From contig JBDRSF010000015.1 in NCBI GenBank assembly GCA_043825135.1, positions 1,559 to 65,558 on the forward strand: a DNA stretch of 64,000 bases, written 5' to 3'. The notes beneath the pieces are model-generated. The model worked only from the letters and a program-made list of their open reading frames with translations, ran no database searches and had not been told where the DNA came from. The stretch is from Candidatus Magasanikiibacteriota bacterium. GTDB taxonomy: Bacteria > Patescibacteriota > Patescibacteriia > Magasanikbacterales > UBA922. The translations under genes were made by a program, and so were the position numbers. Shown piece by piece: positions 1-64,000 of this stretch. Numbering within the stretch: position 1 is the stretch's first letter; every line of letters starts with the position of its first letter.

Positions 1-63
1 TGTAGAAAAGATTATTTATTAATTTGTCATTCTGAACTCGGAATGACATTGTGAAAAAAAAAT

Positions 64-804
64 ATGAAATACGTATTTGGAAATTGGAAAATGTATCTTG
101 ACTTTGACGAGTCAAATATTTTGATAAATGGTTTGTTACAAGAAAAATTTGATAGTGAAAAAGTTAATTTAGCTGTTTTTCCTTCTACTTTAGCTCTGCG
201 TGAGGTCATTATGGCTACAGAAAATACCGAATTTGATATTGGTGCCCAAAATGTAGCCTGGGTAGAGAAGGGTGCTTATACCGGAGCTGTTTCAGCGCAA
301 ATGTTTGGTGATGTTGGTTGTAGGTATGCGTTAGTTGGACATTCTGAACGCCGTTATATTTTTGGTGAAACAAATAATGATGTTAGAAAAAAGATTGAAG
401 CTTGTCTGACAGCAAATATTATTCCAGTGGTTTGTATTGGTGAGACAGAAGAGGATTTAGAAGCAGGTAAACGAGAATATAGACTAAAAAAACAGTTGAT
501 GAAAGCTTTTGAAGATTTAGAATTAAATGGTGGTAAAGTAATAGTGGCCTATGAGCCAGTATGGGCCATTGGCACAGGTAAGGCCTGTGATCCTGCCACC
601 GCAGAAGAGATGCATGTTTGGATAAAATCAGAATTAAAGCAATATTTTGATGGTGATATTCCAGTTTTATATGGTGGTAGCGTAAGTCCAGAAAATGTGT
701 TATCATATGTAGCACTTGATGTAATAGATGGTGTATTGGTCGGAGGCGCATCGGCAAAATTAGATAGTTTTATTAGCTTGATTAAAGCTGTAGAAGAAGT
801 ATAA
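64..804 (+). CDS. tpiA: triosephosphate isomerase
   Basis: 246 aa; TIM motifs GHSERR, AYEPVWAIGTG and a C-terminal GGASLK-like segment. Confidence 0.93.
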   Translation: MKYVFGNWKMYLDFDESNILINGLLQEKFDSEKVNLAVFPSTLALREVIMATENTEFDIGAQNVAWVEKGAYTGAVSAQMFGDVGCRYALVGHSERRYIFGETNNDVRKKIEACLTANIIPVVCIGETEEDLEAGKREYRLKKQLMKAFEDLELNGGKVIVAYEPVWAIGTGKACDPATAEEMHVWIKSELKQYFDGDIPVLYGGSVSPENVLSYVALDVIDGVLVGGASAKLDSFISLIKAVEEV

Positions 805-912
805 TCCTAATCTACTAATTTTTATCCGAATCTACTAATGTCCGAATAATAACGAATATTTGTAGTATTAGGATAATAGTAGATTCGGATAGTATTAGTA
901 AATTCGGACTAT

Positions 913-1833
913 ATGTATAGTATCTTACCATTCATTCTTATACTATTTTCACTTACAGTGATCGTTATTGTAATTGTACGAAAATTTCCTCAACTTACTT
1001 TATTAGATGTGGAATCAATACCAGTCATCAAAATGAATAAGAAAAAAGATGAATTTTTAAAGAAAAAAGCCGAAAAAAAAGCTGAAGTAGTTACAAAAAA
1101 ACAAAAAGAAATGATAAAACCACTTTTCAGGAAGTTAAAAGATTTTCAATCTTGGTTTAGAAAAGTTGTTTTGGATGTTTATCATAAAACACAAGAAAAG
1201 AAGGTTAGTAAAAAAAATATAATAGTAAATAATTCTATTGATAAAGTTGAGACAGATAGTTTGACTAACAAAGAGGATGATATAAAAAAATTGATAATTG
1301 ACGGTGAGAGAGCTCTACAAGATAAAGATTTAGAACTCGCTGAGAATAAGTTTATTGAAGCCATAAGGATTGATTCCAAAAATAAGGGAGCTTATTTTGG
1401 TCTAGCAAATGTTTATATTGAAAAGGAAGAATGGGATGATGCAGGAGGAACTTTGGAATTTTTATTAAAAATAGATCCAGAAAACGCCAAAGTTTTACTT
1501 TCTTTGGCGCAGATTTTTGAGAAAAAAGATGATTTGGAAAAAGCAGTGGAGTATTACGAAAGAGCAGCCATTGCTGATGACAGTAGAGCTGAGACTTTTG
1601 ATAGAATAGGGGATTTATTATTGGACATTAATCAATGTGAGAGCGCTCTTGAAGCAATGCGTCAAGCCAATGAATTGGAACCTGAAAATCAGACATATCT
1701 TGACAAAATCATAGATATTAGTGTAAAATGTGGTAATAAACAATTGGCTGATGAATATTATCAAAAATTACGTATGTTAGATCCTGATAACAATAGGCTA
1801 ACTGTTTTACGAGGAAAGATTGACTCAGATTAA
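913..1833 (+). CDS. TPR-repeat protein with N-terminal membrane anchor
   Basis: N-terminal hydrophobic helix, lysine-rich linker, then several tetratricopeptide-like repeats (AYFGLANVY..., KVLLSLAQIF..., AVEYYERAA...). Confidence 0.6.
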   Translation: MYSILPFILILFSLTVIVIVIVRKFPQLTLLDVESIPVIKMNKKKDEFLKKKAEKKAEVVTKKQKEMIKPLFRKLKDFQSWFRKVVLDVYHKTQEKKVSKKNIIVNNSIDKVETDSLTNKEDDIKKLIIDGERALQDKDLELAENKFIEAIRIDSKNKGAYFGLANVYIEKEEWDDAGGTLEFLLKIDPENAKVLLSLAQIFEKKDDLEKAVEYYERAAIADDSRAETFDRIGDLLLDINQCESALEAMRQANELEPENQTYLDKIIDISVKCGNKQLADEYYQKLRMLDPDNNRLTVLRGKIDSD

Positions 1834-1886
1834 AATCTAGTATATAATGTTCGTACTCTTTAAAAAAATATAGGTAATAATATTAT

Positions 1887-1962
1887 GCCAACTTAGCTCA
1901 GCTGGTAGAGCAACGGTTTTGTAAACCGTCGGTCCGGGGTTCGAGTCCCCGAGTTGGCTCCA
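1887..1962 (+). tRNA. tRNA-Thr(UGU), CCA encoded
   Basis: Cloverleaf by eye: acceptor GCCAACT/AGTTGGC, D-arm GCTC-AGCTGGTA-GAGC, anticodon stem ACGGT/ACCGT with loop TTTGTAA (anticodon TGT), T-arm CGGGG-TTCGAGT-CCCCG, 3' CCA. Confidence 0.8.
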
Positions 1963-2120
1963 CGAAAAATGGCGTTAGCCATTTTGAGTGGTCACGTGAT
2001 AACCGGTAGGTTATTTTACGTGACAAGGTTTGTGGTAATACAAAGGCGCCATCTCGTGGTGCCACCAGTATGAGGTGGTTCATTACAAAACAAAGTAAGT
2101 AGTTTACATGTACTGCTAGC

Positions 2121-2131
2121 TGTGATATAAT
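2121..2131 (+). promoter_or_regulatory. extended -10 promoter (TGTGATATAAT)
   Basis: TGnTATAAT-type element 7 nt upstream of the ATG at 2138. Confidence 0.45.
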
Positions 2132-2137
2132 ATATTC

Positions 2138-2752
2138 ATGGCAAAAGTAGATGAAAAAAATTTAGAAGTTATTAGTGGATTATATAAATTAGGATTGAGT
2201 ATTAGAGAGATAGCTTGTAAATATAGCGTTTCAGTCGATGCGATGTTTTATTTTTTCCGTAAGCATAAAATAAAAAGAAGAACCGCTAAAGAAAGTAATA
2301 AATTTTTGTTTGAGAGGAAAAAAGCTTCTTTTTATATAAAGAAAAAACTAAGCATTAAAGAAGAGAGTCTAAAAACAGCTGGTATAATGTTATACTGGGC
2401 TGAAGGTTCTAAATGGGATGGTGAGAAAATTGTTGATTTTGCGAATAGTGATTCGGACATGATAAAGACTTTTTTAGTTTTTCTTAGAGAGATATGTGGT
2501 GTTGACGAGAGTAAATTGCGAGTTTATCTGTATTGTTTTTCCAATCAGGATGTGGATAGATTAAAAAAGTTTTGGTCGAAAGAGACCGATATAAATTTGA
2601 ATCAATTTACAAAACCGTATATAAAAAAAGATTATAATTTGTCCAAAACAAGTAAAATGAAGCACGGTCTTATTCACATAAGATATAATGATAAAAAATT
2701 ACTACAACAAATTAGGAATTGGATTGAAGAATATAAAAATAAGTATAATTAA
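2138..2752 (+). CDS. HTH-domain protein with degenerate LAGLIDADG-like homing-endonuclease region (free-standing)
   Basis: N-terminal helix-turn-helix (LGLSIREIACKYSVS). Central IMLYWAEGSKWDGE resembles a degenerate LAGLIDADG motif. Basic, Lys-rich. Lies between tRNA-Thr and the intron-containing tRNA-Tyr. Confidence 0.35.
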   Translation: MAKVDEKNLEVISGLYKLGLSIREIACKYSVSVDAMFYFFRKHKIKRRTAKESNKFLFERKKASFYIKKKLSIKEESLKTAGIMLYWAEGSKWDGEKIVDFANSDSDMIKTFLVFLREICGVDESKLRVYLYCFSNQDVDRLKKFWSKETDINLNQFTKPYIKKDYNLSKTSKMKHGLIHIRYNDKKLLQQIRNWIEEYKNKYN

Positions 2753-3049
2753 GGGTGGGTTCCCGAGCGGTCAAAGGGGACAGACTGTAAGTTAAATTGC
2801 AGCCCTTAGAGGAAACTCTAAGGTGAACTCTCTGGGATAACGGTGAAAGCTAAGTTTGCTAATTAGTAGATATGCTAATACCGTGGGAACCCTGACATAA
2901 GTCGGGGAGCGCCGTAGAGACTAGATACCAGAGTACCTAAATTTATTTTATAAATAAGGTAAAGATATAGTCCACACCAAAAGGAAACTTTTGGGTTAGT
3001 GAAATCTGTTGGCTCCGCCTTCGGAGGTTCGAATCCTCCCCCACCCACA
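2753..3049 (+). tRNA. tRNA-Tyr(GUA) interrupted by a group I intron in the anticodon loop
   Basis: Exon 1 GGGTGGGTTCCCGAGCGGTCAAAGGGGACAGACTGT is near-identical to E. coli tRNA-Tyr. Exon 2 AAATCTGTTGG-CTCCGCCTTCGGAG (long variable arm)-GTTCGAATCCTCC-CCCACCC-A. Spliced loop is CUGUAAA. Acceptor GGGTGGG/CCCACCC. Confidence 0.75.
2789..3001 (+). ncRNA. group I intron (~213 nt) within tRNA-Tyr anticodon loop
   Basis: Contains the canonical group I S element AAGATATAGTCC (2961-2972) and P7-type GTAGAGACTAGA (compare the Azoarcus tRNA-Ile intron). 5' exon ends in U. Intron ends in G (omega-G). P-like AAATTGCAGCCC near the 5' end. No ORF inside. Confidence 0.7.
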
Positions 3050-3106
3050 AAAAAACTAATCAATAAAAATGATTAGTTTTTTGTTTTATTAAAAAATAAG
3101 CATTAG

Positions 3107-3227
3107 ACCAGCGGTCAAAGGGGACAGACTGCCCCGCCTGAAAGGACGGGGTCCCGTCCAGGCAGAGCCTGGCGGGATAAATCTGTTGGCTCCGTCTTCG
3201 GAGGTTCGAATCCTCCCCTGCCCGCCA
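3107..3227 (+). pseudogene. degenerate second tRNA-Tyr-like copy with a 46-nt structured insertion in the anticodon loop and mismatched acceptor strands
   Basis: CCAGCGGTCAAAGGGGACAGACTG, a 46-nt insert of two hairpins (CCCCG..CGGGG; TCCCG-CCAGGC..GCCTGG-CGGGA), then TAAATCTGTTGGCTCCGTCTTCGGAGGTTCGAATCCTCC-CCTGCCCG-CCA. D-arm, anticodon stem, variable arm and T-arm match the upstream tRNA-Tyr. The 5' acceptor strand is not complementary to the 3' end. Confidence 0.4.
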
Positions 3228-3267
3228 ATTTGGTAAATTAGTAATTTTGTTTATTATTTTATTGGTT

Positions 3268-3297
3268 AAAAACGGCTTTGACGCCGTTTTTTTGTTT
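3268..3297 (+). terminator. rho-independent terminator
   Basis: AAAAACGGC-TTTGAC-GCCGTTTTTTTGTTTTTTT hairpin plus T-tract after the tRNA cluster. Confidence 0.6.
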
Positions 3298-3361
3298 TTT
3301 TATTATTTTTATATTATACTAAAATTATCTAATCTTTTAGTAATTCATTATATTAACCCTC

Positions 3362-3412
3362 CGAAAGATCCCTCGTCGCTCTTCGCTACGCTCGGACTCA
3401 CTCGGGATTGCG
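3362..3412. repeat. family C short palindromic element (GAAAGATCCCTCGTCG...CTCGGGATT), copy 1 of 3, immediately upstream of mutM
   Basis: The same ~55-nt element with conserved ends recurs at 45805-45861 (before metK) and 61593-61647 (before dnaK), each ending 10-14 nt before the start codon. Confidence 0.7.
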
Positions 3413-3421
3413 ATTGAAAAT

Positions 3422-4279
3422 ATGCCAGAACTTCCAGAAGTAGAGACAATCAGACAAGATTTGAAAAAGAAAATAGTGAATAAGAAAATCACTAATGTTT
3501 TGATCACAACAAAAGCCAGAACTAATCTATCCCGAAATAAATTTGCCAGTGAGTTGAAAGGTGAGACTGTAAAAGATGTTGATCGTGTTGGTAAATTGTT
3601 GATTTTTGTTTTACCTGATGAAAAGTATTTACTAATCCACTTAAAAATGACAGGTCAGTTAATCTATCAAAAAGGCAAAAAAATTATACCTGGTGGACAT
3701 CATGATTTATCTACTGTTAGTGATTTACCAAATAAATTTACTAGAATCACTTTTGAATTTTCAGATGGCGGAAGATTATTTTTTAACGACATGCGTCGGT
3801 TTGGTTATTTAAAAATTGTAGACAGTAAAGAGCTGGAGAAAGTTAAGTCAAAATTCGGCATAGAACCATTAGCAAAAGATTTTACAATAGATAATTTTAA
3901 AAAAGCTTTGCAGGGAAGAAAAACTAATATTAAAGCATTGCTCTTAAATCAGCAAATATTTGCCGGAATTGGTAATATTTATGCTGATGAGGCTTGTTTT
4001 GATGCGGGAATAAGACCCGATACACAAGTTAGTGAGTTATCAAGTGTACAGGTAAATAAGTTATACAAGTCAGTTCAAAAAATAATTAAAAAAGCGATTG
4101 AGATGCGGGGGACCACTTTTAATAATTATAGAGATAGCGATGGTAATCAAGGTAATTTTGTTCAACATCTTAAAGTTTATGGCCGAGCCGGGTTGAAATG
4201 TAAGCGGTGTTCAGGTATAATAGAGAAGACTAGGGTTGCAGGGCGGGGGACACATCATTGTTCGAAATGTCAAAAATAA
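3422..4279 (+). CDS. mutM: formamidopyrimidine-DNA glycosylase
   Basis: 285 aa; N-terminal MPELPEVE (catalytic Pro2/Glu3), H2TH region, C-terminal zinc finger CKRCSG...HHCSKC. Confidence 0.9.
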   Translation: MPELPEVETIRQDLKKKIVNKKITNVLITTKARTNLSRNKFASELKGETVKDVDRVGKLLIFVLPDEKYLLIHLKMTGQLIYQKGKKIIPGGHHDLSTVSDLPNKFTRITFEFSDGGRLFFNDMRRFGYLKIVDSKELEKVKSKFGIEPLAKDFTIDNFKKALQGRKTNIKALLLNQQIFAGIGNIYADEACFDAGIRPDTQVSELSSVQVNKLYKSVQKIIKKAIEMRGTTFNNYRDSDGNQGNFVQHLKVYGRAGLKCKRCSGIIEKTRVAGRGTHHCSKCQK

Positions 4280-4320
4280 AGATTTTTAAATAAAATAACC
4301 TTTTTGGGGTTATTTTATTC

Positions 4321-4395
4321 GGAGCCGTCATCCAGGATTGAACTGGAGACCTCAGCCTTACCATGGCTGCGCTCTACCAACTGAGCTATGACGGC
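4321..4395 (-). tRNA. tRNA-Thr(GGU)
   Basis: Reverse complement folds as GCCGTCA-TA-GCTC-AGTTGGTA-GAGC-G-CAGCC-ATGGTAA-GGCTG-AGGTC-TCCAG-TTCAATC-CTGGA-TGACGGC; anticodon GGT. Confidence 0.75.
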
Positions 4396-4475
4396 ACGTC
4401 TTCGCCCTTCGTTTCATTCAGGGCTACGCCGTGCAAGCTTATCTGATAATTAGTTTCTCACGACGACGTATTTAA

Positions 4476-5030
4476 GTGGTAGAATTATATAACAAATTGT
4501 TTTTATTGTCAATTATAATTATTAACACTTTCTTCTGTATGTTTAAGAAAAAACCAAATTATAAAAAATTAATTATAGCTCTTCTTATTCCGCAATTAGC
4601 TGGATTTTTGGGTTCAATTGCTAATTTTACTTCGCTTGATATTTGGTATGAAGGAATAGTAAAACCAAGCTTTAATCCACCAAATTGGATTTTTGGTCCG
4701 GTTTGGACTACCTTGTTTTTATTAATGGGTATTGCACTATATTTAATATGGCAGAAAAAACCAAGGTGGGGGACGGACAAAAAAGTTAGTTTTGCTCTGC
4801 TTGCCTTTTATACTCAGCTTGGCTTTAATGTTATCTGGTCTTATTTGTTTTTTGGCTTACAAAATCCTTTGTTTGCCTTTGGAGAAATACTAGTATTGTG
4901 GGTTGCCATTGCTTTGAATATCATTCTTTTTTGGCGTCTGGACAAAAGGGCGGGTTTATTGCTTATTCCTTACATTTTGTGGGTAAGTTTTGCAGTTTTG
5001 CTAAATTATGCTATTTTTATGCTCAATTAA
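4476..5030 (+). CDS. tspO: TspO/MBR family tryptophan-rich sensory protein (true start probably an internal Met near 4539)
   Basis: Five TM helices; motifs WYEGIVKPSFNPPNWIFGPVWTTLFLLMGIALYLIW and C-terminal LLIPYILWVSFAVLLNYAI typical of TspO. Confidence 0.8.
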   Translation: MVELYNKLFLLSIIIINTFFCMFKKKPNYKKLIIALLIPQLAGFLGSIANFTSLDIWYEGIVKPSFNPPNWIFGPVWTTLFLLMGIALYLIWQKKPRWGTDKKVSFALLAFYTQLGFNVIWSYLFFGLQNPLFAFGEILVLWVAIALNIILFWRLDKRAGLLLIPYILWVSFAVLLNYAIFMLN

Positions 5031-5040
5031 CACCTTGCTA

Positions 5041-5069
5041 TTGACTTTTTTTAAATAATGCTGTATTCT
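5041..5069 (+). promoter_or_regulatory. sigma70-like promoter for rpmG (TTGACT-17-TATTCT)
   Basis: -35 TTGACT at 5041, 17-nt spacer, -10 TATTCT at 5064. Confidence 0.4.
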
Positions 5070-5107
5070 GTAGGTACTAATAAATTAATAATCTATTAAA
5101 CAATTAT

Positions 5108-5275
5108 ATGGCAAAATCAAGAGAAAGAGAGAATATGATTAAGTTGCAGTGCACAGAGTGTAAGCATACTAATTATTATTCAAGTAAGAATAAAAAGACT
5201 CTGAAAGATAGACTAGAGCTCAAAAAGCACTGTAAATTTTGCAAGGTTCATACTTTGCATAAAGAGACAAAATAG
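5108..5275 (+). CDS. rpmG: 50S ribosomal protein L33
   Basis: 55 aa [55 protein letters not shown]; L33 zinc-ribbon CxxC...CxxC; below the ORF-track size cutoff. Confidence 0.85.
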
Positions 5276-5278
5276 AGT

Positions 5279-5308
5279 ATAATAATCCCGTTAAGTCGGG
5301 ATTATTTT
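5279..5308 (+). terminator. hairpin terminator after rpmG
   Basis: ATAATAATCCCG-TTAAGT-CGGGATTATTTT. Confidence 0.5.
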
Positions 5309-5312
5309 AAAT

Positions 5313-5385
5313 GGGCGCGTGGTGTAGTGGTAACACAGGGGTCTCCAAAACCTCTGACGGGGGTTCAATTCCCTCCGCGCCTGCA
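5313..5385 (+). tRNA. tRNA-Trp(CCA)
   Basis: D-arm GTGT-AGTGGTA-ACAC, anticodon arm GGGGT-CTCCAAA-ACCTC (anticodon CCA), T-arm GACGG...GGGGTTCAATTCCCTC, acceptor GGGCGCG/CGCGCCT; matches the E. coli tRNA-Trp layout; followed by terminator AAACCACC-AATCA-GGTGGTTTTTT. Confidence 0.75.
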
Positions 5386-5462
5386 AAACCACCAATCAGG
5401 TGGTTTTTTGCTTTTTATCTGTTTTTAGGATAAAATACAAGTATTAAATTATCTATAATTTT

Positions 5463-5849
5463 ATGTATAATAGATTCTATATCTTTGTTTCTTTAATTAT
5501 TCTGGGAATATTTTTTAATTTCCATATAGTCAAGGCTGAACAAATAGATAATTTTACAACCGACATAGTAATTAATTCCGACTCATCTTTGCAAGTGACT
5601 GAAACGATTGAATATGATTTTGGTGGTTTACAAAAACACGGGATTTACCGTGATATTACTAGTAAATACAAACGTCAGGCAGGTAATTACAAAATTAGGA
5701 TAAGTGATGTAGAGGTAACCAATGAGTTGGGTGAAAAATATAATTTTAAAGTCTCTGTTGAAGGTGTATATACTCGAATAAAAATTGGTGATGCTAATAA
5801 ATATATTACTGGCAAAAAAATTTATAAAATTAGATATACTGTGAGATGA
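5463..5849 (+). CDS. DUF2207-like membrane protein, N-terminal part (signal peptide plus extracellular domain), ending at an in-frame TGA
   Basis: 128 aa with N-terminal signal/TM; same reading frame as 5922-7178 across a single TGA (AGA TGA GCA); downstream frame continues AINYFSDHDELYWNATGDEW without a Met. Confidence 0.55.
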   Translation: MYNRFYIFVSLIILGIFFNFHIVKAEQIDNFTTDIVINSDSSLQVTETIEYDFGGLQKHGIYRDITSKYKRQAGNYKIRISDVEVTNELGEKYNFKVSVEGVYTRIKIGDANKYITGKKIYKIRYTVR

Positions 5850-5921
5850 GCAATTAATTATTTTTCTGACCACGATGAACTATATTGGAATGCGACTGGC
5901 GATGAATGGGAAGTACCTATT

Positions 5922-7178
5922 ATGTTTAGTCAAGCAACGGTTCATTTGCCTGATAATTTTTTTACTCAACAAATAGATTATACGTGTTTTAGTGGTTTTA
6001 AAGGTTCTACTAAGGGGTGTTTAGAATCTAATTTTGAAGCTGGTACAGATAAGAAGGGTAATTTAATTGTTTTTAATCAAGACAGGCTTAATTCCAGAGA
6101 AGGGCTGACAGTCGTAGTCGGCATGCCAGCTGGTACTTTGACCAAACCAAGTTTGCTAGAAAAATTTTGGTCATTTTTGCAGGATAATTATATTTTATTC
6201 TTGCCTATTTTAGTTTTTGTAATCATGTTTTATCTGTGGTGGACTCGTGGTCGTGATCCAGAAGGTCGTGGTACCGTCATTACTCAATTTGATGCACCAG
6301 ATAAATTATCTCCGCTTGAAATTGGTACATTGATAGATGAAAAAGCTAATGATGGGGATTTGTCGGCTCAATTAATTTACTTGGCCACCACAGGTTATCT
6401 TGATATTACAAAAGTTGATAGTAGAAAAGATTATATTTTGCTCAAGAAAAAAGACCTACCTGATTCAGCCAAGGAGTTTGATAAGGAATTTTTTCAAAAA
6501 TTATTTTCTAATGGCAAGACTCAGGTTCAATTGTCTACTTTAAAATATAAATTTGCTGATACTGCTAACAAGGTAAGAAAATTGGCTTATGAAGCTTTAA
6601 CAAAAGAAGGTTATTTTGCGGGCAATCCTAAGAAAGTAAGGGATTTTTATATAGTGTTGGCAATAATTATTTGGATCGGGTCAATGATTGTAGCTTTCAA
6701 AATTCAAAATATTCCTTTGGTAATAAGTAGTTTTATTGGTTGTTTGATTATCTTTATTTTTGGTTTTTTTATGCCAGCTAGAACTAAAAAAGGTGTTTTG
6801 GCTCGCGAACATATCTTAGGTTTAAAAACTTATTTAAATGTGGCTGAAAAAGATAGAATTAATTTTCACAACGCTCCAGAAAAGGAACCAAAATTATTTG
6901 AAAAGCTTTTGCCATTTGCCATGGTGTTGGGTGTAGAGGAAGTTTGGGCTAAACAGTTTACCGGAATTTATGACCAAGAACCAAATTGGTATCATAGCGA
7001 TATAAAATCTTATTCAGCCGTAGCTTTGGCCAATAGGTTGATTGATTTTAAATCTGTAAGTACAAATAATTTAACTGCCGTACGTTCTAGTGGTGGTGCT
7101 GGTGTTGGTAGAAGTGGTTTTGGTGGTGGCGGATTTTCTGGTGGAGGTTTTGGCGGTGGGGGAGGAGGGAGTTGGTGA
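5922..7178 (+). CDS. DUF2207-like membrane protein, C-terminal part with Gly-rich tail (most likely one 571-aa protein with 5463-5849)
   Basis: Three TM helices flanking a large soluble domain; C-terminal tail GGAGVGRSGFGGGGFSGGGFGGGGGGSW typical of DUF2207 proteins; in frame with the upstream ORF across one TGA. Confidence 0.55.
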   Translation: MFSQATVHLPDNFFTQQIDYTCFSGFKGSTKGCLESNFEAGTDKKGNLIVFNQDRLNSREGLTVVVGMPAGTLTKPSLLEKFWSFLQDNYILFLPILVFVIMFYLWWTRGRDPEGRGTVITQFDAPDKLSPLEIGTLIDEKANDGDLSAQLIYLATTGYLDITKVDSRKDYILLKKKDLPDSAKEFDKEFFQKLFSNGKTQVQLSTLKYKFADTANKVRKLAYEALTKEGYFAGNPKKVRDFYIVLAIIIWIGSMIVAFKIQNIPLVISSFIGCLIIFIFGFFMPARTKKGVLAREHILGLKTYLNVAEKDRINFHNAPEKEPKLFEKLLPFAMVLGVEEVWAKQFTGIYDQEPNWYHSDIKSYSAVALANRLIDFKSVSTNNLTAVRSSGGAGVGRSGFGGGGFSGGGFGGGGGGSW

Positions 7179-7183
7179 TTTTT

Positions 7184-8428
7184 ATGATAAATACTTACGA
7201 TCTAATAGTAATTGGCGGTGGCCCAGCTGGAATAATGGCCGCTGGGATAGCAGGCTCAAGAGGTTTGCGAGTTTTATTGTTGGAAAAAAATAAAGATCTT
7301 GGCAAGAAAATTTTGATTACAGGCAAAGGCAGGTGCAATGTCACTCAAGCAGAGTTTAATTTACGTAAATTAGTTGAAACTTATGGTAAAGATGGAAAAT
7401 TTTTGTTTTCCTCTTTTCATCAATTTGGACCACGGGAAATAATGGATTTTTTTGAAAGCCGTGATGTTGAGTTAAAAATTGAGAGAGGTGGACGCGTATT
7501 TCCAGTTAGTGACAATGCTCGTGATGTGGTGAGTGCTTTGAAAAAGTTTTTAAAAGAAAGCAAAGTTGAAATTATGTATAATGCTAGTGTTAAGGGTTTT
7601 GATCATGAGGATGGCGAAATAAAATCAGTAAAACTTGCCGGTAACAAGAAAATAAAAACAAAAAATTTATTAATTGCCACCGGAGGATTATCTTATCCAG
7701 TAACTGGATCAACTGGTGATGGTTTTAAATGGGCCAAAGATTTTGGTCATACTATTGTGGACACAGATCCGGCTTTGGTTCCTTTAAAAATAAAAGAATC
7801 TTGGACAAAGAAATTACAAGGATTAACAATGAAAAATGTAAGTCTAACCGCCTGGCAAGGCAAGAAAAAAATTACTAGCCGACAGGGTGATATGTTGTTT
7901 ACTCATTTTGGTATTAGTGGTCCAATAGTTCTTGATATGAGTAAAGAAATTATTTCAGCAGAGAAAAAAGGGCAGGTTGAATTATCTTTAAATTTAAAAC
8001 CAGCTTTATCGCGCGAGCAGTTGGATGATAGGATCCAAAGAGATTTTAAAAAATATAATAACAAAGTTTTCAAAAATGCTTTATCAGATCTAGTTGCCAA
8101 AAAAATGATTCCAATAATAATTGAGCAGTCAGGAATTGATCCAGAAGAGAAAGTTAATAGTATTACTAAGGCAGAGCGTTTAAAATTTCTTGAGTTATTA
8201 CAGAATGTAAAAATGACAGTGACAGGCAATACCGGATATATTCAAGCCATAGTAACGAGCGGGGGAGTAAGTTTAAAAGAAATTGATCCCAAAACCATGC
8301 GATCTAAAATAATACCAAATTTATATTTCGCTGGTGAAGTACTAGATATTGACGGCCCGACCGGGGGTTATAATTTACAAGTGGCGTGGGGGACAGGATA
8401 CACTGTGGGGGAGTCTGTGGAGTGGTGA
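7184..8428 (+). CDS. HI0933/YhiN(BaiN)-family FAD-dependent flavoprotein
   Basis: YDLIVIGGGPAG dinucleotide-binding motif, TGKGRCNVTQ and GFDHEDGEIKSVKL signatures of the HI0933-like family; start overlaps the end of the previous ORF. Confidence 0.8.
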   Translation: MINTYDLIVIGGGPAGIMAAGIAGSRGLRVLLLEKNKDLGKKILITGKGRCNVTQAEFNLRKLVETYGKDGKFLFSSFHQFGPREIMDFFESRDVELKIERGGRVFPVSDNARDVVSALKKFLKESKVEIMYNASVKGFDHEDGEIKSVKLAGNKKIKTKNLLIATGGLSYPVTGSTGDGFKWAKDFGHTIVDTDPALVPLKIKESWTKKLQGLTMKNVSLTAWQGKKKITSRQGDMLFTHFGISGPIVLDMSKEIISAEKKGQVELSLNLKPALSREQLDDRIQRDFKKYNNKVFKNALSDLVAKKMIPIIIEQSGIDPEEKVNSITKAERLKFLELLQNVKMTVTGNTGYIQAIVTSGGVSLKEIDPKTMRSKIIPNLYFAGEVLDIDGPTGGYNLQVAWGTGYTVGESVEW

Positions 8429-8433
8429 TAGCC

Positions 8434-8637
8434 GTGTCATTGCGAGGAGTGAGAATACGGAGCCTGTCCTGAACGAAGTGAGAGGAACGTGGCAATCCCA
8501 TTCATAGTATTAATAATTATGATTATATAATGTAAAAAAGATAACCCTAATTTGGAAGATTTATGAGAAAGGTTTTGAGCGTTGATGTTTGGGATTGCTT
8601 CGTCAGTCGATGCGAATCAACCTCCTCGCAATGACAC
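8434..8637. repeat. family A MITE-like element (TIR GTGTCATTGCGAGG / CCTCGCAATGACAC; internal GGGATTGCTTCG...GATGCGAATC)
   Basis: Terminal inverted repeats seen directly; related copies at 9259-9353 and 60265-60381. Confidence 0.7.
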
Positions 8638-8676
8638 TTTAGAAATTTTAATAAATAATTAACTTAGAATAAAAAT

Positions 8677-9189
8677 ATGGACAAAAAATTAATTCTATTG
8701 ACAATTACAATAATATCACTAGTTGTCGTGTCCGGTTGTGGGCAAAAAAGTCTGACAGAAAAACAAATTGAGAAAGCAATGGAGGATCAAATGGGTCAAG
8801 ATGTTAATGTTGATTTAGACAGTGGTGCAGTAAAAATTGAAACTGCAGATGGTGTTAGTTTAGAAACAGGTGAGGATGTTTCTTTGCCAACTGATTTTCC
8901 CACAGATGTCTATGTTGTGGATGGTCAGGTTATTTCGGTAATGAAAAATGTTATGGGAGCAGATTATCAGGTGACTATTAAGACCGATAAATCAGTACCA
9001 GAAGTAAAAGATTTGTATGAAGAAAAATTAGTAGATGATAGTTGGGAAATTGGCCAATCTTTTGCTATGGCTGATGTGGTAATGCTGTCTGCCAGCAAAG
9101 ATGATCGTACAGTTTCGATTTCTGTGAGTGATGATGAAGATAGTGATGGTGTATTGGTTATTATAAACATAATAGAAGGTTTAAATTAA
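8677..9189 (+). CDS. lipoprotein (hypothetical)
   Basis: Signal peptide with lipobox VVSGC; acidic secreted domain. Confidence 0.6.
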   Translation: MDKKLILLTITIISLVVVSGCGQKSLTEKQIEKAMEDQMGQDVNVDLDSGAVKIETADGVSLETGEDVSLPTDFPTDVYVVDGQVISVMKNVMGADYQVTIKTDKSVPEVKDLYEEKLVDDSWEIGQSFAMADVVMLSASKDDRTVSISVSDDEDSDGVLVIINIIEGLN

Positions 9190-9209
9190 TTTTGTTCAAT
9201 AATATTGAC

Positions 9210-9253
9210 TAAAATAAATTACCTACTGAGATATCTCAGTAGGTAATTTATTA
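9210..9253. repeat. ~44-nt perfect palindrome with 20-bp core CTACTGAGATATCTCAGTAG (copy 1 of 3); probable bidirectional terminator/operator
   Basis: AATAAATTACCTACTGAGATATCTCAGTAGGTAATTTATT; core recurs at 18108-18127 and 58298-58317. Confidence 0.7.
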
Positions 9254-9258
9254 TTGAT

Positions 9259-9353
9259 GTGTCATTGCGAGCGTAGCGAAGCAATCCCATGCTTTGACGC
9301 TTTAAAGATTGGGATTGCTTCGCCCCGATGCGAATCGGTGCTCGCAATGACAC
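9259..9353. repeat. family A MITE-like element (compact copy)
   Basis: GTGTCATTGCGAGCGTAGCGAAGCAATCCC...GGGATTGCTTCGCCCCGATGCGAATCGGTGCTCGCAATGACAC. Confidence 0.7.
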
Positions 9354-9355
9354 AG

Positions 9356-11506
9356 TTAATCATACCTAATCACCCCACGTTCATTATTAACCCGATAATG
9401 CGCAATGGCTAGTTTTAATTTATGGTAATCAAATTTACCATTGAATCTGTTGTAAAGGATAGTTAACTTGTTTGGAATTCCGTTTGTTTTTATGTCTTCA
9501 AGAATTTTTTTCAAATCTGGTTTACTGATAAATTTGGCGATATCAATATCATAGCCTTTTTCATAAAGTTCTGCTAGGTGAGAATAAATAGTTTGTTCTT
9601 TTAGGTTTCTCTCTCGAGCAATTTGGGCGACGGGCATGCCTTTTTGATAATAAACATAAGTTAATTCTTGGGTGGTGCCTTGAGTTTTTTGACCCTCTTT
9701 GTCGCGGGCTTGTACAAAGTCAGCAATGGCAGTAATAAACAATTTACCATAAGTTTGAAATTTTTTGTCACCAACACCACTGATTTGTTTCATGGCTTTT
9801 TCAGTCATTGGTTTGTTATCAATCATCTGATTTAGGGTCGCATCATTAAATACTAGATAAGGTGGAATATTTTGTTTTTGTGCTAGACCTCTTCTTAGTT
9901 CACGCAAAATATCAAATAATTCTTCATCAGCAGTTTGGCGAGCTGATTTTGGTCGGGCTTCTTCGGTGCGTTCTTGTGCTCTTTGTTCAATAGATTGAAT
10001 AGTGACAAATTCAATTTTTTTGTTACCTAGCAAAACTTCTTTGCCAAGCGGAGTAATTTTTAAATTATAATTTTGATCATAGGCAATATCAACCAGGCCC
10101 ATGTTGAGCATTTGCAATAAATAATGTTGCCAGTCTGGTGGAGTAATATCTTTTCCAGCTCCGTAGGTTTTTATTTTATTAAAACCGCGTGTTAAAATTT
10201 CCTGCCGGTTTGATCCGCGCAAAATATCAATTAACAAATTAGTACCCACATTTTCATTTACCCGATAAATAGCTGACAAAGCTTTTTGTGCAATCTCTGT
10301 GCCATTCATTATTTCCGGAGGATTTTTGCAAACATCGCAGTTGCCACAATTATCTTCTTTATGTTCGCTAAAATATGATAATAAAATACGACGACGACAA
10401 ATAAGAGCATCGGCATATTGTTGCATGCGTTCTAGTTTAGCTAGTTGTAGAGTCGGCTGACCGCTTTCCATGGCAAATCTGCGTAGTAATATTACATCAG
10501 CCATGGTATAAAAAAGAATTGTTTCGCTTGGTAGACCGTCTCGTCCTGCACGCCCAATTTCTTGATAATAACCTTCTATGTTTTTTGGTAAATTATGATG
10601 AATGACAAAACGCACATTTGATTTATCAATTCCCATACCAAAAGCAATTGTTGCCACAATAATATTGGTTCGGCCGTGAATAAAATTTTCTTGAGTTTTT
10701 GATCTGGTGTGAGAATCAAGCCCAGCGTGATAATGTGAAGCTTTGATATTTTCTCGGTTTAAAGCCGAGGCAACTTTTTCGGTTTGCTTGCGACTAAGAC
10801 AATAAATAATGCCAGATTCATTTTTACGTTTTTTTATAAAATCAATAATAACATCCAAGCGTTTACGAGCCGGTAAAACTGTTAGGGATAAATTTGGTCG
10901 GTCAAATGAAGAGATGAAAATTTTGGGATTTCTTAAATGTAATTGGGTAACAATATCTTTGCGCGTAATTTTGTCAGCTGTGGCTGTGAGGGCGATGATA
11001 GGTGTTTTTGGAAACCTGTCTTTCAATTGTCCGAGCTGGGTATATTCCTGCCGAAAGTCATGACCCCAAGATGAAATACAATGTGCTTCATCAATGGCAA
11101 ATAAAGACACCTCAATTTGATTAAGTAAATTTTGAAAACTAGCCGTAACTAATTTTTCCGGTGATACATAGAGTAATTTTAATTCATTATTTAACAGCGC
11201 CTGTTCCACTTCGCGCGCTTCATCTTGTTCAAGTGAACTATTTAAAAAATTTGCCGCCACGCCATTTTCAATCAAGCCCTCAACCTGATCCTTCATCAAA
11301 GCAATAAGAGGGGATACTACGATTGTCACGCCCGGTAGAAGTGTGGCTGGTAATTGAAAACACAAAGACTTGCCCCCGCCGGTGGGCATCAAAACCAAAC
11401 AATCCTGACCTTCTAACACAGTCTCAACAATTTCTTTTTGATCAGACTGAAACTCATTAAAGCCAAAATTGTGTTTAAGTGATTTGTGGATTAGTTCTGG
11501 GGTCAT
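9356..11506 (-). CDS. recQ: ATP-dependent DNA helicase RecQ
   Basis: 716 aa; helicase motif I PTGGGKSLCFQLPA, motif II DEAHCISSWGHDFR, RQC zinc-binding Cys cluster, HRDC-like C-terminus. Confidence 0.9.
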   Translation of the reverse strand: MTPELIHKSLKHNFGFNEFQSDQKEIVETVLEGQDCLVLMPTGGGKSLCFQLPATLLPGVTIVVSPLIALMKDQVEGLIENGVAANFLNSSLEQDEAREVEQALLNNELKLLYVSPEKLVTASFQNLLNQIEVSLFAIDEAHCISSWGHDFRQEYTQLGQLKDRFPKTPIIALTATADKITRKDIVTQLHLRNPKIFISSFDRPNLSLTVLPARKRLDVIIDFIKKRKNESGIIYCLSRKQTEKVASALNRENIKASHYHAGLDSHTRSKTQENFIHGRTNIIVATIAFGMGIDKSNVRFVIHHNLPKNIEGYYQEIGRAGRDGLPSETILFYTMADVILLRRFAMESGQPTLQLAKLERMQQYADALICRRRILLSYFSEHKEDNCGNCDVCKNPPEIMNGTEIAQKALSAIYRVNENVGTNLLIDILRGSNRQEILTRGFNKIKTYGAGKDITPPDWQHYLLQMLNMGLVDIAYDQNYNLKITPLGKEVLLGNKKIEFVTIQSIEQRAQERTEEARPKSARQTADEELFDILRELRRGLAQKQNIPPYLVFNDATLNQMIDNKPMTEKAMKQISGVGDKKFQTYGKLFITAIADFVQARDKEGQKTQGTTQELTYVYYQKGMPVAQIARERNLKEQTIYSHLAELYEKGYDIDIAKFISKPDLKKILEDIKTNGIPNKLTILYNRFNGKFDYHKLKLAIAHYRVNNERGVIRYD

Positions 11507-11519
11507 AAATTAGGTGAAG

Positions 11520-11630
11520 CAGAATAAATTTCCAAATAACAATTTCCAAATAGCTTGATAAGAATGCAATATTTGATATTTGAAAATTGATATTTATTTG
11601 GAAATTGTATTTTGGAACTTGTCAGAATAA
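11520..11630. promoter_or_regulatory. intergenic region with four copies of a TTTCCAAAT motif (two direct, two inverted) upstream of recQ
   Basis: AAATTTCCAAATAACAATTTCCAAATAG ... ATATTTATTTGGAAATTGTATTTTGGAAC. Confidence 0.35.
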
Positions 11631-11633
11631 TTT

Positions 11634-12017
11634 TTAAAATAGTTTTAATTTCTGTGATCTCGTCATCTTCTTTATTTCCATCTCTCGCTTAGTCGCTAGG
11701 CTTCGGTTCTTATGTTTTTCAGTATAGACTAATTTAAATGGAAGTCGAGTGCGAACATACTTGGATCCAGTTCCTTGGCGATGACTTTCCAGCCTTCGCT
11801 CCAAATTAGTAGCAATGCCAGCATAAAGCGATCCATCAGCGCATTGTATTATATAAAGGGTGTACATACGAGCAGTATTATAGCACCTATTGACAAAATC
11901 CTCAAAATATGTTATACTATTGTCATCAAATTCAGTATTGTTAAACAAACATAGTCGAGTTTGCCTTTGTCCATTCTGGATAAAAGCACTATGCTGAGAT
12001 TGATTATTCCGCTTCAT
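11634..12017 (-). CDS. GIY-YIG nuclease family protein (UPF0213/YhbQ-like); true start probably internal (MYTLYII...)
   Basis: YTLYIIQCADGSLYAGIATNLERRLESHRQG...KYVRTRLPFKLVY matches the GIY-YIG motif. Confidence 0.7.
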   Translation of the reverse strand: MKRNNQSQHSAFIQNGQRQTRLCLFNNTEFDDNSITYFEDFVNRCYNTARMYTLYIIQCADGSLYAGIATNLERRLESHRQGTGSKYVRTRLPFKLVYTEKHKNRSLATKREMEIKKMTRSQKLKLF

Positions 12018-12050
12018 GCGGATAGATTACTCATGTTGTTTTACAATATT

Positions 12051-12251
12051 ATGCCACAAGGTACTATTGCCAGACTTACCGACAAGGGGTTTGGTTTCAT
12101 TTCTCGCGAAGGTGAAGAAAAAGATCTTTTCTTTCACTCAAACGAGCTTGTAGACGTAGCTTACAACGATCTTCGCGAAGGCGATACCGTTGAATTCGAA
12201 GTCGAAGAAGGTCCAAAAGGTTTGAACGCTGTTCAAGTTAAAAAGGTCTAA
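12051..12251 (+). CDS. cold-shock protein (CspA family)
   Basis: 66 aa MPQGTIARLTDKGFGFISREGEEKDLFFHSNEL... with RNP1 motif KGFGFI; followed by terminator hairpin 12270-12298. Confidence 0.85.
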   Translation: MPQGTIARLTDKGFGFISREGEEKDLFFHSNELVDVAYNDLREGDTVEFEVEEGPKGLNAVQVKKV

Positions 12252-12269
12252 CTTTTTACAAGTTTAAAG

Positions 12270-12298
12270 ACATCCTCGGAAACGGGGATGTTTTTTTT
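12270..12298 (+). terminator. rho-independent terminator after csp
   Basis: ACATCCTCGGAAACGGGGATGTTTTTTTTT. Confidence 0.6.
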
Positions 12299-12311
12299 AT
12301 TTTTTTATAGG

Positions 12312-12353
12312 TTGACTGGATGGTTAGCGGAATGGTAAAATAGGTGTGATAAT
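12312..12353 (+). promoter_or_regulatory. promoter(s): TTGACT-18-TAAAAT plus extended -10 TGTGATAAT
   Basis: Shares the AGGTTGAC...GGAATGGTA architecture with promoters at 13946 and 15525. Confidence 0.4.
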
Positions 12354-12369
12354 ATTTAATTTTTTAAAT

Positions 12370-13206
12370 ATGGAGGAATCAAAAAATAAACTCGTTATTT
12401 TTCAAGATAAACAAATTCGTCGTATTTGGTATAACGATGAATGGTTTTTTTCAGTCGTGGATATTGTAGAAGTGTTGACGGAAAGTCCTTATCCAAGGCA
12501 ATATTGGGAAAAAGTAAAGCAAAGGGAATTTATAGAACTTCAGTTGTCCCCAATTTGGTTACAACTGAAATTACCGAGTGCTGATGGCAAAAAATACGCT
12601 ACAGATTGTGTTAATACAGAAAATGCTTTTCGTATAATTCAATCTATTCCATCACCAAAAGCCGAACCTTTTAAGAGATGGTTGGCAATGGTAGGTAAGG
12701 AAAGACTTGATGAAATCGAAGATCCTGAATTAGCACAAGAACGAATGAAAAAATTGTATGAGCAAAAAGGGTATCCAAAAGATTGGGTTGATAAGCGATT
12801 GCGGGGAATAGCTATTCGTCAGAATTTGACTGACGAGTGGCAAGATCGAGGCATTACCAATCAAAAAGATTATGCAATTTTGACGGCAGAAATATCAAAA
12901 GCGACTTTTGGAATGACTCCCAGTGAGTATAAAAATTTTAAAAATATTTCTGACAAGTCAAAAGCAAATTTAAGAGATAATATGACAGATCTAGAGTTAA
13001 TTTTTACCATGTTAGGTGAAAAGGTTACGACAGAAATTTCTAAAAAAGAAAAACCAAAAACTATGCCGGCAAATAAAAAAGTGGCCAAACGAGGTGGTGG
13101 AGTGGCCGGCAAGGCGAGAAAAGATACAGAGGGGGAATTAGGCAGGAGTGTCATGAGTAAAAAGAATTATTTAAAAAGCAGAGTGAAAAACAAAAAATTG
13201 AAATAA
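12370..13206 (+). CDS. Bro-N domain protein, DinD-like (DNA-damage-inducible protein D family)
   Basis: N-terminal Bro-N-like IRRIWYNDEWFFSVVDIVEVL; C-terminal ELIFTMLGEKVTTEI...KKVAKRGGGVAGKARKD resembles E. coli DinD; paralog at 43212-44075; ORF-track start 12346 is GTG, ATG at 12370 preferred. Confidence 0.55.
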   Translation: MEESKNKLVIFQDKQIRRIWYNDEWFFSVVDIVEVLTESPYPRQYWEKVKQREFIELQLSPIWLQLKLPSADGKKYATDCVNTENAFRIIQSIPSPKAEPFKRWLAMVGKERLDEIEDPELAQERMKKLYEQKGYPKDWVDKRLRGIAIRQNLTDEWQDRGITNQKDYAILTAEISKATFGMTPSEYKNFKNISDKSKANLRDNMTDLELIFTMLGEKVTTEISKKEKPKTMPANKKVAKRGGGVAGKARKDTEGELGRSVMSKKNYLKSRVKNKKLK

Positions 13207-13218
13207 ATTTAAAGTTTT

Positions 13219-13830
13219 ATGAACATAATTTTCCGAAAACTATTTAAAAGTATCCCGCCTGAAAAAGAGGGTAAAGAGCTTTTACTACGAGCCAATGCGT
13301 CGGCTTTTCGGGTATTTCAAGACGAAGGTTTTCGCAAGCTGATGGGTTTTGACAAGCAATCACAAGTTGAGCAAGATCGGATTTTTAATGAGTTGTGTGT
13401 GACGGCAATTGTTTATCTGATGTTTATGATAGAAGGTAAGCTATATTTTGAAAAAGTTGTGCCAGAGAGAATCAGGTTTTGGAATAGCTTGCATGATATG
13501 GTTCCTGATCTACATGTCAATTATCTAAAATCGCTCGGCATTGATGAACAAAACGCCAGCATCTGGAAAAAGCTAATTCAAATGCGCCGTCGTGAATACA
13601 AAGACAACCGCCGACTAACCCGAAGTGCTTGGGCCAAAGAACTGGCCACGAGTAAAGCTAGCCCTGAATTTGACGAGTTGGCAGTCCGGCTTGAAACACT
13701 TACCATTGGCGCACTTGATCACATCACCCGCGGACAAGCCAGTCCTGATTTCCAAGACCCTCTACGCCGTCACCTCCGCACCTGGCTCAGCACCCTAGAG
13801 GCGAGGCTGTATAAGAGGGTGGGGTGGTGA
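13219..13830 (+). CDS. hypothetical protein
   Basis: 203-aa ORF, no recognisable motif; 3' third noticeably GC-richer than surroundings. Confidence 0.4.
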   Translation: MNIIFRKLFKSIPPEKEGKELLLRANASAFRVFQDEGFRKLMGFDKQSQVEQDRIFNELCVTAIVYLMFMIEGKLYFEKVVPERIRFWNSLHDMVPDLHVNYLKSLGIDEQNASIWKKLIQMRRREYKDNRRLTRSAWAKELATSKASPEFDELAVRLETLTIGALDHITRGQASPDFQDPLRRHLRTWLSTLEARLYKRVGW

Positions 13831-13874
13831 TATACTACATAGTGTCGATATGGGTGGGGTGGTTGACACACTAG

Positions 13875-13899
13875 AGACACTTTCTTAAGGTGTCTTTTT
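13875..13899 (+). terminator. rho-independent terminator
   Basis: AGACACTTTCTTAAGGTGTCTTTTT. Confidence 0.55.
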
Positions 13900-13945
13900 A
13901 TTTTATACTATAAAAAATAGTATATACTATTTTAATATCTGTAGG

Positions 13946-13975
13946 TTGACCAAAAGGGTTGGGAAGTGGTATGAT
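13946..13975 (+). promoter_or_regulatory. promoter TTGACC-18-TATGAT with conserved GGGAAGTGG spacer
   Basis: GGTTGACCAAAAGGGTTGGGAAGTGGTATGAT; near-identical spacer/-10 at 15525-15555. Confidence 0.45.
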
Positions 13976-14004
13976 AGATATATATAAAAAAATAAATTAA
14001 AACT

Positions 14005-15462
14005 ATGAAAAAAATATTATTTTTATTTTCAACAATCTCTATCTTTGCATTTTTTTTATTTGTTCCTAAATTATTTGCCACCACCTGTCCTTTAACTTTG
14101 CAAAAATCCTATAAATCACCAGACTCAAGTTCAGTTTATTACATTACTAAAGATTGTACTAAAAAGGCCTTTAAAAAAGCTGATGTATTTTTTACATATT
14201 TTGATTCGTGGAAAGATGTTAGTGTTGTTTCGAATGCTGTTTTATATTCTATTACTTACGATGATATTATTTTTATGCCTTGGGGGCCAAAGTATGATCC
14301 TAAGTATGGTGCTTTGACAAAAACCATTAATGACTCAAAAGTGTATTTGCTCTTGGGTGGTAAAAAATACTGGATAAATTCGGCAGATGTTTTTAATGGT
14401 CTTAATTATTCTTGGAATTGGATAGAAGATGTGGATCAAAGACTATTGGATAAATACCAAGTTGGTAGTGAAATTAATTATACTGACCACCACCCTAATT
14501 ACACAGTAATTAAATATGCTAATGATCCAAAGGTTTATAAGCTTCAACCTGATGCCCAAGATCCAACCAAACAGGTTGAAATTTACATTCAAAATGAAGC
14601 TGAATTTAATGCTTTGGGGTTTAGATGGGATAGAATTGTAACAATTGAAAATGGCAAAACTTATAAAGAGCCAGATGATATTGCTGATAATGCGCGTTCT
14701 TTCAATATGCTGGTGTTTATAGATGAAAATTCTTTCACTATTTCCGACCAGGAACTGGCTGACTATTTTGAATTTAGTGACGAATTATTTTATGACCGTA
14801 CCCAAACTCACCTCGCGCTCATTCCCAGCGGAGTCTGGCGGGTGAAGCTCGACGAAATGGAAGATATTGAAAAAACATTAATTGACACACTTGTCTCCAA
14901 TAAAGAAACTTTTAAAAATGCCAATGGTTTTGTTTTTTTTAGTACTGTCAGTCCTCTAGCCAAGATAGCCGGTGGTCATACCATGTCTTTTTATCCTGTA
15001 CACAATGGATTAGGAGATTACTGTAACACTTTTTCTTCATACGATGAAACTGATTTCTTATACGGAAGCATAATAGATTGGGGTCATAAATACGGTATCT
15101 GTGGGTATAATGAAGATGGTGAGTATGTAAGTAATACTTCTATCAATGGTCAGTGTCGTGGTCAAGCTGGAATTGAATGCGTACTTAAATATGATTATTA
15201 TATGTGCAAAAATTTAGTAGATGAATATTATGCGACTGACCCACGCTTGATGTCAGTTTCTACAATAATTCATGAAATAATGCACTTTTTTGGCGAGAAT
15301 GGTACAATGGACCACTATGGAACAGCTGACTGCCAAAATTATCCTGTACCAGAAAAGACCTTTAATTGTTCTTCAGCAGATATGTCTGGTTGTTATTTTG
15401 GAATGTGTCCTTATACCTATCTAAATTTTCAAAATTCAACAAATAAATGTGATAATAATTAA
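14005..15462 (+). CDS. secreted Cys-rich protein with HExxH zinc-metallopeptidase motif
   Basis: Signal peptide; IIHEIMHFFGENGTMDHYG (HEIMH); many C-terminal Cys; terminator hairpin GTACGTATAATAATACGTAC plus T-tract follows. Confidence 0.5.
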   Translation: MKKILFLFSTISIFAFFLFVPKLFATTCPLTLQKSYKSPDSSSVYYITKDCTKKAFKKADVFFTYFDSWKDVSVVSNAVLYSITYDDIIFMPWGPKYDPKYGALTKTINDSKVYLLLGGKKYWINSADVFNGLNYSWNWIEDVDQRLLDKYQVGSEINYTDHHPNYTVIKYANDPKVYKLQPDAQDPTKQVEIYIQNEAEFNALGFRWDRIVTIENGKTYKEPDDIADNARSFNMLVFIDENSFTISDQELADYFEFSDELFYDRTQTHLALIPSGVWRVKLDEMEDIEKTLIDTLVSNKETFKNANGFVFFSTVSPLAKIAGGHTMSFYPVHNGLGDYCNTFSSYDETDFLYGSIIDWGHKYGICGYNEDGEYVSNTSINGQCRGQAGIECVLKYDYYMCKNLVDEYYATDPRLMSVSTIIHEIMHFFGENGTMDHYGTADCQNYPVPEKTFNCSSADMSGCYFGMCPYTYLNFQNSTNKCDNN

Positions 15463-15524
15463 ATTGTAAGGAATATTTTTTAATTTAGTACGTATAATAA
15501 TACGTACTATTTTTATTTACCTAG

Positions 15525-15555
15525 TTTGACTGGAGGGGTGGGGAAGTGGTATGAT
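15525..15555 (+). promoter_or_regulatory. promoter TTTGAC-19-TATGAT (GGGGAAGTGG spacer)
   Basis: TTTGACTGGAGGGGTGGGGAAGTGGTATGAT. Confidence 0.4.
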
Positions 15556-15572
15556 GGGTGTATAAAATAAAC

Positions 15573-15789
15573 GCACAACATTCTAATTATTAATGAAAAT
15601 ATCTGGCTTACACAAAAAAGAATAGCCGAGCTTTTCGGGGTTGATGTGAGGACCATTAGCGAACACCTGCAAAATATCTTTAAAAACGGTGAATTGGAAG
15701 AAAATTCAGTTATCCGGAATTTCCGGACAACTGCTTCTGATAATAAAAAACATGAAGTTATTACTAACATCCGCTGGTTGGGAAAATAG
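15573..15789 (+). pseudogene. RhuM-family N-terminal fragment (no start codon; truncated)
   Basis: Frame encodes ...NIWLTQKRIAELFGVDVRTISEHLQNIFKNGELEENSVIRNFRTTASDNKKHEVITNIRWLGK*, homologous to the N-terminus of the intact RhuM/Fic gene at 16411; overlapped by the S51 peptidase ORF in another frame. Confidence 0.5.
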
Positions 15790-16402
15790 TCTTGTCATCG
15801 GAAAAGAATTTATAAAACTTGTCAATAAAAAACCTTCTGATATTAGGATACTTTTTGTTGTCACTCCGCTTAAATATCCGAAAAGAAACAAATATGTTAA
15901 ATGGCTCTTTGAAAAATTAAAAGTGGTTAATATACCAGAAAAAAATATTACTTTTTTTAAATTGGATAGAAAAGTCAAACCAGATGATTTGAAAAATATT
16001 GACGTTATCTTTGTTTTTGGAGGAAATACCTTTGATTATTTGGATAGAATTCGAAAAACAGGCCTTGATAAAATGATAAAAAGCTTTGTAAAAAAGGGTG
16101 GAGTTTATCTTGGGCTCAGTGCTGGCAGTTATGTTGCTTGTCCAACGATTGAAACCGCCACTTGGAAGCATGCAGATAGAAATAAAATAGGGCTTAAAAA
16201 TCTAACCGGCTTGAATCTTGTGCCTTTCTTAATAACATCTCACTTTGAAGAAAATTTACGCCCATCTATTGAAAAATCTGCCAAATGTACAAAACACCAA
16301 GTCATTGTTTTGACCGATGAACAGGCAGTGTTGATTAACGGCAAAAGTATGAAAATTATAGGAAAAGGTAAGAAGAATGTTTTTAATTTGAAGAAGAGAT
16401 AA
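15752..16402 (+). CDS. peptidase S51 (dipeptidase E / cyanophycinase-like) family protein
   Basis: MKLLLTSAG..., VIFVFGGNTFDYLDRIRKTGLD, GVYLGLSAGSYVACPTIE (Ser nucleophile) motifs; start taken at internal Met 15752. Confidence 0.7.
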   Translation: MKLLLTSAGWENSLVIGKEFIKLVNKKPSDIRILFVVTPLKYPKRNKYVKWLFEKLKVVNIPEKNITFFKLDRKVKPDDLKNIDVIFVFGGNTFDYLDRIRKTGLDKMIKSFVKKGGVYLGLSAGSYVACPTIETATWKHADRNKIGLKNLTGLNLVPFLITSHFEENLRPSIEKSAKCTKHQVIVLTDEQAVLINGKSMKIIGKGKKNVFNLKKR

Positions 16403-16410
16403 AGATTACT

Positions 16411-17457
16411 ATGATACTCCTTACACCTAAAGATAGAATAAGAAAAATTATATTAAAAAACACTATGGAGGAAAAAAACAAAAACAATCAAATAATAATT
16501 TACAGCACCAAAAAGGGCGGTGCTGATGTTGAGGTACAGGTAAAAAATGAAAGTATTTGGCTAGATGCGCACAAAATAGCAGTTATTTTTGGGGTTAATC
16601 GGCCAGCTATAGTAAAACATATACAAAATATATATAAAACAAAAGAATTGGACGAAAAATCAACATGTTCCAAAATGGAACAGGTTGCTGCTGATGGCAA
16701 AATTCGTAAAATGAACTTATATAATTTAGATATGATAATTTCTGTTGGTTACCGTGTAAATTCTAGACGAGCAACACAATTTCGTATCTGGGCCACCAAG
16801 ACTTTGAAGCAGTATTTAATACAAGGATATGCAATAAACAAAAAGCGACTATTAGAGGTAAAAGGCAAGTTTAATCAATTGCAACAAACGATTGATTTTT
16901 TGCAAAAACAGTCTAAAAAAGAATTATTGCACGGTCAAGAAGCAGAAATTTTGAGTTTGTTGAAAGATTATTCTAAGACGTTATCTCTACTTGAACAATA
17001 TGATAAAGGAGAATTGAAGGGCAAGGCAGGTAAAAAATCAAAATTTGTTTTGGATTATAAAACTTGTAAAAATATAATTGTTGAGGTAAAGAAAGAATTG
17101 ATGGCAAAAAAAGAGGCTGGAGATTTGTTTGGGTGTGAAAAGCAGGAAGAGATGGAAGGTATTGTAAAAGGTCTTTATCAGACGTTTGTTAAAAAGGAAT
17201 TGTATAAATCTATTGAGGATAAGTCAGCTCATTTATTGTATTTTGTCATAAAAGATCATCCTTTTGTAGATGGTAATAAACGAATTGCTTCGTTTTTGTT
17301 TGTCTATTTCTTGGATAAAAATAATTATCTGTATCGTGAAAATGGAGAAAAGAAGATTAATGATAATGCTTTGACTGCGTTGTCATTGTTAGTGGTCGAG
17401 AGTAATCCAAAAGAAAAGGATCATATTATAGATTTAATTAAGCAATTATTAGCATAA
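16411..17457 (+). CDS. RhuM-family virulence protein with C-terminal Fic/DOC domain
   Basis: N-terminal IWLDAHKIAVIFGVNRPAIVKHIQNIYKTKELD...NLDMIISVGYRVNSRRATQFRIWATKTL (RhuM); C-terminal HPFVDGNKRIASFLF (Fic motif HPFx[DE]GN[GK]R). Confidence 0.75.
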   Translation: MILLTPKDRIRKIILKNTMEEKNKNNQIIIYSTKKGGADVEVQVKNESIWLDAHKIAVIFGVNRPAIVKHIQNIYKTKELDEKSTCSKMEQVAADGKIRKMNLYNLDMIISVGYRVNSRRATQFRIWATKTLKQYLIQGYAINKKRLLEVKGKFNQLQQTIDFLQKQSKKELLHGQEAEILSLLKDYSKTLSLLEQYDKGELKGKAGKKSKFVLDYKTCKNIIVEVKKELMAKKEAGDLFGCEKQEEMEGIVKGLYQTFVKKELYKSIEDKSAHLLYFVIKDHPFVDGNKRIASFLFVYFLDKNNYLYRENGEKKINDNALTALSLLVVESNPKEKDHIIDLIKQLLA

Positions 17458-17491
17458 GTGTTTATTTAACTTAGGTCTAAAATTTCTAAAT

Positions 17492-18043
17492 ATGCCACAT
17501 GGTATTAGTTACAATATAAAAGAAAGCAAAAGGGCTAAGAGTGTGCGTGTTGTGGTAAATTGCGATGCCAATGTTTCTATTGTGACACCAAAAGGATTTG
17601 ATAAAAATCTGGTAGATGTTTTTATTGCCCAAAAAGAAGCGTGGATAAAAGAAAAGATAGAATATTTTAAATCTCGTAAAAAAATAGAAACACCAAAAAG
17701 TATTGTTCAGGGGAGTTATTATACCTGCAGTGCGCGGGCAAAAAAGATGATAAAGGAGCGGGTGGAATATTATAATTCTTTTTATAATTTCAAATATACT
17801 AGAATTAGCATAAAAAAACAAAGCACCAGATGGGGGAGTTGTTCGGGAAAGAAAAATTTAAATTTTAATTATAAGTTGTTATTTTTACCTCAGGAGATGG
17901 CTGATTATGTGGTGGTTCATGAGCTCTGTCATCTGCAGGAAATGAACCATTCAAAAAAGTTTTGGGATCTAGTTGCAAAAGTCTTTCCAGATTTTAAAGA
18001 GATTAGAAAAGAGATGAGGGGGATTGGGTTGTCCCGCCTTTAG
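17492..18043 (+). CDS. YgjP-like metal-dependent hydrolase (M48/DUF45 family)
   Basis: WGSCS...ADYVVVHELCHLQEMNHSKKFW; HExxH...H zinc signature of the YgjP family. Confidence 0.75.
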   Translation: MPHGISYNIKESKRAKSVRVVVNCDANVSIVTPKGFDKNLVDVFIAQKEAWIKEKIEYFKSRKKIETPKSIVQGSYYTCSARAKKMIKERVEYYNSFYNFKYTRISIKKQSTRWGSCSGKKNLNFNYKLLFLPQEMADYVVVHELCHLQEMNHSKKFWDLVAKVFPDFKEIRKEMRGIGLSRL

Positions 18044-18045
18044 CA

Positions 18046-18072
18046 GGGATCCCGCCCAAAGGCGGGATAGTT
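18046..18072 (+). terminator. hairpin CCCGCCCAAAGGCGGG (family F) after ygjP-like gene
   Basis: GGGATCCCGCCCAAAGGCGGGATAGTTTTAT; related hairpins at 22126-22150 and 57150-57195. Confidence 0.5.
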
Positions 18073-18093
18073 TTATAGTTATTATTATATTTG

Positions 18094-18129
18094 TGTTATA
18101 ATATGATCTACTGAGATATCTCAGTAGAT
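18094..18129 (+). promoter_or_regulatory. extended -10 (TGTTATAAT) followed 4 nt later by the 24-nt palindrome ATCTACTGAGATATCTCAGTAGAT
   Basis: Second copy of the CTACTGAGATATCTCAGTAG palindrome, here overlapping the predicted transcription start of the exonuclease gene. Confidence 0.5.
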
Positions 18130-18147
18130 AATTATTAATAAAATTTT

Positions 18148-18855
18148 ATGCCAATAATCATACTAGACACCGAAACAACTGATCGCGAAGAGAGTAAGCG
18201 TTTAATTCAGCTGGCTTACAAAAATTTGGAAACTGGGGAAGTGGTGAATGAGTATTTTAAACCGCCTGTGCCGATTACCTTTGGTGCTATGGCCGTGCAC
18301 CATGTGACAAATCAGATGGTGGCGGATAAAAAATCATTTGCTGATAGTGAACGTCGGGCAATTTTGACTGAGTTGTTGCCACAGAGTATTTTAGTGGCCC
18401 ATAACGCGCCATTTGATATTCAAGTTTTAAAAAATGAAGGTCTTGAAATTGGGCAAAGTTTAGATACTTTACGATTAGCTAGACACTTGTTTGAAAGTGA
18501 ACAATACAGCTTGCAGTTTTTGCGCTATTCTTTGGGATTAAATATTGATGCTTCGGCTCATGATGCTCTGGGAGATGTGTTGGTGTTGGAAGCCTTGTTT
18601 CATTATTTGAAAAATCAAGCGCAGGAACAATTTAAATTATCTAGCGAAGAAGAAGTGATTGCAAAATTATTAGAACTAAGTGCCATGCCGGTATTGATGA
18701 ATATTATTAATTTTGGGAAATATAAAGGAAAAACTTTTGAAGATGTTGTGAAGGAAGACAGGTCATATTTACAGTGGCTGTTCGGTAGTGAAACTAGTAA
18801 ACCCGAGACAGAGCAAAATGAGGAGATGGTTTATACTTTGAAGCATTGGCTCTAG
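18148..18855 (+). CDS. DEDDh 3'-5' exonuclease (DnaQ/epsilon-like)
   Basis: Exo I ILDTETTD, Exo II LVAHNAPFDIQVL, Exo III SAHDALGDVLV; extra C-terminal KYKGKTFEDV domain. Confidence 0.75.
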   Translation: MPIIILDTETTDREESKRLIQLAYKNLETGEVVNEYFKPPVPITFGAMAVHHVTNQMVADKKSFADSERRAILTELLPQSILVAHNAPFDIQVLKNEGLEIGQSLDTLRLARHLFESEQYSLQFLRYSLGLNIDASAHDALGDVLVLEALFHYLKNQAQEQFKLSSEEEVIAKLLELSAMPVLMNIINFGKYKGKTFEDVVKEDRSYLQWLFGSETSKPETEQNEEMVYTLKHWL

Positions 18856-18900
18856 CACGATACACGACTCACGACTCACATAACACGACACAATGACAGG
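18856..18900. repeat. short tandem repeats (CACGAC/CACATAA units)
   Basis: CACGATACACGACTCACGACTCACATAACACGACACAATGAC; related 14-mer array at 59289-59362. Confidence 0.5.
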
Positions 18901-18927
18901 CATTCTGAGTGAGGGTGTCTTTTGTTT

Positions 18928-19096
18928 GACCTCCCCTTGCTAAGGGGAGGAACACACGAGTTCGCCGTAGCTTTAGCGAAGGTGGACGAAGTGGGGTGGG
19001 GTCGGTTCGCGTAAATGCGATATTAAATATCCACAGACGAGACCCCCTAGCCCCTGATGCGAATCGGGGTGCATTCCCCCTTGGTAAGGGGGAACT
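18928..19096. repeat. family D MITE-like element, 'empty' copy (GACCTCCCCTTGCTAAGGGGAGGAACAC ... GATGCGAATCGGGGTGCATTCCCCCTTGGTAAGGGGGAAC)
   Basis: Same terminal hairpins flank the DUF559 gene at 33266-33745; internal GCTTTAGCGA and CCCCCTAGCC blocks shared with other families. Confidence 0.65.
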
Positions 19097-19198
19097 AAAC
19101 AACCATCACCACAAAGGAGGAGCTCAAGCAGTAAAATCGCTTTTTCTGGCGATTTTTGGTATACTGAATATAGTCAAATAAGTCTTAGTTATAATAAT

Positions 19199-19504
19199 AT
19201 GTCCAAAAAACCTTGGTTCATTGGTTTGGCACAGGCCTTGGGGGTAGTGATTTATTGTATTTTAGTTAGTGGGGTGTTTCAACTTATGCAAAAAGTAGAT
19301 GCTCAACCACCAGCGTTTTTTGCTGCGGCTTTTATGCTTTTGTTTTTAGTTTTCTCTGTCGCTACGGTTGGTTCTTTGGTATTTGGCTATTTTGCATATT
19401 TACTAGTTAATAAAAAAATTAAACCAGCTGTGCAAGTTTTGCTTTCAACTTTAGGATTTTGTTTGTTGTTTGTAATACTTATTATTAGTGTGTTGATGAT
19501 TTAA
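19199..19504 (+). CDS. small membrane protein (3 TM), hypothetical
   Basis: 101 aa, three hydrophobic helices. Confidence 0.5.
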   Translation: MSKKPWFIGLAQALGVVIYCILVSGVFQLMQKVDAQPPAFFAAAFMLLFLVFSVATVGSLVFGYFAYLLVNKKIKPAVQVLLSTLGFCLLFVILIISVLMI

Positions 19505-19518
19505 AAAAATATTAATTT

Positions 19519-20832
19519 ATGATAAAAAATACAACTAAAAAAAGGGAGACGATTTTTGATACCACTGATTTGGAAATAACTGAGGAAATAGAAAAAGCCT
19601 TGGAAATAATGGAGAATACACACGATACTGTGTATGTAACTGGAAAAGCGGGGACTGGGAAATCAACTTTACTAAAACATTTTTGTAATAATACGACAAA
19701 AAAAATCGCCATTGTGGCACCGACTGGGGTGGCGGCGATAAATGTGGGCGGAATGACAATTCATTCTTTTTTTAAATTTCCATTTGGAATTTTGGAAGAA
19801 GGTGATGTGGAGTTTTTGTTTTTCAAAAAGGAATTATTTGAAAATTTAGAAACATTAGTTATTGATGAAGTTTCAATGGTACGGGCAGATTTGATGAATG
19901 CGATTGATGTGTCACTGCGAAAAAATACTGGTAATAAAAATCTACCATTTGGCGGAGTGCAGGTGATTATGTTTGGTGATCTTTATCAGTTGCCACCAGT
20001 TGTGACTAGTATTGAGGAAAGGGATTATTTGCAAGAAAATTATGGTGGTTTGTATTTTTTTAATGCGCCAGTTTTTAAAGAAGTAAAACTTAGAAAAATT
20101 GATTTGAATAAAATCTTTCGTCAAAAGAATGATGAGATTTTTGTAAATGTTTTAAATAATATTAGAGAGTGTCGGGTTACTCAAACTGATTTGATGGCAT
20201 TAAATCAGCGGGTAAAAATTTATGATGAAAAATCAGGGCCAGCAATTGTGTTGGCAACGACAAATAATATTGTGGATTCCATAAATGAATCTGAGTTGAA
20301 AAAGATAAGGGAGAGAGAGTTTATATTTAAATATAATGCAAGCGGAGATTTTGATATAAAAAAATCCCCAGCTGAATTAAAATTAAAATTAAAAATTGGC
20401 GCGCAAGTAATGATGATAAAAAATGATAATCAAGTACCTAGGCGTTGGGCCAATGGTACCTTGGGGACAGTGGTCGGATTAAAAAAAGATAAAATTATTA
20501 TAAATATTGGCCGAGAGAATCATGCAATTGAAAAAGCGACTTGGGATGATTTTGAATATGAATATGATCGTGAACAGGAGACTGTGGAACGGTTTTCCAA
20601 AGGTTCGTTTATGCAATACCCAATCAAGTTAGCTTGGGCAGTGACAATCCACAAAAGCCAGGGCAAAACCTTTGAGCGAGTGATTATTGATCTTGGTCGC
20701 GGTGCTTTTGCTCATGGTCAAACCTATGTGGCGCTTAGTCGGTGTACTACGCTGAAGGAAATTTATATGAAAAAGCCAGTGCGATTATCTGATATTATTT
20801 TGGATCAGGAAGTGGTGGATTTTCATGCTTAG
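19519..20832 (+). CDS. Pif1/RecD-family (SF1B) DNA helicase
   Basis: Walker A TGKAGTGKSTLLK, Walker B LVIDEVSMV, FGDLYQLPPV, C-terminal TIHKSQGKTFERVIIDL and YVALSRCTTL (UvrD_C_2-like). Confidence 0.8.
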   Translation: MIKNTTKKRETIFDTTDLEITEEIEKALEIMENTHDTVYVTGKAGTGKSTLLKHFCNNTTKKIAIVAPTGVAAINVGGMTIHSFFKFPFGILEEGDVEFLFFKKELFENLETLVIDEVSMVRADLMNAIDVSLRKNTGNKNLPFGGVQVIMFGDLYQLPPVVTSIEERDYLQENYGGLYFFNAPVFKEVKLRKIDLNKIFRQKNDEIFVNVLNNIRECRVTQTDLMALNQRVKIYDEKSGPAIVLATTNNIVDSINESELKKIREREFIFKYNASGDFDIKKSPAELKLKLKIGAQVMMIKNDNQVPRRWANGTLGTVVGLKKDKIIINIGRENHAIEKATWDDFEYEYDREQETVERFSKGSFMQYPIKLAWAVTIHKSQGKTFERVIIDLGRGAFAHGQTYVALSRCTTLKEIYMKKPVRLSDIILDQEVVDFHA

Positions 20833-20852
20833 ATTTTTCTTATTTTATATTT

Positions 20853-21185
20853 ATGCGTATCTGGGACATTCATCCAAAATATTTATGTAGGAAGCATTTG
20901 CTAGCTGAACATCGTGAATTGCATGGGCTGTGGAATATTTTGACTAAACATAAAGCCAAGGGTGGTTATTCACGTCATCCTGAGACTTTGCGCTGGGTCG
21001 GCAAGACGCGAGCGCTTTTTGACAGGCACGAGGCGCTTACCAAGGAGTTTACCAGGCGTGGTTACAATCATCACACTCCACTTGATAAGAAATTAGCCAA
21101 AGGCAAAACCAAACAAGACGTTTTTGTTAATACTGTTGCCGAACAAAAAATTATTCTAAAAAATAAATCTTGTGATTGTTTTTAG
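20853..21185 (+). CDS. pyrimidine-dimer DNA glycosylase (T4 endonuclease V/DenV family)
   Basis: MRIWDIHPKYLCRKHLLAEHRELHGLW parallels T4 endoV LSELADQHLMAEHRELPRVF. Confidence 0.65.
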   Translation: MRIWDIHPKYLCRKHLLAEHRELHGLWNILTKHKAKGGYSRHPETLRWVGKTRALFDRHEALTKEFTRRGYNHHTPLDKKLAKGKTKQDVFVNTVAEQKIILKNKSCDCF

Positions 21186-21253
21186 TCTTTGTTTGGGGCA
21201 AAGTAATATTTATATATGTATTTAAAAAGTTTTTAATATGCTAAAATATAGTC

Positions 21254-21934
21254 ATGTTTGTCAATAAAAAAACAATTCATGATTTGCCGAGTTTCGAGCG
21301 TCCGCGAGAGAAATTGATTCATTATGGCCCAGAAAAATTAAGCACAACTGAACTCTTAGCCATTCTTTTGCGTTCCGGAAAAAAGGGAGAGAATGTTTTA
21401 ATAATGGCAGAAAAAATTATCAAGAAATTTTCCGAAAAGGGTTTGCAAAATGCTAATTTTGAAGAACTAAATTATTATTCCGGCCTAGGTCCGGCCAAGT
21501 CTTGTGAAATTATAGCTTGTTTTGAATTGGGACGACGATTTTTACAAAATAAAAAAGCGGTTTTGATTATGTCGCCGGAAGATGTGTGGGGGCAAATGGC
21601 TGATTTACGGGATAATAAAAAGGAACATTTCGTTGTTTTTTTTCTAGATATTCGCAATCAAAAAATAAAACGGCAAGTTGTGTCTATTGGTACGCTTAAT
21701 ACTAGTCTGGTACATCCTCGTGAAGTTTTTGAAGAAGCTATCCGCTATAACTCCGCTCAAATTATTGTGGCACACAATCATCCTTCAGGCGATACTGAGC
21801 CTTCGGATGAAGATTTACAAATTACTCACCGTCTCAAAAAAGCCGGAGAGATTTTGGGGATTGAATTACTGGATCATGTGATTGTGGCGGGGGAGGGATG
21901 GCTAAGTTTGAAGGAATCAAATAACTTGCTTTAA
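21254..21934 (+). CDS. radC: RadC-like JAB/MPN domain protein (UPF0758)
   Basis: Helix-hairpin-helix-like N-terminus; C-terminal JAMM motif HNHPSGDTEPSDEDLQITHRL. Confidence 0.8.
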   Translation: MFVNKKTIHDLPSFERPREKLIHYGPEKLSTTELLAILLRSGKKGENVLIMAEKIIKKFSEKGLQNANFEELNYYSGLGPAKSCEIIACFELGRRFLQNKKAVLIMSPEDVWGQMADLRDNKKEHFVVFFLDIRNQKIKRQVVSIGTLNTSLVHPREVFEEAIRYNSAQIIVAHNHPSGDTEPSDEDLQITHRLKKAGEILGIELLDHVIVAGEGWLSLKESNNLL

Positions 21935-21943
21935 TGTTGAATT

Positions 21944-22123
21944 ATGAGTAAAATAAGGGTTATAAACAAGAGATTAAAGAAAACCTGTGCCTGTTGTGGC
22001 AAAGAGGTTAATGTTATTGTTTATAGTGACAGAACTTACCGCGGAGGACACTATTTTTTCAAGATTCCTGTAAAAGGAGAGCAGATTGAGTATTGGGAAT
22101 GTCCGAAGTGTTATTGGGGGTAG
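21944..22123 (+). CDS. small zinc-ribbon protein (59 aa)
   Basis: MSKIRVINKRLKKTCACCGK...EYWECPKCYWG, two CxxC pairs; below ORF-track cutoff; followed by hairpin ATCCGCCCAAGGCGGAT. Confidence 0.4.
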   Translation: MSKIRVINKRLKKTCACCGKEVNVIVYSDRTYRGGHYFFKIPVKGEQIEYWECPKCYWG

Positions 22124-22286
22124 GTTTTAATCCGCCCAAGGCGGATGAAAGGGTTTAATTCCCCGAAGCTTGCTTCGAAACTTCTTATTCATACTCCGTC
22201 AGCTTGCTGCGGAGAAGTTGATTTAAAGATAAAAATATGATAGAAAATGATGCAGAGATTGTTATTATTAATATAGAGAAAATAAT

Positions 22287-22613
22287 ATGAATGATCTTAT
22301 AAATATAAAAGTAATTCAAAAAGATTTTAATGGTGAGAAGAAGAGGTTTGTTAATGCTAGGGAATTGCATCAGTGGTTGGGTGTGGGCAGAGACTTTTCA
22401 AACTGGATAAAAGACCGCATTGAAAAGTATGATTTTGTTGAAGATTTAGACTATTTTATAGCCTTCGCCAAATTTGGCGATGGACAAAAAGCCCATAACT
22501 CAGGCAAAATTATTGATGCCAAAACTGGTAAAATTTTACCAAAGGAGTATGTCCTTTCTGTGGATATGGCAAAAGAATTTAGCCAAGAAGATATTCAAAA
22601 ACTTATTGGATGA
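22287..22613 (+). CDS. phage antirepressor-like protein (AntA/KilAC-type)
   Basis: DFNGEKKRFVNARELHQWLGVGRDFSNWIKDRIEKYDFVEDLDYF resembles AntA/AntB N-terminal domain. Confidence 0.5.
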   Translation: MNDLINIKVIQKDFNGEKKRFVNARELHQWLGVGRDFSNWIKDRIEKYDFVEDLDYFIAFAKFGDGQKAHNSGKIIDAKTGKILPKEYVLSVDMAKEFSQEDIQKLIG

Positions 22614-22626
22614 GGAAAGTATAGAG

Positions 22627-22995
22627 ATGTTTAATATTATCAAAAAAACAGAATTGATTGTTTTGGTGGTTGAATTTGGTCATAGGCAGGGGGTTTATAA
22701 AGATAAATATAAAATGAAAATTATTGATAAATTAAAATTTATTTGGAAGATATTATTGAAAGCTGAAAATATAGAGAATAATCAGCGAATTTTGGATTGC
22801 CAAGAAAAGCTTTTTGAAAAAGAGGAAAAACTAAGAGATAAGCAGAAAATTATAGACGATTTGAAGACAAAAAATCAGGAATTAGAGAATGAAAATAAAG
22901 AATTAAAGAATGGACAAAATAATCAAATTAAAGATTCGCAGCGAAGAAATTTTGAAGAAACAAAAAGAAATTTGAGGGAAGATTCAAATAAATAA
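22627..22995 (+). CDS. coiled-coil protein (hypothetical)
   Basis: Start at first ATG after the upstream stop; long heptad-like K/E-rich region KLFEKEEKLRDKQKIIDDLKTKNQELENENKELK. Confidence 0.4.
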   Translation: MFNIIKKTELIVLVVEFGHRQGVYKDKYKMKIIDKLKFIWKILLKAENIENNQRILDCQEKLFEKEEKLRDKQKIIDDLKTKNQELENENKELKNGQNNQIKDSQRRNFEETKRNLREDSNK

Positions 22996-22998
22996 TTT

Positions 22999-25167
22999 AT
23001 GTCCAAATACGAAAAATTTTCAAAAGAGGAATTGATTATGTTGGCTGAAAAGCAGGATAGTGAATTAGCGTCCAAGAAATATGGATTGGTTTGGGATGCA
23101 GAACGTGAGCCGGAGCAGGTGGTTTTGGATTGTGCTGAGAATTTACCTGTGTTAAAACGGGTTAAGGGCAAAGAAATTCGCACAAACGACGACGAAGATA
23201 ATATTTTAATAGAAGGCGACAATTATCACGCTTTAACTGTTTTAAATTATACTCATAAAGAAAAAATTGATGTTATTTATATTGATCCGCCATATAATAC
23301 GGGGAATCAGGATTTTAAATACAACGACCGATTTGTGGATAAAACTGACGGTTTTCGTCACAGCAAATGGCTCAATTTCATGGCAAAACGTCTCGTTCTC
23401 GCCCACGACCTGTTGAAAGATACTGGTGTGATTTTTATTTCTATTGATGATAATGAACAAGCACAGTTGAAAATGTTGTGTGATAAGGTCTTTGGACAGG
23501 ATAATTTTGTTGGTCTTTTGCCGAGATTGATAAAAAAAAGTGGAAAATCTACGGAAAGTGTTTCAAAAAACAATGATTATGTTCTGATTTATTTTAAAGG
23601 TGGTAGTGCAAAATTAAGTAGTATAGAACATAATGATGCTGGATTTAAGTACAAGGATGAATTTTTTGAAGAAAGAGGATTTTATAAATTAAACCAGACT
23701 CTTGACTATGATTCTATTCAATATTCAAAATCATTAGATTACAAAATAATCATTGAAGGCGAAGAAATTTTACCGGGAGGAGTTTCCGAAAAGAAAATGA
23801 ATGAAAGGATTCAAAATAATCCAATGCGTGATTTTTGTTGGAGATGGTCAAGAAAATTATTTGATTTCGGTCTAAAAAATGATTTTATTGTTGTTAAAAA
23901 ATACAAAAATAAACCTAGCAGAATTTATACAAAGACATATCAAAATGCCACAATTTCAAAAAAAGAAAATGGTGAATATTTTGTAGAAATAGTGCAACGC
24001 TCAAAACCAATGACCACTATTGATCTGATTGAAAATGAATATTCAAATGATGGGGCAAAAAAAGAATTAAAAAACATTTTCGGAGAAGTACAATTTGATT
24101 ATCCAAAACCAACAAGTTTAATTAAGCAACTATTGAGAGTTTCATCTGAGCAGCATTCCTTAATTCTTGATTTCATGGCTGGTTCTGGCACAACTGGTCA
24201 TGCAGTTTTGGACTTGAACAAAGAAGATGGTGGGAGTAGAAAATTTATTTTATGCACCAACAATGAGGTGAATGGTCTTGAAAAGGAGTTGAAAGAAAAA
24301 GGTTTAAGTGAAAAAGAGATTGAAAAGTATGGAATTTGTCAGAAAGTTACTTATCCCCGTTTAGAAAAAGTTATCAAAGGCTACAAGAAAAATGGCAATG
24401 GAGAGAAGGTGGAAGGTTTAGGTGGAAATTTGCAGTACTTTAGGACGGCTTTGGTGAAAAAAACATCAGCGGTAAATACAAAAATAGATATTACATCTAA
24501 ATGTACGGAAATGTTGTGCGTGAAGGAAAACATTTTTAATTTTGAAAAAGAGAGGGAGGATTATAAGATCTTTTCTTCAAACAAAAAGGATAAATTTCTT
24601 TGTATTTATTATAATTTTCTTGAAAAAAGCTTTGAAGAATTTTTGTCTGAGTTAAAAAAAATAAAAGAAGAAAAAGCAGTCTATATTTTCTCTTTGAAGG
24701 ACGAAATTGATAAGAAAATTACTTCTAGCGTTGAAAATGCTAGATTTGAAGCTATTCCGCATAAGATTTTGAAGGTTTATGAAGAGTGGGTCAAGAAAAA
24801 CATACCAATGAGGAGCGATTTGATTCTTTTGGAATTTGCGAGAGCTAAGGATAAAGTCTTTGAGCAAAAAGATAAAGACGAAAGCGCTAGACTATTAAGA
24901 ATAGTTTTGGAAAAAGTAATAGTCAAAATTTCACAAAAAAATAATGTTGAATTTTTAAAAGAAAATTCTAAACAAGAAAAAGCGTCAATTTTGAACGATA
25001 AGTTGAAAAGTGAAAATATTTTTTCCAAAGTGGATTGGGAAGAAAACAAAACTTATTTGGCAATTGGAAACAATGCTTCGCATGGGGAATATGGAGATTA
25101 TAATATAAAACAAGTTGAAAATTTTTATAGGCATATTCAAATACTTTTAAATAAATTTGGGGTATAA
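22999..25167 (+). CDS. mod: Type III restriction-modification methyltransferase (Mod; N6-adenine)
   Basis: Motif IV IYIDPPYNTGN, motif I DFMAGSGTTGHAV; 722 aa with C-terminal extension. Confidence 0.85.
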   Translation: MSKYEKFSKEELIMLAEKQDSELASKKYGLVWDAEREPEQVVLDCAENLPVLKRVKGKEIRTNDDEDNILIEGDNYHALTVLNYTHKEKIDVIYIDPPYNTGNQDFKYNDRFVDKTDGFRHSKWLNFMAKRLVLAHDLLKDTGVIFISIDDNEQAQLKMLCDKVFGQDNFVGLLPRLIKKSGKSTESVSKNNDYVLIYFKGGSAKLSSIEHNDAGFKYKDEFFEERGFYKLNQTLDYDSIQYSKSLDYKIIIEGEEILPGGVSEKKMNERIQNNPMRDFCWRWSRKLFDFGLKNDFIVVKKYKNKPSRIYTKTYQNATISKKENGEYFVEIVQRSKPMTTIDLIENEYSNDGAKKELKNIFGEVQFDYPKPTSLIKQLLRVSSEQHSLILDFMAGSGTTGHAVLDLNKEDGGSRKFILCTNNEVNGLEKELKEKGLSEKEIEKYGICQKVTYPRLEKVIKGYKKNGNGEKVEGLGGNLQYFRTALVKKTSAVNTKIDITSKCTEMLCVKENIFNFEKEREDYKIFSSNKKDKFLCIYYNFLEKSFEEFLSELKKIKEEKAVYIFSLKDEIDKKITSSVENARFEAIPHKILKVYEEWVKKNIPMRSDLILLEFARAKDKVFEQKDKDESARLLRIVLEKVIVKISQKNNVEFLKENSKQEKASILNDKLKSENIFSKVDWEENKTYLAIGNNASHGEYGDYNIKQVENFYRHIQILLNKFGV

Positions 25168-25176
25168 TATAAATAT

Positions 25177-27573
25177 ATGGCTATCAACGAACTAAAAAAA
25201 TATCAAGAAGATGCGATTGAGAAAATCATTGTTAAAACCAAGGATATTCTTAAGCTTAGCGAGACACTTAGTTGCGATGAAAAGGTTATAATTTTCAAGG
25301 CTCCGACGGGAAGTGGAAAAACTTTTACAATGGCGGAATATATCTACCAACTTATAAAAGATTTTGAAGACAAAAGAGAGTCGGAGATGTGTTTCCTTTG
25401 GATTAGTATTGGTAAGGGAGAATTACATAAACAAAGTTATCGGGCAATAAAGAAAATTTTTGGTCCTTTTCCAAGCGTATGTTTGTTGGAGGAAAAATAT
25501 TTCGGTTCGCGAAGAACGATTGAAGATAACAATGTAGTTGTGATTAATTGGGAAAAATTAAGAGCCAAAGATAATCAAACAGGAGAATGGAAAAATATTT
25601 TAATGAAAGACAAGGAGACGGTTAATTTTAGGGAATTGATAGCTAACACTAAAAAAAGCGGTTCAAAAATAATAATGATTATTGACGAAAGTCATTCCGG
25701 AGCGACAAGTGAAAGAGCGATTGAGATTCGTGAAATTATTGACGCTGATTTAACGATAGAAATGAGTGCGACACCTGTTTTGATTGAGGGCAAACATGAT
25801 AGTCGGTTAGTTGAAGTGCCCGCAAGCGAAGTGATTGATCAAGGAATGATAAAAAAAGAAATTATTGTAAATGAAAATATAGATGAGATTGCCGATGATG
25901 ATATAACTTCGCAGGATTTAGTTTTGGAGGCTAGTTATCAAAAAAGATTAGAACTCGCAAAAATGTATAAGAAAGAAAATGCAGACGTTAATCCATTGGT
26001 TTTAATTCAAATTCCGACAGGAGAACAGGGGAATGAAAAAAGAAAAAGAATTGAGAAATTTTTAGCTGAAAAGGACATAGCGTTGGATAATGGAAAGTTG
26101 GCAGTATGGTTGAGCGAAGAAAAAGTAAATTTAGAAGTTTTGGAAAATAATGTTAGTGAGGTGGAATTTTTAATCTTTAAACAAGCCATTGATACTGGCT
26201 GGGATTGTCCTCGAGCACAAATTTTGGTGAAATTTAGGGAATCTCATAGCGAAACTTTTGAATTGCAAACAGTTGGGAGAATTTTAAGAATGGCTGAAGC
26301 TAAACATTATGAAAATGATAATTTGAATAAAGCATTTATTTATACAAATATCAATCCTGATAATCTTGGTTTTAAAGGGGGAGATCTGACAATTAAAAAT
26401 GCTATAAAATCAATTCCAATGAAACGTTGGGATATATATAAGAATTTAAAATTGCGGTCTTATTATCGTAATAGGGTTGATTTTGGAGATTTGACGCTTA
26501 ATTTTCCCGAAACATTAGAAGATGTTTTTTGCGATAAATTTGAAATAGAAAAAAATAAATTTGATTTTAATTTTGCCGAAAAAAATAAGAAAAAACTAGG
26601 CAAAATAATCAACCTTGATGGTTTAGAAAAAAAGGAAGAAATAATCCTAAATAATAAAATTGATGCTAAATTATTTGATGGGTTGGATATGGAAGATATG
26701 ATCGCGAGTGATAATTTTCAGGCATATTTATCCGAAGACGACAAGGACGCGCTTTTTGAAAATTTATTTAAAAGAAATCTTAATGGTTTTGCCTACAAAA
26801 GATCAATTTCTATTTTTATGGGAGCAGTATTTAGTTGGTTTAAAAAATATTTGGGCATAACTAGGGCTGATTATGGAATAATTTATATTCAAAATATTAT
26901 ATTAAATAATATTGGTGTGTTTGATATATTGCTTGAAGATTCAGTTATTAGATATAAGCCAGTAAAGGATAAAGAAATAGAAAAGAAAATTAAAGAAATA
27001 GAACAATGGGATGAAGGTTGGGAAGTTGTGGAAAGTAGGAATTTTAATCCGGAGACCCACAAGCCTTTTAAGTATATTTTGTCGTTATACAAGAGACCTG
27101 TTGAAAATAGAGCCTATCTTAATTTTGATAGCGAGATTGAAAAAGAATTTATTGATTTTCTTGAAGAGCATAAAGAAAAGATTTTATGGTGGTGGCAGAA
27201 TGGCAACGAACACATGGCTTTGAATTTTGGCATTAAATATAATGGAGGATCAACTTTTCAGCCGGATTTTTTGGTAATGTTTAAGAATGGTAAGCTCGGC
27301 GTATTTGATACAAAAGCGAGTGGGCAGAGAGAAGATGAAAACAAATTAAAAGCAGAAGCGTTGCAGAAATATATTAAAGAAGAAAACAAAAGAAAGAAAA
27401 AAGAAATTATTTTTGGTGGGTTGGTGATTAAAGAGGGTGAACATTTTAGAATCAACAGTGATGAAAAATATATACCATTTAAATTATCAACAGAAGCTAG
27501 AGAAAAAAAGGCAAAATATAAAACAAGTTCTGTCTCTGCAAAGCAAGAAGGATGGAAGTATTTTGAATTGTAA
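25177..27573 (+). CDS. res: Type III restriction enzyme Res subunit (helicase plus endonuclease)
   Basis: Walker A APTGSGKTFT, DEAH-like MIIDESHSG, helicase motif VI QTVGRILR; C-terminal PD-(D/E)xK-like FQPDFLVMFKNGKLGVFDTKASG. Confidence 0.85.
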   Translation: MAINELKKYQEDAIEKIIVKTKDILKLSETLSCDEKVIIFKAPTGSGKTFTMAEYIYQLIKDFEDKRESEMCFLWISIGKGELHKQSYRAIKKIFGPFPSVCLLEEKYFGSRRTIEDNNVVVINWEKLRAKDNQTGEWKNILMKDKETVNFRELIANTKKSGSKIIMIIDESHSGATSERAIEIREIIDADLTIEMSATPVLIEGKHDSRLVEVPASEVIDQGMIKKEIIVNENIDEIADDDITSQDLVLEASYQKRLELAKMYKKENADVNPLVLIQIPTGEQGNEKRKRIEKFLAEKDIALDNGKLAVWLSEEKVNLEVLENNVSEVEFLIFKQAIDTGWDCPRAQILVKFRESHSETFELQTVGRILRMAEAKHYENDNLNKAFIYTNINPDNLGFKGGDLTIKNAIKSIPMKRWDIYKNLKLRSYYRNRVDFGDLTLNFPETLEDVFCDKFEIEKNKFDFNFAEKNKKKLGKIINLDGLEKKEEIILNNKIDAKLFDGLDMEDMIASDNFQAYLSEDDKDALFENLFKRNLNGFAYKRSISIFMGAVFSWFKKYLGITRADYGIIYIQNIILNNIGVFDILLEDSVIRYKPVKDKEIEKKIKEIEQWDEGWEVVESRNFNPETHKPFKYILSLYKRPVENRAYLNFDSEIEKEFIDFLEEHKEKILWWWQNGNEHMALNFGIKYNGGSTFQPDFLVMFKNGKLGVFDTKASGQREDENKLKAEALQKYIKEENKRKKKEIIFGGLVIKEGEHFRINSDEKYIPFKLSTEAREKKAKYKTSSVSAKQEGWKYFEL

Positions 27574-27604
27574 AATAATCATACTATTTTCAATACATCA
27601 TATT

Positions 27605-28213
27605 ATGTCGAACATATATCAATTCAAAATCACCCTTCAAGATAGTAAGCCACCAATTTGGCGACGGATTCAGGTATCGGAGAACTATACATTCTGGGAT
27701 TTGCATGTAGCCATAAATGAAGCCATGGGCTGGTATGATTGTCATTTGCATGCTTTTGTTAGAAGAAATCTCAAAACACTGAGAGAAGAATTGCGTATTC
27801 ATACAGATTTGGCAGACGAACCATGGGATTTGTCTGATGAAGTCAAGGAGGAAAGAGAAACGTTGATTAAAGATGTTTTAACCTTAGAAAAGCCACGGAT
27901 TAAGTATGATTATGATTTTGGAGATAGTTGGCAACATTATGTGGTGTTGGAAAAGATTTTGCCAGCAGAAAAGGGTGTAGAATATCCTAGGTGTGTGGCT
28001 GGCAAGCGGGCTTGCCCACCAGAAGATGTGGGCGCTATTTGGGGGTATTATGATTTTGTAAAGATTATGAATAATCCTCAGCATTCAGAATATAAAGAAA
28101 TGGTCGAATGGATTGGCGAAGATTCTTGGGATCCTGATGAATTTAATCCAGATGAGGTGTTTTTTGATGATCCCGAAGAAATTTGGGATGAGATGCAGAA
28201 GTCTTCTTTTTAG
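27605..28213 (+). CDS. plasmid pRiA4b ORF-3 family protein
   Basis: IYQFKITLQDSKPPIWRRIQV...FWDLHVAINEAMGWYDCHLHAF matches the pRiA4b ORF-3 domain hallmark; start at internal Met. Confidence 0.7.
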   Translation: MSNIYQFKITLQDSKPPIWRRIQVSENYTFWDLHVAINEAMGWYDCHLHAFVRRNLKTLREELRIHTDLADEPWDLSDEVKEERETLIKDVLTLEKPRIKYDYDFGDSWQHYVVLEKILPAEKGVEYPRCVAGKRACPPEDVGAIWGYYDFVKIMNNPQHSEYKEMVEWIGEDSWDPDEFNPDEVFFDDPEEIWDEMQKSSF

Positions 28214-28222
28214 ATAATCAAT

Positions 28223-28259
28223 ATCTATACATATATTTATACATGTATCTATATATAAA
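28223..28259 (+). promoter_or_regulatory. 37-bp cis element ATCTATACATATATTTATACATGTATCTATATATAAA (copy 1), ends 3 nt before the AbrB-like gene start
   Basis: Identical 37-mer recurs at 29641-29677 immediately upstream of the 29683 operon; contains dyad ATACATGTAT. Confidence 0.6.
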
Positions 28260-28262
28260 CAT

Positions 28263-28436
28263 ATGCGAAAAATAATAAATAGACAAATAAGAAAAATATT
28301 TAAATCTGGACCAAGTTATGTTATCACTTTACCAGTTGAATTAGTCCAAGAGCTCAAGTGGAAAGAAAGACAAAAATTGGAATTGGTGATTGATGAGAAG
28401 AATCAGACGATTAAAATTAGTGATTGGAAGGAATAA
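28263..28436 (+). CDS. AbrB/MazE/SpoVT-family DNA-binding protein (57 aa)
   Basis: SGPSYVITLPVELVQELKWKERQKLELVIDEKNQTIKI is a swapped-hairpin AbrB-like domain; below ORF-track cutoff; terminator 28453-28478 follows. Confidence 0.6.
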   Translation: MRKIINRQIRKIFKSGPSYVITLPVELVQELKWKERQKLELVIDEKNQTIKISDWKE

Positions 28437-28452
28437 ATTATGAAAACAGAAA

Positions 28453-28478
28453 ACAAGCCCCTCTTCGGGCTTGTTTTT
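28453..28478 (+). terminator. rho-independent terminator
   Basis: ACAAGCCCCTCTTCGGGCTTGTTTTT. Confidence 0.6.
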
Positions 28479-28485
28479 ATACTTG

Positions 28486-28560
28486 TCAATAGTAACAAGT
28501 TATTAACATATTTTTGTCAATAAACTTGACAAGTTTTTTACGCTAGTATATACTATAAGT
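28486..28560 (+). promoter_or_regulatory. promoter (TTGACA-17-TATATACT) embedded in inverted repeats CTTGTCAA/TTGACAAG
   Basis: ACTTGTCAATAGTAACAAGT ... TTGTCAATAAACTTGACAAGT; likely autoregulatory operator for the HTH antitoxin. Confidence 0.45.
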
Positions 28561-28581
28561 AGCTAAATTAACATAAATATT

Positions 28582-29301
28582 ATGTCTAAAAAACAGCTTG
28601 ACTTACGTGTTTTGCGTAAACAATTTAATATGTCGCAGGAAGATTTGGCGCGCCGACTGGGGATGTCTCGCCCTACTTTGATGAAGGTAGAAAAAGGAGA
28701 AAGAGTCCTCTCTCTTGCTGAAAGAGATAAAGTGAGAGATATTTTTGATTTGGTAAAAGATACAGAGTCAGTTGATACTAACATACGAATTAGTATTCCA
28801 CAGAAAAATTTGGATAAGTTTAAGCAGGTTTTGTTGTATATTTTAGAACGTGTTGGTAATAAACCCAATGTTGGCATGACTGTATTATATAAACTTTTGT
28901 ATTTTATTGATTTTGATTATTATGAAAAATATGAAGAACAGTTGATGGGGTTGACTTATATCAAAAATCATCATGGCCCCACACCAAAAGAATTTATTAA
29001 AGTTGTAGAGCAAATGAAACAGGTTGGTGAATTGGAAGAGATAAAAAGCAAGTATTTTACTTATGAGCAAAAAAAGTTTTTACCAGTAATGGAAAATGAT
29101 TTATCCCTTATTTCTGGTCGTGAGTTGGAACATATAGATTGGGAATTAGGGAGGCTGGCTAATTTGAGCGCTAAGCAAATATCAGATTTGTCACATATAG
29201 ATACTCCGTGGGCAGTAACTGATGATGGTGGGCAGATAGATTATGAATTTGTTTTTTACCGTCCGGAAGAAACATCAGTGAGGGAATATGAATCGCTTTG
29301 A
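28582..29301 (+). CDS. HTH (Xre)-Panacea(DUF4065/SocA-like) domain antitoxin
   Basis: N-terminal Xre-type HTH (FNMSQEDLARRLGMSRPTLMKVEKGER); C-terminal TVLYKLLYFIDFDYYEKYEEQLMGLTYIKNHHGPTPKEF matches Panacea-domain antitoxins. Confidence 0.6.
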   Translation: MSKKQLDLRVLRKQFNMSQEDLARRLGMSRPTLMKVEKGERVLSLAERDKVRDIFDLVKDTESVDTNIRISIPQKNLDKFKQVLLYILERVGNKPNVGMTVLYKLLYFIDFDYYEKYEEQLMGLTYIKNHHGPTPKEFIKVVEQMKQVGELEEIKSKYFTYEQKKFLPVMENDLSLISGRELEHIDWELGRLANLSAKQISDLSHIDTPWAVTDDGGQIDYEFVFYRPEETSVREYESL

Positions 29302-29635
29302 TTATTCTCCACAATTTAAAAAAGATTTAAAGCGTCTGACAAAAAAATACAATAGTCTTCCTAAAGATTTGCGTCGATTGGAGATTTTTCTTGAACAATA
29401 TCCTAATGGTATTGGTGCTTCATTTGCAGTTTTGCATCACCGGCCATCTGTTTGTATAATTAAAGCTCGTTTGGCTTGTGAGTCATTAAGAGCAAGGTCT
29501 TTGCGTGTTATTTATGCTTACAAAGAGAGTGAAAAAAGAATAGAATTTATTGAATTATATTTTAAGGGTGATAAATTAAGGGAGGATGAATTACGGATTA
29601 GGGACTATTTAAATGATTTAGATAATCTTAGTTAG
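29288..29635 (+). CDS. putative type II toxin, RelE/ParE-superfamily-like
   Basis: Overlaps antitoxin by 14 nt; RVIYAYKESEKRIEFIELYFKGD resembles the conserved C-terminal RelE/ParE strand; assignment tentative. Confidence 0.4.
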   Translation: MNRFDYSPQFKKDLKRLTKKYNSLPKDLRRLEIFLEQYPNGIGASFAVLHHRPSVCIIKARLACESLRARSLRVIYAYKESEKRIEFIELYFKGDKLREDELRIRDYLNDLDNLS

Positions 29636-29640
29636 AACAA

Positions 29641-29677
29641 TATCTATACATATATTTATACATGTATCTATATATAA
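29641..29677 (+). promoter_or_regulatory. 37-bp cis element (copy 2) immediately upstream of the 29683-32648 operon
   Basis: Identical to 28223-28259. Confidence 0.6.
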
Positions 29678-29682
29678 AAAAT

Positions 29683-30621
29683 ATGCAAAATACTTTAAAA
29701 AAGTTATTGGAGACAATTAAAAATGGATCCCCCACAGAAGTTAAAAGCGCCCAAAAAGAAGTGGAAAAATTTTGGCATAATGTATATATACCTGAGCGTG
29801 AGAAGGGTCGGGAGGCTTTTAAAATTTTTCTAGAAGAACTAAAGAATTTTGAAAGTATAAAAGACATTGATCATCAATGCTACTTTATCAACACTCTTAA
29901 GTGTCCACTTTATGCCATAGGTGAAGAATATTTTGGGAAGTGGGCGGATTTTTTCTTGCATTATATTCAACACCCATCTGGTAAAATTCGTCAGGCTGTT
30001 ATCAGTGCTGTGGATTATTTGTTAATGGACATAGCAGAAGGACTTGACTCGTACGACAAAAAAGTGGTATATGACAAACACAACAAAAATATGAATTATT
30101 TTTGTAATTTTGTTTGTATTGTTGAAAATTTATTAGCAAAATATGATGAGCCAAGGTTTAGGAAATTTAAATATGTTAGCAGTATGCCAGCATCGGTTTA
30201 CAAGAGTTTGCAAATATTGATAACTCAAAAATTATTTAGAAGCGAGTATTATGAAAAATTATATGAGGAATTTTTAAAAAATATATCCAATGAACAGGAC
30301 AAAAGACGTGTAAAAATTAACAAAAAAGATTTAGCTATTAAACGACGGGAGATTGAGCAAAAAATGCGGGCTGCTATAATTTATTATGAATTAGAAGATG
30401 TTTTGAGTTTTGATGAACTTAAAAGAATCGTAAAAACAGAACAAATCAATAAAGATAATAATCCAATTACCCCCATTGGGAAAAAATTATTAGACAATAT
30501 AGACAATATGGAAGAAGCACAGAAAGTGTTAAATATCATTGTTGAGATGTGGAATCATTTTCCCCATGATTATTTAAATGGTTTGTCTCCGCGTGAGATG
30601 GGTGATAAAATTTATAATTAA
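29683..30621 (+). CDS. hypothetical alpha-helical protein
   Basis: ~313 aa, start at internal ATG after the repeat (coordinate +/-1); no recognisable motif. Confidence 0.45.
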   Translation: MQNTLKKLLETIKNGSPTEVKSAQKEVEKFWHNVYIPEREKGREAFKIFLEELKNFESIKDIDHQCYFINTLKCPLYAIGEEYFGKWADFFLHYIQHPSGKIRQAVISAVDYLLMDIAEGLDSYDKKVVYDKHNKNMNYFCNFVCIVENLLAKYDEPRFRKFKYVSSMPASVYKSLQILITQKLFRSEYYEKLYEEFLKNISNEQDKRRVKINKKDLAIKRREIEQKMRAAIIYYELEDVLSFDELKRIVKTEQINKDNNPITPIGKKLLDNIDNMEEAQKVLNIIVEMWNHFPHDYLNGLSPREMGDKIYN

Positions 30622-30654
30622 AATTATGGCATGATGCTGTGGAGAAATTGTTTT

Positions 30655-31062
30655 ATGTCTATTCAGATTCCAAAAAGTGAAATAAAAATAACTTTTGCGC
30701 GGTCATCTGGTGCGGGTGGGCAAAATGTTAATAAGACTTCAACCAAAGCGATTGTACACTGGTCAGTTGGGAAGTCACAGGTTTTGACTACCGAAGAAAA
30801 AGCTCGGGTGCGATTAAAATTGGCCAATAGAATAAATAATAATGATGAGGTGGTTATATTAGCAGAAGAAGAACGATCACAACCTCAGAATCGTATATCG
30901 GCGGTTTCACGATTGCAAGCACTGGTAAAGCGCGCCTTACATATTCCAAAAAAACGCCGGCCGACTCGACCAACCAAGGCTTCTAAAATAAAACGGTTGG
31001 AATCTAAAAAAAGACAGTCTTTATTGAAAGCGGGAAGACGGAGTATTGAGAAAGTGGTATAA
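30655..31062 (+). CDS. arfB: alternative ribosome-rescue factor ArfB (peptidyl-tRNA hydrolase, GGQ)
   Basis: ITFARSSGAGGQNVNKTSTKA (GGQ motif) and basic C-terminal tail KRRPTRPTKASKIKRLESKKR. Confidence 0.8.
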   Translation: MSIQIPKSEIKITFARSSGAGGQNVNKTSTKAIVHWSVGKSQVLTTEEKARVRLKLANRINNNDEVVILAEEERSQPQNRISAVSRLQALVKRALHIPKKRRPTRPTKASKIKRLESKKRQSLLKAGRRSIEKVV

Positions 31063-31082
31063 TATAATTATTAACAATTTTT

Positions 31083-31817
31083 ATGTCTAAGCCGATTTTT
31101 GATCTTAAAAAAATAAAATTCTCCATTGATCCTGGTACTTATGAGCGAGCGGTTGATTTGTATGAAAAAAAGAAAATCAAAGAGTTTAGCGATGATGATT
31201 ATGTTGGTTATTCTGCTATTGTCCAAGGCACGCAAGCTTATGAAGTATATGTACATGCTCGTTCTTTTGATTTAGGTAATTGTGATTGTTATTTAGGTCA
31301 AAATAATAAATTGTGTAAACATATGGTGGCAGTGGCGATTTATGCAGTTATGGACGGAAAACCACTTAAAGAAGAAGATAAAAAAAATGAAACAGAAGTT
31401 TCTTGTAGCGGTAAAATAGGAGAATTAAGTAAAGAAAGACTTAAAACAGTAAAAGCTGATATTTCAGGAGCTATGCGATATATTAAGTCGTATAACGGCC
31501 CTTCGCGTCTTTGGTTTGCCTATCAAGATTCGCTGTCAGAAGGGTGTGCTCGGTTATCAGCTATAATATCTGAATTACCAGTGAGCTTGCAGACAGCTAA
31601 ATTATTGATAAATTTACTTTTACGCTTAGATAAAAAATTGTGTAATGCGGTGGATGACTCAGATGGTACAGTTGGTGGTTTTATGATGGAAGTGGTTGGT
31701 GTAATAAAAGAATATATTGAGATTGATCCGGTTTGTGCCGAGTCAATTACATTGTTGGTAGGCAAAGAAACTTGCTTTGAATGGGGTGATCCGTTGTGGA
31801 ATTTGATTGAAGAATAA
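31083..31817 (+). CDS. SWIM zinc-finger domain protein
   Basis: CDCYLGQNNKLCKHMVAV fits SWIM CxCxnCxH. Confidence 0.55.
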   Translation: MSKPIFDLKKIKFSIDPGTYERAVDLYEKKKIKEFSDDDYVGYSAIVQGTQAYEVYVHARSFDLGNCDCYLGQNNKLCKHMVAVAIYAVMDGKPLKEEDKKNETEVSCSGKIGELSKERLKTVKADISGAMRYIKSYNGPSRLWFAYQDSLSEGCARLSAIISELPVSLQTAKLLINLLLRLDKKLCNAVDDSDGTVGGFMMEVVGVIKEYIEIDPVCAESITLLVGKETCFEWGDPLWNLIEE

Positions 31818-31859
31818 TTTATGTTATAATAGACGAAATTAATTTTAATTATAAATATT

Positions 31860-32648
31860 ATGACTAAGAAAAAAACTACGAGTAAAGTATTATCTGTCAA
31901 AAAAAAGGATGTTGGGTCAAAAGTCAGTTTATTGAATGGGTCAGAGGCCATTCATACTCAATTACAGCAGTGGGCTCATACTGGCAATGAAGAATCTTTA
32001 AAAAAATTGGAAAATTTTATTGCTAAAGAAGAAAATAAAGATCTGCGTTTTTATGCTACCTTGGCTTATGGTGAGGCGCAGTATTTTTACTATGGTCCAC
32101 AAAATGAAAAGGAAGAAAGAGAATTTGAATTAGCACGCCTGATAAAAAAAGAAGATGAATATTTGTGGAAATTAATAAATGAGTCTGAGCGATTAGAATG
32201 TAAAATTGGTAAACAAAAAATAGAAGAAGCAGTCTTCAAGCGTTTACTGAAAAAACAAAATGAAAAGATGAAAACAGCTTGGCAACATCGTTATATAGGG
32301 GATGTTATGGGGTTGGAAAGACGATTACAAAAAGTAAAAGAAGATATTGAATATCAAATTGCTTGGCTAAAAGAAGCTAGGGCTATGATAACAACCAAGC
32401 GTTACCAAAACATTCCTGATGATGTTTTTGAACATATGCATACTGATTTTGGAGAAGGTGCTTGCTGGACTGATGATATGAGTTGTTGTGGTTCAAATTA
32501 CTGTGATTGCGATGATGATTGTTGTGACTGTGACGAAGAAGATTGTTGCTGTCCTCATTGTGGATCAGATGATGCAGTGGAAATAGATGATGAAATATAT
32601 CCAGTTGGTAATTATGAAGAATTTAGTATTGACGATATCCCTTTTTAA
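31860..32648 (+). CDS. hypothetical protein with acidic Cys-rich C-terminus
   Basis: C-terminus CWTDDMSCCGSNYCDCDDDCCDCDEEDCCCPHCGSDD, a metal-binding-like cluster. Confidence 0.45.
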   Translation: MTKKKTTSKVLSVKKKDVGSKVSLLNGSEAIHTQLQQWAHTGNEESLKKLENFIAKEENKDLRFYATLAYGEAQYFYYGPQNEKEEREFELARLIKKEDEYLWKLINESERLECKIGKQKIEEAVFKRLLKKQNEKMKTAWQHRYIGDVMGLERRLQKVKEDIEYQIAWLKEARAMITTKRYQNIPDDVFEHMHTDFGEGACWTDDMSCCGSNYCDCDDDCCDCDEEDCCCPHCGSDDAVEIDDEIYPVGNYEEFSIDDIPF

Positions 32649-32917
32649 AGCATTTTTATCTGTTTAAAATTAAAACAAAGTTATCCACACTAAAATTTAA
32701 TTATTAAAAATTTTGTGTTATAATATTTTTATAATTTTTTTAATTAAAATATATGACAAAAAAAGGTTGAGGTATTACTGCAATAGTTGTATTAGCAGTT
32801 TTTTTATTTATAATTTTCACCTACTCGTTTGTTTACGATCGGCTGGAATTAGTCAGCGAAGGTCTGGCCAGTCCCAAGTTTCCATTTAGTAAATATTCGC
32901 AGGAAGAATTAAATACC

Positions 32918-33262
32918 ATGTTTCCGCAGTATGTAAATGAAAACGTAGAAACAACACAGACGCCAGAACAAACTCACGCGATTTTTTTGAATAATCTAAA
33001 AGCTGGCAATATTGACGAGGCTGTGGAGTGTTGTTTTATGAAAGGGGATTGGGAAAAGATGAAAGAGGGTTTAAAAAAAGTGGAAGATCAGGGTGAATTG
33101 CAGATCATGATTAAAGATTTAGATACAGAAATTACAAAAGATTTGGATTTAGGCAATAAGGCAACATATACTTATTCGGTTGAGAGGAATGGAGAGTCAT
33201 TAGGTACGGGTATAGAATTTATAAAAAATTCAGCTGGGGTTTGGTTGATTGAGAGTTTGTAA
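32918..33262 (+). CDS. hypothetical protein; frame stays open upstream to an in-frame TGA at 32768, preceded by ATG 32753
   Basis: Upstream in-frame segment GITAIVVLAVFLFIIFTYSFVYDRLELVSEG encodes a TM helix; MTKKG-TGA-GITAIVV... Confidence 0.45.
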   Translation: MFPQYVNENVETTQTPEQTHAIFLNNLKAGNIDEAVECCFMKGDWEKMKEGLKKVEDQGELQIMIKDLDTEITKDLDLGNKATYTYSVERNGESLGTGIEFIKNSAGVWLIESL

Positions 33263-33265
33263 TTT

Positions 33266-33745
33266 GACCTCCCCTTACGAAGGGGAGGAACACCTGATTC
33301 GCATCAGGGGGAGGGGTTTTTCTATGGAAAAAATATTTAATCAGTCTAAGCACAAAGATCTAAGAAAGATATTGAGAGAAGATTGTACTAAAAGTGAAGC
33401 GGTGTTGTGGAAATATTTAAAAGGAAAACAAATGGGATATAGATTCCGTCGTCAACACGGTATAGGTAGATATATAGTAGATTTTTATTGTCCGAAATTA
33501 AAGCTGATTATAGAAGTGGATGGTTATACGCATATAGATCATGATCAATATATATACGATATGGAGAGAGAAAATTATTTGCGTAGTTTAGGTCTGGTGG
33601 TTAAGAGATATACAGGTGAACAGATTTTTAAACATATTAGGGAAGTCTATCTTGATTTGCAGAATATTTGTGAAGAGTTGAGTAAGGGTTAATGCAAAAA
33701 CCCCCTAGCCACTTCGTGTGCATTCCCCCTTGAAAAGGGGGAACC
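33266..33745. mobile_element. family D MITE-like element carrying a DUF559 endonuclease gene
   Basis: Left end GACCTCCCCTTACGAAGGGGAGGAACAC-CTGATTCGCATCAGGGGG; right end CCCCCTAGCC...GCATTCCCCCTTGAAAAGGGGGAACC; same ends as the cargo-less element at 18928-19096. Confidence 0.55.
33324..33692 (+). CDS. DUF559 (Vsr/MutH-like) endonuclease-domain protein
   Basis: RFRRQHGIGRYIVDFYCPKLKLIIEVDGYTH...RENYLRSLGLVVKRY matches the DUF559 signature; start at ATG after the terminal repeat. Confidence 0.7.
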   Translation: MEKIFNQSKHKDLRKILREDCTKSEAVLWKYLKGKQMGYRFRRQHGIGRYIVDFYCPKLKLIIEVDGYTHIDHDQYIYDMERENYLRSLGLVVKRYTGEQIFKHIREVYLDLQNICEELSKG

Positions 33746-33772
33746 AAACAAAGTTTTTTTTAAAAAAATTCT

Positions 33773-44179: not shown

Positions 44180-45376
44180 ATGTTTGGAAGGTATAAATAT
44201 AAAAGATTAGATAATGAAGAGCCTCTGGTAAGACATTTGGGTATATTTCGTCGTAAAATGACACTATTTCAAGCAGTGGCTTTGATAATTAGTGCCACCA
44301 TTGGTGCTGGGGTTTTGGGTATTCCATATGCAGTTGCCAAAATTGGAATTTGGCCTGGCTTAGCCTATGTGGTGATTTTGGGTTGTCTTATGATGGCACT
44401 CAATCTTATGATTGGCGAAGTCATGGTCAGAACTAAGGGCAATTTACAGATTGTAGGTTTGGCTGGTAAATATCTGGGTAGATGGGGTGAAATTCTACTT
44501 AGTATTTTTGTTTATATAATGTTGTTGGGGACGTTAGTTATTTATACAATTGGTTCGGGTGAAGCTTTGTCCGCCCTTTTCGGTGGCACAGCTTTTAATT
44601 GGAGTCTTATATTTATGACAGTTGGTGCTTTTTTTATTTTTCTGGGTATGAAGAGTATAAAGGTGGTAGAATTTCTTTTGAGTATAGGAATTTTGTTTGT
44701 GATAATTTTGATAATTTTGGTAAGTGCCCCTCATGTAAATTATAGTCATTTTGCTCACTATGATTGGGCACATCTTTTGTTTCCTTATGGTGTAATCTTA
44801 TTTGCTTTTCATGCTACCACTTCAATTCCCGAAGCTCATTCTTTGTTAGGCAAAAAAAATGTTGATTTCAAATTGGCAATTTTGATAGCTGGAATAATTT
44901 CTATTATTGTTTATGCGTTATTTGCAGTTTTTGTGGTGGCCGTGACTGGACCAGAAACTACTGAAATAGCCACAATTGGTTTGGGGCAAAAAGTTGGTCG
45001 TTCTATATTTTTATTTGGTAATATTTTTGCAGTTTTGGCTATGGGTACCAGCTTTCTTATCAACGGCATGGCTCTAAAAGACTCTCTTTGTTGGGATTAC
45101 AAATTACCAAACTGGTTATCCTATAGTTTGGTTATTGGCTTGCCATTGGTAATATTTATTGCTGGTATAAGAAATTTTATTGCCGCAATTGATATTGTGG
45201 GTGGTGTTTTTGTAAGTCTTGAGATGTTAATGATATTGCTTATCTATTGGCGCGCTAAACAAAAAGGGGATTTAAGTCCTGGCAAATATAAATTGCATCA
45301 CACTGCTTTGCTCGGAGTTTTGTTATTTTTGGCTTTGGCGGTTGGTGCGGTGTATAGTGTGGTGAAGTTGTTTTAG
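44180..45376 (+). CDS. amino-acid permease (APC/aromatic amino acid transporter-like)
   Basis: 11 TM; N-terminal TLFQAVALIISATIGAGVLGIPYAVAKIG typical of Trp/Tyr permease-like transporters. Confidence 0.6.
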   Translation: MFGRYKYKRLDNEEPLVRHLGIFRRKMTLFQAVALIISATIGAGVLGIPYAVAKIGIWPGLAYVVILGCLMMALNLMIGEVMVRTKGNLQIVGLAGKYLGRWGEILLSIFVYIMLLGTLVIYTIGSGEALSALFGGTAFNWSLIFMTVGAFFIFLGMKSIKVVEFLLSIGILFVIILIILVSAPHVNYSHFAHYDWAHLLFPYGVILFAFHATTSIPEAHSLLGKKNVDFKLAILIAGIISIIVYALFAVFVVAVTGPETTEIATIGLGQKVGRSIFLFGNIFAVLAMGTSFLINGMALKDSLCWDYKLPNWLSYSLVIGLPLVIFIAGIRNFIAAIDIVGGVFVSLEMLMILLIYWRAKQKGDLSPGKYKLHHTALLGVLLFLALAVGAVYSVVKLF

Positions 45377-45496
45377 TGGCCAAGTTTATCTCGAAACTAC
45401 ACGAAGTGAGTGAGAGATCTTTCGGAGAGGTTGGTGAGGGGTTAAATCTATAAGTGGAGATAAATTGAGATAGATAGAGATAATATATATAGAATA

Positions 45497-45526
45497 TTTA
45501 TTGACAGATTTAAGGATTAATAGTAA
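45497..45526 (+). promoter_or_regulatory. promoter TTGACA-17-TAAAAT upstream of the metK leader
   Basis: TTATTGACAGATTTAAGGATTAATAGTAAAATACAAT. Confidence 0.4.
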
Positions 45527-45535
45527 AATACAATT

Positions 45536-45586
45536 ACGTATTTAAATACGTAATTAAATACGTAATACATTACGTAATAAGTTTTC
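45536..45586 (+). promoter_or_regulatory. array of four TACGTA palindromes spaced ~12 bp
   Basis: ATTACGTATTTAAATACGTAATTAAATACGTAATACATTACGTAATAAG directly downstream of the -10. Confidence 0.4.
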
Positions 45587-45594
45587 AAGAAAAT

Positions 45595-45740
45595 GGTGCT
45601 CGTTGTTGGTTGGTTTTATCGTGCTTGAGGTCGGTAGGCACGATTACTGTCCAACAACGTTCCCGAGCTTCGCTCTGCTCCGTCGGGCAAGCTCTTCTAT
45701 CTTCTTGAGACAACCGTTATTTTTAAGGTTGTTTTTTAGT
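45595..45740 (+). ncRNA. candidate structured leader RNA/riboswitch-like element upstream of metK, ending in a terminator-like hairpin
   Basis: Long hairpin GCTCGTTGTTGG...CCAACAACG-ttcc-CGAGC with inner stem ATCGTGC/GCACGAT; terminal CAACC-GTTATTTTTAA-GGTTGTTTTTT; GC-richer than flanks, no ORF >11 codons; no canonical S-box seen. Confidence 0.3.
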
Positions 45741-45804
45741 ATATTAATTTACTAGAAACAACTCAGTAGTCCTGCGACTACAATTACTAAATTTTAATTT
45801 TTAA

Positions 45805-45861
45805 GAAAGATCCCTCGTCGTCCAGATTTTTTGCGAAAAAAATCTTTCCTCGCTCGGGATT
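45805..45861. repeat. family C element, copy 2, immediately upstream of metK
   Basis: GAAAGATCCCTCGTCG-TCCAGATTTTTTGCGAAAAAAATCTTTCC-TCGCTCGGGATT, ends 12 nt before the ATG. Confidence 0.7.
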
Positions 45862-45872
45862 AACCAAACCAT

Positions 45873-47054
45873 ATGGAAAAACATTATTTTACCTCAGAAT
45901 CAGTTACCGAAGGACATCCGGACAAAATTTGTGATCAAATCTCTGATGGAGTTTTGGATGCAGTTTTAACAGATGATCCTGATGGGGCATGCTGTTGTGA
46001 GGTGTTTACTACGACTGGACTAGTCGTAGTTGGTGGAGAAATATCTACAAAAACTTATGTAGATATTCCAAAAATAGTTAGACAAACTTTGCAAGAAATT
46101 GGCTATACAGATGCTGATTATGGTATTGATTATAAATCTTGTGGTGTTATGGTTGCAGTTGATGAACAAAGTCAAGATATTGCCCAGGGTGAAAAAGAAG
46201 ATGCTGGTCATCCTCACCAAGCTCAAGGGGCAGGGGATCAGGGAATGATGTTTGGATTTGCTTGCAAAGAAACTCCAGAGTTGATGCCACTGCCAATTAT
46301 GTTGGCCCATGGTCTGACTCGCAAATTGGCAGAAGTTAGAAAAAATAAAACTTTAGGTTATTTACGTCCTGATGGCAAATCACAGGTTACAGTTGAATAT
46401 ATTGATGGAAAACCCGTTAGGGCTGATGCGGTTGTAATTGCTGCTCAACATAATCCAGAGATTGAATTATCACAATTGCGTGAAGATATTTTACGCGAAG
46501 TTATCAAGCCAGTTTGTGGGGAATATTTAGATGAGAATACCAAATTTTATATCAATGAAACTGGAAGATTCGTCGTTGGTGGTCCACAGGGAGACACTGG
46601 TGTGACTGGCAGGAAAATCATTGTAGATACTTATGGTGGAAAAGGCAGACATGGTGGCGGAGCATTTTCTGGCAAAGTACCAAACAAGCAAGACAGATCT
46701 GGCGCCTACATGGCACGTTATATTGCAAAAAATATTGTAGCAGCTGATTTGGCAGACGAGTGCGAAGTTCAATTGTCCTATGCCATCGGTTATCCCGAAC
46801 CAACCAGTGTTTTAGTAGATACTTTTGGAGCTGGAAAAGTTGATAGTGAAAAATTAACCAAAGCAGTTAGAGAGGTATTTGATCTCACTCCAGCTGGTAT
46901 TATTAAAACTCTTGATTTAAAGCGTCCTATTTATAAAGCTACTGCTTCTTACGGACATTTTGGTCGTGAAGTGGTTGGTTCAGATGTTGGCGAATTGTTT
47001 ACATGGGAGAAGATTGATAAGGTTGAGGATCTGAAAAGCAGATTAAGTATGTAG
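45873..47054 (+). CDS. metK: S-adenosylmethionine synthetase
   Basis: [38 protein letters not shown] motifs; terminator 47079-47107 follows. Confidence 0.93.
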
Positions 47055-47078
47055 GTAAAATAAGCATATTAAGTAACA

Positions 47079-47107
47079 AAAAATCCACCGAATTGGTGGA
47101 TTTTTTA
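47079..47107 (+). terminator. rho-independent terminator after metK
   Basis: AAAAAATCCACCGAATTGGTGGATTTTTTAAT. Confidence 0.65.
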
Positions 47108-47270
47108 ATATTCTCTATTACAAATTTTTAGTAACAAAGAAAGGGGGGGGTGGAACGGCGTCGGGTGTAAATCGACGCCGTCCCATAAAGCGGAAAGGAG
47201 AGGTGAACCCACCTAGATCACTTCGGATGAAGTGGCGTTTGGATGGTAAGTCCTCTCCTGGAGGGACACT

Positions 47271-47540
47271 CTAGGGGATATGGACTCCCATCCATCCCTG
47301 GGTTTTTGGATCCCAGGTGTAGGCATCCACCTCCTTGTGGAGGTTACGCTTTTGACGGCTTGACCACCAGGAGATGATGCTTACGGTGGTGAAGAGACCA
47401 CCGAGAGCTATTGAAACGAACCCTAGCGTTCTAGGAATCGCATTCTCACCCTCTGTCATCTCTGGATAGAGGATCCAGAGCGTCGCGCCTGCAACCACCA
47501 ACAGGGTGACCACGATGATGGTCAGAAAAAACTTCTTCAT
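47271..47540 (-). CDS. small 2-TM membrane protein encoded in a GC-rich islet (possible horizontal acquisition)
   Basis: 89 aa; strong SD GAAGGAGAGGGACAG-ATG; region ~47140-47560 is much GC-richer than surroundings. Confidence 0.4.
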   Translation of the reverse strand: MKKFFLTIIVVTLLVVAGATLWILYPEMTEGENAIPRTLGFVSIALGGLFTTVSIISWWSSRQKRNLHKEVDAYTWDPKTQGWMGVHIP

Positions 47541-47682
47541 CTGTCCCTCTCCTTCAATTTATGCCCAAAATTGGGCAGTTTTTATTAAAGAGCAATAATA
47601 TATTATAGCATAATTTTACCATTTTGTCAAGGGGGTGTCCAGAATCTGACTTTTTTAGGGTTTTCTGGTATAATATAAGTAT

Positions 47683-48690
47683 ATGATAAAACAAAAACAA
47701 ACAATCGCCGTTCTCGGCGCGGGTAACATGGGCACAGCTGTTGCTCAAGTTTTGGCCGATAATGGTCATGAGGTTCGGATTTGGAATTGGGAGGGGGAGC
47801 ATTTACCATTAAAACAAATTGAGAAATATGGCGAGAATAAAAAATATTTACCAAGAGTAAAACTTTCAAAAAATATTATTCCCAAATTTGAATTAAAAGA
47901 AGCTTTGAGTGAGGCAGAAATAGTATTTTTTGTAGTGCCATCTGGTGCTATGGAGCATACTATATCTTTTGCTTCTCGTAGTATAGAACACAAGACTATT
48001 TTGGTTGACGTATCAAAAGGTGTAGAACCGCAGTCATTACGTCTTATTCCACATATCATAATAAAGCACGTACGACCGGAGCTAAGAAAAAATGTAGTAA
48101 CAATTTCCGGTCCGGCAGTAGCGGGACAGATGGTTAAAAAACAATTTACTGCCATGAACATTGCGTCAAAAAATAAAAAGGCGATAAAAAAAGTAGTGGA
48201 AGCAATGAATAATGAATATATAAAACTTATTCCAACTAATGATGTAATTGGTGTAGAAATTGGTGGGTCATTTAAAAATGTTTACGCTATCGTGGTGGGT
48301 ATGTGTGACGGAATGGGTTATGGTCTTAATACCAAGGCTGCGCTTCTTACCAAATCATTGGAAGAAATTGCTAATTTAATTCAAGCAATGGGAGGAAGAA
48401 AGCATACTGCCTATGAATTGGCCGGACTTGGTGATTTGATTGGGACAGCACTTTGTCCAGAAAGTCGTAATCGGACTTTGGGTGAATATTTGGGCAAGGG
48501 GATGAAGGGTCCTCAGGCACAAAAAAAGATGAGACAAACAGTAGAAGGGGTATCTGCTACGCTTTGTTTACTTAAATTGGCTAGAAAACATAAAGTTAGG
48601 GTCCCGCTAGCTGAGATGGTAAATGAGTGTTTATCAACCAAAGGCGACCCAAGGAAGATATTTCACAATTTTTTGTTAAAGGGTTGGTAA
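47683..48690 (+). CDS. gpsA: NAD(P)H-dependent glycerol-3-phosphate dehydrogenase
   Basis: N-terminal IAVLGAGNMGTAVAQVLA Rossmann fold; GpsA-like central and C-terminal regions. Confidence 0.8.
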   Translation: MIKQKQTIAVLGAGNMGTAVAQVLADNGHEVRIWNWEGEHLPLKQIEKYGENKKYLPRVKLSKNIIPKFELKEALSEAEIVFFVVPSGAMEHTISFASRSIEHKTILVDVSKGVEPQSLRLIPHIIIKHVRPELRKNVVTISGPAVAGQMVKKQFTAMNIASKNKKAIKKVVEAMNNEYIKLIPTNDVIGVEIGGSFKNVYAIVVGMCDGMGYGLNTKAALLTKSLEEIANLIQAMGGRKHTAYELAGLGDLIGTALCPESRNRTLGEYLGKGMKGPQAQKKMRQTVEGVSATLCLLKLARKHKVRVPLAEMVNECLSTKGDPRKIFHNFLLKGW

Positions 48691-48774
48691 TGGCCAATAG
48701 TTATCAACATTTGTAAATGTTCACTATAAGTGGTATGATAAGTATGATAAATCATACTTATTTAAAATTATAAT

Positions 48775-49008
48775 ATGACTAAAAAAGATTGTTTTAGTGG
48801 ACATGCTGGTGATTTCTTTGGCACCACTTCAATTGGGGAAAGGGGTCAGATAGTTATGCCAAAAAAATTACGAGATAAATTAAAATTAAAAAAAGGTGAT
48901 AGTTTTGTTGTAATGCAAAAAGGTCCCGGTATTGTTTTTATGCCAACAGAAGTTATGGAAGATTTTATTAGTGATATGACTTTACAAATTAAAAATATTA
49001 AAAAATAA
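48775..49008 (+). CDS. AbrB/MazE/SpoVT-family transcriptional regulator
   Basis: GERGQIVMPKKLRDKLKLKKGDSFVV matches the SpoVT-AbrB swapped-hairpin domain. Confidence 0.7.
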   Translation: MTKKDCFSGHAGDFFGTTSIGERGQIVMPKKLRDKLKLKKGDSFVVMQKGPGIVFMPTEVMEDFISDMTLQIKNIKK

Positions 49009-49131
49009 AATAATTACATAAACAAGCCTAGATGAGAGTCTCGGGTGATACTAATAATCGAGGTATTATTAAAAATAATACTTCGACAGATCCTTCAGTC
49101 GCTTGAGCTCCCTCAGGATATTTAAAAAAAT

Positions 49132-50940
49132 ATGAACGAAGAAATAATCATAACAAAAAAGAAAAAATGGTATAAGAGAAAAATGCTATATTTTTTGATA
49201 GTAGTTTTTTTGTTGGTTGGCAGTGGTATTTATGCCAAATTTTTTAAGCCTGAGCCACCCATTGAATATGAAACGGTAAAAGTAAAAAAGGGGTTTTTGG
49301 AACAAACAGTGGATGCGACAGGTAATATTGAATCAGCCAATGAAATTAGCCTCCGTTTTGAAGTTACAGGAAAAGTTGCCAGTGTTTTAAAAAATATTGG
49401 TGACGAAGTAAAAAAAGATGATATTATTGCCAATTTAGAGTTAGATGTATTAAATGCTCAGGTCAGCCAAGCTAGTGCTAGTGTAGAAAAAGCCAAAGCA
49501 GATGTAGAAAAAGCCAAGGCTGGTAATACGGAAGAATATCTTAATAGCATAAAAGCCAAGGTTGATCAGGCGAAAGCTACTTTAGATCAAACCAAAGCAG
49601 GTTATGTTGATAGTATTTTCAACGTTGAATCATCTATAGAAACAGCGAAAAATAATTTAAAACTCGCTGAAGGTGGAGAAGATAGTGAAATAGTGCAGGA
49701 CTCTTACTTTGACATGGTTACTTTGCTATTTTCAATTCAAACGACTTTATCCAAAAGCCTAACTGAGGCCGACAATATCTTGGGTATTGATAATACCTTG
49801 TCTAACGTTGACTTTGAAGATGTGTTGTCAGCTCTAGATAGTTCAAAATTAAATTTGGCTAATAGTAAATACCAGGTGGCCAAGGGTGCAAAAAATGAGG
49901 CTGATTTACAGATCAATCCCTTGTCTCCAAGTTCACCTCACGATATAATTGATTGGACAGCTGATGTTACTGAAGAAGCGCTTGTGACTATGAAAGAATT
50001 ATTGTTTACTCTTTCTGAAGTTTTAAATAATACTGTGCCAATTGGCGATTTGAGCCAAAGTGAATTAAACACGCTTAAAACCAATATTCAGACTGCAAGG
50101 ACTGAAGTGTCTACTCAATATACTGCTCTTATCAACCAAACTCAATCAATCAAGAGTGCTAAAAATAGTTACAGCTCTTATTTAATTACTTTTAATAAAG
50201 CTGTTAGTAATTTAGCAAATCTAAAAATAAAAAGAGATGCTGATATTATGGTTTATGAGGCACTTTTGGCTCAAGCTGACGCTAATTATGAAGATGCTAA
50301 AAATCCACCACGTCAAGTTGATCTCGCTAGTTTGGAAGCTGGTGTCGCAGTAGCTCAGGCTAGTTTGGCTCAGGCAGTAGCCAATCGTGATAAAGCAATT
50401 TTGAAGGCCCCTGTTGACGGTATAATTGGCAAAATTGATATGAAGGTGGGCGAATATGTAAGTTTACAAAACGAGATAGTTAAAATTATCAGTCCTTTGT
50501 TTGAAGTAAAAGTTGATATTCCAGAAACTGATATTGTAAAAGTTAAAAAAGGTCATTTAGCTAAGGTAACTCTTGATGCTTATAATGAGGATATACAATT
50601 TCAAGCCGAGGTAATTGAAATAGAAAAAGGTGAAACAGTTATTCAAGATGTGGTGTATTATATAGTTACTTTAATATTGAAAGATAGGAGCGATGAATAT
50701 GAGGTTTTAAATGGAATGACAGCTAATGTAGTATTTTTTACCAACAAAAAAGACGATGTTCTCTTTGTGCCTAATCGGACTATTATTTCTGATGGCAGTA
50801 GAAAATATGTTAGGGTCTTGGAAAATAATGAAGTAAAAGAAATTGATGTTACCACAGGATTAAAGGGTAATAATGGTTTGATTGAAGTTATATCAGGATT
50901 AAAAGAGGGGCAAGAGATTGTTATCAAGGTTATCGAGTAG
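49132..50940 (+). CDS. HlyD-family periplasmic adaptor (membrane fusion protein) of a MacAB-like efflux system
   Basis: N-terminal TM, long coiled-coil (repeated KAKA...QAKA segments), C-terminal beta-barrel/lipoyl-like domains; ABC ATPase and FtsX-like permeases downstream. Confidence 0.7.
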   Translation: MNEEIIITKKKKWYKRKMLYFLIVVFLLVGSGIYAKFFKPEPPIEYETVKVKKGFLEQTVDATGNIESANEISLRFEVTGKVASVLKNIGDEVKKDDIIANLELDVLNAQVSQASASVEKAKADVEKAKAGNTEEYLNSIKAKVDQAKATLDQTKAGYVDSIFNVESSIETAKNNLKLAEGGEDSEIVQDSYFDMVTLLFSIQTTLSKSLTEADNILGIDNTLSNVDFEDVLSALDSSKLNLANSKYQVAKGAKNEADLQINPLSPSSPHDIIDWTADVTEEALVTMKELLFTLSEVLNNTVPIGDLSQSELNTLKTNIQTARTEVSTQYTALINQTQSIKSAKNSYSSYLITFNKAVSNLANLKIKRDADIMVYEALLAQADANYEDAKNPPRQVDLASLEAGVAVAQASLAQAVANRDKAILKAPVDGIIGKIDMKVGEYVSLQNEIVKIISPLFEVKVDIPETDIVKVKKGHLAKVTLDAYNEDIQFQAEVIEIEKGETVIQDVVYYIVTLILKDRSDEYEVLNGMTANVVFFTNKKDDVLFVPNRTIISDGSRKYVRVLENNEVKEIDVTTGLKGNNGLIEVISGLKEGQEIVIKVIE

Positions 50941-51010
50941 AGACGCATTGAATGCGTCTTCGTTATGGCAAAAACGCATTGAATACGTCTTTAATATAGG
51001 AAAATTCATT
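50941..51010 (+). repeat. two to three copies of near-palindromic ACGCATTGAATRCGTCT directly after the HlyD gene
   Basis: AGACGCATTGAATGCGTCTTCG...AAAAACGCATTGAATACGTCTTT...AAATTCATTGAATGA; hairpin-forming, terminator/operator candidates. Confidence 0.45.
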
Positions 51011-51012
51011 GA

Positions 51013-52545
51013 ATGATTATAATTATGAATGTAAACAAAATTTTAAAAACAATTTGCAAATTATCCAAAAAAGAAAAGGTAGAAGTGTATGTTGTTGGGG
51101 GTTATGTTCGTGACCAACTGCTTGAATCGAAAGCCGAAAGCCGTACCCACAGGGCATCAGTATCCTCTGAAAAGCCGAAGGCTAATACTGATATTGATTT
51201 TGTGGTTATTGGCAGTGGTTTGGAATTTGCTCAGAAATTGGATAATGAATTAAAGCAAGAAGGATCTTTGGTAGAGTTTCCTGATTTTGATACAGCGAGA
51301 TATATTATAAAAGGAATAAGGAATAAGGGAAAAGCCATGCCTGCCGGCAGGCAGGGAGTAAGCGATTTGGTGATTGAATTGGAATTTGCTGGGGCAAGGA
51401 CTGAGAGTTATGATAAAAAATCAAGAAAGCCAAAGGTTGTGGTTACTAGTTTGGAAGAAGATTTAAAACGTCGCGATTTTACGGTCAATGCTATGGCCCA
51501 ACAGGTGATTGCTACTGGTATTAGCAAAAAAATAATTGATTTGTTTGGTGGACAGGCAGATTTGAAAAATAAGATTTTGAGAACCCCACTTGATCCAGAT
51601 GAAACTTTTTCAGAAGATCCTTTGCGAATGCTTCGGGCTGCAAGATTTGCGTCTCAGCTCGGGTTTTCTATTGAAAAAAGTGCATTGGAAGCTATGGAAC
51701 GCAATCACAAACGTTTAAAAATTATTTCCGCTGAGCGAATTCAAGAAGAATTATTTAAATTATTAAAAACAGATAGGCCGTCAGTTGGTTTTCAGATTTT
51801 GTATGCGACAAAATTATTAGACGAATTTTTGCCAGAAGTAGCAAATTTACAAGGTGTGGAAGAAGTATATGGCCATGGTCACAAAAATAATTTTGAACAT
51901 ACTTTGAAAGTGGTAGATAATATTGCTTTACGATCAGATAAAGTTGTTTTACGTTTAGCTGGGCTTTTACACGATATTGGCAAACCCGGAACCAAGAAAT
52001 TTGTTAAAGGTCGGGGTTGGGCTTTTGATATGCACGAACATTTAGGATTAAAATTAGTGCGTCAAATTGGTAAGCGTTTGCGTTTGTCAAAAGACGATAC
52101 TGAATATATTGGTAAATTAGTCCGTTGGCATCAACAACCAATTCAACTGATGGATGAGAAAATTACTGACAGCGCAATTCGTCGCTTGTTTGTGACTATG
52201 GGCGAAGAGTTTGAAGATCTGTTGATTTTATGCAAAAGCGATATTACCACTGGTAATCCGACTAAAAAAGTTAGACGTCTAAAAAATTATGACTATTTGG
52301 AAGAGAGGGTGGAAGAAATTATTGAAAAAGATAAAATGCGCGCCTTCCAGTCGCCAGTTCGTGGTGAAGAGATTATGAAAGAGTGTGGTCTCAAGCCTGG
52401 TCCAACTGTGGGTAAAATAAAAACCGCTATTGAAGATGCGATTTTGGATGGGAAGATTGAAAATGAGTATGAGGCATCATTTACGTACTTCGAAAAAATA
52501 AAGGCTGAATATTTGAGTATGGCGGAGGAGTGGGAGAGGGTTTAA
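51013..52545 (+). CDS. cca: CCA-adding tRNA nucleotidyltransferase with HD domain
   Basis: N-terminal nucleotidyltransferase GGYVRDQLL...DIDF, RRDFTVNAMA, C-terminal HD region (HxxxH...DIGK); large insertion after the head motif. Confidence 0.8.
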   Translation: MIIIMNVNKILKTICKLSKKEKVEVYVVGGYVRDQLLESKAESRTHRASVSSEKPKANTDIDFVVIGSGLEFAQKLDNELKQEGSLVEFPDFDTARYIIKGIRNKGKAMPAGRQGVSDLVIELEFAGARTESYDKKSRKPKVVVTSLEEDLKRRDFTVNAMAQQVIATGISKKIIDLFGGQADLKNKILRTPLDPDETFSEDPLRMLRAARFASQLGFSIEKSALEAMERNHKRLKIISAERIQEELFKLLKTDRPSVGFQILYATKLLDEFLPEVANLQGVEEVYGHGHKNNFEHTLKVVDNIALRSDKVVLRLAGLLHDIGKPGTKKFVKGRGWAFDMHEHLGLKLVRQIGKRLRLSKDDTEYIGKLVRWHQQPIQLMDEKITDSAIRRLFVTMGEEFEDLLILCKSDITTGNPTKKVRRLKNYDYLEERVEEIIEKDKMRAFQSPVRGEEIMKECGLKPGPTVGKIKTAIEDAILDGKIENEYEASFTYFEKIKAEYLSMAEEWERV

Positions 52546-52549
52546 CCCC

Positions 52550-52730
52550 CTGTCATTCCGACCGAAACCCCGATGAAATACGGGGTGGAGTGGAGGAATC
52601 CCTTTTCTTTACACTATATTTAGTATTAAATAAAATTTTCCTTGATGCATTTGTTGGTGCATTAAAAAGGGATCCCTGCGCCACCGCTAAAGCTTTAGCG
52701 ACACGCGGTCGACTACGCTCGGGATGACAA
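52550..52730. repeat. family B MITE-like element (second full copy)
   Basis: CCTGTCATTCCGACCGAAACCCCGATGAAATACGGGGTGGAGTGGAGGAATCCCTTTTC...GGGATCCCTGCGCCACCGCTAAAGCTTTAGCGACACGCGGTCGACTACGCTCGGGATGACAAC. Confidence 0.75.
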
Positions 52731-52775
52731 CGGAAACATATATCCACAGCGTAAAATGACCTGTAAAGGTCATCG

Positions 52776-52804
52776 TGTTCCTTACTCCTTACTCCTTACT
52801 CCTT
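52776..52804. repeat. tandem heptamer repeat (CCTTACT x4)
   Basis: TTCCTTACTCCTTACTCCTTACTCCTTACAATT just upstream of the ABC ATPase start. Confidence 0.6.
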
Positions 52805-52810
52805 ACAATT

Positions 52811-53536
52811 ATGAATTTAATAAAAGTAGAAAATTTGAAAAAACAATTTGAGAATGAAGAAGTAATTACCAAAGTCCTACATGGGTTTGAATTTGAAATT
52901 AAAAAAGGGGAATTTGTGGCAATTATGGGGCCTTCTGGGTCAGGCAAGTCAACCTTGATGCATATCTTAAGCTTTTTAGATAAGCCGAGTTCTGGTAAAT
53001 ATTTTTTTGACGGTGTTGATGTGGGCGAGCTTGATGATGATCAGTTGGCCGATATGAGACTAGAAAAAATTGGTTTTGTATTTCAGGCATTTAATTTGCT
53101 CCCTAGAACAAGTGTGCTTGATAATGTGCTTTTACCCATGCTTTATATGAAAATGAGCAAACCCGAAAGACTAGAAGAAGCCAAGCGAGTAATTGAGGCG
53201 GTTGGACTAGGTCATAGAATAAATAATTTATCCAATCAATTGTCAGGTGGTGAAAAACAAAGGGTAGCAATTGCCCGCGCTTTAGTTAATAATCCTTCAG
53301 TTATTTTTGCTGATGAACCAACTGGAAATCTTGATTCTAAATCTGGTTTGCAAGTAATGAAGATTATTCAAGATTTGAATCTAAAGCAAGGTCATACAAT
53401 TATTCTGGTTACTCATGAAAAATATACAGCTGAGCACGCTGAGAGGGTAATATATATGCGCGATGGTCTGATTGAATCTGATAAAAAAGTTGAAAATAGA
53501 ATTTTTGCGGATGGGCAGGAGGAACTTTTAAAATAG
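52811..53536 (+). CDS. ABC transporter ATP-binding protein (MacB/LolD-type)
   Basis: Walker [10 protein letters not shown], signature [15 protein letters not shown], Walker [13 protein letters not shown]. Confidence 0.88.
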
Positions 53537-53539
53537 TCT

Positions 53540-53695
53540 CTAAAGTCCATAAAGTCGTAAAGTCAAAAGTCTGAAAGTTAATATTTATAAAGATCGATAG
53601 AAGTGTCGAAGTTGACATTAGGTTTTATAAAGAGACTGAACTAATGGATAGACTTTATAAACTTTATGACTTTATAGACTTTCGACTATTATATT
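53540..53695. repeat. long imperfect inverted repeat (AAAGTC direct repeats vs GACTTTAT inverted repeats) between ABC ATPase and permease genes
   Basis: TAAAGTCCATAAAGTCGTAAAGTCAAAAGTCTGAAAG ... AGACTTTATAAACTTTATGACTTTATAGACTTTCGACT. Confidence 0.5.
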
Positions 53696-54934
53696 ATGAA
53701 CATCCTTGAAAATATCAACAGTGCCTATCATTTAATAATGAACAGTAAAATCCGTTCATTTTTGACTATGCTCGGAATTATTATTGGTGTGATGGCGGTG
53801 ATTATTGTGATGTCGGTCGGGGCTGGAGCCCAGAGTTTAATTTTGAATCAAATAAAAAGTGTGGGATCAAATTTAATAGGCGTTATGCCGGGAGCGTCCG
53901 AAGAAGATGGTCCACCGGCATCTGTTATGGGAATTATTATTACAACTTTGAAATATGAAGATGGAGAAGAAATATTAAAAAGAGGTTGTGACTGTATTGA
54001 GTCTTTGACTATGTACGTGAGTGGTAATGACACAATTAATTTTGAAGACAATACTGTTAATACTAATTTTACCGGCACGACGGCAAGTTATTTGGATGTT
54101 GAAGAGACGGAAGTAGAAGAGGGAAGATTTTTTTCTAAAGATGAAGAAATTACCAATGCCCGAGTAGTGGTTTTGGGGGATGAGGTGAAAAATAATTTAT
54201 TTGGTGATCAAGATCCAATTGGGCGAAAAATAAAAATAAAAAAGACCAATTTCACAGTGATTGGTGTAATGAAGAAAAGAGGCGTCAGTGGTTTTCAAAA
54301 TCAAGATGCTCAGATTTTTGTACCTATTAGTACCTCTCAAAAGCTTCTTTTGGGAATTGATCATATCAGCATGATTCGGGCCAAGGTTGATAGTGCTGAG
54401 AATATTGACCGTGCGACTGAGAGTATGAGAGTAATTTTGCGCGAACGTCATAATATTGATGCGGGTGAAGCGGATGATTTTGTAGTTAGGTCCATGGCAC
54501 AAGGTCTTGAGGCAATATCTACTATTACTGATGCTCTAAAATATTTTTTAGTAGCAATTTCTGCCATTGCTCTAGTTGTTGGTGGGTTTGGTATTATGAA
54601 TATAATGCTTGCCACTGTCCAAGAAAGAACGCGAGAGATTGGTCTGCGTAAAGCTGTTGGTGCGAGATCAAATCAAATTACCATACAATTTTTGATAGAA
54701 TCAGTTTTAATTACTTTTTTGGGAGGACTACTGGGAATTATTTTGGGAGTTTTGATTTCTATATTAGTTGCCAAAGTTGCTCAATTTTTGGGTTATAAAT
54801 GGGATTTAGTCATAACTCTCAGTTCAATTTTACTTGGTTGCGGAGTGTCAGTAGGAATTGGGCTTTTGTTTGGAATAGTTCCAGCTCGTAGGGCATCGAA
54901 GCTTGATGCTATAGAGGCATTGAGATATGAATAG
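53696..54934 (+). CDS. ABC transporter permease, FtsX/MacB-like (paralog 1)
   Basis: TM1, large periplasmic domain, three C-terminal TM helices with the FtsX-like segment. Confidence 0.8.
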   Translation: MNILENINSAYHLIMNSKIRSFLTMLGIIIGVMAVIIVMSVGAGAQSLILNQIKSVGSNLIGVMPGASEEDGPPASVMGIIITTLKYEDGEEILKRGCDCIESLTMYVSGNDTINFEDNTVNTNFTGTTASYLDVEETEVEEGRFFSKDEEITNARVVVLGDEVKNNLFGDQDPIGRKIKIKKTNFTVIGVMKKRGVSGFQNQDAQIFVPISTSQKLLLGIDHISMIRAKVDSAENIDRATESMRVILRERHNIDAGEADDFVVRSMAQGLEAISTITDALKYFLVAISAIALVVGGFGIMNIMLATVQERTREIGLRKAVGARSNQITIQFLIESVLITFLGGLLGIILGVLISILVAKVAQFLGYKWDLVITLSSILLGCGVSVGIGLLFGIVPARRASKLDAIEALRYE

Positions 54935-54943
54935 TTGTCGCAA

Positions 54944-55088
54944 TGTCATCCCGACCGAAACGAGTGAGCCCTCGCGGGCGAGTGAGTGTAGTGGAGGGAT
55001 CCCTTTCTTAAAATAAATAATTTCTAAGAAAGGGATTCCTCCGCTTTGTTCATCCTTCGCGAGAAGGATTCACGTCGGTCGGAATGAC
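54944..55088. repeat. family B-variant MITE-like element with TIRs TGTCATCCCGACCG / CGGTCGGAATGACA
   Basis: Inverted terminal repeats seen directly; internal GAGGGATCCCTTT / AAAGGGATTCCTCC. Confidence 0.65.
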
Positions 55089-55104
55089 ACCGTGATAAAA
55101 TATT

Positions 55105-56346
55105 ATGCATTTAATCGACAGAATACAACTCTCCTACAAAGCTCTAATGCGTCAGAAATTACGTACGCTTTTGACTATGATAGCATTGAGTATCGGAATT
55201 GCTTCAGTGATAATTATTATGTCAGCTGGTAATGGTATGAAAGGGTTAGTTTTGGGTGAGCTTGATATTTATAATCCAAATTCATTGAATATTGAAGTTA
55301 GAATTCCAGGTAAGGGTGAAACAGGTAGCGCGACTGGTATGGCCACTGGTGTGACCATTACAACTTTAAAAAATACTGACTCCGAAGAAATTGCGAAACA
55401 TTCAAATATAGATATAACCTATGATTATGTTACTGGACAAGAAGTAATTAAATATCAGGGAGAAAATAAAACAGTAATCTTGTTTGGTTATGGTGCTAAT
55501 GCTGTTAAGACAGAAAAAATGAATTTTTTTGAGGGAAGATTTTATGATAATAATGAAGAGAATTCATTGGCTCAGGTTTTGGTTTTGGGTTATGCTGTCA
55601 AAGATGATTTGTTTGGAGAAGATTCAGCTGTCGGTAAAAATGTTTTTTTAGGTGGTAAATCATATAAGGTCGTCGGTGTGATGGCTGAGCGCGGGGCATC
55701 GTTTGGTTTTGATTATGATAGTATTGTGTATATTCCGACAAGAACTTTACAAAAAAGATTTTTAGGTACTGATTATGTTATGGGTATAATGGCCAGAATG
55801 ATTGATATGAATAAGGTAGACAGTACTAAAGAAGATATAGAAATGCTATTGCGTGAACGTCATGATATTACTGATCCAGATAAAGATGATTTTAAAGTTA
55901 CGACCATGGATGAGATGAGGGAAATGCTTGATACGATCGTCGGCGGTATCACCTTGCTTTTGATTGCTTTGGTATGTATATCGCTTTTGGTTGGTGGAGT
56001 TGGTATTACCAACATAATGTATGTGACAGTGGCTGAGCGAACTTTTGAAATTGGTTTGCGTAAATCTCTAGGAGCTAAAAATGGCGATATAATGTGGCAG
56101 TTTTTATTGGAAGCAATGTTTTTAACTTTTGCCGGTGGGGTGATGGGTACAGTTTTGGGAATATTAATTTCTTGGGGGGTCTATTATGGGGCAGTTAGCT
56201 ATGGTTTGAATTGGACTTTTTCAATTTCTTTATTCTCAATAATTTTGGCAATTGGATTTTCAACTCTGGTGGGCTTGTTTTTTGGAGTGTATCCTGCCCG
56301 CAAGGCTTCGAAGTTGGATCCAATAACTGCACTGCGTAAAGAATAA
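55105..56346 (+). CDS. ABC transporter permease, FtsX/MacB-like (paralog 2)
   Basis: Same architecture as 53696-54934; conserved ERTREIGLRKAVGA / ERTFEIGLRKSLGA. Confidence 0.8.
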   Translation: MHLIDRIQLSYKALMRQKLRTLLTMIALSIGIASVIIIMSAGNGMKGLVLGELDIYNPNSLNIEVRIPGKGETGSATGMATGVTITTLKNTDSEEIAKHSNIDITYDYVTGQEVIKYQGENKTVILFGYGANAVKTEKMNFFEGRFYDNNEENSLAQVLVLGYAVKDDLFGEDSAVGKNVFLGGKSYKVVGVMAERGASFGFDYDSIVYIPTRTLQKRFLGTDYVMGIMARMIDMNKVDSTKEDIEMLLRERHDITDPDKDDFKVTTMDEMREMLDTIVGGITLLLIALVCISLLVGGVGITNIMYVTVAERTFEIGLRKSLGAKNGDIMWQFLLEAMFLTFAGGVMGTVLGILISWGVYYGAVSYGLNWTFSISLFSIILAIGFSTLVGLFFGVYPARKASKLDPITALRKE

Positions 56347-56400
56347 TCTACTTGTGTTTTATTGTTAAATTTGGTATTATATTAATACTAATATCTATTT

Positions 56401-57126
56401 ATGCTGTTAATTATTTGGCACGATTTTTTATACCAACCAGTTTTCAATTTTTTGATTTGGATATATAATGGTTGGGCAAATGAAAATTTAGGTTGGGCAA
56501 TAGTTTATTTGACTATAATTTTGCGAGTGGTATTATTACCATTTACTTTAGTTACCGAAAAAGGACGTACCAAAGGTAAGGATGTTAGTAGGGAAATGGC
56601 TCAAATAAATAAAGATTTTAGCAATGATGAGCAATTAAAAAAAGAAGAGATGCGTAAGGTTTTGAGAAAGAAAAAAGTGAGCCCTTGGAGCAAGACAATA
56701 GTATTAGGCATTCAAGGTTTGGTCTTAGTTTTACTCTATCAGGTCTTTTTACGGGGTATTACGGGTGAAAAAATACTGAAAATACTCTATCCTTTTATAG
56801 ACTTTCCTGGAAAAATTAATACTATATTCTATGGATATGATTTAGGCGGAAGATATGATATTGTTTGGGCTGGTGCAGTTGCAATTTTTCTACTTATTGA
56901 AATATATTGGAGTTATAGAAAGCAAAAATATGGCTTAACAAAGGCAGATTTGTCCTATTTTATACTATTTCCAGCAGCAACTTTTGTAGTATTACTTATA
57001 CTGCCAATGGCAAAATCTCTGTTTATCTTGACATCTTTGATTTTTTCTGCTATAATTCACCAGTTTAGTAGACTAATATTTAGATTACCGAAGGTTGAGG
57101 AAGTAAAGAAGGATAGTGGTAAATAG
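56401..57126 (+). CDS. yidC: short-form YidC/Oxa1-family membrane insertase
   Basis: GWAIVYLTIILRVVLLPFTLVTEKG, coiled basic loop, then three C-terminal TM helices; size typical of short YidC. Confidence 0.5.
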   Translation: MLLIIWHDFLYQPVFNFLIWIYNGWANENLGWAIVYLTIILRVVLLPFTLVTEKGRTKGKDVSREMAQINKDFSNDEQLKKEEMRKVLRKKKVSPWSKTIVLGIQGLVLVLLYQVFLRGITGEKILKILYPFIDFPGKINTIFYGYDLGGRYDIVWAGAVAIFLLIEIYWSYRKQKYGLTKADLSYFILFPAATFVVLLILPMAKSLFILTSLIFSAIIHQFSRLIFRLPKVEEVKKDSGK

Positions 57127-57149
57127 GCGGTTTAAGTATTAAATTTGTA

Positions 57150-57195
57150 ATAATATAATCCGCCCAAGGCGGATCCGCCTTGGGCGGACAATATA
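57150..57195. repeat. composite palindrome ATCCGCCCAAGGCGGATCCGCCTTGGGCGGAC (family F hairpin duplicated in inverted orientation)
   Basis: Follows the yidC stop; same CCGCCCAAGGCGG hairpin at 18046 and 22126. Confidence 0.55.
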
Positions 57196-57797
57196 ATCAT
57201 AATTTTATGGCCGATTCTTTGGACAAATTAATGTATTCATTTGTAATGGAAGACGTTTTGAAAGGTGTTTTTATTTATGTCCCACCTGGGTATGTGGCTT
57301 GTGTTTATGATTTGGGTAGGGGTGTATTAAAAAAAGTTTTAACTCCAGGTTTACACCTCAAGATTCCATTTTGGCAAAAGGCAAAACTCTTTAATACTCA
57401 GACTTTGGAATATAGTATTTCTCGTGAGTTTAATCCTCAAAATGAAAAAGCCATGGGAGATATTCCAATTGCAGCTGTTACCCAGGATGATAAGCGAATT
57501 GGCGTGGAGGGTACAGTACTACTTAGATTAGACATTCACCAGATTCCAGCGATTTGGCAGACTATTGGTGAGGATTTTGTAGCGAAAATTATTCGTCCAA
57601 CTGTAAGATCTAGAATAAGAATGGTAATGAGTCGTTTTGATAAGGCTGAAATTGTTGGTCCAAAACGTGATGCTGTAGAGACAGAGTTAAAAAATGAATT
57701 AGAACGCATTTTCTATTCTCGAGGTATTTATGTAGAAAATATTCTACTTTCAGAGATTGCTGATGTTCAGGAGTTCAAACGTACAGCTGAAGAGTAA
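57180..57797 (+). CDS. SPFH/band-7 (prohibitin-like) domain protein
   Basis: ACVYDLGRGVLKKVLTPGLHLKIPFWQKAKLFNTQTLEY... typical SPFH beta-sheet core; real start may be the Met at 57207. Confidence 0.6.
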   Translation: MGGQYNHNFMADSLDKLMYSFVMEDVLKGVFIYVPPGYVACVYDLGRGVLKKVLTPGLHLKIPFWQKAKLFNTQTLEYSISREFNPQNEKAMGDIPIAAVTQDDKRIGVEGTVLLRLDIHQIPAIWQTIGEDFVAKIIRPTVRSRIRMVMSRFDKAEIVGPKRDAVETELKNELERIFYSRGIYVENILLSEIADVQEFKRTAEE

Positions 57798-57818
57798 TAA
57801 AATTGATTAGATATAAAT

Positions 57819-57851
57819 AAACCCGCTCCAATATACATCGGAGCGGGTTTT
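57819..57851. terminator. bidirectional rho-independent terminator between convergent genes
   Basis: AACCCGCTCCAATATACATCGGAGCGGGTTTTTATTT. Confidence 0.6.
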
Positions 57852-57903
57852 TATTTGTGTGTTGGGAACCGTCCTCCTCCCAAAATGGACGGTTCCGAGT
57901 TTG

Positions 57904-58164
57904 TCAGCGTACGCTTCTCAGAAGCTTTCGCAAGGCGGGTTTTAGGTCTAGATCTACTAATGGATAACCCTTTTGAATTGGTCGTAGAACATGGGCGATC
58001 ACCACATATTCATTACCGCGACTCATGGTTTGGAAGGTGGCACCAGCTTTTTTTGCTGAATTCGCAATTTCGGTTGCTATTTCGGGCTTATCTCCTTCCT
58101 CTAGAAGAAAAGCTCTCTTTACGCCTTTTACCTGAAATTCTCTACTCGCTTCAACAATCATCAT
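57904..58164 (-). CDS. hypothetical small protein (86 aa) in a GC-richer segment
   Basis: Convergent with the SPFH gene across a bidirectional terminator; SD AAGGGG upstream; preferred over the overlapping + strand ORF 57855-58193. Confidence 0.35.
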   Translation of the reverse strand: MMIVEASREFQVKGVKRAFLLEEGDKPEIATEIANSAKKAGATFQTMSRGNEYVVIAHVLRPIQKGYPLVDLDLKPALRKLLRSVR

Positions 58165-58295
58165 CTTTTGATTATCCCCTTGTTTATGTTTAAGTATTTA
58201 CTGACTATGTGGAGGATAACATAAAAAAAATTAAAAATCAAATTTTAGTCGTCCATATTCCCCCAGAGGTGGGCAGACATGGTATGGTCTAAGTT

Positions 58296-58317
58296 ATCTA
58301 CTGAAATATCTCAGTAG
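58296..58317. repeat. third copy of the CTACTGAGATATCTCAGTAG palindrome (one mismatch)
   Basis: ATCTACTGAAATATCTCAGTAGGT, preceded by a -10-like TGGTATGGT. Confidence 0.6.
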
Positions 58318-58345
58318 GTAAAGTGGTAGTATTTATCCACAGTTT

Positions 58346-58357
58346 TTAGCACTTGAC
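58346..58357 (+). promoter_or_regulatory. CIRCE half-site-like TTAGCACTTGAC
   Basis: Duplicate of the left arm of the CIRCE-like element at 58481. Confidence 0.3.
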
Positions 58358-58448
58358 CCCGCCTAATATCCTCTCTAGCTCGCTGTGGCTTCGCTATGTA
58401 GCGATATTAAGCGGGGCAGGCCCCGCCAATAGGATAGCCTCGCCACTA

Positions 58449-58507
58449 TAATGAGGTAGGCATTTTTCATTGTGGATAACTTAGCACTTGACATGTCAGA
58501 GTGATAA
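58449..58507 (+). promoter_or_regulatory. -10 (TATAAT) plus CIRCE-like HrcA operator TTAGCACTT-N9-GAGTGATAA upstream of hrcA
   Basis: Canonical CIRCE is TTAGCACTC-N9-GAGTGCTAA; here TTAGCACTTGACATGTCAGAGTGATAA, with a further GAGTGCTAG right arm at 58524. Confidence 0.6.
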
Positions 58508-58607
58508 TGGTAGAATTATCACTGTAAATGATAGAGTGCTAGCATTGATTCAAACTGATTTATACAGATTTGAGCAAAATCTGTTTTAATCTGTCTTAAT
58601 CAATGCT

Positions 58608-59285
58608 ATGAATAGTCGTCAAGAGCAACTCCTAAAATTAGTCGTAGAGTCATATATAGAGAGGGCTGAACCAGTTGGGTCTAATTTTTTGGTGGAAAAT
58701 ACTGATTTGGGAGTGAGTGGGGCGACTATTAGAAATGAAATGAGAGAGTTGGAAGAACAAGGTTACTTGACTCATCCTCATACTTCTTCTGGGCGTATTC
58801 CGACAGAGCTGGGATATCGTCACTATGTAGAAAATTTGATGAATCCTGTTAATATTAAAGATAGTCATAAAGAAGAAATTCAAATTTGTTTTTCAAGTGC
58901 AGAAGGGAAGCAGGCAGTAAAAAACATTGCCAAATACATTGCTGAAAAAACAAATAATGCAGTAATAGTTGCGTTTGGTACAGATGCTTTGTATTACACT
59001 GGCATGAGCCAACTGTTTACCCAGCCAGAATTTCGCGATTATGCTTTTATGGTTAAAGCTTCTACTATTTTTGATCAATGTGAGGAAAGAATTGAAGAGA
59101 TTATTGATTTGTTTGTTGATAAAGAACCAAAAGTCTTGATAGGGGCTGACAATCCTTTTGGGCAGATGACTAGTATGGTTGGTGTTCGGATTGGGGAAGT
59201 ATTTTTTACTATTTTGGGTCCCATGAGAATGGATTATAGTAAGGCCTATTCTTTTGTGGATTATTTACGGGGCGAGGTTAGATAA
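58608..59285 (+). CDS. hrcA: heat-inducible transcription repressor HrcA (short form)
   Basis: N-terminal winged helix EPVGSNFLVENTDLGVSGATIRNEMRELEEQGYLTHPHTSSGRIPTELGYRHYV; 225 aa, shorter than typical HrcA. Confidence 0.8.
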   Translation: MNSRQEQLLKLVVESYIERAEPVGSNFLVENTDLGVSGATIRNEMRELEEQGYLTHPHTSSGRIPTELGYRHYVENLMNPVNIKDSHKEEIQICFSSAEGKQAVKNIAKYIAEKTNNAVIVAFGTDALYYTGMSQLFTQPEFRDYAFMVKASTIFDQCEERIEEIIDLFVDKEPKVLIGADNPFGQMTSMVGVRIGEVFFTILGPMRMDYSKAYSFVDYLRGEVR

Positions 59286-59288
59286 CAA

Positions 59289-59362
59289 AAATCACGTAAC
59301 ACATAACATTATACACGTAACACATAACACGTAACACATAACACGTAACACGTAACAAATTT
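59289..59362. repeat. tandem array of ~14-nt units (CACGTAACACATAA) x4-5
   Basis: ATCACGTAACACATAACATTATACACGTAACACATAACACGTAACACATAACACGTAACACGTAACAAA directly upstream of the Nudix-grpE ORF. Confidence 0.65.
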
Positions 59363-59363
59363 T

Positions 59364-60254
59364 ATGACAGAAGAAAAAAAATATCCAAGTTTGACTGTTG
59401 GTGTTTATATTTTTAACAAAAAGGGAGAAATGTTTTTGATGAGAGCTCCCCATTGGTCTGATAAGTTAGTTATACCTGGCGGGCATGTTGATTATGGTGA
59501 ATCGGTAAGTAATACGGTAATAAGAGAGACGAAAGAGGAAACTGGTTTAGATGTTGAGAATTTAGATTTTTTAAAAGTAGAGGAAATAAAAGATTCAAAA
59601 GATTATACAAAAAATAAACATATTGTTTCTCTAGCTTACAAAGCAACACTCAAAGATGATAAACAAGAACCAAAATTGGACGGCAGAGAGGCGACAGAGT
59701 TCTTTTGGATTAAGCCTAAAGATATCTTGAAAAGAGATGATATTGAAGAGCATACTTACAATGCTACTGAAGAATTATTTGTAAAGAAAAAGAAAAGAGG
59801 TTTTTTAAAAAAATGTAAAAATTGTGAAAAAACCGATGAATATAAATCAGGTTGGGCACGAGCGCAGGCAGATTATCAGAATTTGGTAAAAGAGACTGAA
59901 AAGAAACGAAGTGAGTGGGCGGAATATTCAGAAAGACAGATTTTGGAAGAGTTTATTCCAGTATATGACAATTTCAAGACAGCTTTCAGTCATCAGACTT
60001 CAGACTCCAGCCCCGAATTGGATAATTGGAAGAAAGGAATTGAATATATTATGAAGCAATTTAATAAAGTTTTAGAAGATCACGGTGTGATAGAAATTAG
60101 AACAGTTGGAGAAATTTTTGATCCTGAGCGTTACGAAGCAGTTAGCGAAGAAGAAAGTGATGAAGAATCCGGTAAGATTATCAGAGAGATGGTGTCTGGA
60201 TATGAGATGAGAGGGAAAGTTATTCGCGTGGCGAAAGTAGTAGTAAGTAAATAA
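59364..60254 (+). CDS. grpE: NUDIX hydrolase - GrpE fusion protein
   Basis: Residues 1-140 carry a Nudix box GGHVDYGESVSNTVIRETKEETGL; residues ~165-296 are GrpE-like (ILEEFIPVYDNF..., GVIEIRTVGEIFDPERYEAV..., KVIRVAKVVV); one continuous ORF. Confidence 0.7.
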   Translation: MTEEKKYPSLTVGVYIFNKKGEMFLMRAPHWSDKLVIPGGHVDYGESVSNTVIRETKEETGLDVENLDFLKVEEIKDSKDYTKNKHIVSLAYKATLKDDKQEPKLDGREATEFFWIKPKDILKRDDIEEHTYNATEELFVKKKKRGFLKKCKNCEKTDEYKSGWARAQADYQNLVKETEKKRSEWAEYSERQILEEFIPVYDNFKTAFSHQTSDSSPELDNWKKGIEYIMKQFNKVLEDHGVIEIRTVGEIFDPERYEAVSEEESDEESGKIIREMVSGYEMRGKVIRVAKVVVSK

Positions 60255-60264
60255 TTTTAAAACC

Positions 60265-60381
60265 AGTCATTGCGAGGAATGCGTAGCAATGACGAAGCAA
60301 TCCCATCCATAAATACCACTGCTAGTGTATTAAAGACTGGGATTGCCACGTCCCGATGCGAATCGGGACTCGCAATGACAC
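60265..60381. repeat. family A MITE-like element (copy 3) upstream of hsp20
   Basis: AGTCATTGCGAGGAATGCGTAGCAATGACGAAGCAATCCC...GGGATTGCCACGTCCCGATGCGAATCGGGACTCGCAATGACAC. Confidence 0.7.
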
Positions 60382-60449
60382 AAAAACAATTTCAAATTGT
60401 AAATTAATACCCACGGGGCATCAGTGTCCCCTGATAATTCAAAAAAAAT

Positions 60450-60890
60450 ATGTTACCAAGAATATATGATCCCTTTGAGGAGATGGAAGAAATGATGAGA
60501 CATCTTCCTTCCGTTCGTAATACCAATGCTATTCAACCAAGGGGTTTTGTGCCAGCTTTAGACGTATACGAGACTAAGACCTCTGTTATGGTAGAAACAC
60601 CTCTGGCTGGAATTAATCCCAAGGATGTTGAGGTCAGTGTTGAAAAAGGAATTCTCACAATCCAAGGTGAAAGTAAAAAAGAACACGAAGTAGAAGAAAA
60701 AAACTATTATCGCAAAGAAGTTCGCTCTGGTTCATTTTATCGTAAAGTTGATTTACCAAAACCTGTAAAAGAAGACGAAGTAACTGCCGAGTTTGAAGAT
60801 GGAATTTTGAAGATTACTTGTCCTAAGGCTGAGCCGAGTGTTAGTAAGAAAGTTGCGGTGAAGGTGGTGAAGAAGGGGAAGCGGGTGTAG
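60450..60890 (+). CDS. Hsp20/alpha-crystallin family small heat-shock protein
   Basis: Alpha-crystallin domain PALDVYETKTSVMVETPLAGINPKDVEVSVEKGILTIQGE...AEFEDGILKI. Confidence 0.88.
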   Translation: MLPRIYDPFEEMEEMMRHLPSVRNTNAIQPRGFVPALDVYETKTSVMVETPLAGINPKDVEVSVEKGILTIQGESKKEHEVEEKNYYRKEVRSGSFYRKVDLPKPVKEDEVTAEFEDGILKITCPKAEPSVSKKVAVKVVKKGKRV

Positions 60891-60896
60891 ACGCGT

Positions 60897-60958
60897 TGTC
60901 ATCCCGAGTGGATTCACCGTATCTTTAGCGGAGGTGAAGAAGTCGAGGGATCCCTTTC
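60897..60958. repeat. family B-related short element (TGTCATCCCGAGTGG...GTCGAGGGATCCCTTTCG)
   Basis: Shares TGTCATCCCGAG and GGGATCCCTTT blocks with family B. Confidence 0.5.
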
Positions 60959-60973
60959 GTAAGTCATATATTT

Positions 60974-61531
60974 ATGAAAAATTTTGAAGAAATAAAAAAA
61001 GAAATAGAAAATATTATTATAAGTTATGATGGTAAAAATGAATTACCACATGCTATTGGCACATTGAATTGGGTTTTAAAAATCAGGCCAGATGCAGATG
61101 ATGCTTTGAAAATTTCTGCGTTTGCCCATGATATTGAAAGGTGTGTTGTTAAACATGAAAAGAGCTCAGATTATTTAATTGTTAACGAGTTTGATAAGTA
61201 CCAGATTTTAAAGCAGGAACATGCTGATAAAGGTGCGGAAATAGTAGTAAATATTTTGGGGAAATATGATGTTAGTGAAGCAGAAAAACAGCGAGTAAAA
61301 TATTTAATTAGCCATCACGAAGTTGGTGGTAATAATGATGCGGATGTTTTGTGCGATGCTGACAGCCTGTCTTATCTACTTGATAATTTTATAGGTTATC
61401 TTGATAAATATGGTACGGACAGGGCAAAAGTTAAGCTGGAGTGGATGTACGGGCGTATGTCTGAGAGAGGAAAAGAATTAGGATTGGAATTTTATAATGA
61501 AGCGTTGAGAAAATTAGGTGATAGTGGATAA
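60974..61531 (+). CDS. HD-domain phosphohydrolase-like protein
   Basis: FAHDIERC..., HADKGAEIV..., LISHHEVGGNNDADVLCDADSLSYL consistent with an HD metal-binding arrangement. Confidence 0.45.
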   Translation: MKNFEEIKKEIENIIISYDGKNELPHAIGTLNWVLKIRPDADDALKISAFAHDIERCVVKHEKSSDYLIVNEFDKYQILKQEHADKGAEIVVNILGKYDVSEAEKQRVKYLISHHEVGGNNDADVLCDADSLSYLLDNFIGYLDKYGTDRAKVKLEWMYGRMSERGKELGLEFYNEALRKLGDSG

Positions 61532-61592
61532 AATAATATAATGGCGTAACAATTAAACCAATAAACTAATTAACTAATAAACATTAACTTAA

Positions 61593-61647
61593 GAAAGATC
61601 CCTCGTCGTTCACCTGCGCTCACGCTTGGTGACCTCGCTCGGGATTA
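61593..61647. repeat. family C element, copy 3, immediately upstream of dnaK
   Basis: GAAAGATCCCTCGTCG-TTCACCTGCGCTCACGCTTGGTGACCTCG-CTCGGGATT ends 13 nt before the ATG. Confidence 0.7.
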
Positions 61648-61660
61648 ACGAAAAAATTCT

Positions 61661-63637
61661 ATGTCAAAAATATTAGGAATAGACTTGGGGACAACTAATT
61701 CATGTATGGCTATCACCGAGGGTGGTCAGCCAAAAGTGCTTGAAAATAAAGAGGGGAATAGAACTACTCCGTCTGTAATTGCAATGTCAAAGACAGGGGA
61801 ACGTCTGGTAGGTCAGCTGGCCAAGCGTCAAGCTGTTACTAATCCGACAAATACACTTCATTCAATCAAACGTCTAATCGGACGCCGTTATGAGGATGCC
61901 GTGGTACAAGAAATGAAAAAACATGCTCCATTTGAAATTTTGAAAGATGGTGATCGTATCAAAATTAAAATGCAAGACAAGGAGTATGCTTTGCCAGAAA
62001 TCTCTGCTATGGTTTTGCAGAAATTAAAAGCTGACGCGGAAGAAAAAATTGGTGAAAAAATTGAAGAAGCTGTGATCACTGTTCCAGCCTATTTTGATGA
62101 TGCTCAACGCCAAGCTACAAAAGCTGCCGGTGAAATTGCAGGTTTGAAAGTGAGTCGTATTATTAACGAGCCAACTGCAGCCGCTTTTGCTTATGGATTT
62201 GATAAAGCAAAAGATCAACAAGTGGCTGTTTATGATCTTGGTGGTGGTACTTTTGATATCTCTATTTTAGATATTTCACATGATGGTGATCAATCTACTG
62301 TAGAAGTAAAATCTACTAATGGTGATACCCATCTTGGTGGTGATGACTTTGATCAAAAGATTATTGAATGGATTTTGGATGAATTTAAGAAAGTAGAAGG
62401 AATGGATTTAAGCAAAGACCCATTATCTCTACAACGCGTTAAGGATGCCGCTGAGAAGGCCAAAATTGAGCTTTCTAGCACTCCTGAGAGTGAAATCAAT
62501 GAACCATTCATTACTTCTGGTGCCGAGGGTCCAAAGCACTTAAATATGAAATTAACTCGCGCCAAATTAGAAGAGCTTGTAGGTGAGTTAGTAGAAAAGA
62601 CAATGGTTCCAGTTAAAAAAGCTTTAGACGACGCTGGATTCAAAAAAGAAGATATTGAAGAAGTTATTTTAGTTGGTGGTATGACTCGTATGCCTTTGGT
62701 ACAAAAAAAGGTAGAAGAATTTTTTGGCAAGAAACCTCATGTGGGAGTAAATCCAGATGAAGTTGTTGCTATAGGTGCTGCTATTCAAGCTGGGCAACTT
62801 CAAGGTGATCTTGGTAAAGATATTTTGCTTTTAGATGTTACACCTTTGTCACTTGGACTTGAAACTTTAGGCGGTGTTTCTACAAAATTAATTGAACGCA
62901 ACACTACAATTCCAACAAGCAAATCACAAGTATTTTCAACTGCTGCTGACAACCAGCCCAGTGTTGAAATCCATGTGCTTCAAGGTGAGCGTGAAATGGC
63001 AACTGACAATAAATCTCTTGGTCGTTTCATGTTGGATGGTATTCCACCAGCTCCACGTGGTGTGCCACAAGTAGAAGTGACTTTTGATATTGATGCCAAT
63101 GGTATTGTAAGTGTAAAAGCCAAAGATAAGGCAACTGGCAAAGAACAATCAATTCGTATTGAAGCATCTTCAGGATTATCAGATGAGGAAATTGAAAAAA
63201 TGAAAAAAGATGGTGAAGCTCATGCTGAAGAAGATAAGAAAAAACGCGAGATGATTGATATCAAGAATACCGCGGATACTATGATTTATACTACAGAAAA
63301 AATGATGAAAGATGTGGAAGAAAAAAAGATTGAAGTTACTGATGAAGAAAAAAAGAAAGTAGAAGAAGGTGTAGAAGCCTTGAAAAAAGCTTTAAAAGGG
63401 AGTGATGACCCTTCGGCAGACTCAGGGCAAGCTATAGAGGAAATCAAAAAGGTTTCTGAAGAATTATCAACCGCAGCTCAAGCAATTGGTATGAAAATGT
63501 ATGCTACAGAGCAGAAGGAAACAAGTGACAAGAAACAAGATACAAATAATCCTGATGCAGAAGCTGGTGAAGCAAAAAAGAAAGACGAAGGTGAAGCAGT
63601 AGAGGGTGAAGTGGTTGATGAGGAAGAGAAAAAATAA
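61661..63637 (+). CDS. dnaK: molecular chaperone DnaK (Hsp70)
   Basis: [40 protein letters not shown] signatures; acidic C-terminal tail; terminator 63657-63690. Confidence 0.95.
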
Positions 63638-63656
63638 AATATTGAAAATGGATAAT

Positions 63657-64000: not shown

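What the first reader, a model, noticed from the sequence alone, without database searches (positions are those of the whole stretch)
2138..3230. tRNA-Tyr gene split by a group I intron, with a free-standing LAGLIDADG-like ORF and a decayed second copy
Exon sequences match bacterial tRNA-Tyr(GUA) closely (E. coli-like GGTGGGGTTCCCGAGCGGCCAAAGGG...CAGACTGTAAATCTG...). A ~213-nt insert in the anticodon loop carries the group I S element AAGATATAGTCC and a P7-like GTAGAGACTAGA. It has 5'-exon U and terminal G. Group I introns in bacterial tRNAs are known mainly for Leu(UAA), fMet, Ile and Arg; a Tyr host would be unusual. The intron has no ORF. A 204-aa HTH plus degenerate-LAGLIDADG-like protein is encoded immediately upstream, and a second, degenerate tRNA-Tyr copy lies immediately downstream. 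This looks like the footprint of homing or duplication activity.
Basis: partly seen in the sequence, partly recalled or inferred. Interest (0 to 1): 0.78.

Follow-up and report, generated by a model that had tools for sequence, protein, structure and literature searches.

The report
Intron-split tRNA-Tyr gene with nuclease-like neighbour
A candidate-phyla-radiation bacterium carries its tyrosine tRNA gene split by a genuine self-splicing-type group I intron, a kind published in 2026, while the nuclease-like gene beside it belongs to a large, undescribed family that sits against tRNA genes whether or not an intron is present.

Summary
Window 2753-3047 is a tRNA-Tyr(GUA) gene split between U35 and A36 by a 213-nt group I intron (2789-3001). 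It scores 70.4 bits on Rfam RF00028. The U·G splice pair, terminal G and P1-P9 helices are supported by covariation in 20 homologous tRNA-Tyr introns. Excising it gives a canonical tRNA-Tyr.

The organism is a Ca. Magasanikbacteria (Patescibacteria) MAG. This intron family, inserted at 35/36 in tRNA-Asn, Asp and one Tyr, was published in January 2026 (PMC13011429). The intron is therefore a new member of a known kind.

Other nuclease families occupy the same spot at other loci. I found no report of this in the held literature.

The second tRNA-Tyr copy (3108-3227) is real and non-functional. It occurs in only 1 of 93 intron-bearing loci. A homing origin is possible but unproven.

The parts
1887..1962 (+). 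tRNA-Thr(UGU), the conserved upstream neighbour in the tRNA cluster
   Evidence: ARAGORN; Rfam tRNA 71.1 bits. The same tRNA lies about 60 nt upstream of the ORF in relatives.
2103..2131 (+). Promoter-like site TTTACA-17-TATAAT with TG extension. Its -10 box ends 6 nt before the ORF's ATG, so the mRNA is inferred to be leaderless.
   Evidence: Consensus scan, 11 of 12 matches. The same architecture sits in front of the ORF in nearly all of about 50 related loci.
2138..2752 (+). 204-aa ORF. N-terminal HTH at about residues 6-42. C-terminal LAGLIDADG-like domain at about residues 73-203. Invariant E89-G90 at 2402-2407.
2753..2788 (+). tRNA-Tyr(GUA) 5' exon, G1 to U35
   Evidence: The spliced sequence is called tRNA-Tyr(gta) by ARAGORN.
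2789..3001 (+). Group I intron, 213 nt, no ORF. Helices: P1 2785-2789/2798-2802; P2 2804-2811/2816-2823; P3 2830-2835/2928-2933; P4 2840-2845/2879-2884; P5 2849-2850/2874-2875; P5a 2855-2857/2868-2870; P6 2885-2892/2905-2913; P7 2919-2923/2968-2972; P8 2934-2937/2958-2961; P9.0 2974-2975/2999-3000; P9 2977-2983/2988-2994. Terminal G at 3001.
   Evidence: Rfam RF00028 70.4 bits. RNAalifold consensus. Helix coordinates. Pair counts: 96.6% of cells paired, 32 of 60 pairs with compensatory change, 0 of 500 shuffles as good.
3002..3047 (+). tRNA-Tyr 3' exon, A36 to discriminator A73. CCA is not encoded.
3056..3087 (+). AT-rich hairpin CTAATCA/TGATTAG followed by a T run. Possibly a weak terminator after the first tRNA gene.
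   Evidence: Read from the sequence. It does not qualify in the terminator scan, which requires G+C pairs.
3108..3131 (+). Second copy, block A: D loop, D stem 3' strand and anticodon stem up to G34. The 5' acceptor strand is missing.
   Evidence: Direct comparison. Not called a tRNA.
3132..3177 (+). 46-nt GC-rich insert that can form two hairpins, sitting in the anticodon loop of the second copy. It has no similarity to the intron.
   Evidence: Fold z = -3.1 for 3090-3240. Unique in the window, in the 204 loci fetched, and in viral contigs.
3178..3227 (+). Second copy, block B: U35 to the 3' end. Positions 3178-3218 match the first copy at 40 of 41. The acceptor 3' strand reads CCTGCCC-G-CCA, against CCCACCC-A-CA in the first copy.
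   Evidence: Local alignment; sequence.
3268..3301 (+). Intrinsic-terminator-like hairpin plus T run after the second copy

Best explanation
The locus holds three separable things.

1. **The tRNA gene and its intron.** This is the only tRNA-Tyr(GUA) gene in the window, in a Ca. Magasanikbacteria (Patescibacteria) genome. A 213-nt ORF-less group I intron interrupts it between U35 and A36. The intron belongs to the published Patescibacteria '35/36' family. Inferred mechanism:
   - The precursor is transcribed from the promoter at 2103-2131, through the ORF and into the tRNA.
   - Anticodon-loop bases C32-U35 plus the first intron base (a second A-U pair can be drawn by eye) pair with the internal guide UUGCAG to form P1, with a U35·G wobble at the splice site.
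   - An external guanosine attacks after U35. The terminal G (3001) is then used for exon ligation.
   - RNase P, 3' trimming and CCA addition finish the tRNA.

2. **The upstream ORF.** It is a cassette of promoter plus leaderless gene, encoding an HTH plus LAGLIDADG-like protein. The family is large, and its members are inserted exactly at the 5' end of tRNA-Tyr genes (rarely tRNA-Thr or tRNA-Asn) whether or not the tRNA has an intron. It is most likely a free-standing homing-endonuclease-type selfish gene, or a domesticated descendant. It is not the intron's own mobility protein.

3. **The second copy.** It is a non-functional partial duplicate that arose in this lineage only. It has lost its first 12 or so bases and gained a 46-nt hairpin insert.

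**Shown:** sequence, fold, conservation and gene order. **Inferred:** splicing, nuclease activity and the history of the duplicate.
For: **Intron.**
- RF00028 70.4 bits, E = 9.4e-18.
- 20 homologous tRNA-Tyr introns give one consensus with P1-P9.
- 96.6% of cells are paired, against 31-43% when partners are slid. 32 of 60 pairs show compensatory change. 0 of 500 shuffles reach the observed values.
- The U·G pair at the splice site and the terminal G are present in 20 of 20. P3 and P8 covary. P4 and P7 are invariant.
- The spliced product is a canonical tRNA-Tyr.

**Family.**
- The same core sequence occurs in tRNA-Asn (about 47 loci), tRNA-Asp (about 22) and tRNA-Tyr (24), always at 35/36.
- The window's ten nearest introns are all in tRNA-Tyr, at 75-83% identity.
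- PMC13011429 reports this family, includes one Tyr(GUA) case, and shows in vitro self-splicing for Asn and Asp members.

**Organism.** P0001 is 100% identical and named Ca. Magasanikbacteria.

**ORF.**
- In 78 of 78 evaluable GTDB loci it ends within -43 to +23 nt of a tRNA 5' end. 73 are tRNA-Tyr, of which 5 carry the intron.
- A consensus promoter abuts the ATG in nearly all loci.
- Empty sites exist: tRNA-Thr, an 11-nt spacer, then tRNA-Tyr in L169, and a similar ORF-free junction in L201. L125 keeps only a 22-codon 3' remnant.
- Other nuclease families sit in the same position: LAGLIDADG_3, PD-(D/E)XK and HNH.

**Second copy.** Not a tRNA by any detector. Seen in 1 of 93 loci. Present in a second assembly.
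Against: - No RNA data were available, so splicing in vivo and co-transcription with the ORF are inferred.
- The rest of the genome is not visible, so a second intact tRNA-Tyr elsewhere cannot be excluded.
- The ORF's C-terminal domain matches no LAGLIDADG sequence model.
- 50-60% identity across many CPR lineages at a fixed position would also fit a vertically inherited host gene.
- The second copy's differences from the first cluster in the acceptor 3' strand. A simple recent duplication does not predict this.
Confidence: 0.8

Rival explanations
1. Collaborative homing. The upstream ORF is an active free-standing endonuclease that cuts intron-less tRNA-Tyr genes at or near the 35/36 site. 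The ORF-less intron protects its own genome from that cut and is copied in trans during repair. The second copy is a scar of one such event.
For: - Nuclease-type ORFs abut most intron-bearing tRNA genes of this intron family. That is 17 of 23 tRNA-Tyr loci (A1 family, LAGLIDADG_3 or PD-(D/E)XK), 14 of 19 tRNA-Asp loci (double LAGLIDADG), and about 7 of 39 tRNA-Asn loci (HNH or A1-like).
- The ORF shows presence/absence polymorphism and decay.
- Precedents exist in phages: F-CphI with the psbA intron (PMC6083498) and mobE with I-TevIII (PMC2790892).
Against: - 68 of 73 tRNA-Tyr genes next to this ORF family have no intron, yet would have to survive the enzyme.
- 3 of 3 sampled members of the tRNA-Asp LAGLIDADG family abut intron-less tRNA-Asp.
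- Closely related introns sit beside different upstream arrangements.
- The sample of intron-bearing loci has no matched unbiased control, so the 74% figure may only reflect how common these cassettes are in the same clades.
Confidence: 0.15
2. The ORF is a domesticated, non-cutting DNA-binding protein, analogous to WhiA. It is kept by the host, for example to regulate the tRNA operon it is transcribed with. Its link to tRNA-Tyr is ordinary conserved gene order.
For: - 50-60% identity with many invariant residues across many CPR lineages.
- At least 501 species, in a fixed position.
- WhiA is among the top structural matches.
- The motif is degenerate and no LAGLIDADG sequence model matches.
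Against: - Empty sites and a 3' remnant in otherwise syntenic loci.
- Paralogues sit before tRNA-Thr and tRNA-Asn.
- Unrelated nuclease families replace it at the same spot.
- The acidic residue at the catalytic position is invariant, whereas WhiA has lost it (established knowledge, not tested here).
- In 38 of 73 loci the ORF has no stop codon of its own before the tRNA.
Confidence: 0.25
3. The second copy is functional. It could be a tRNA-like RNA, or the attachment-site repeat of an integrated element.
For: - The region folds stably, z = -3.1.
- It ends in an encoded GCCA and is followed by a good terminator.
- The 40 of 41 identity in the T-arm half could reflect selection or gene conversion.
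Against: - It is found in 1 of 93 related loci, so there is no conservation.
- It has no 5' acceptor strand and cannot form a cloverleaf.
- No promoter-like site lies in front of it.
- Only 60 nt separate it from the intact gene, so no element lies between the repeats.
- The insert sequence is found nowhere else that I searched.
Confidence: 0.08
4. The intron is a dead relic, and the split gene is a pseudogene.
For: None specific. ARAGORN and the default Rfam scan do not see the gene.
Against: - Every core helix is intact in the window sequence.
- The invariant core columns of the family are retained.
- The family shows compensatory substitutions, which implies selection on the fold.
- Exons give a perfect tRNA-Tyr.
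- No other tRNA-Tyr lies in the 64 kb.
Confidence: 0.03

Closest known systems
Group I introns at position 35/36 of Patescibacteria tRNA genes (Nakagawa, Amikura, Omae, Suzuki, mSystems 2026, PMC13011429)
   Same: - Same phylum and same insertion site, between anticodon bases 35 and 36 of a GUN anticodon.
- Same size class; the paper reports 184-894 nt, mean 257.
- Mostly no internal endonuclease gene.
[quoted passage not shown]
- The paper's table lists one Tyr(GUA) 35/36 case, GCA_016699995.1.
   Different: - This is a different genome and class (Ca. Magasanikbacteria).
- The paper's splicing assays were on Asn and Asp introns, not Tyr.
- The paper assigns the family to subgroup IA; I did not test the subgroup.
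- The paper counted only endonuclease genes inside introns and concluded that mobility is limited. It does not mention nuclease genes abutting the tRNA 5' end.
Classical bacterial tRNA group I introns: cyanobacterial tRNA-Leu(UAA) and tRNA-fMet, Azoarcus tRNA-Ile, Agrobacterium tRNA-Arg (established knowledge; review PMC3984707)
   Same: - A small ORF-less ribozyme in the anticodon loop.
- P1 is built from anticodon-loop bases with a U·G pair at the splice site.
   Different: - Different insertion positions (33/34, 34/35, 36/37).
- Different host tRNAs and phyla.
- These are mostly subgroup IC3, according to the literature.
Free-standing homing endonucleases working with ORF-less introns: F-CphI and the psbA intron of cyanophage S-PM2 (PMC6083498); T4 mobE and I-TevIII (PMC2790892). 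T4 SegB in the phage tRNA cluster is from my own knowledge.
   Same: - A nuclease-type gene with its own promoter lies beside, not inside, a gene that carries an ORF-less group I intron.
- The cassette is present in some syntenic loci and absent in others.
   Different: - Here the cassette is mostly found beside intron-less tRNA genes.
- No cleavage site is known.
- The host is a cellular genome, not a phage.
- The protein family is not a recognised endonuclease family by sequence.
WhiA (two degenerate LAGLIDADG domains plus a C-terminal HTH; a bacterial transcription factor)
   Same: - Combines an HTH with a LAGLIDADG-type fold.
   Different: - One LAGLIDADG-like domain rather than two.
- The HTH is N-terminal.
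- The acidic residue at the catalytic position is retained.
- Only a weak, below-threshold WhiA_N hit was seen, and on a different ORF family.

Membership tests
Group I intron (Rfam RF00028) | Covariance-model score at or above the curated gathering score | tested here: met
   70.4 bits against 50, E = 9.4e-18, model positions 1-253. Missed by the whole-window scan with default filters.
Group I intron (Rfam RF00028) | P1 helix formed with the 5' exon, with a U·G wobble at the 5' splice site | tested here: met
   CUGU|A pairs with UGCAG. The U·G pair is present in 20 of 20 introns. The adjacent pair covaries among AU, GU, CG and GC.
Group I intron (Rfam RF00028) | Conserved core: P3-P8 and P4-P6 domains with the P3/P7 pseudoknot | tested here: met
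   P3: 5 of 6 pairs with compensatory change. P8: 3 of 4. P2: 8 of 8. P4 and P7 pair in 100% of cells but never vary, so they are uninformative. Overall 96.6% paired against 31-43% for slid controls.
Group I intron (Rfam RF00028) | Terminal guanosine at the 3' splice site, with P9.0 just before it | tested here: met
   G in 20 of 20. The P9.0 pair covaries, CG 13, UA 5, UG 2.
Group I intron (Rfam RF00028) | Guanosine-dependent self-splicing | not testable with these tools
   Shown in vitro for tRNA-Asn and tRNA-Asp members of the same family in PMC13011429, not for this sequence.
Patescibacteria 35/36 tRNA introns (PMC13011429) | Insertion between anticodon positions 35 and 36 | tested here: met
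   The 5' exon ends ...CUGU and the 3' exon starts AAAUC. The spliced loop reads CUGUAAA.
Patescibacteria 35/36 tRNA introns (PMC13011429) | Host is a Patescibacteria genome | tested here: met
   The identical protein is named Ca. Magasanikbacteria. The related loci are Patescibacteria MAGs.
Patescibacteria 35/36 tRNA introns (PMC13011429) | [quoted passage not shown] | tested here: met
   The shared core GGATAACGGTGAA...CGTAGAGACTAGATAC occurs in about 47 Asn, 22 Asp and 24 Tyr loci. Mean Tyr-Asn identity is 67% and Tyr-Asp 68%.
Patescibacteria 35/36 tRNA introns (PMC13011429) | Structural subgroup IA | not tested
   No subgroup models were available. The paper assigns 25 of 28 introns at 35/36 to IA.
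LAGLIDADG homing endonuclease | Match to a LAGLIDADG sequence model (Pfam PF00961, PF03161, PF14528) | tested here: not met
   No Pfam family matches the window ORF at E <= 1 or ten divergent relatives. hhalign against a PF14528-positive ORF aligns only the HTH.
LAGLIDADG homing endonuclease | LAGLIDADG core fold | tested here: inconclusive
LAGLIDADG homing endonuclease | Acidic residue followed by Gly at the C-terminal end of the motif helix | tested here: met
   The sequence is ...LYWAEG.... E89 and G90 are invariant in 24 of 24 sequences, at the end of helix 73-89. That this is the catalytic position is inferred, not superposed.
LAGLIDADG homing endonuclease | Site-specific DNA cleavage | not testable with these tools
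   Needs a biochemical assay.
Free-standing endonuclease plus ORF-less intron (collaborative homing) | The cassette is an insertion with its own promoter and shows presence/absence polymorphism | tested here: met
   Promoter abutting the ATG. Empty sites in L169 and L201, and a remnant in L125.
Free-standing endonuclease plus ORF-less intron (collaborative homing) | Cassette and intron travel together | tested here: not met
   68 of 73 cassette-linked tRNA-Tyr genes are intron-less. 3 of 3 sampled tRNA-Asp cassettes are beside intron-less tRNA-Asp. The nearest introns have different neighbours.
Free-standing endonuclease plus ORF-less intron (collaborative homing) | The intron interrupts the enzyme's recognition site | not testable with these tools
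   The target site is unknown.
tRNA gene (second copy, 3108-3227) | Cloverleaf detectable by a tRNA finder or model | tested here: not met
   No ARAGORN call with or without the 46-nt insert. Rfam tRNA models give only weak matches to fragments of the region (16 bits against gathering scores of 29 and 47).

The most novel reading that the evidence does not exclude
The ORF-less 35/36 tRNA introns of Patescibacteria are not immobile, as was concluded from their lack of internal endonuclease genes. They would be mobilised in trans by free-standing nuclease cassettes parked exactly at the 5' end of the same GUN-anticodon tRNA genes. These cassettes are HTH plus LAGLIDADG-like, LAGLIDADG_3, PD-(D/E)XK or HNH. 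The intron would act as the immunity determinant against the neighbouring nuclease. The window's truncated second tRNA-Tyr copy would be the scar of an imperfect repair event. The HTH plus LAGLIDADG-like family would then be a new, sequence-divergent branch of homing endonucleases. Its members are expressed as leaderless messages and often borrow their stop codon from the tRNA.
Probability: 0.2. Interest if true: 0.7.

Novelty: new member of a known kind. Interest (0 to 1): 0.42.

Why it matters
**The intron itself is now textbook-adjacent.** It is one more example of a family described in 2026. It confirms that tRNA-Tyr is a regular, not exceptional, host: 24 cases here against one in the paper.

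**Practical point.** Default tRNA and Rfam scans miss the gene. Genomes like this one will therefore be scored as lacking tRNA-Tyr.

**The part worth following up is the neighbour.** A large protein family is present in at least 501 species and forms 140 clusters at 50% identity with E < 1e-30. Its members, and at least three other nuclease families, are inserted precisely at the 5' end of tRNA genes in very small genomes. They carry their own promoter. Often they have no stop codon of their own.

If these proteins are active endonucleases, two things follow. The published inference that these introns rarely move would need revisiting. The system would also give a testable cellular example of intron and endonuclease collaboration, which so far is known from phages.

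Tried and rejected
1. **Whole-window Rfam scan and ARAGORN** found neither the intron nor the tRNA-Tyr. A restricted scan was needed.
2. **Brute-force excision with ARAGORN** was far too permissive, because almost any splice gave some tRNA. I had to add the rules seen in six hand-checked introns: 5' exon ending at position 35, intron ending in TG about 28-29 nt after ATAGTCC.
4. **Sequence routes to LAGLIDADG** all failed beyond the HTH: Pfam, NCBIfam and PHROGs on the ORF, Pfam on ten divergent relatives, a profile against PDB sequences, and hhalign against a LAGLIDADG_3 ORF.
5. **A possible ORF remnant upstream of the second copy.** A 12-nt match (AAAAATAAG[T/C]AT) lies upstream of both tRNA copies. 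428 of 1000 shuffles score as well, so I rejected it.
6. **The 46-nt insert as an intron remnant, repeat or ribozyme.**
   - It is unique in the window.
   - It is absent from the 204 loci fetched by then and from viral contigs.
   - By eye it has no similarity to the intron and no hammerhead-type core. I ran no ribozyme model on it.
7. **Integration of a mobile element at the tRNA** was rejected, because only 60 nt lie between the intact gene and the partial copy.
8. **An unbiased sample of intron-less tRNA-Tyr loci** from the Asn and Asp contigs yielded none. Enrichment of the cassette at intron-bearing genes therefore could not be measured.
9. **The hairpin-rich spacer 1963-2102** has no Rfam match.
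Full report
**What is in the sequence.** Window 2753-3047 reads as a bacterial tRNA-Tyr(GUA) gene with a 213-nt insert. The 5' part, GGGTGGGTTCCCGAGCGGTCAAAGGGGACAGACTGT, ends at 2788. The 3' part, AAATCTGTTGGCTCCGCCTTCGGAGGTTCGAATCCTCCCCCACCCA, starts at 3002. Joined, they give an 82-nt sequence that ARAGORN folds as tRNA-Tyr(gta) with a long variable arm. ARAGORN on the raw window finds four tRNAs but not this one. The default whole-window Rfam scan also misses the insert. When 2600-3400 is searched with laxer filters, Rfam RF00028 (group I intron) matches 2779-2994 over its whole length, at 70.4 bits against a gathering score of 50 and E = 9.4e-18. The base before the insert is U and the last base of the insert is G.

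**Where the window comes from.** The 204-aa ORF at 2138-2752 is 100% identical to a protein of a Candidatus Magasanikbacteria MAG. Neighbouring genes are ordinary: triose-phosphate isomerase, a TPR protein, Fpg and TspO. A separately assembled Logan contig from run SRR26275509 is identical over window 55-3409, so the whole arrangement, including the second copy, is not an artefact of one assembly.

**Is it a real group I intron?** I collected homologues in two ways.
- Loci encoding relatives of the ORF in GTDB species genomes gave five more tRNA-Tyr genes with an intron at the same place. Four were found by Rfam and one by eye.

After excising the intron by rules derived from the hand-checked cases, the hosts were tRNA-Asn (about 47), tRNA-Asp (about 22) and tRNA-Tyr (24 including the window). 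All were at position 35/36.

Twenty distinct tRNA-Tyr introns with 10-nt exon flanks were aligned. RNAalifold returned the anticodon stem, P1, P2, P3, P4, P5, P5a, P6, P8, P9.0 and P9. I added P7 by hand. Counting pairs gave the following:
- 96.6% of cells are standard pairs, against 31-43% when the 3' partners are slid by 1-3 columns.
- 32 of 60 pairs have compensatory changes.
- None of 500 column shuffles reaches the observed values.
- The U·G pair at the 5' splice site and the terminal G are present in 20 of 20.
- P2, P3, P8 and P9 covary strongly.
- P4 and P7 are invariant, which says nothing either way but means the P3/P7 pseudoknot can be drawn in every sequence.

Splicing itself is inferred.

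**Is it new?** No. Nakagawa et al. (mSystems 2026, PMC13011429) describe group I introns at 35/36 in Patescibacteria tRNA-Asn and tRNA-Asp and show in vitro self-splicing. Their table lists one Tyr(GUA) 35/36 intron, in GCA_016699995.1. They assign 25 of 28 introns at 35/36 to subgroup IA and report that only 12 of 333 bacterial tRNA introns contain an endonuclease gene. The window's intron shares its core with the Asn and Asp introns. Its ten nearest relatives are all tRNA-Tyr introns at 75-83% identity. It is a new member of that family. I did not test the subgroup.

**The upstream ORF.** No Pfam, NCBIfam or PHROG model matches its C-terminal two thirds. The N-terminus is an HTH related to 2lvs and the UPF0122/YlxM type. 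The family is large:
- more than 1000 proteins in the word-indexed search;
- 501 confirmed stretches in GTDB species genomes;
- 140 clusters at 50% identity with E < 1e-30, and 2284 with E < 1e-10.

**The ORF is tied to the tRNA, not to the intron.** In the 80 GTDB loci the reading frame ends within -43 to +23 nt of the 5' end of a tRNA gene in all 78 that can be judged.
- 73 are tRNA-Tyr and 5 are tRNA-Thr.
- Only 5 of the 73 tRNA-Tyr genes carry the intron.
- In 38 of the 73 the stop codon lies inside the tRNA gene.
- In 16 of those the stop is the TAA formed by U35-A36-A37 of the anticodon loop.

In nearly all loci a near-consensus promoter (TTTACA, 17 nt, TATAAT) ends 6-8 nt before the ATG. 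There is no room for a ribosome-binding site, which implies a leaderless message that runs on into the tRNA.

The cassette is an insertion.
- L169 has tRNA-Thr, an 11-nt spacer and tRNA-Tyr with no ORF, and L201 has a similar ORF-free junction.
- L125 keeps only the last 22 codons.
- Paralogues sit directly before tRNA-Thr(UGU) in L078 and before tRNA-Asn in L116 and L164.

Among 18 metagenome loci chosen only for having an intron in tRNA-Tyr, the family lies directly upstream in 9 and a few hundred bases downstream in 3. It is absent or replaced in the rest.

**Other nucleases in the same place.**
- Before intron-bearing tRNA-Tyr genes that lack this ORF I found HTH plus LAGLIDADG_3 proteins (L137, L196) and a PD-(D/E)XK endonuclease of family PF11645 (L130, E = 2.5e-27).
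- Before intron-bearing tRNA-Asp genes, a double-motif LAGLIDADG_3 protein of about 225 aa ends 11-39 nt inside the tRNA in 14 of 19 loci.
- Before tRNA-Asn, small HNH-like proteins occur in 4-5 of 39 loci.

The tRNA-Asp LAGLIDADG family has more than 1100 members. The three members I looked up all abut intron-less tRNA-Asp genes, inserted between tRNA-Met and tRNA-Asp. Nuclease cassette and intron are therefore separable in both systems, although they favour the same GUN-anticodon tRNAs. The held literature gave no report of this arrangement, and the 2026 paper counted only endonuclease genes inside introns. Without an unbiased set of intron-less loci I could not measure whether cassettes are enriched at intron-bearing genes.

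**What this means for the homing idea.**
- For: nuclease cassettes are very frequent next to intron-bearing genes, and there are signs of cassette gain and decay.
- Against: 68 of 73 cassette-linked tRNA-Tyr genes are intron-less. All 3 sampled Asp cassettes are next to intron-less genes. The window's closest introns sit beside a PD-(D/E)XK gene (L130, 83%), a distant A1 member (L115, 83%) and no cassette at all (L169, 80%).

I rate it about 0.15-0.2. A domesticated WhiA-like regulator is the other live alternative for the protein, at about 0.25.

**The second copy.** Positions 3108-3131 repeat the first gene from the D loop to G34. Positions 3178-3218 repeat it from U35 through the T arm, 40 of 41 identical. 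Between them lies a 46-nt, 72% G+C insert that can form two hairpins. It is unrelated to the intron and I found it nowhere else.

The copy lacks the 5' acceptor strand and part of the D stem. Its 3' acceptor strand differs (CCTGCCC-G-CCA against CCCACCC-A-CA). No detector calls it a tRNA, with or without the insert. No promoter-like site precedes it. A good terminator follows at 3268-3301, and the hairpin after the first gene is AT-rich, so it may be transcribed by read-through.

Of 93 intron-bearing loci, only the window has such a copy. It is best read as a lineage-specific partial duplication that has decayed. A short match that looked like a remnant of the ORF's 3' end upstream of it is not significant. 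A repair scar of a nuclease-induced break is conceivable, but nothing I could compute shows it.

**Verdict.**
- The intron is genuine and almost certainly functional, but it belongs to a family published in January 2026.
- The LAGLIDADG-like call is supported at the fold level only.
- The most interesting result is incidental: several nuclease families, including a large undescribed one, are inserted exactly at the 5' end of tRNA genes across the candidate phyla radiation.

Noticed in passing
window 2138-2752, and loci L005-L084: The ORF family ends against a tRNA gene in 78 of 78 evaluable GTDB loci (73 tRNA-Tyr, 5 tRNA-Thr). In 38 of the 73 tRNA-Tyr loci the stop codon lies inside the tRNA gene. 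In 16 of those it is the TAA formed by U35-A36-A37 of the anticodon loop. RNase P cleavage would therefore leave a message without a stop codon.
   Followed up: partly
window 2103-2137, and the 70 nt upstream of the ORF in about 50 loci: A near-consensus promoter (TTTACA, 17 nt, TATAAT) ends 6-8 nt before the ATG in nearly every locus, with no Shine-Dalgarno sequence. The cassette seems to bring its own promoter and to be translated as a leaderless mRNA.
   Followed up: partly
L130, L137, L196 (tRNA-Tyr); L086, L104, L109, L127, L129, L135, L154, L182 and others (tRNA-Asp); L142, L143, L145, L174 (tRNA-Asn): Other nuclease families occupy the same position directly upstream of intron-bearing tRNA genes. 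These are PD-(D/E)XK PF11645, HTH plus LAGLIDADG_3, a double LAGLIDADG_3 whose stop lies 11-39 nt inside tRNA-Asp (14 of 19 loci), and small HNH-like proteins. I found no report of this in the held literature.
   Followed up: partly
L206, L208, L212 (and duplicates L207, L209-L211, L213-L217): The tRNA-Asp LAGLIDADG family has more than 1100 proteins. It also abuts intron-less tRNA-Asp genes, inserted between tRNA-Met and tRNA-Asp, in all three members sampled.
   Followed up: yes
L169 and L201 (empty site), L125 (remnant): Syntenic loci with TPR gene, tRNA-Thr and tRNA-Tyr lack the ORF; in L169 an 11-nt spacer sits in its place. L125 keeps only the last 22 codons of the ORF before tRNA-Tyr. 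This looks like gain and decay of the cassette.
   Followed up: partly
L078 1189-1770 (minus strand): A second, 39%-identical paralogue of the ORF lies directly upstream of tRNA-Thr(UGU) on the opposite strand, in the same locus that has the ORF before tRNA-Tyr.
   Followed up: no
window 1963-2102: The spacer between tRNA-Thr(UGU) and the ORF's promoter is about 115 nt longer than in relatives. It folds into three strong hairpins (z = -5.4), the first of which looks like a terminator. There is no Rfam match and the sequence is unique in the window.
   Followed up: partly
window 41022-41078 and 52668-52737; 3356-3413 and 61597-61650; also 42079-42145, 54937-55008, 60855-60911: Short GC-rich intergenic islands in a 35% G+C genome. 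Some are near-identical repeats (AGGGATCCCTGCGCCACCGCTAAAGC...CGCTCGGGA). Others share GTCATCCCGA or GATCCCTCGTCG...CTCGGGAT motifs. They may be a miniature repeat family.
   Followed up: no
window 4321-4395 (minus strand): tRNA-Thr(GGU) is on the minus strand here and separated from tRNA-Tyr by the fpg gene. In many relatives it follows tRNA-Tyr on the same strand. This suggests a local rearrangement near the duplicated tRNA-Tyr.
   Followed up: no
L008 3149-3521: One tRNA-Tyr intron is 373 nt long because of a roughly 170-nt extension, flanked by a long inverted repeat, in the P8 region. I did not check it for an ORF or a nested element.
   Followed up: no
window 2600-3400 compared with the whole window: Rfam's default filters on the 64-kb window miss a 70-bit group I intron that is found when 800 nt are searched. 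L022's intron was missed even in the 42-kb 'evalue' run. Surveys with default settings will undercount these introns.
   Followed up: yes

What the first reader, a model, noticed from the sequence alone, without database searches (positions are those of the whole stretch)
3107..3227. Second tRNA-Tyr-like gene with a 46-nt hairpin insert at the same anticodon-loop site and no complementary 5' acceptor strand
The D-arm, anticodon stem, variable arm and T-arm are near-identical to the upstream tRNA-Tyr. The anticodon loop CUG^UAAA is interrupted by a 46-nt insert forming two clean hairpins. The 3' acceptor strand CCTGCCCG-CCA has no matching 5' strand (the 5' side reads GCATTAGA). It could be a decayed intron remnant or pseudogene, or a non-canonical processed tRNA.
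Basis: seen in the sequence. Interest (0 to 1): 0.55.

Follow-up and report, generated by a model that had tools for sequence, protein, structure and literature searches.

The report
Broken leftover of resident tRNA-Tyr gene
This is the dead, 5'-truncated remnant of the genome's original tRNA-Tyr gene, pushed aside when a small mobile cassette (a homing-endonuclease-like gene plus its own intron-containing tRNA-Tyr) landed in front of it; it also carries an unexplained 46-base GC-rich double hairpin in its anticodon loop.

Summary
Positions 3110-3227 match a tRNA-Tyr(GTA) from D-loop nucleotide 14 to CCA. A 46-nt, 74% GC double hairpin (3132-3177) interrupts the anticodon loop, and there is no 5' acceptor strand. 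ARAGORN and Rfam do not call it a tRNA.

It is not a decayed copy of the upstream gene. It is the original resident gene. Five related Patescibacteria loci with the same TIM-TPR-tRNA-Thr-tRNA-Tyr-fpg synteny carry an intact, uninterrupted tRNA-Tyr with the same acceptor (GGGCAGG/CCTGCCC), trailer and terminator. With the insert removed, the relic is 71/72 identical to the nearest one.

About 1.15 kb (1963-3109) has replaced the spacer and the first 13 nt of the resident gene. This block carries a promoter, a 204-aa HTH + LAGLIDADG-fold ORF, a tRNA-Tyr with a group I intron at 35/36, and a terminator. The ORF abuts a tRNA-Tyr in all 10 lineages examined, and similar 3' relics lie downstream in two of them.

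The 46-nt insert sits at 34/35, one base from the intron site. It resembles no intron and has no copy elsewhere, so its origin is unresolved. It may be a GC-rich hairpin insertion, possibly a target-site-disrupting scar.

Verdict: a tRNA pseudogene that marks a recent cassette invasion. Moderate interest.

The parts
1887..1962 (+). tRNA-Thr(TGT). Conserved left neighbour and left boundary of the replaced segment.
   Evidence: ARAGORN and Rfam. The same gene precedes tRNA-Tyr in L001, L002, L004, L005, L118, L146 and L150.
1963..2137 (+). Left part of the incoming block. It holds hairpin-rich sequence of unknown role and a promoter-like site at 2103-2131 (TTTACA-17-TATAAT, with TG).
   Evidence: It replaces the ~70-nt thrU-tyrU spacer conserved in L001/L002/L004. 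Promoter scan 11/12. A similar TTTAC(A/T)...TATAAT sits in front of the ORF in L005, L006 and L008.
2138..2752 (+). ORF204: a 204-aa protein with an N-terminal HTH and a C-terminal single LAGLIDADG-fold domain (motif LYWAEGS; W87, E89 and G90 invariant). Putative free-standing homing endonuclease.
2753..3048 (+). Functional-looking tRNA-Tyr(GTA) number 1. Exons are 2753-2788 and 3002-3048; acceptor is GGGTGGG/CCCACCC; no CCA is encoded. This is the incoming copy.
   Evidence: ARAGORN -i gives an 83-nt cloverleaf. Its acceptor differs from all five resident orthologues by a compensated CA->TG pair change.
2789..3001 (+). 213-nt group I intron at tRNA position 35/36.
   Evidence: Rfam RF00028, 70.4 bits, E = 1e-17, full length. 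P1 shows the U.G pair at the splice site and the intron ends in G. The same site and class are described for Patescibacteria tRNAs in PMC13011429.
3050..3089 (+). AT-rich hairpin followed by a T-run: the cassette's own terminator-like element.
   Evidence: Read directly from the sequence. Equivalent hairpin-plus-T elements follow the cassette tRNA in L005, L006, L150 and L154. It is not called by the scan because it has fewer than 3 G-C pairs.
3110..3131 (+). Relic of the resident tRNA-Tyr, 5' piece: D-loop, 3' D-stem strand, 5' anticodon-stem strand and C32-U33-G34 (tRNA nucleotides 14-35 of the 85-nt gene).
   Evidence: Alignments A1 and A3. Homology to L001 starts at its nucleotide 14.
3132..3177 (+). 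46-nt GC-rich double-hairpin insertion between G34 and U35. Hairpin 1 is 3132-3151 and hairpin 2 is 3152-3177. Both stems are of the type (C/T)CCCG(C/T)C ... G(A/G)CGGG(G/A).
   Evidence: It is a clean gap in four orthologues. Fold z = -4.4. It is unique in the window at up to 3 mismatches. No informative matches elsewhere.
3178..3227 (+). Relic of the resident tRNA-Tyr, 3' piece: U35-A36, 3' anticodon stem, variable arm, T-arm, 3' acceptor strand CCTGCCC, discriminator G (A in all orthologues) and CCA.
   Evidence: With the 5' piece it is 71/72 identical to L001 nucleotides 14-85. See also alignment A3.
3228..3301 (+). Native trailer and intrinsic terminator of the resident tRNA-Tyr (stem 3268-3291, then a T-run).
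   Evidence: Terminator scan. It aligns with L001, L002 and L004 (AAACGGCTTTGACGCCGTTTTTT).

Best explanation
Positions 3110-3227 are the non-functional 3' remnant of the genome's original (resident) tRNA-Tyr(GTA) gene.

**Shown**
- In related Patescibacteria the locus reads TIM - TPR protein - tRNA-Thr(TGT) - 70-nt spacer - intact tRNA-Tyr - terminator - fpg.
- In this genome the spacer and the first 13 nt of that tRNA-Tyr have been replaced by a self-contained ~1.15-kb unit (1963-3109).
- The unit carries a promoter, a 204-aa HTH + LAGLIDADG-fold ORF, a complete tRNA-Tyr with a group I intron at 35/36, and a terminator.
- The incoming gene now supplies tRNA-Tyr.
- The leftover lacks the 5' acceptor strand and 5' D-stem strand. 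It has a 46-nt insertion in the anticodon and a mutated discriminator (A73->G).

**Inferred**
- Because of those three defects, the leftover should not be processable by RNase P, chargeable or able to decode. It sits between two terminators with no promoter of its own, so it is probably poorly transcribed.
- The ORF is a free-standing homing endonuclease that spreads together with its neighbouring tRNA-Tyr, using the conserved tRNA-Thr and tRNA-Tyr genes as homology arms, as phage T4 SegB does in its tRNA cluster. In this case the right-hand repair junction was illegitimate, so a relic was left instead of a clean replacement.
- The event is recent. The relic has 1 change in 72 nt against L001, whereas the adjoining unconstrained trailer differs at about 7 of 40 aligned positions.

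**The 46-nt double hairpin: most likely, not shown**
It is most likely one of the small GC-rich hairpin insertions that pepper non-coding DNA in these AT-rich genomes. It was tolerated because the gene was already redundant or dead. It may have been favoured because it breaks the anticodon-loop sequence next to the intron insertion site, which is a plausible target of the endonuclease.
For: **Orthology of the relic**
- The syntenic loci L001, L002/L003, L004, L118 and L138 were found through Fpg homologues of 62-84% identity and through the T-arm scan.
- All carry an intact, uninterrupted tRNA-Tyr with acceptor GGGCAGG/CCTGCCC.
- L001, L002, L004 and L118 also share the downstream AAACGGCTTTG(A/G)CGC(C/T)GTTTTTT terminator, and L001 shares the TTTGGTAAATTA trailer. 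L138 has a different hairpin-plus-T element downstream.
- With the insert removed, the relic is 71/72 identical to L001 nucleotides 14-85, against 65/68 to the upstream gene.

**Not a tRNA**
- ARAGORN with introns and Rfam do not call it.
- There is no 5' half in the window.

**The incoming unit**
- Promoter.
- W87, E89 and G90 are invariant in LYWAEGS.
- Group I intron at 70 bits.

**Evidence of mobility**
- The ORF is absent at this locus in the closest relatives, but it abuts a tRNA-Tyr in 10 of 10 lineages and in at least five different genomic contexts.
- 3' relics of tRNA-Tyr also lie downstream of the ORF-tRNA unit in L006 and L154.
- The adjacent tRNA-Tyr has the intron in 4 of 10 ORF-bearing lineages against 6 of 85 without the ORF (Fisher p = 0.01).

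**Hairpin background**
- Perfect TCCC...GGGA hairpins of at least 7 bp occur 12 times in the window against 0.68 in shuffles.
- GC-rich hairpin insertions are also present in tRNA-Thr relics of L001, L002 and L004.
- A further GC-rich insertion at 3358-3420 is absent from relatives.
Against: - The ORF also sits next to intron-less tRNA-Tyr genes, so an anticodon-loop target is not required by the data.
- The 46-nt insert has no second copy in the window, in about 150 fetched loci, in viral contigs or in phage records. Matches in species-representative genomes are at chance level in high-GC genomes. Its membership of a mobile family is therefore not demonstrated.
- The order of events (truncation, insertion, discriminator change) cannot be resolved.
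- The window comes from a metagenome-assembled genome, and the tandem arrangement could not be checked against reads or an independent assembly.
Confidence: 0.85

Rival explanations
1. It is a duplicated paralogue of the upstream tRNA-Tyr whose group I intron has decayed by internal deletion to a 46-nt stump.
For: The insert lies within one nucleotide of the intron site of the neighbouring gene. Group I introns at 35/36 are common in tRNA-Tyr of this clade: 9 examples among the fetched loci, and PMC13011429.
Against: - The relic is orthologous to the intron-less resident gene of five relatives, not to the upstream copy.
- The insert follows G34 rather than U and ends in A rather than G.
- It has no similarity to the neighbouring intron or to any fetched tRNA-Tyr intron.
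- There is no Rfam group I signal over 3132-3177 at E <= 10.
Confidence: 0.04
2. It is a functional non-canonical RNA. Either it is a split or trans-completed tRNA whose 5' half is encoded elsewhere and whose 46-nt insert is removed by a non-group-I pathway, or it is a tRNA-like structured RNA with a role of its own.
For: - CCA is retained.
- The body is almost unmutated (71/72).
- The insert is a very stable, well-formed double hairpin.
- The whole region folds better than shuffles (z = -2.4).
Against: - No 5' half (GGGCAGG followed by D-arm sequence) exists in 64 kb.
- No promoter lies between the two terminators.
- The discriminator A73, kept in all orthologues, is changed.
- There are zero short inserts in the same anticodon loop in the metagenome scan and among about 115 tRNA-Tyr genes.
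- No homologue of the insert was found, so there is no conservation or covariation to support a structure.
- An intact tRNA-Tyr is present 60 nt upstream.
- The high identity is explained by recent pseudogenisation.
Confidence: 0.03
3. It is an att-site duplicate: the displaced 3' part of a tRNA gene left by integrase-mediated insertion of a genomic island or prophage.
For: 5'-truncated tRNA fragments next to an intact copy are the classical signature of tRNA-targeting integrative elements. L002 and L070 show short 3'-end duplications of tRNA-Tyr flanking small inserts.
Against: - The inserted block is only ~1.15 kb and encodes no tyrosine or serine recombinase. Its only ORF is HTH + LAGLIDADG-fold.
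- The repeat is not an identical core: the acceptor differs at two paired positions.
- The block replaces sequence (the spacer and 13 nt) rather than simply inserting.
- The homology extends from the D-loop onward, which is not a typical anticodon-loop, T-loop or 3'-end crossover.
Confidence: 0.03
4. It is an assembly artefact: a chimeric join of two strain variants (with and without the cassette) through the shared 22-nt tRNA word.
For: The window derives from a metagenome-assembled genome. The relic begins exactly at a 22-nt stretch that is identical in both copies.
Against: - A join through the shared word would give a hybrid single gene, not a tandem arrangement with a terminator and unique sequence (TTATTAAAAAATAAGCATTAGACC) in front of the relic.
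- It would not create the 46-nt insert or the G73 change.
- Analogous cassette-plus-relic arrangements occur in independent assemblies (L006/L007 and L154/L155).
Confidence: 0.04

Closest known systems
Phage T4 SegB: a free-standing GIY-YIG homing endonuclease in the T4 tRNA gene cluster (Brok-Volchanskaya et al. 2008, PMC2330249)
   Same: - An endonuclease-type ORF sits between tRNA genes rather than inside an intron.
- It is present or absent among close relatives.
- The neighbouring tRNA genes travel with it.
- Conserved tRNA sequence provides both target and homology.
   Different: - Here the ORF has a LAGLIDADG fold with an HTH, not GIY-YIG.
- The host is a cellular Patescibacteria chromosome, not a phage.
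- No cleavage has been shown.
- The event left a truncated relic of the recipient gene.
Collaborative or trans homing of group I introns with free-standing endonucleases (cyanophage psbA F-CphI; T4 mobE/I-TevIII).
   Same: A free-standing endonuclease gene lies next to a gene whose group I intron interrupts the presumed target. In this data set the ORF and the 35/36 intron co-occur more often than expected (4/10 against 6/85).
   Different: The target of ORF204 is unknown. The ORF is also found next to intron-less tRNA-Tyr genes. The association test uses non-independent lineages.
Group I introns at position 35/36 in Patescibacteria tRNA genes (Nakagawa et al. 2026, PMC13011429)
   Same: The upstream tRNA-Tyr intron (2789-3001) is of this kind. 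That paper's detection table lists a group I intron-bearing tRNA in a Patescibacteria genome called Tyr(GUA) 35/36.
   Different: The paper reports that most such introns lack homing endonuclease genes. In the term searches made here it gave no hits for 'pseudogene' and no relevant ones for 'fragment' or 'remnant'. The 46-nt insert in the finding is not a group I intron.
tRNA gene fragments left by tRNA-targeting integrative elements (att duplications; Williams 2002, recalled)
   Same: A 5'-truncated tRNA copy lies next to an intact one and marks a DNA insertion event.
   Different: There is no integrase and no identical core repeat. The inserted block is a 1.15-kb endonuclease-tRNA unit.
Small GC-rich palindromic insertions in AT-rich genomes: yeast mitochondrial GC clusters (PMC4478555), double-hairpin elements and sponge mitochondrial repetitive hairpin elements (PMC2800124), bacterial REP/BIME and Rickettsia palindromic elements (recalled). 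The two papers were seen only as titles and abstracts in the search results.
   Same: - 40-50 nt and very GC-rich in an AT-rich genome.
- One or two hairpins.
- Present or absent between close relatives.
- Able to land inside RNA genes.
   Different: - No second copy of this sequence was found, so multi-copy family membership, the defining feature, is not shown.
- There is no target-site duplication.
- No such family has been described in Patescibacteria in the papers searched.

Membership tests
Functional bacterial tRNA gene | 7-bp acceptor stem formed by the 5' and 3' ends | tested here: not met
   The 3' strand CCTGCCC is present. The sequence 5' of the homology (GCATTAGACC) does not pair with it. 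No GGGCAGG in a tRNA context exists in the window.
Functional bacterial tRNA gene | 7-nt anticodon loop and recognition by tRNA covariance or heuristic models | tested here: not met
   The loop is interrupted by 46 nt. ARAGORN (default, and -i with relaxed -ps) and Rfam RF00005 do not call it.
Functional bacterial tRNA gene | Discriminator A73, as in all orthologous tRNA-Tyr genes | tested here: not met
   G at 3224. A in L001, L002, L004, L118 and L138.
Group I intron or remnant | Conserved catalytic core (P3-P9) detectable by RF00028 | tested here: not met
   No RF00028 match over 3132-3177 at E <= 10, whereas the neighbouring intron scores 70 bits. 46 nt is too short for a core.
Group I intron or remnant | 5' splice site after U (U.G in P1) and a 3'-terminal G | tested here: not met
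   The insert follows G34 and ends in A. It would fit only if an extra T35->C substitution is assumed, and it would then end in U.
Archaeal/eukaryal-type (bulge-helix-bulge) tRNA intron | BHB motif at the exon-intron junctions and a splicing endonuclease in the genome | tested here: inconclusive
   The predicted fold is two independent hairpins closed by the anticodon stem, and no two 3-nt bulges flank a 4-bp helix. Presence of an EndA-type enzyme cannot be assessed from 64 kb. The gene is truncated anyway.
Free-standing homing endonuclease cassette (T4 seg/mob-like) | ORF with an endonuclease fold located outside any intron | tested here: met
Free-standing homing endonuclease cassette (T4 seg/mob-like) | Presence/absence polymorphism at an otherwise syntenic locus, flanked by conserved sequence | tested here: met
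   Absent in L001, L002, L004, L118 and L138. Present in the window, L005 and L150 at the same TIM-TPR-tRNA-Thr locus. The flanks are tRNA-Thr and tRNA-Tyr.
Free-standing homing endonuclease cassette (T4 seg/mob-like) | Site-specific cleavage of the ORF-less allele, and resistance of the ORF-bearing allele | not testable with these tools
   This needs the purified protein and a cleavage assay. It is only circumstantial that both tRNA-Tyr copies here have the anticodon loop interrupted (intron at 35/36, insert at 34/35).
Integrase-mediated att duplication in a tRNA gene | Tyrosine or serine recombinase gene within the inserted element | tested here: not met
   The only ORF of at least 50 aa in 1963-3109 on the coding strand is ORF204, which has no recombinase domain.
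Multi-copy GC-rich palindromic elements (REP/BIME, mitochondrial GC clusters, double-hairpin elements) | Several sequence-related copies per genome | tested here: not met
   There is a single copy in 64 kb at up to 3 mismatches for the whole insert and for each hairpin. Only the 7-bp stem type TCCCGCC/GGCGGGA recurs, at 18050-18067. The rest of the genome was not available.
Multi-copy GC-rich palindromic elements (REP/BIME, mitochondrial GC clusters, double-hairpin elements) | Stable hairpin(s), GC-rich against an AT-rich background, insertion polymorphism between relatives | tested here: met
   z = -4.4 and 74% GC against about 35%. It is a clean indel relative to four orthologues.

The most novel reading that the evidence does not exclude
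The 46-nt double hairpin is not a random insertion but a selected 'immunity scar'. On this reading the LAGLIDADG-fold ORF204 cuts tRNA-Tyr DNA at the anticodon loop, which is the 35/36 intron insertion site. A genome that acquires the cassette can then only keep copies whose site is broken: by the group I intron in the incoming gene, and by a GC-rich hairpin insertion in the resident relic.

More broadly, Patescibacteria would harbour a family of tRNA-gene-targeting free-standing endonuclease cassettes. These would include ORF204 with tRNA-Tyr, paralogues with tRNA-Trp and tRNA-Thr(GGT), and GIY-YIG with tRNA-Thr(TGT). Such cassettes would turn over tRNA genes and leave relics that repeatedly carry GC-rich hairpin insertions, possibly a new class of small mobile or repair-generated hairpin elements.
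Probability: 0.2. Interest if true: 0.65.

Novelty: new member of a known kind. Interest (0 to 1): 0.4.

Why it matters
Taken alone, the feature is a tRNA pseudogene. Its value is as a dated footprint. It shows directly that the ORF-plus-tRNA-Tyr(intron) unit entered a Patescibacteria chromosome recently and displaced the resident gene.

- **Mobility.** The recent survey of tRNA introns in this phylum inferred limited mobility because most introns lack internal endonuclease genes (PMC13011429). An endonuclease-like gene sitting just outside the tRNA would change that inference. It would also help explain how 35/36 introns spread in these reduced genomes.
- **Annotation.** The relic should not be counted as a tRNA. 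The real tRNA-Tyr is missed by default tools because of its intron.
- **Open question.** GC-rich hairpin insertions recur in tRNA relics in this window and in three related loci, and this remains unexplained.

Tried and rejected
1. **5' half elsewhere in the window.** I searched for GGGCAGG and for the 5' D-arm sequence. Only unrelated coding-sequence hits came back.
2. **Alternative cloverleaf.** ARAGORN at -ps80 uses GGACAGA as the 5' acceptor strand. This gives 5 of 7 pairs, an 11-nt 'intron' and a huge variable region, and I rejected it as an artefact.
3. **Rfam at E <= 10 over 2600-3500.** Nothing relevant covers the relic. The best hits are a plastid 3' UTR model that matches the T-arm on the minus strand and tRNA-Sec at 16 bits.
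4. **Hairpin 2 in 185,579 species genomes.** There were 14 hits, all from taxa that are typically high-GC or from unclassified MAGs. The one inspected (L010) is about 65% GC, and the match lies in GC-rich sequence with no tRNA features around it. The count is about what my own composition estimate predicts by chance.
5. **JGI metagenomes for 20-50-nt inserts in the same anticodon loop.** Zero hits.
6. **Viral contigs and phage records.** Only the tRNA-Tyr 3' half matches phage tRNA-Tyr genes. The insert matches nothing.
7. **blastn-short of the insert and other GC-rich inserts against the window and all loci.** No shared family beyond 10-13-mers.
9. **Locating the window's own contig by exact Fpg look-up.** It is not on record, so the rest of the MAG could not be examined.
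Full report
**1. What is in the sequence**

- **5' match.** From 3110 to 3131 the sequence AGCGGTCAAAGGGGACAGACTG is identical at 22 of 22 positions to the upstream tRNA-Tyr.
- **3' match.** From 3178 onward, TAAATCTGT through the variable arm and T-arm is identical at 40 of 41 positions. It is followed by CCTGCCC-G-CCA.
- **Insert.** Between the two matches lie 46 nt (3132-3177) of 74% GC in a genome of 32-41% GC. They fold into two hairpins with MFE -30.5 kcal/mol and z = -4.4.
- **No partner strand.** The bases 5' of the match (GCATTAGACC) cannot pair with the 3' acceptor strand, and the 5' strand of the D-stem is missing as well.
- **Not called as a tRNA.** ARAGORN, with or without intron search, and Rfam do not recognise it.
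- **No 5' half.** No GGGCAGG followed by D-arm sequence exists elsewhere in the 64-kb window.

One correction is needed. The upstream gene's intron (2789-3001, Rfam RF00028 70.4 bits) is fixed at position 35/36 by the U.G pair in P1 and by its terminal G. The 46-nt insert lies at 34/35, so the two sites are adjacent rather than identical.

**2. The relic is the resident gene, not a copy of the upstream one**

Fpg (3422-4279) has homologues of 62-84% identity in related Patescibacteria. The window itself comes from a Candidatus Magasanikbacteria MAG.

The contigs encoding these homologues keep the order peptidase M16 - TIM - TPR protein - tRNA-Thr(TGT) - tRNA-Tyr(GTA) - fpg.

- In L001, L002/L003, L004, L118 and L138 the tRNA-Tyr is intact and uninterrupted, with acceptor GGGCAGG/CCTGCCC, discriminator A and, except in L002, an encoded CCA.
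- In L001, L002, L004 and L118 it is followed by the terminator AAACGGCTTTG(A/G)CGC(C/T)GTTTTTT that lies at 3268-3301 in the window. L001 also shares the TTTGGTAAATTA trailer. L138 has a different terminator-like element.
- In the alignment, the 46 nt are a clean gap in all four aligned relatives, and homology to the window begins at tRNA nucleotide 14.
- With the insert removed, the relic is 71/72 identical to L001 nucleotides 14-85. The only difference is the discriminator. Against the upstream gene the figure is 65/68.

The feature is therefore the orthologue of the resident tRNA-Tyr. The adjoining unconstrained trailer differs from L001 at about 7 of 40 aligned positions, including two 1-nt gaps. 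Since the relic itself shows only one change, its inactivation must be recent.

**3. What displaced it**

The 70-nt thrU-tyrU spacer of the relatives and the first 13 nt of the resident gene are replaced by about 1.15 kb (1963-3109). This block contains:

- hairpin-rich sequence of unknown role;
- a strong promoter-like site (TTTACA-17-TATAAT);
- a 204-aa ORF (2138-2752) whose stop codon abuts the next gene;
- a complete tRNA-Tyr(GTA) with a 213-nt group I intron;
- an AT-rich hairpin with a T-run.

The incoming tRNA differs from the resident type by a compensated change of two acceptor pairs (GGGTGGG/CCCACCC), and it lacks an encoded CCA.

The ORF has more than 1000 homologues of about 200 aa in Patescibacteria, and none carries a Pfam domain other than an N-terminal HTH.

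- An AlphaFold model built on 38 homologues is confident (pLDDT 95).
- Foldseek finds nothing.
- The first helix of that domain ends in LYWAEGS, with W87, E89 and G90 invariant. This is the position of the catalytic acidic residue in LAGLIDADG enzymes (established knowledge).

I read the ORF as a free-standing LAGLIDADG-type homing endonuclease, or a derivative of one.

**4. The ORF-tRNA-Tyr unit is a recurrent, mobile unit that leaves relics**

In all ten lineages examined the ORF lies within 10 nt of the 5' end of a tRNA-Tyr(GTA), or overlaps it in L150. The lineages are the window, L005, L006/7, L008/9, L055, L144/5, L146-149, L150-153, L154/5 and L156. Its own TTTAC(A/T)...TATAAT promoter is visible in those inspected, and a hairpin-plus-T terminator follows the tRNA in most.

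- **Contexts differ.** They include TIM-TPR-tRNA-Thr, EF-Ts/PSP1, ClpB, FUR/ZnuA, glycogen phosphorylase and L33.
- **It is missing from the closest relatives** of the window at this very locus.
- **3' fragments of a tRNA-Tyr also lie downstream of the unit** in L006 (3862-3895, followed by a second terminator) and in L154, where the fragment carries an 18-nt insertion.
- **Other 5'-truncated tRNA-Tyr relics** turned up in the metagenome scan (L070, L085, L134).

The window is thus one instance of a repeated process in which the unit lands on a resident tRNA-Tyr gene. The relic cannot revert to an intact gene, so the cassette-bearing state is derived.

Two further observations fit this picture.

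- The adjacent tRNA-Tyr carries the 35/36 intron in 4 of 10 ORF-bearing lineages, against 6 of 85 tRNA-Tyr genes without the ORF (Fisher p = 0.01). The lineages are not independent, so this is only suggestive.
- Paralogues of the ORF abut tRNA-Trp in L004 and lie just upstream of tRNA-Thr(GGT) in L055.

**5. The 46-nt insert**

It is unique in the window at up to 3 mismatches, both as a whole and for each hairpin. It has no relative in any fetched locus, in viral contigs or in phage records.

- A scan of species-representative genomes with hairpin 2 gave 14 hits, all from taxa that are typically high-GC or from unclassified MAGs. The one inspected (L010) is about 65% GC. The count is about what composition predicts by my own estimate.
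- A metagenome scan for any 20-50-nt insert in the same loop with the same flanks found none.
- None of about 115 related tRNA-Tyr genes has a short insert. All introns found are at least 203 nt.

It is therefore not a recognisable intron type, not a remnant of the neighbouring intron, and not a member of a demonstrable repeat family.

What can be said is limited.

- Both hairpins use the same stem type, (C/T)CCCG(C/T)C ... G(A/G)CGGG(G/A). This stem recurs at 18050-18067.
- Perfect TCCC...GGGA hairpins of at least 7 bp are 18-fold enriched in the window (12 against 0.68).
- Similar 42-61-nt hairpin insertions, 54-74% GC, interrupt 5' relics of tRNA-Thr next to GIY-YIG ORFs in L001 and L002, and next to the intact gene in L004. 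They sit at different positions and have different sequences.
- A further insertion at 3358-3420 is absent from relatives.

Small GC-rich hairpins are thus being inserted into non-coding DNA, including dead tRNA genes, in this clade.

**6. Mechanism**

*Shown:* replacement of the spacer and of the 5' end of the resident gene by a self-contained transcription unit; the three inactivating lesions in the relic; and the presence of an intact replacement gene.

*Inferred:*
- A donor arrangement thrU-ORF-tyrU(intron), as seen in L005 and L150, recombined into a thrU-tyrU recipient.
- The left junction was homologous, in or next to tRNA-Thr. The right junction was illegitimate, in the D-arm. The result was a relic instead of a clean conversion.
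- The process was probably started by a double-strand break made by the ORF's product, by analogy with T4 SegB. SegB recognises a tRNA T-arm motif and drives inheritance of itself and of the surrounding tRNA genes (PMC2330249).
- The relic lies between two terminators with no promoter.
- Without a 5' acceptor strand it should not be a substrate for RNase P or TyrRS (established tRNA biology).

*Speculative:* the hairpin insertion next to the intron insertion site may have been favoured because it destroys an endonuclease target in the retained copy.

**7. Comparison with known systems, and novelty**

- The upstream intron belongs to the 35/36 class recently described in Patescibacteria (PMC13011429).
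- That paper found that most tRNA introns lack internal endonuclease genes and inferred limited mobility. In the term searches made here, it did not mention relics.
- The cassette works like phage free-standing homing endonuclease systems, but activity has not been tested.
- The insert resembles mitochondrial GC clusters and double-hairpin elements in form (PMC4478555, PMC2800124, seen as search results only). It fails the multi-copy criterion on the data available.
- The finding itself is an ordinary kind of object, a tRNA pseudogene left by a mobile-element insertion, in a lineage and with a partner element that appear not to have been described.

**8. Caveats**

- The window is from a MAG, and contiguity could not be checked against reads.
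- The order of truncation, insertion and point mutation is unknown.

Noticed in passing
window 2138-2752; L005 3001-3612; L006 3001-3615; L008 3001-3615; L144, L146, L150, L154, L156; L055 3926-4525 (minus strand): A Pfam-less ~204-aa protein family (HTH + LAGLIDADG-fold, more than 1000 members in Patescibacteria) lies within 10 nt of the 5' end of a tRNA-Tyr(GTA) gene, or overlaps it in L150, in all 10 lineages checked. It appears in several unrelated genomic contexts. It looks like a tRNA-gene-associated free-standing homing endonuclease family.
   Followed up: partly
L004 6992-7654 (next to tRNA-Trp 7640-7711); L055 456-1007 (minus strand, upstream of tRNA-Thr(GGT) 237-312): Paralogues of the same protein (31-38% identity) sit directly upstream of other tRNA genes. 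This suggests a wider superfamily, each branch tied to a particular tRNA gene.
   Followed up: no
L001 4328-4400 and 4422-4658; L002 4222-4345 and 4202-4585; L004 4553-4665: Related genomes carry 5' relics of tRNA-Thr(TGT) just upstream of the intact gene. They are interrupted by different hairpin inserts of 42-61 nt (54-74% GC) in the D-arm. In L001 and L002 a small GIY-YIG ORF separates the relic from the intact gene. This is the same pattern as the tRNA-Tyr relic, with a different endonuclease family.
   Followed up: partly
window 3361-3412, 45803-45865, 61591-61650: A repeat family with conserved ends (A/C)(A/C)GAAAGATCCCTCGTCG ... CTCGGGATT and a variable internal hairpin. The 3361 copy ends about 10 nt upstream of the fpg ATG and is absent from the orthologous fpg leader in relatives; the other two copies were only seen to be followed by an ATG within about 20 nt. 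It could be a mobile 5'-UTR element or a regulatory motif.
   Followed up: partly
window 8436-8637 and 9262-9290: Inverted repeats GTCATTGCGAGGAG ... CTCCTCGCAATGAC flank about 200 nt. A related GTCATTGCGAGCGTAGCGAAGCAATCCC hairpin lies at 9262. These are MITE-like elements in intergenic DNA.
   Followed up: no
window-wide, e.g. 18932-18948, 19075-19093, 33270-33286, 33724-33742, 39777-39793: Short perfect hairpins of the form TCCCC(C)TT-loop-AAGGGG(G)A are strongly enriched. There are 12 TCCC...GGGA hairpins of at least 7 bp against 0.68 in shuffles. They are probably terminators or a REP-like family.
   Followed up: partly
L002 4818-4920: A ~100-nt insert with long inverted repeats (CAGCCTTCGCTAAAGCTACGG ... 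CCATCGTAGCTTTAGCGAAG) lies directly after the tRNA-Tyr. It is flanked by a 17-nt duplication of the tRNA 3' end (AATCCTTCTCTGCCCAC). L070 shows a similar second 3' fragment 237 nt downstream of its tRNA-Tyr.
   Followed up: no
window 1963-2100: About 140 nt of hairpin-rich sequence lie between tRNA-Thr and the cassette promoter, for example GTCACGTGATAACCGGTAGGTTATTTTACGTGAC. It is absent from relatives and gives no Rfam match at gathering score. Its role is unknown.
   Followed up: no
window 3047-3049 versus 3224-3227: The incoming, presumably functional tRNA-Tyr has no encoded CCA (ACA), while the dead resident copy keeps CCA. The organism must therefore rely on a CCA-adding enzyme for its only working tRNA-Tyr.
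   Followed up: no
window 2753-3048: The only functional-looking tRNA-Tyr found in the window is missed by default ARAGORN and by Rfam at gathering score because of its 35/36 intron. Standard annotation would report no tRNA-Tyr here.
   Followed up: yes

What the first reader, a model, noticed from the sequence alone, without database searches (positions are those of the whole stretch)
3362..3412. Family C palindromic element placed exactly in front of the start codons of mutM, metK and dnaK
Three copies (3362-3412, 45805-45861, 61593-61647) share conserved ends GAAAGATCCCTCGTCG and CTCGGGATT around a variable hairpin. Each ends 10-14 nt before an ATG. That position is where a 5'-UTR structure would control ribosome access. 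This suggests a transposed-then-co-opted translational regulator, an RNA thermometer-like element or a protein-binding element, rather than a neutral MITE.
Basis: seen in the sequence. Interest (0 to 1): 0.6.

Follow-up and report, generated by a model that had tools for sequence, protein, structure and literature searches.

The report
Hairpin repeat parked before start codons
A short GC-rich hairpin repeat, a local variant of the widespread repeats that accompany small GIY-YIG 'Ssn' nucleases, really does sit 11-14 bases in front of the mutM, metK and dnaK start codons of this Magasanikbacteria genome, but close relatives lack or swap it, so it looks like a junction-adapted mobile passenger rather than a dedicated translational switch.

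Summary
Three copies of GAAAGATCCCTCGTCG-[variable hairpin]-CTCGGGATT lie at 3363-3409, 45805-45861 and 61593-61646. Each ends 12, 11 and 14 nt before the ATG of fpg/mutM, metK and dnaK.

The placement is a property of the family. In 462 kb of related Magasanikbacteria DNA, 32 of 38 copies face a start codon at this distance, against 2.3% for random non-coding positions.

The regulator reading is weak:
- The hairpin does not contain the AUG or its leader.
- The antisense strand folds at least as well.
- The downstream genes share no theme.
- Genomes with about 90% identical DnaK or 86% identical MetK have an empty site, or a different family member, at the same spot.

The element is a variant of the cross-phylum CGTC/TGTC-tagged REP repeats, the Ssn-related motifs. 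In related genomes it forms the right-hand arm that brackets small GIY-YIG nuclease genes.

It carries its own A-rich tail. It stops at the edge of the 12-nt G/C-free zone that precedes every gene in this Shine-Dalgarno-less genome.

Verdict: a new variant of a known repeat kind, of moderate interest.

The parts
3363..3409 (+). Family C copy 1 (GAAAGATCCCTCGTCG...CTCGGGATT). A 12-nt tail GCGATTGAAAAT follows, then the ATG of fpg/mutM at 3422.
   Evidence: This is the weakest fold of the three (z +0.5).
45805..45861 (+). Family C copy 2. The inner hairpin is AGATTTTTT-GCGA-AAAAAATCT. The 11-nt tail AACCAAACCAT follows, then the ATG of metK at 45873.
   Evidence: The same element sits at the same site in L155/L156. 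It is absent in L157, L158 and L159.
61593..61646 (+). Family C copy 3. The inner hairpin is TCACC-TGCGCTCACGCT-TGGTGA. The 14-nt tail AACGAAAAAATTCT follows, then the ATG of dnaK at 61661.
   Evidence: At the orthologous site, L152 is empty, L151 has the same ends with a different interior, and L153/L154 carry another family member.
45388..45423 (+). Left-arm element ATCTCGAAACTACACGAAGTGAGTGAGAGATCTTTC, 11 nt after the stop of the permease gene. It is identical to the left arm that brackets the GIY-YIG gene in L138. It is the partner type of family C, here 380 nt upstream of copy 2.
60897..60958 (+). Reverse-oriented sibling element (TGTCATCCCGAG...GAGGGATCCCTTTC), 6 nt after the hsp20 stop. 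Together with copy 3 it brackets the extra DUF4202/HD gene 60974-61531, which relatives lack or replace.
40909..41083 (.). Inverted doublet of sibling elements: TGTCATTCC...GGAATCCCTTTC at 40909-40970, and AAAAGGGATCCC...CTCGGGATGACA at 41019-41083. It fills the spacer between two genes. The right arm ends 12 nt before the ATG at 41096.
52551..52729 (.). Inverted doublet of sibling elements (52551-52607 and 52665-52729) after the CCA-adding enzyme gene. It is shared with L154 and absent in L152 and L153.
54944..55089 (.). Inverted doublet (54944-55007 and 55028-55089) between the two ftsX-like genes. The spacer is 170 nt here but only 2-6 nt in L152/L153. The 9-nt left flank and the 15-nt leader CCGTGATAAAATATT therefore came with the insert.
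8435..8636 (.). Doublet of the ATTGC/GCAAT sibling family (TGTCATTGCGAG...GCAATCCCA and TGGGATTGC...GCAATGACA). Further doublets lie at 9260-9352 and 60265-60380. This family shows no fixed distance to start codons.
3278..3306 (+). Promoter-like site TTGACG-17-TATTAT upstream of copy 1. It places the element in the mutM 5' UTR (inferred).
45501..45529 (+). Promoter-like site TTGACA-17-TAAAAT (11 of 12 matches) upstream of the conserved metK leader. Copy 2 lies downstream of the leader's terminator-like hairpin (inferred 5' UTR).
61505..61534 (+). Promoter-like site TTGAGA-18-TAAAAT upstream of copy 3 (inferred dnaK 5' UTR).

Best explanation
Family C is a lineage-specific subfamily of the cross-phylum hairpin repeats known as CGTC/TGTC-tagged REPs, or Ssn-related motifs (SRM).

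In Magasanikbacteria these repeats turn over quickly. They occur in three forms:
- inverted doublets;
- arms that bracket small single-domain GIY-YIG (Ssn-like) nuclease genes or other variable cargo;
- solo arms.

Family C is the right-hand arm. Its tag end (GGGAT-TAAC/TGAC, the complement of the usual TGTC-AT tag) faces the downstream gene. It is followed by a short A-rich tail that comes with the repeat.

These genomes have intergenic spacers of only a few to a few dozen bases and no Shine-Dalgarno sequences. Every gene needs about 12 G/C-free bases in front of its ATG. An insert survives only if it lands between genes and leaves, or supplies, that landing zone. The hairpin therefore ends at about -12 in almost every copy.

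The element is then transcribed as a passenger in the 5' UTR. Its primary biology is inferred to be at the DNA level: a single-stranded hairpin recognised by an Ssn-type nuclease, and portable homology at the edges of variable segments. It is not a switch on ribosome access.

Shown: the family relationship by sequence, the positional statistics, insertion/absence polymorphism, bracketing of GIY-YIG genes, the SD-less G/C-free zone, and an AUG outside the helix.

Inferred: the mechanism of spread, nuclease recognition, transcription, and neutrality.
For: 1. Superfamily. The core AAGATCCCTCG...CTCGGGAT occurs in more than 120 loci from Acidobacteriota, Gemmatimonadota, Firmicutes, Bacteroidota, Proteobacteria and CPR. 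107 of 126 matches continue with GAC, giving the ...GGGATGACA tag. The window itself holds at least 17 sibling arms with TGTCAT tags.

2. Published kinds. CGTC-tagged REPs, including dRS3 and RPE-4/6, are described in PMC3733652. Ssn nucleases with flanking SRM hairpins are described in PMC11893778.

3. Independent test. GIY-YIG homologues fetched by protein are bracketed by a left arm and a family-C-type right arm in L160, L164 and L165. Other spacers in those loci have none. L071, L138, L146 and the acidobacterial L015 show the same bracketing.

4. Turnover.
- dnaK site: empty in L152, family C with a different interior in L151, another family member in L153/L154. L152 and L153 DnaK are 95% identical.
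- metK site: filled in the window and L155/156, empty in L157-L159.
- ftsX junction: 2-6 nt in relatives against a 170-nt doublet here.

5. Tail is element-borne. RAC follows GGGATT in most of the 43 copies. Leaders such as AAYTKGACACT-ATG and GACA-GTGAAAAAAT-ATG recur before unrelated genes.

6. Landing zone. Only 5 of 46 genes have an SD-like 4-mer. G and C are nearly absent from -12 to -1.

7. Census. 32 of 38 copies are start-facing against 2.3% for random positions. Generic copies in other phyla show no such proximity: 6 of 127 against 3 of 127 in the control.

8. Nothing RNA-specific. There is no Rfam hit. The antisense fold is at least as stable.
Against: - A purely passive model does not explain the strong orientation bias (32 start-facing against 3 stop-facing). 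It also does not explain why left-arm types sit after stops and right-arm types before starts even when the two arms are far apart, as at metK and dnaK.
- Orthologous copies in different contigs keep the hairpin through changes on both sides of the inner stem: guaB L127/L150 and truB L132/L137. GAPDH L125/L148 keeps an identical element. This could reflect selection on structure.
- No Ssn-like gene is present in the window. Its only GIY-YIG gene (11634-12017) is not flanked by repeats.
- The published SRM search pattern finds nothing in the window.
- Family C lacks the GTC that the Neisseria enzyme needs for cutting.
- Transposition or homing was not observed, and target duplications could not be defined.
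- Many metagenome copies come from a few samples, and some are orthologous, so the counts are not fully independent.
- The mutM site could not be compared with relatives.
Confidence: 0.55

Rival explanations
1. Exapted 5'-UTR module. The hairpin is kept because, as RNA, it helps the downstream gene. It could insulate the 12-nt A/U-rich landing zone from upstream structure. It could dock on the 30S platform where an SD helix would sit. Or it could protect the mRNA 5' region. In short, a portable translation-initiation cassette for an SD-less organism.
For: - Spacing is sharp at 11-12 nt, at the edge of the G/C-free zone.
- Orientation is almost always sense to the gene.
- All 44 copies share one architecture despite four or more unrelated inner hairpins; mean z is -2.6.
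- Orthologous copies show changes on both sides of the stem.
- At metK it lies between a terminator-like hairpin and the AUG, where an insulator would make sense.
- Sense-strand internal loops are pyrimidine-rich, and the sense fold is the weaker one.
Against: - Most genes in the window do without it.
- dnaK and metK in close relatives work from 36-nt and 17-nt leaders with no element.
- There is no functional theme among downstream genes.
- Sibling arms hug stop codons just as tightly.
- The relatives of the repeat are recognised as DNA, not RNA.
- No expression data exist.
Confidence: 0.15
2. Domesticated DNA-level signal. The arms are target sites of an Ssn-type ssDNA nuclease. They are kept at gene boundaries to control recombination of incoming or replicating single-stranded DNA, as NTS does in Neisseria. 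They would define exchangeable gene cassettes.
For: - Arms bracket variable cargo between conserved genes. A different gene lies between hsp20 and dnaK in each of four genomes, and none in L152. Variable genes also lie between the permease gene and metK.
- Arms bracket GIY-YIG genes.
- The C just after the palindrome, critical for Ssn binding, is conserved as GGGAT-C.
- The Neisseria precedent is in PMC11893778.
Against: - Family C lacks the GTC tag needed for cutting by the characterised enzyme.
- No Ssn gene lies in this window.
- A benefit to the host is untested even in most SRM-bearing species.
- This model does not by itself predict an 11-12 nt spacing to the ATG.
Confidence: 0.2
3. RNA thermometer or other occluding riboregulator. 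The hairpin would melt or refold to expose the ribosome binding site of heat-shock and stress genes.
For: One of the three genes is dnaK. The element is a hairpin in a 5' UTR.
Against: - Neither the AUG nor the leader is paired in the predicted folds.
- There is no SD to occlude.
- The same element precedes gapA, guaB, truB, serS, rpmE, ruvA and others.
- dnaK in L152 has no element.
- There is no Rfam match to ROSE, fourU or any other family.
Confidence: 0.03
4. Mobile promoter. The repeat unit carries an outward promoter that drives the downstream gene.
For: - In L154 an 85-nt block of AT-rich upstream sequence, hairpin and leader is duplicated before hsp20 and dnaK.
- Many metagenome copies share a conserved 30-nt upstream extension, TGTAAACCAAAATAYTTACTCTYC.
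Against: - That extension is the inner half of a long palindrome with the partner arm.
- No sigma-70-like site lies within or just upstream of the three window copies. The promoter-like sites are 55-275 nt further up.
- At metK a promoter there would bypass the conserved leader.
Confidence: 0.05

Closest known systems
Ssn-related motifs (SRM/NTS) with Ssn GIY-YIG ssDNA nucleases (Chenal et al. 2025, PMC11893778)
   Same: - An oriented hairpin repeat with an unpaired tag next to an AT-starting stem and a conserved C right after the palindrome.
- Hundreds of intergenic copies that surround genes.
- In related Magasanikbacteria genomes, arms of exactly this type flank single-domain GIY-YIG genes of about 105 aa on both sides.
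   Different: - The published degenerate SRM pattern gives 0 matches in the window.
- Family C has GTTA or GTCAA where SRM has HGTCWY.
- It has a 5-6 bp outer stem, an internal loop and a variable inner hairpin, instead of one short stem-loop.
- It sits 11-12 nt before start codons, which the paper does not describe.
- CPR are not treated in that paper.
- Nuclease recognition is untested here.
CGTC-tagged REP superfamily, including Neisseria dRS3 and Rickettsia RPE-4/RPE-6 (Di Nocera, De Gregorio, Rocco 2013, PMC3733652)
   Same: - A terminal CGTC/TGTC tag (in the window's sibling families).
- A stem that begins with A-T then T-A.
- A short tail after the palindrome.
- Inverted dimers predominate.
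- Intergenic, close to ORF ends, and found in many phyla.
   Different: - Those REPs have 8-9 bp stems and 4-5 nt loops.
- They lie mainly just downstream of ORFs, at variable distance from the next ORF.
- Family C is larger and modular, has an altered tag, and faces start codons in 84% of copies.
REP/BIME and REPIN doublets with RAYT transposases (PMC3116915, PMC3333891; titles and abstracts)
   Same: Short GC-rich extragenic palindromes, inverted doublets, and a small associated nuclease gene flanked by the repeats.
   Different: - RAYT-type REPs carry a GTAG tag and a Y1 (HUH) transposase.
- No such gene was found among 47 window proteins scanned.
- The associated gene here is GIY-YIG.
Correia/NEMIS elements of Neisseria
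   Same: Miniature inverted-repeat elements that often land next to genes. They are co-transcribed in 5' UTRs and can alter mRNA processing or supply promoters.
   Different: Correia elements are 100-150 bp with defined TIRs and a TA duplication. They have no fixed distance to the start codon and are unrelated in sequence.

Membership tests
Ssn-related motif (SRM), PMC11893778 | Matches the published degenerate search sequence HGTCWYN(0-2)YYVSBRHN(0-5)WNVSBRGN(0-2)RNCYNB | tested here: not met
   0 matches on either strand of the window. The Neisseria NTS control matches.
Ssn-related motif (SRM), PMC11893778 | Hairpin-forming inverted repeat of 20-50 nt, given an orientation by non-palindromic flanks | tested here: met
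   All 44 copies fold with the outer stem GAUCCC/GGGAUU. They have asymmetric ends, GAAAG against TAAC. Some copies exceed 50 nt.
Ssn-related motif (SRM), PMC11893778 | Conserved C immediately 3' of the palindrome on the tag strand (critical for binding), and GTC immediately 5' of it (critical for cutting) | tested here: inconclusive
   The C is invariant (GGGAT-C on the - strand). GTC is replaced by TTA, TCA or similar in family C. It is present as TGTC in sibling families.
Ssn-related motif (SRM), PMC11893778 | Repeats flank single-domain GIY-YIG (cd10448) genes on both sides | tested here: met
   Met in related genomes: L071, L138, L146, L160, L164 and L165. Not met in the window, whose GIY-YIG gene 11634-12017 is unflanked. 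The cd10448 assignment was not testable; only Pfam GIY-YIG was confirmed.
Ssn-related motif (SRM), PMC11893778 | Bound and cut as single-stranded DNA by the cognate Ssn nuclease, on one strand only, and not as RNA | not testable with these tools
   Needs purified protein and oligonucleotides.
CGTC-tagged REP superfamily, PMC3733652 | Unpaired terminal CGTC (or TGTC/CCTC) tag | tested here: not met
   On the tag strand, family C ends in GTTA-AT, GTCA-AT or GTTC-AT. At least 14 sibling arms in the window do carry TGTC-AT.
CGTC-tagged REP superfamily, PMC3733652 | Stem starts with complementary A-T and T-A pairs | tested here: met
   ATCCC...GGGAT in every copy.
CGTC-tagged REP superfamily, PMC3733652 | Stem of 8-9 bp and loop of 4-5 nt | tested here: not met
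   A 5-6 bp outer stem, an internal loop with two C-G pairs, then an inner hairpin of variable sequence and length. Total length is 30-90 nt.
CGTC-tagged REP superfamily, PMC3733652 | Mostly inverted dimers, located just downstream of ORFs | tested here: inconclusive
   Many metagenome copies have an inverted partner 60-80 nt upstream. The window copies are solo or far from the partner. 32 of 38 face start codons, not ORF 3' ends.
RNA thermometer (ROSE, fourU and similar) | Ribosome binding site or AUG paired within the hairpin | tested here: not met
   The tail and AUG are unpaired in the predicted folds. The genome has no SD. There is no Rfam hit.
MITE | Terminal inverted repeats, target-site duplication, and insertion polymorphism between relatives | tested here: inconclusive
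   Polymorphism is clear. Doublets give inverted ends. No consistent duplication could be read from the AT-rich flanks: TTAAC flanks copy 3 but is absent from the empty site in L152.
REPIN/RAYT system | GTAG tag and an associated Y1 (HUH) transposase gene | tested here: not met
   There is no GTAG tag. No Y1 transposase appears among 47 window proteins scanned against Pfam.

The most novel reading that the evidence does not exclude
Family C is an Ssn-motif-derived hairpin that has been exapted as a portable translation-initiation cassette for Shine-Dalgarno-less CPR bacteria. The helix would end at -12 and dock where the SD/anti-SD helix normally sits on the 30S platform, or insulate the landing zone. 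The attached A-rich tail would supply the landing zone itself. Genes or cassettes that move between genomes would then arrive with a ready-made start region.
Probability: 0.12. Interest if true: 0.7.

Novelty: new variant of a known kind. Interest (0 to 1): 0.4.

Why it matters
The finding extends the recently characterised Ssn/SRM repeat system, and the older CGTC-REP class, to Candidate Phyla Radiation genomes. The published search pattern misses these copies.

It also shows a subfamily with a behaviour not reported for REPs. Copies are oriented and sit at a fixed distance in front of start codons, at the edge of the G/C-free ribosome landing zone of an SD-less organism.

If the spacing reflects only survivorship, it measures how much leader such ribosomes need, about 11-12 nt. 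If it reflects exaptation, it would be a natural portable 5'-UTR module.

For annotation, the repeats explain spurious N- and C-terminal extensions. They also mark hot spots of gene turnover, such as the hsp20-dnaK and permease-metK intervals.

Tried and rejected
- Rfam at gathering thresholds on the whole window, and at E up to 10 on two regions: no family covers the element.
- Literature search with sequence strings returned only primers. A keyword search on CPR palindromes found nothing relevant.
- SD mimic: GGGA lies 13 nt or more from the AUG, and the genome is SD-less. Rejected.
- Sense-RNA-specific structure: the antisense strand folds as well or better. RNAalifold on the MAFFT alignment found only the invariant outer stem, because the interiors are out of register.
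- Chance matches: the 19-base pattern would give about 130 random hits in 596 Gb by my estimate. But 107 of 126 hits continue with GAC, so they are real relatives.
- Start-codon proximity as a general superfamily trait: rejected, 6 of 127 against 3 of 127 in the control.
- The window's own GIY-YIG gene as partner: it is not flanked by repeats.
- The published SRM pattern: 0 hits.
- Phage origin: 0 hits in viral contigs.
- Synteny among the pattern-derived loci: none.
- The mutM orthologous site: not present in any fetched locus, and look-ups were exhausted.
- Target-site duplication: not definable.
- Separating transcription-linked from replication-linked orientation: not possible. 56 of 59 window genes are on one strand, and the only contig with copies on both strands (L138) has a divergent gene switch that could be an origin.

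Full report
**Observation**

The 16-mer GAAAGATCCCTCGTCG occurs exactly three times in the window, at 3363, 45805 and 61593, all on the + strand. Shuffles predict 0.11 occurrences, and no further match appears with up to 3 mismatches. The two-ended pattern GATCCCTCG...CTCGGGATT finds the same three sites, against none expected.

The elements span 3363-3409, 45805-45861 and 61593-61646. ATGs of long ORFs follow at 3422, 45873 and 61661, which is 12, 11 and 14 nt after GGGATT. The ORFs are:
- Fpg/MutM (TIGR00577 at 266.7 bits);
- MetK;
- DnaK.

The window comes from a Candidatus Magasanikbacteria MAG: P0001 and P0121 are 100% identical to the window proteins and lie on a 67-kb contig.

**Anatomy**

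All 44 distinct family copies collected here fold into one architecture:
- a 6-bp outer stem GAUCCC/GGGAUU;
- an internal loop with two C-G pairs (UCGUCG opposite CUCGCUC);
- an inner hairpin.

The sequence of the inner hairpin falls into at least four unrelated types: CACC..GGUG, AGAUUUUUU..AAAAAAUCU, GCCCUU..AAGGGC and short forms. Mean z against shuffles is -2.6, and 31 of 44 copies have z below -2. However, the antisense strand is on average more stable, at -18.0 against -16.0 kcal/mol.

The three window copies score z +0.5, -1.2 and -2.65. In no predicted fold is the AUG or the tail paired with the element. Rfam has nothing for it.

**Setting in the window**

Family C is not alone. The window holds at least 17 other GC-rich arms with the same logic: AAAG-(G)GAT(C/T)(C/G)C ... 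G(G/C)(A/G)AT-GACA, or TGTCAT...ATCCCTTTC when read from the other strand.

Most form inverted doublets that fill whole intergenic spacers. The left arm begins 5-12 nt after a stop codon, and the right arm ends about 12-15 nt before the next ATG.

The genome has no Shine-Dalgarno signal. Only 5 of 46 ATG-start genes have an SD-like 4-mer. Positions -12 to -1 are almost free of G and C, and T occupies -1 in 85% of genes. The family C hairpin therefore stops at the upstream edge of this zone.

Consensus promoter matches lie 55-275 nt upstream of the three copies, which would place them in 5' UTRs. This is an inference, not a measurement.

**Census elsewhere**

107 of 126 matches continue with GAC, giving ...GGGATGACA. 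They are therefore relatives and not chance hits. In those genomes there is no proximity to start codons: 6 of 127 against 3 of 127 in the reverse-direction control.

A metagenome scan with the family-specific pattern gave 30 loci, all 33-44% GC. An ATG of a real ORF follows GGGATT at 8-15 nt in most copies, with a mode of 11-12 nt. The downstream genes are unrelated: gatC, gapA, guaB, truB, ruvA, serS, rpmE, gdh, rocD, a NUDIX gene, transporters and others.

Over 462 kb of Magasanikbacteria-type DNA, family C arms (ATCCC stem, T/G-RAY tail) split as 32 start-facing, 3 stop-facing and 3 other. Only 2.3% of random non-coding positions and orientations have such an ATG 8-19 nt downstream, which gives a binomial P of about 1e-46. 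That figure is overstated, because some copies are orthologous or come from the same samples.

The ATCCC and ATTCC arms with GACA tags behave the same way when they face a start. The ATTGC arms do not. No copy was found in viral contigs.

**Orthologous sites**

Syntenic loci from four relatives were fetched through DnaK, which is 91-92% identical to the window protein. The state of the dnaK site differs between them:

| Locus | State upstream of dnaK |
|---|---|
| L152 | 36-nt spacer, no element (..CTAATAAACA ATTCTATG) |
| Window | Family C |
| L151 | Family C at the same point, same ends, different interior |
| L153, L154 | A different member (GAAAGGGATTCCTCGGCTGCGCTCGGAATGACA) ending 10-11 nt before the ATG |

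L152 and L153 are each other's closest relatives, at 95% DnaK identity. Gain, loss or replacement therefore happened recently.

In L154 the same 85-nt block of AT-rich stretch, hairpin and leader also precedes hsp20.

Upstream of metK, the window and L155/L156 (92% MetK identity) carry family C 11 nt before the ATG. L157 (91%), L158 and L159 (86%) do not. In L158 and L159 the ATG follows a conserved leader's terminator-like hairpin after 17 nt.

Between the two ftsX-like genes the spacer is 2-6 nt in L152/L153 but 170 nt in the window. All 170 nt are a doublet with its own 9-nt left flank and 15-nt leader. The repeat unit therefore brings its own leader.

In line with this, RAC follows GGGATT in most of the 43 copies, although C is rare at those positions genome-wide. 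Leaders such as AAYTKGACACT-ATG and GACA-GTGAAAAAAT-ATG recur before unrelated genes.

The arms also mark the edges of variable segments:
- A different gene sits between hsp20 and dnaK in each of four genomes, and none in L152.
- Different genes sit between the permease gene and metK.

**Link to a nuclease and to the literature**

Small GIY-YIG genes turned up next to the repeats. In L138 and L071 the gene lies between a left arm and a family-C-type right arm. The acidobacterial locus L015 has the same layout.

As an independent test, homologues were fetched by protein rather than by repeat. Three further contexts, L160, L164 and L165, were all bracketed in the same way. For example, L160 reads: stop - ATCTCGAAATTACACGAAGTGAATGAGAGATCTTTC - 30 nt - ATG...stop - 23 nt - GAAAGATCCCTCAATCACTTCGTGTATTTTCGGGATTAAC - TAATATT - ATG of the next gene. 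Other spacers in those loci carry no such arms.

Two papers describe this kind of system.
- Di Nocera et al. 2013 define a CGTC/TGTC-tagged REP superfamily. Its features are AT-starting stems, short tails and inverted dimers. It includes Neisseria dRS3 and Rickettsia RPE-4/6, lies mostly just downstream of ORFs, and had no known transposase.
- Chenal et al. 2025 show that single-domain GIY-YIG proteins (Ssn, cd10448) are site-specific ssDNA nucleases. Their genes are flanked by the hairpin repeats (NTS/SRM). They bind one strand as ssDNA and cut a few nt 5' of the tag. They do not act on RNA or dsDNA, and they modulate transformation in Neisseria.

Their degenerate SRM pattern finds nothing in the window. 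Family C lacks the GTC tag but keeps the C after the palindrome. The window's own GIY-YIG gene (11634-12017) is not flanked. No transposase was found among 47 window proteins scanned.

**Best explanation**

Family C is the right-hand arm of a Magasanikbacteria variant of the SRM/CGTC-REP repeats. It spreads or is exchanged at the DNA level, and it turns over between close relatives. It persists only at gene junctions, because these genomes have almost no other non-coding space.

The arm carries an A-rich tail. Every gene needs about 12 unstructured G/C-free bases before its ATG. Together these put the hairpin at about -12 nearly every time. As RNA it is a passenger in the 5' UTR.

- Shown: sequence kinship, positional statistics, polymorphism, bracketing of GIY-YIG genes, an element-borne tail, the SD-less landing zone, and an AUG outside the helix.
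- Inferred: how it moves, nuclease recognition, transcription, and lack of effect on expression.

I put about 0.55 on this account.

**What it does not explain, and the rivals**

Three observations sit poorly with a purely passive model:
- The 32:3 orientation bias.
- The division of labour between left-arm types after stops and right-arm types before starts, even when the arms are hundreds of bases apart.
- Changes on both sides of the inner stem between orthologous copies (guaB, truB).

These leave room for selection on the transcript, as an insulator or platform-docking helix for SD-less initiation (0.15). They also leave room for a domesticated DNA-level role at cassette boundaries, as proposed for NTS (0.2).

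An RNA thermometer is contradicted by the anatomy (0.03). A mobile promoter has little support (0.05).

Transcription-linked and replication-linked orientation could not be separated, because 56 of 59 window genes share one strand.

**Novelty and verdict**

The kind is known. The variant is new in four respects: its phylum, its altered tag, its modular interior, and above all its oriented, fixed-distance placement before start codons.

The reading as a co-opted translational regulator is not supported by present evidence, but it is not excluded. Interest is moderate.

Noticed in passing
window 45537-45745 (also L155, L157, L158, L159): A long metK leader is conserved in five genomes. TACGTAAT-type repeats sit right after a strong promoter-like site. 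A structured region follows, with a 9-bp helix CGUUGUUGG/CCAACAACG and an outer helix CUCAAGAA/UUCUUGAG. In L159 the outer helix changes on both sides, to UCC..GGA. A terminator-like hairpin comes next. No Rfam family matches at E up to 10, including all SAM riboswitch classes. This is a candidate new metK/SAM-type riboswitch in CPR.
   Followed up: partly
window 2753-3051 and 3104-3228: A group I intron (RF00028, 70.4 bits, 2779-2994) lies inside a tRNA-like gene that ARAGORN does not call. A second tRNA-like gene follows 177 nt downstream. It carries a different GC-rich insert, and its 3' part is 90% identical to the first. The ORF just upstream (2138-2752, 204 aa) has no Pfam hit.
   Followed up: partly
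window 59286-59363 and 18856-18892; L151 1239-1312; L154 7487-7553: Arrays of CACGTAA/CACATAA heptamers fill the hrcA-grpE spacer. The same spacer is only 8 nt (CAAATTTT) in L152 and L153. This is another kind of intergenic expansion.
   Followed up: partly
window 33265-33331 and 33699-33751; also 18928-19102 and 39767-39985: A different family of GC-rich palindromes (GACCTCCCCTT..AAGGGGAGGAAC, with CCTGATGCGAATCAGGG-type modules) flanks a DUF559 endonuclease gene (33249-33692). The annotated N-terminus of that gene reads through the repeat. The same inner modules occur inside the ATTGC arms.
   Followed up: no
window 60891-61660 compared with L151-L154: The interval between hsp20 and dnaK holds a different gene in each genome: DUF4202/HD here, a 109-aa ORF, a 319-aa ORF, and an acetyltransferase. 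L152 has none. The permease-metK interval is likewise variable.
   Followed up: partly
window, all gene starts: There is no Shine-Dalgarno usage (5 of 46 genes). G and C are nearly excluded from -12 to -1. A is enriched at -5, -6, -10 and -11. T sits at -1 in 85% of genes. This is a Kozak-like context for this CPR lineage.
   Followed up: partly
window 9215-9246, 18100-18131, 58290-58321: Three copies of a perfect AT-rich palindrome TTACCTACTGAGATATCTCAGTAGGTAA lie in intergenic regions. A similar copy is present in L152 upstream of hrcA.
   Followed up: no
window 11634-12017 (-): A GIY-YIG protein whose domain occupies the C-terminal 75 residues. Unlike the GIY-YIG genes of related contigs, it is not flanked by hairpin repeats. 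By eye it looks closer to the YhbQ/UPF0213 type.
   Followed up: partly
window 12346-33262: A stretch rich in mobile or defence-type genes: two Bro-N proteins, RhuM/Fic, AntA, a DNA methylase with a type III Res helicase, a SocA/Panacea antitoxin, PRiA4_ORF3, and a PIF1 helicase. It also has exact 41-nt direct repeats at 28219 and 29638.
   Followed up: no
window 58470-58520: A CIRCE-like inverted repeat, TTAGCACTTGACATGTCAGAGTGATAA, overlaps a promoter-like TTGACA upstream of hrcA. It is conserved in L152-L154.
   Followed up: no
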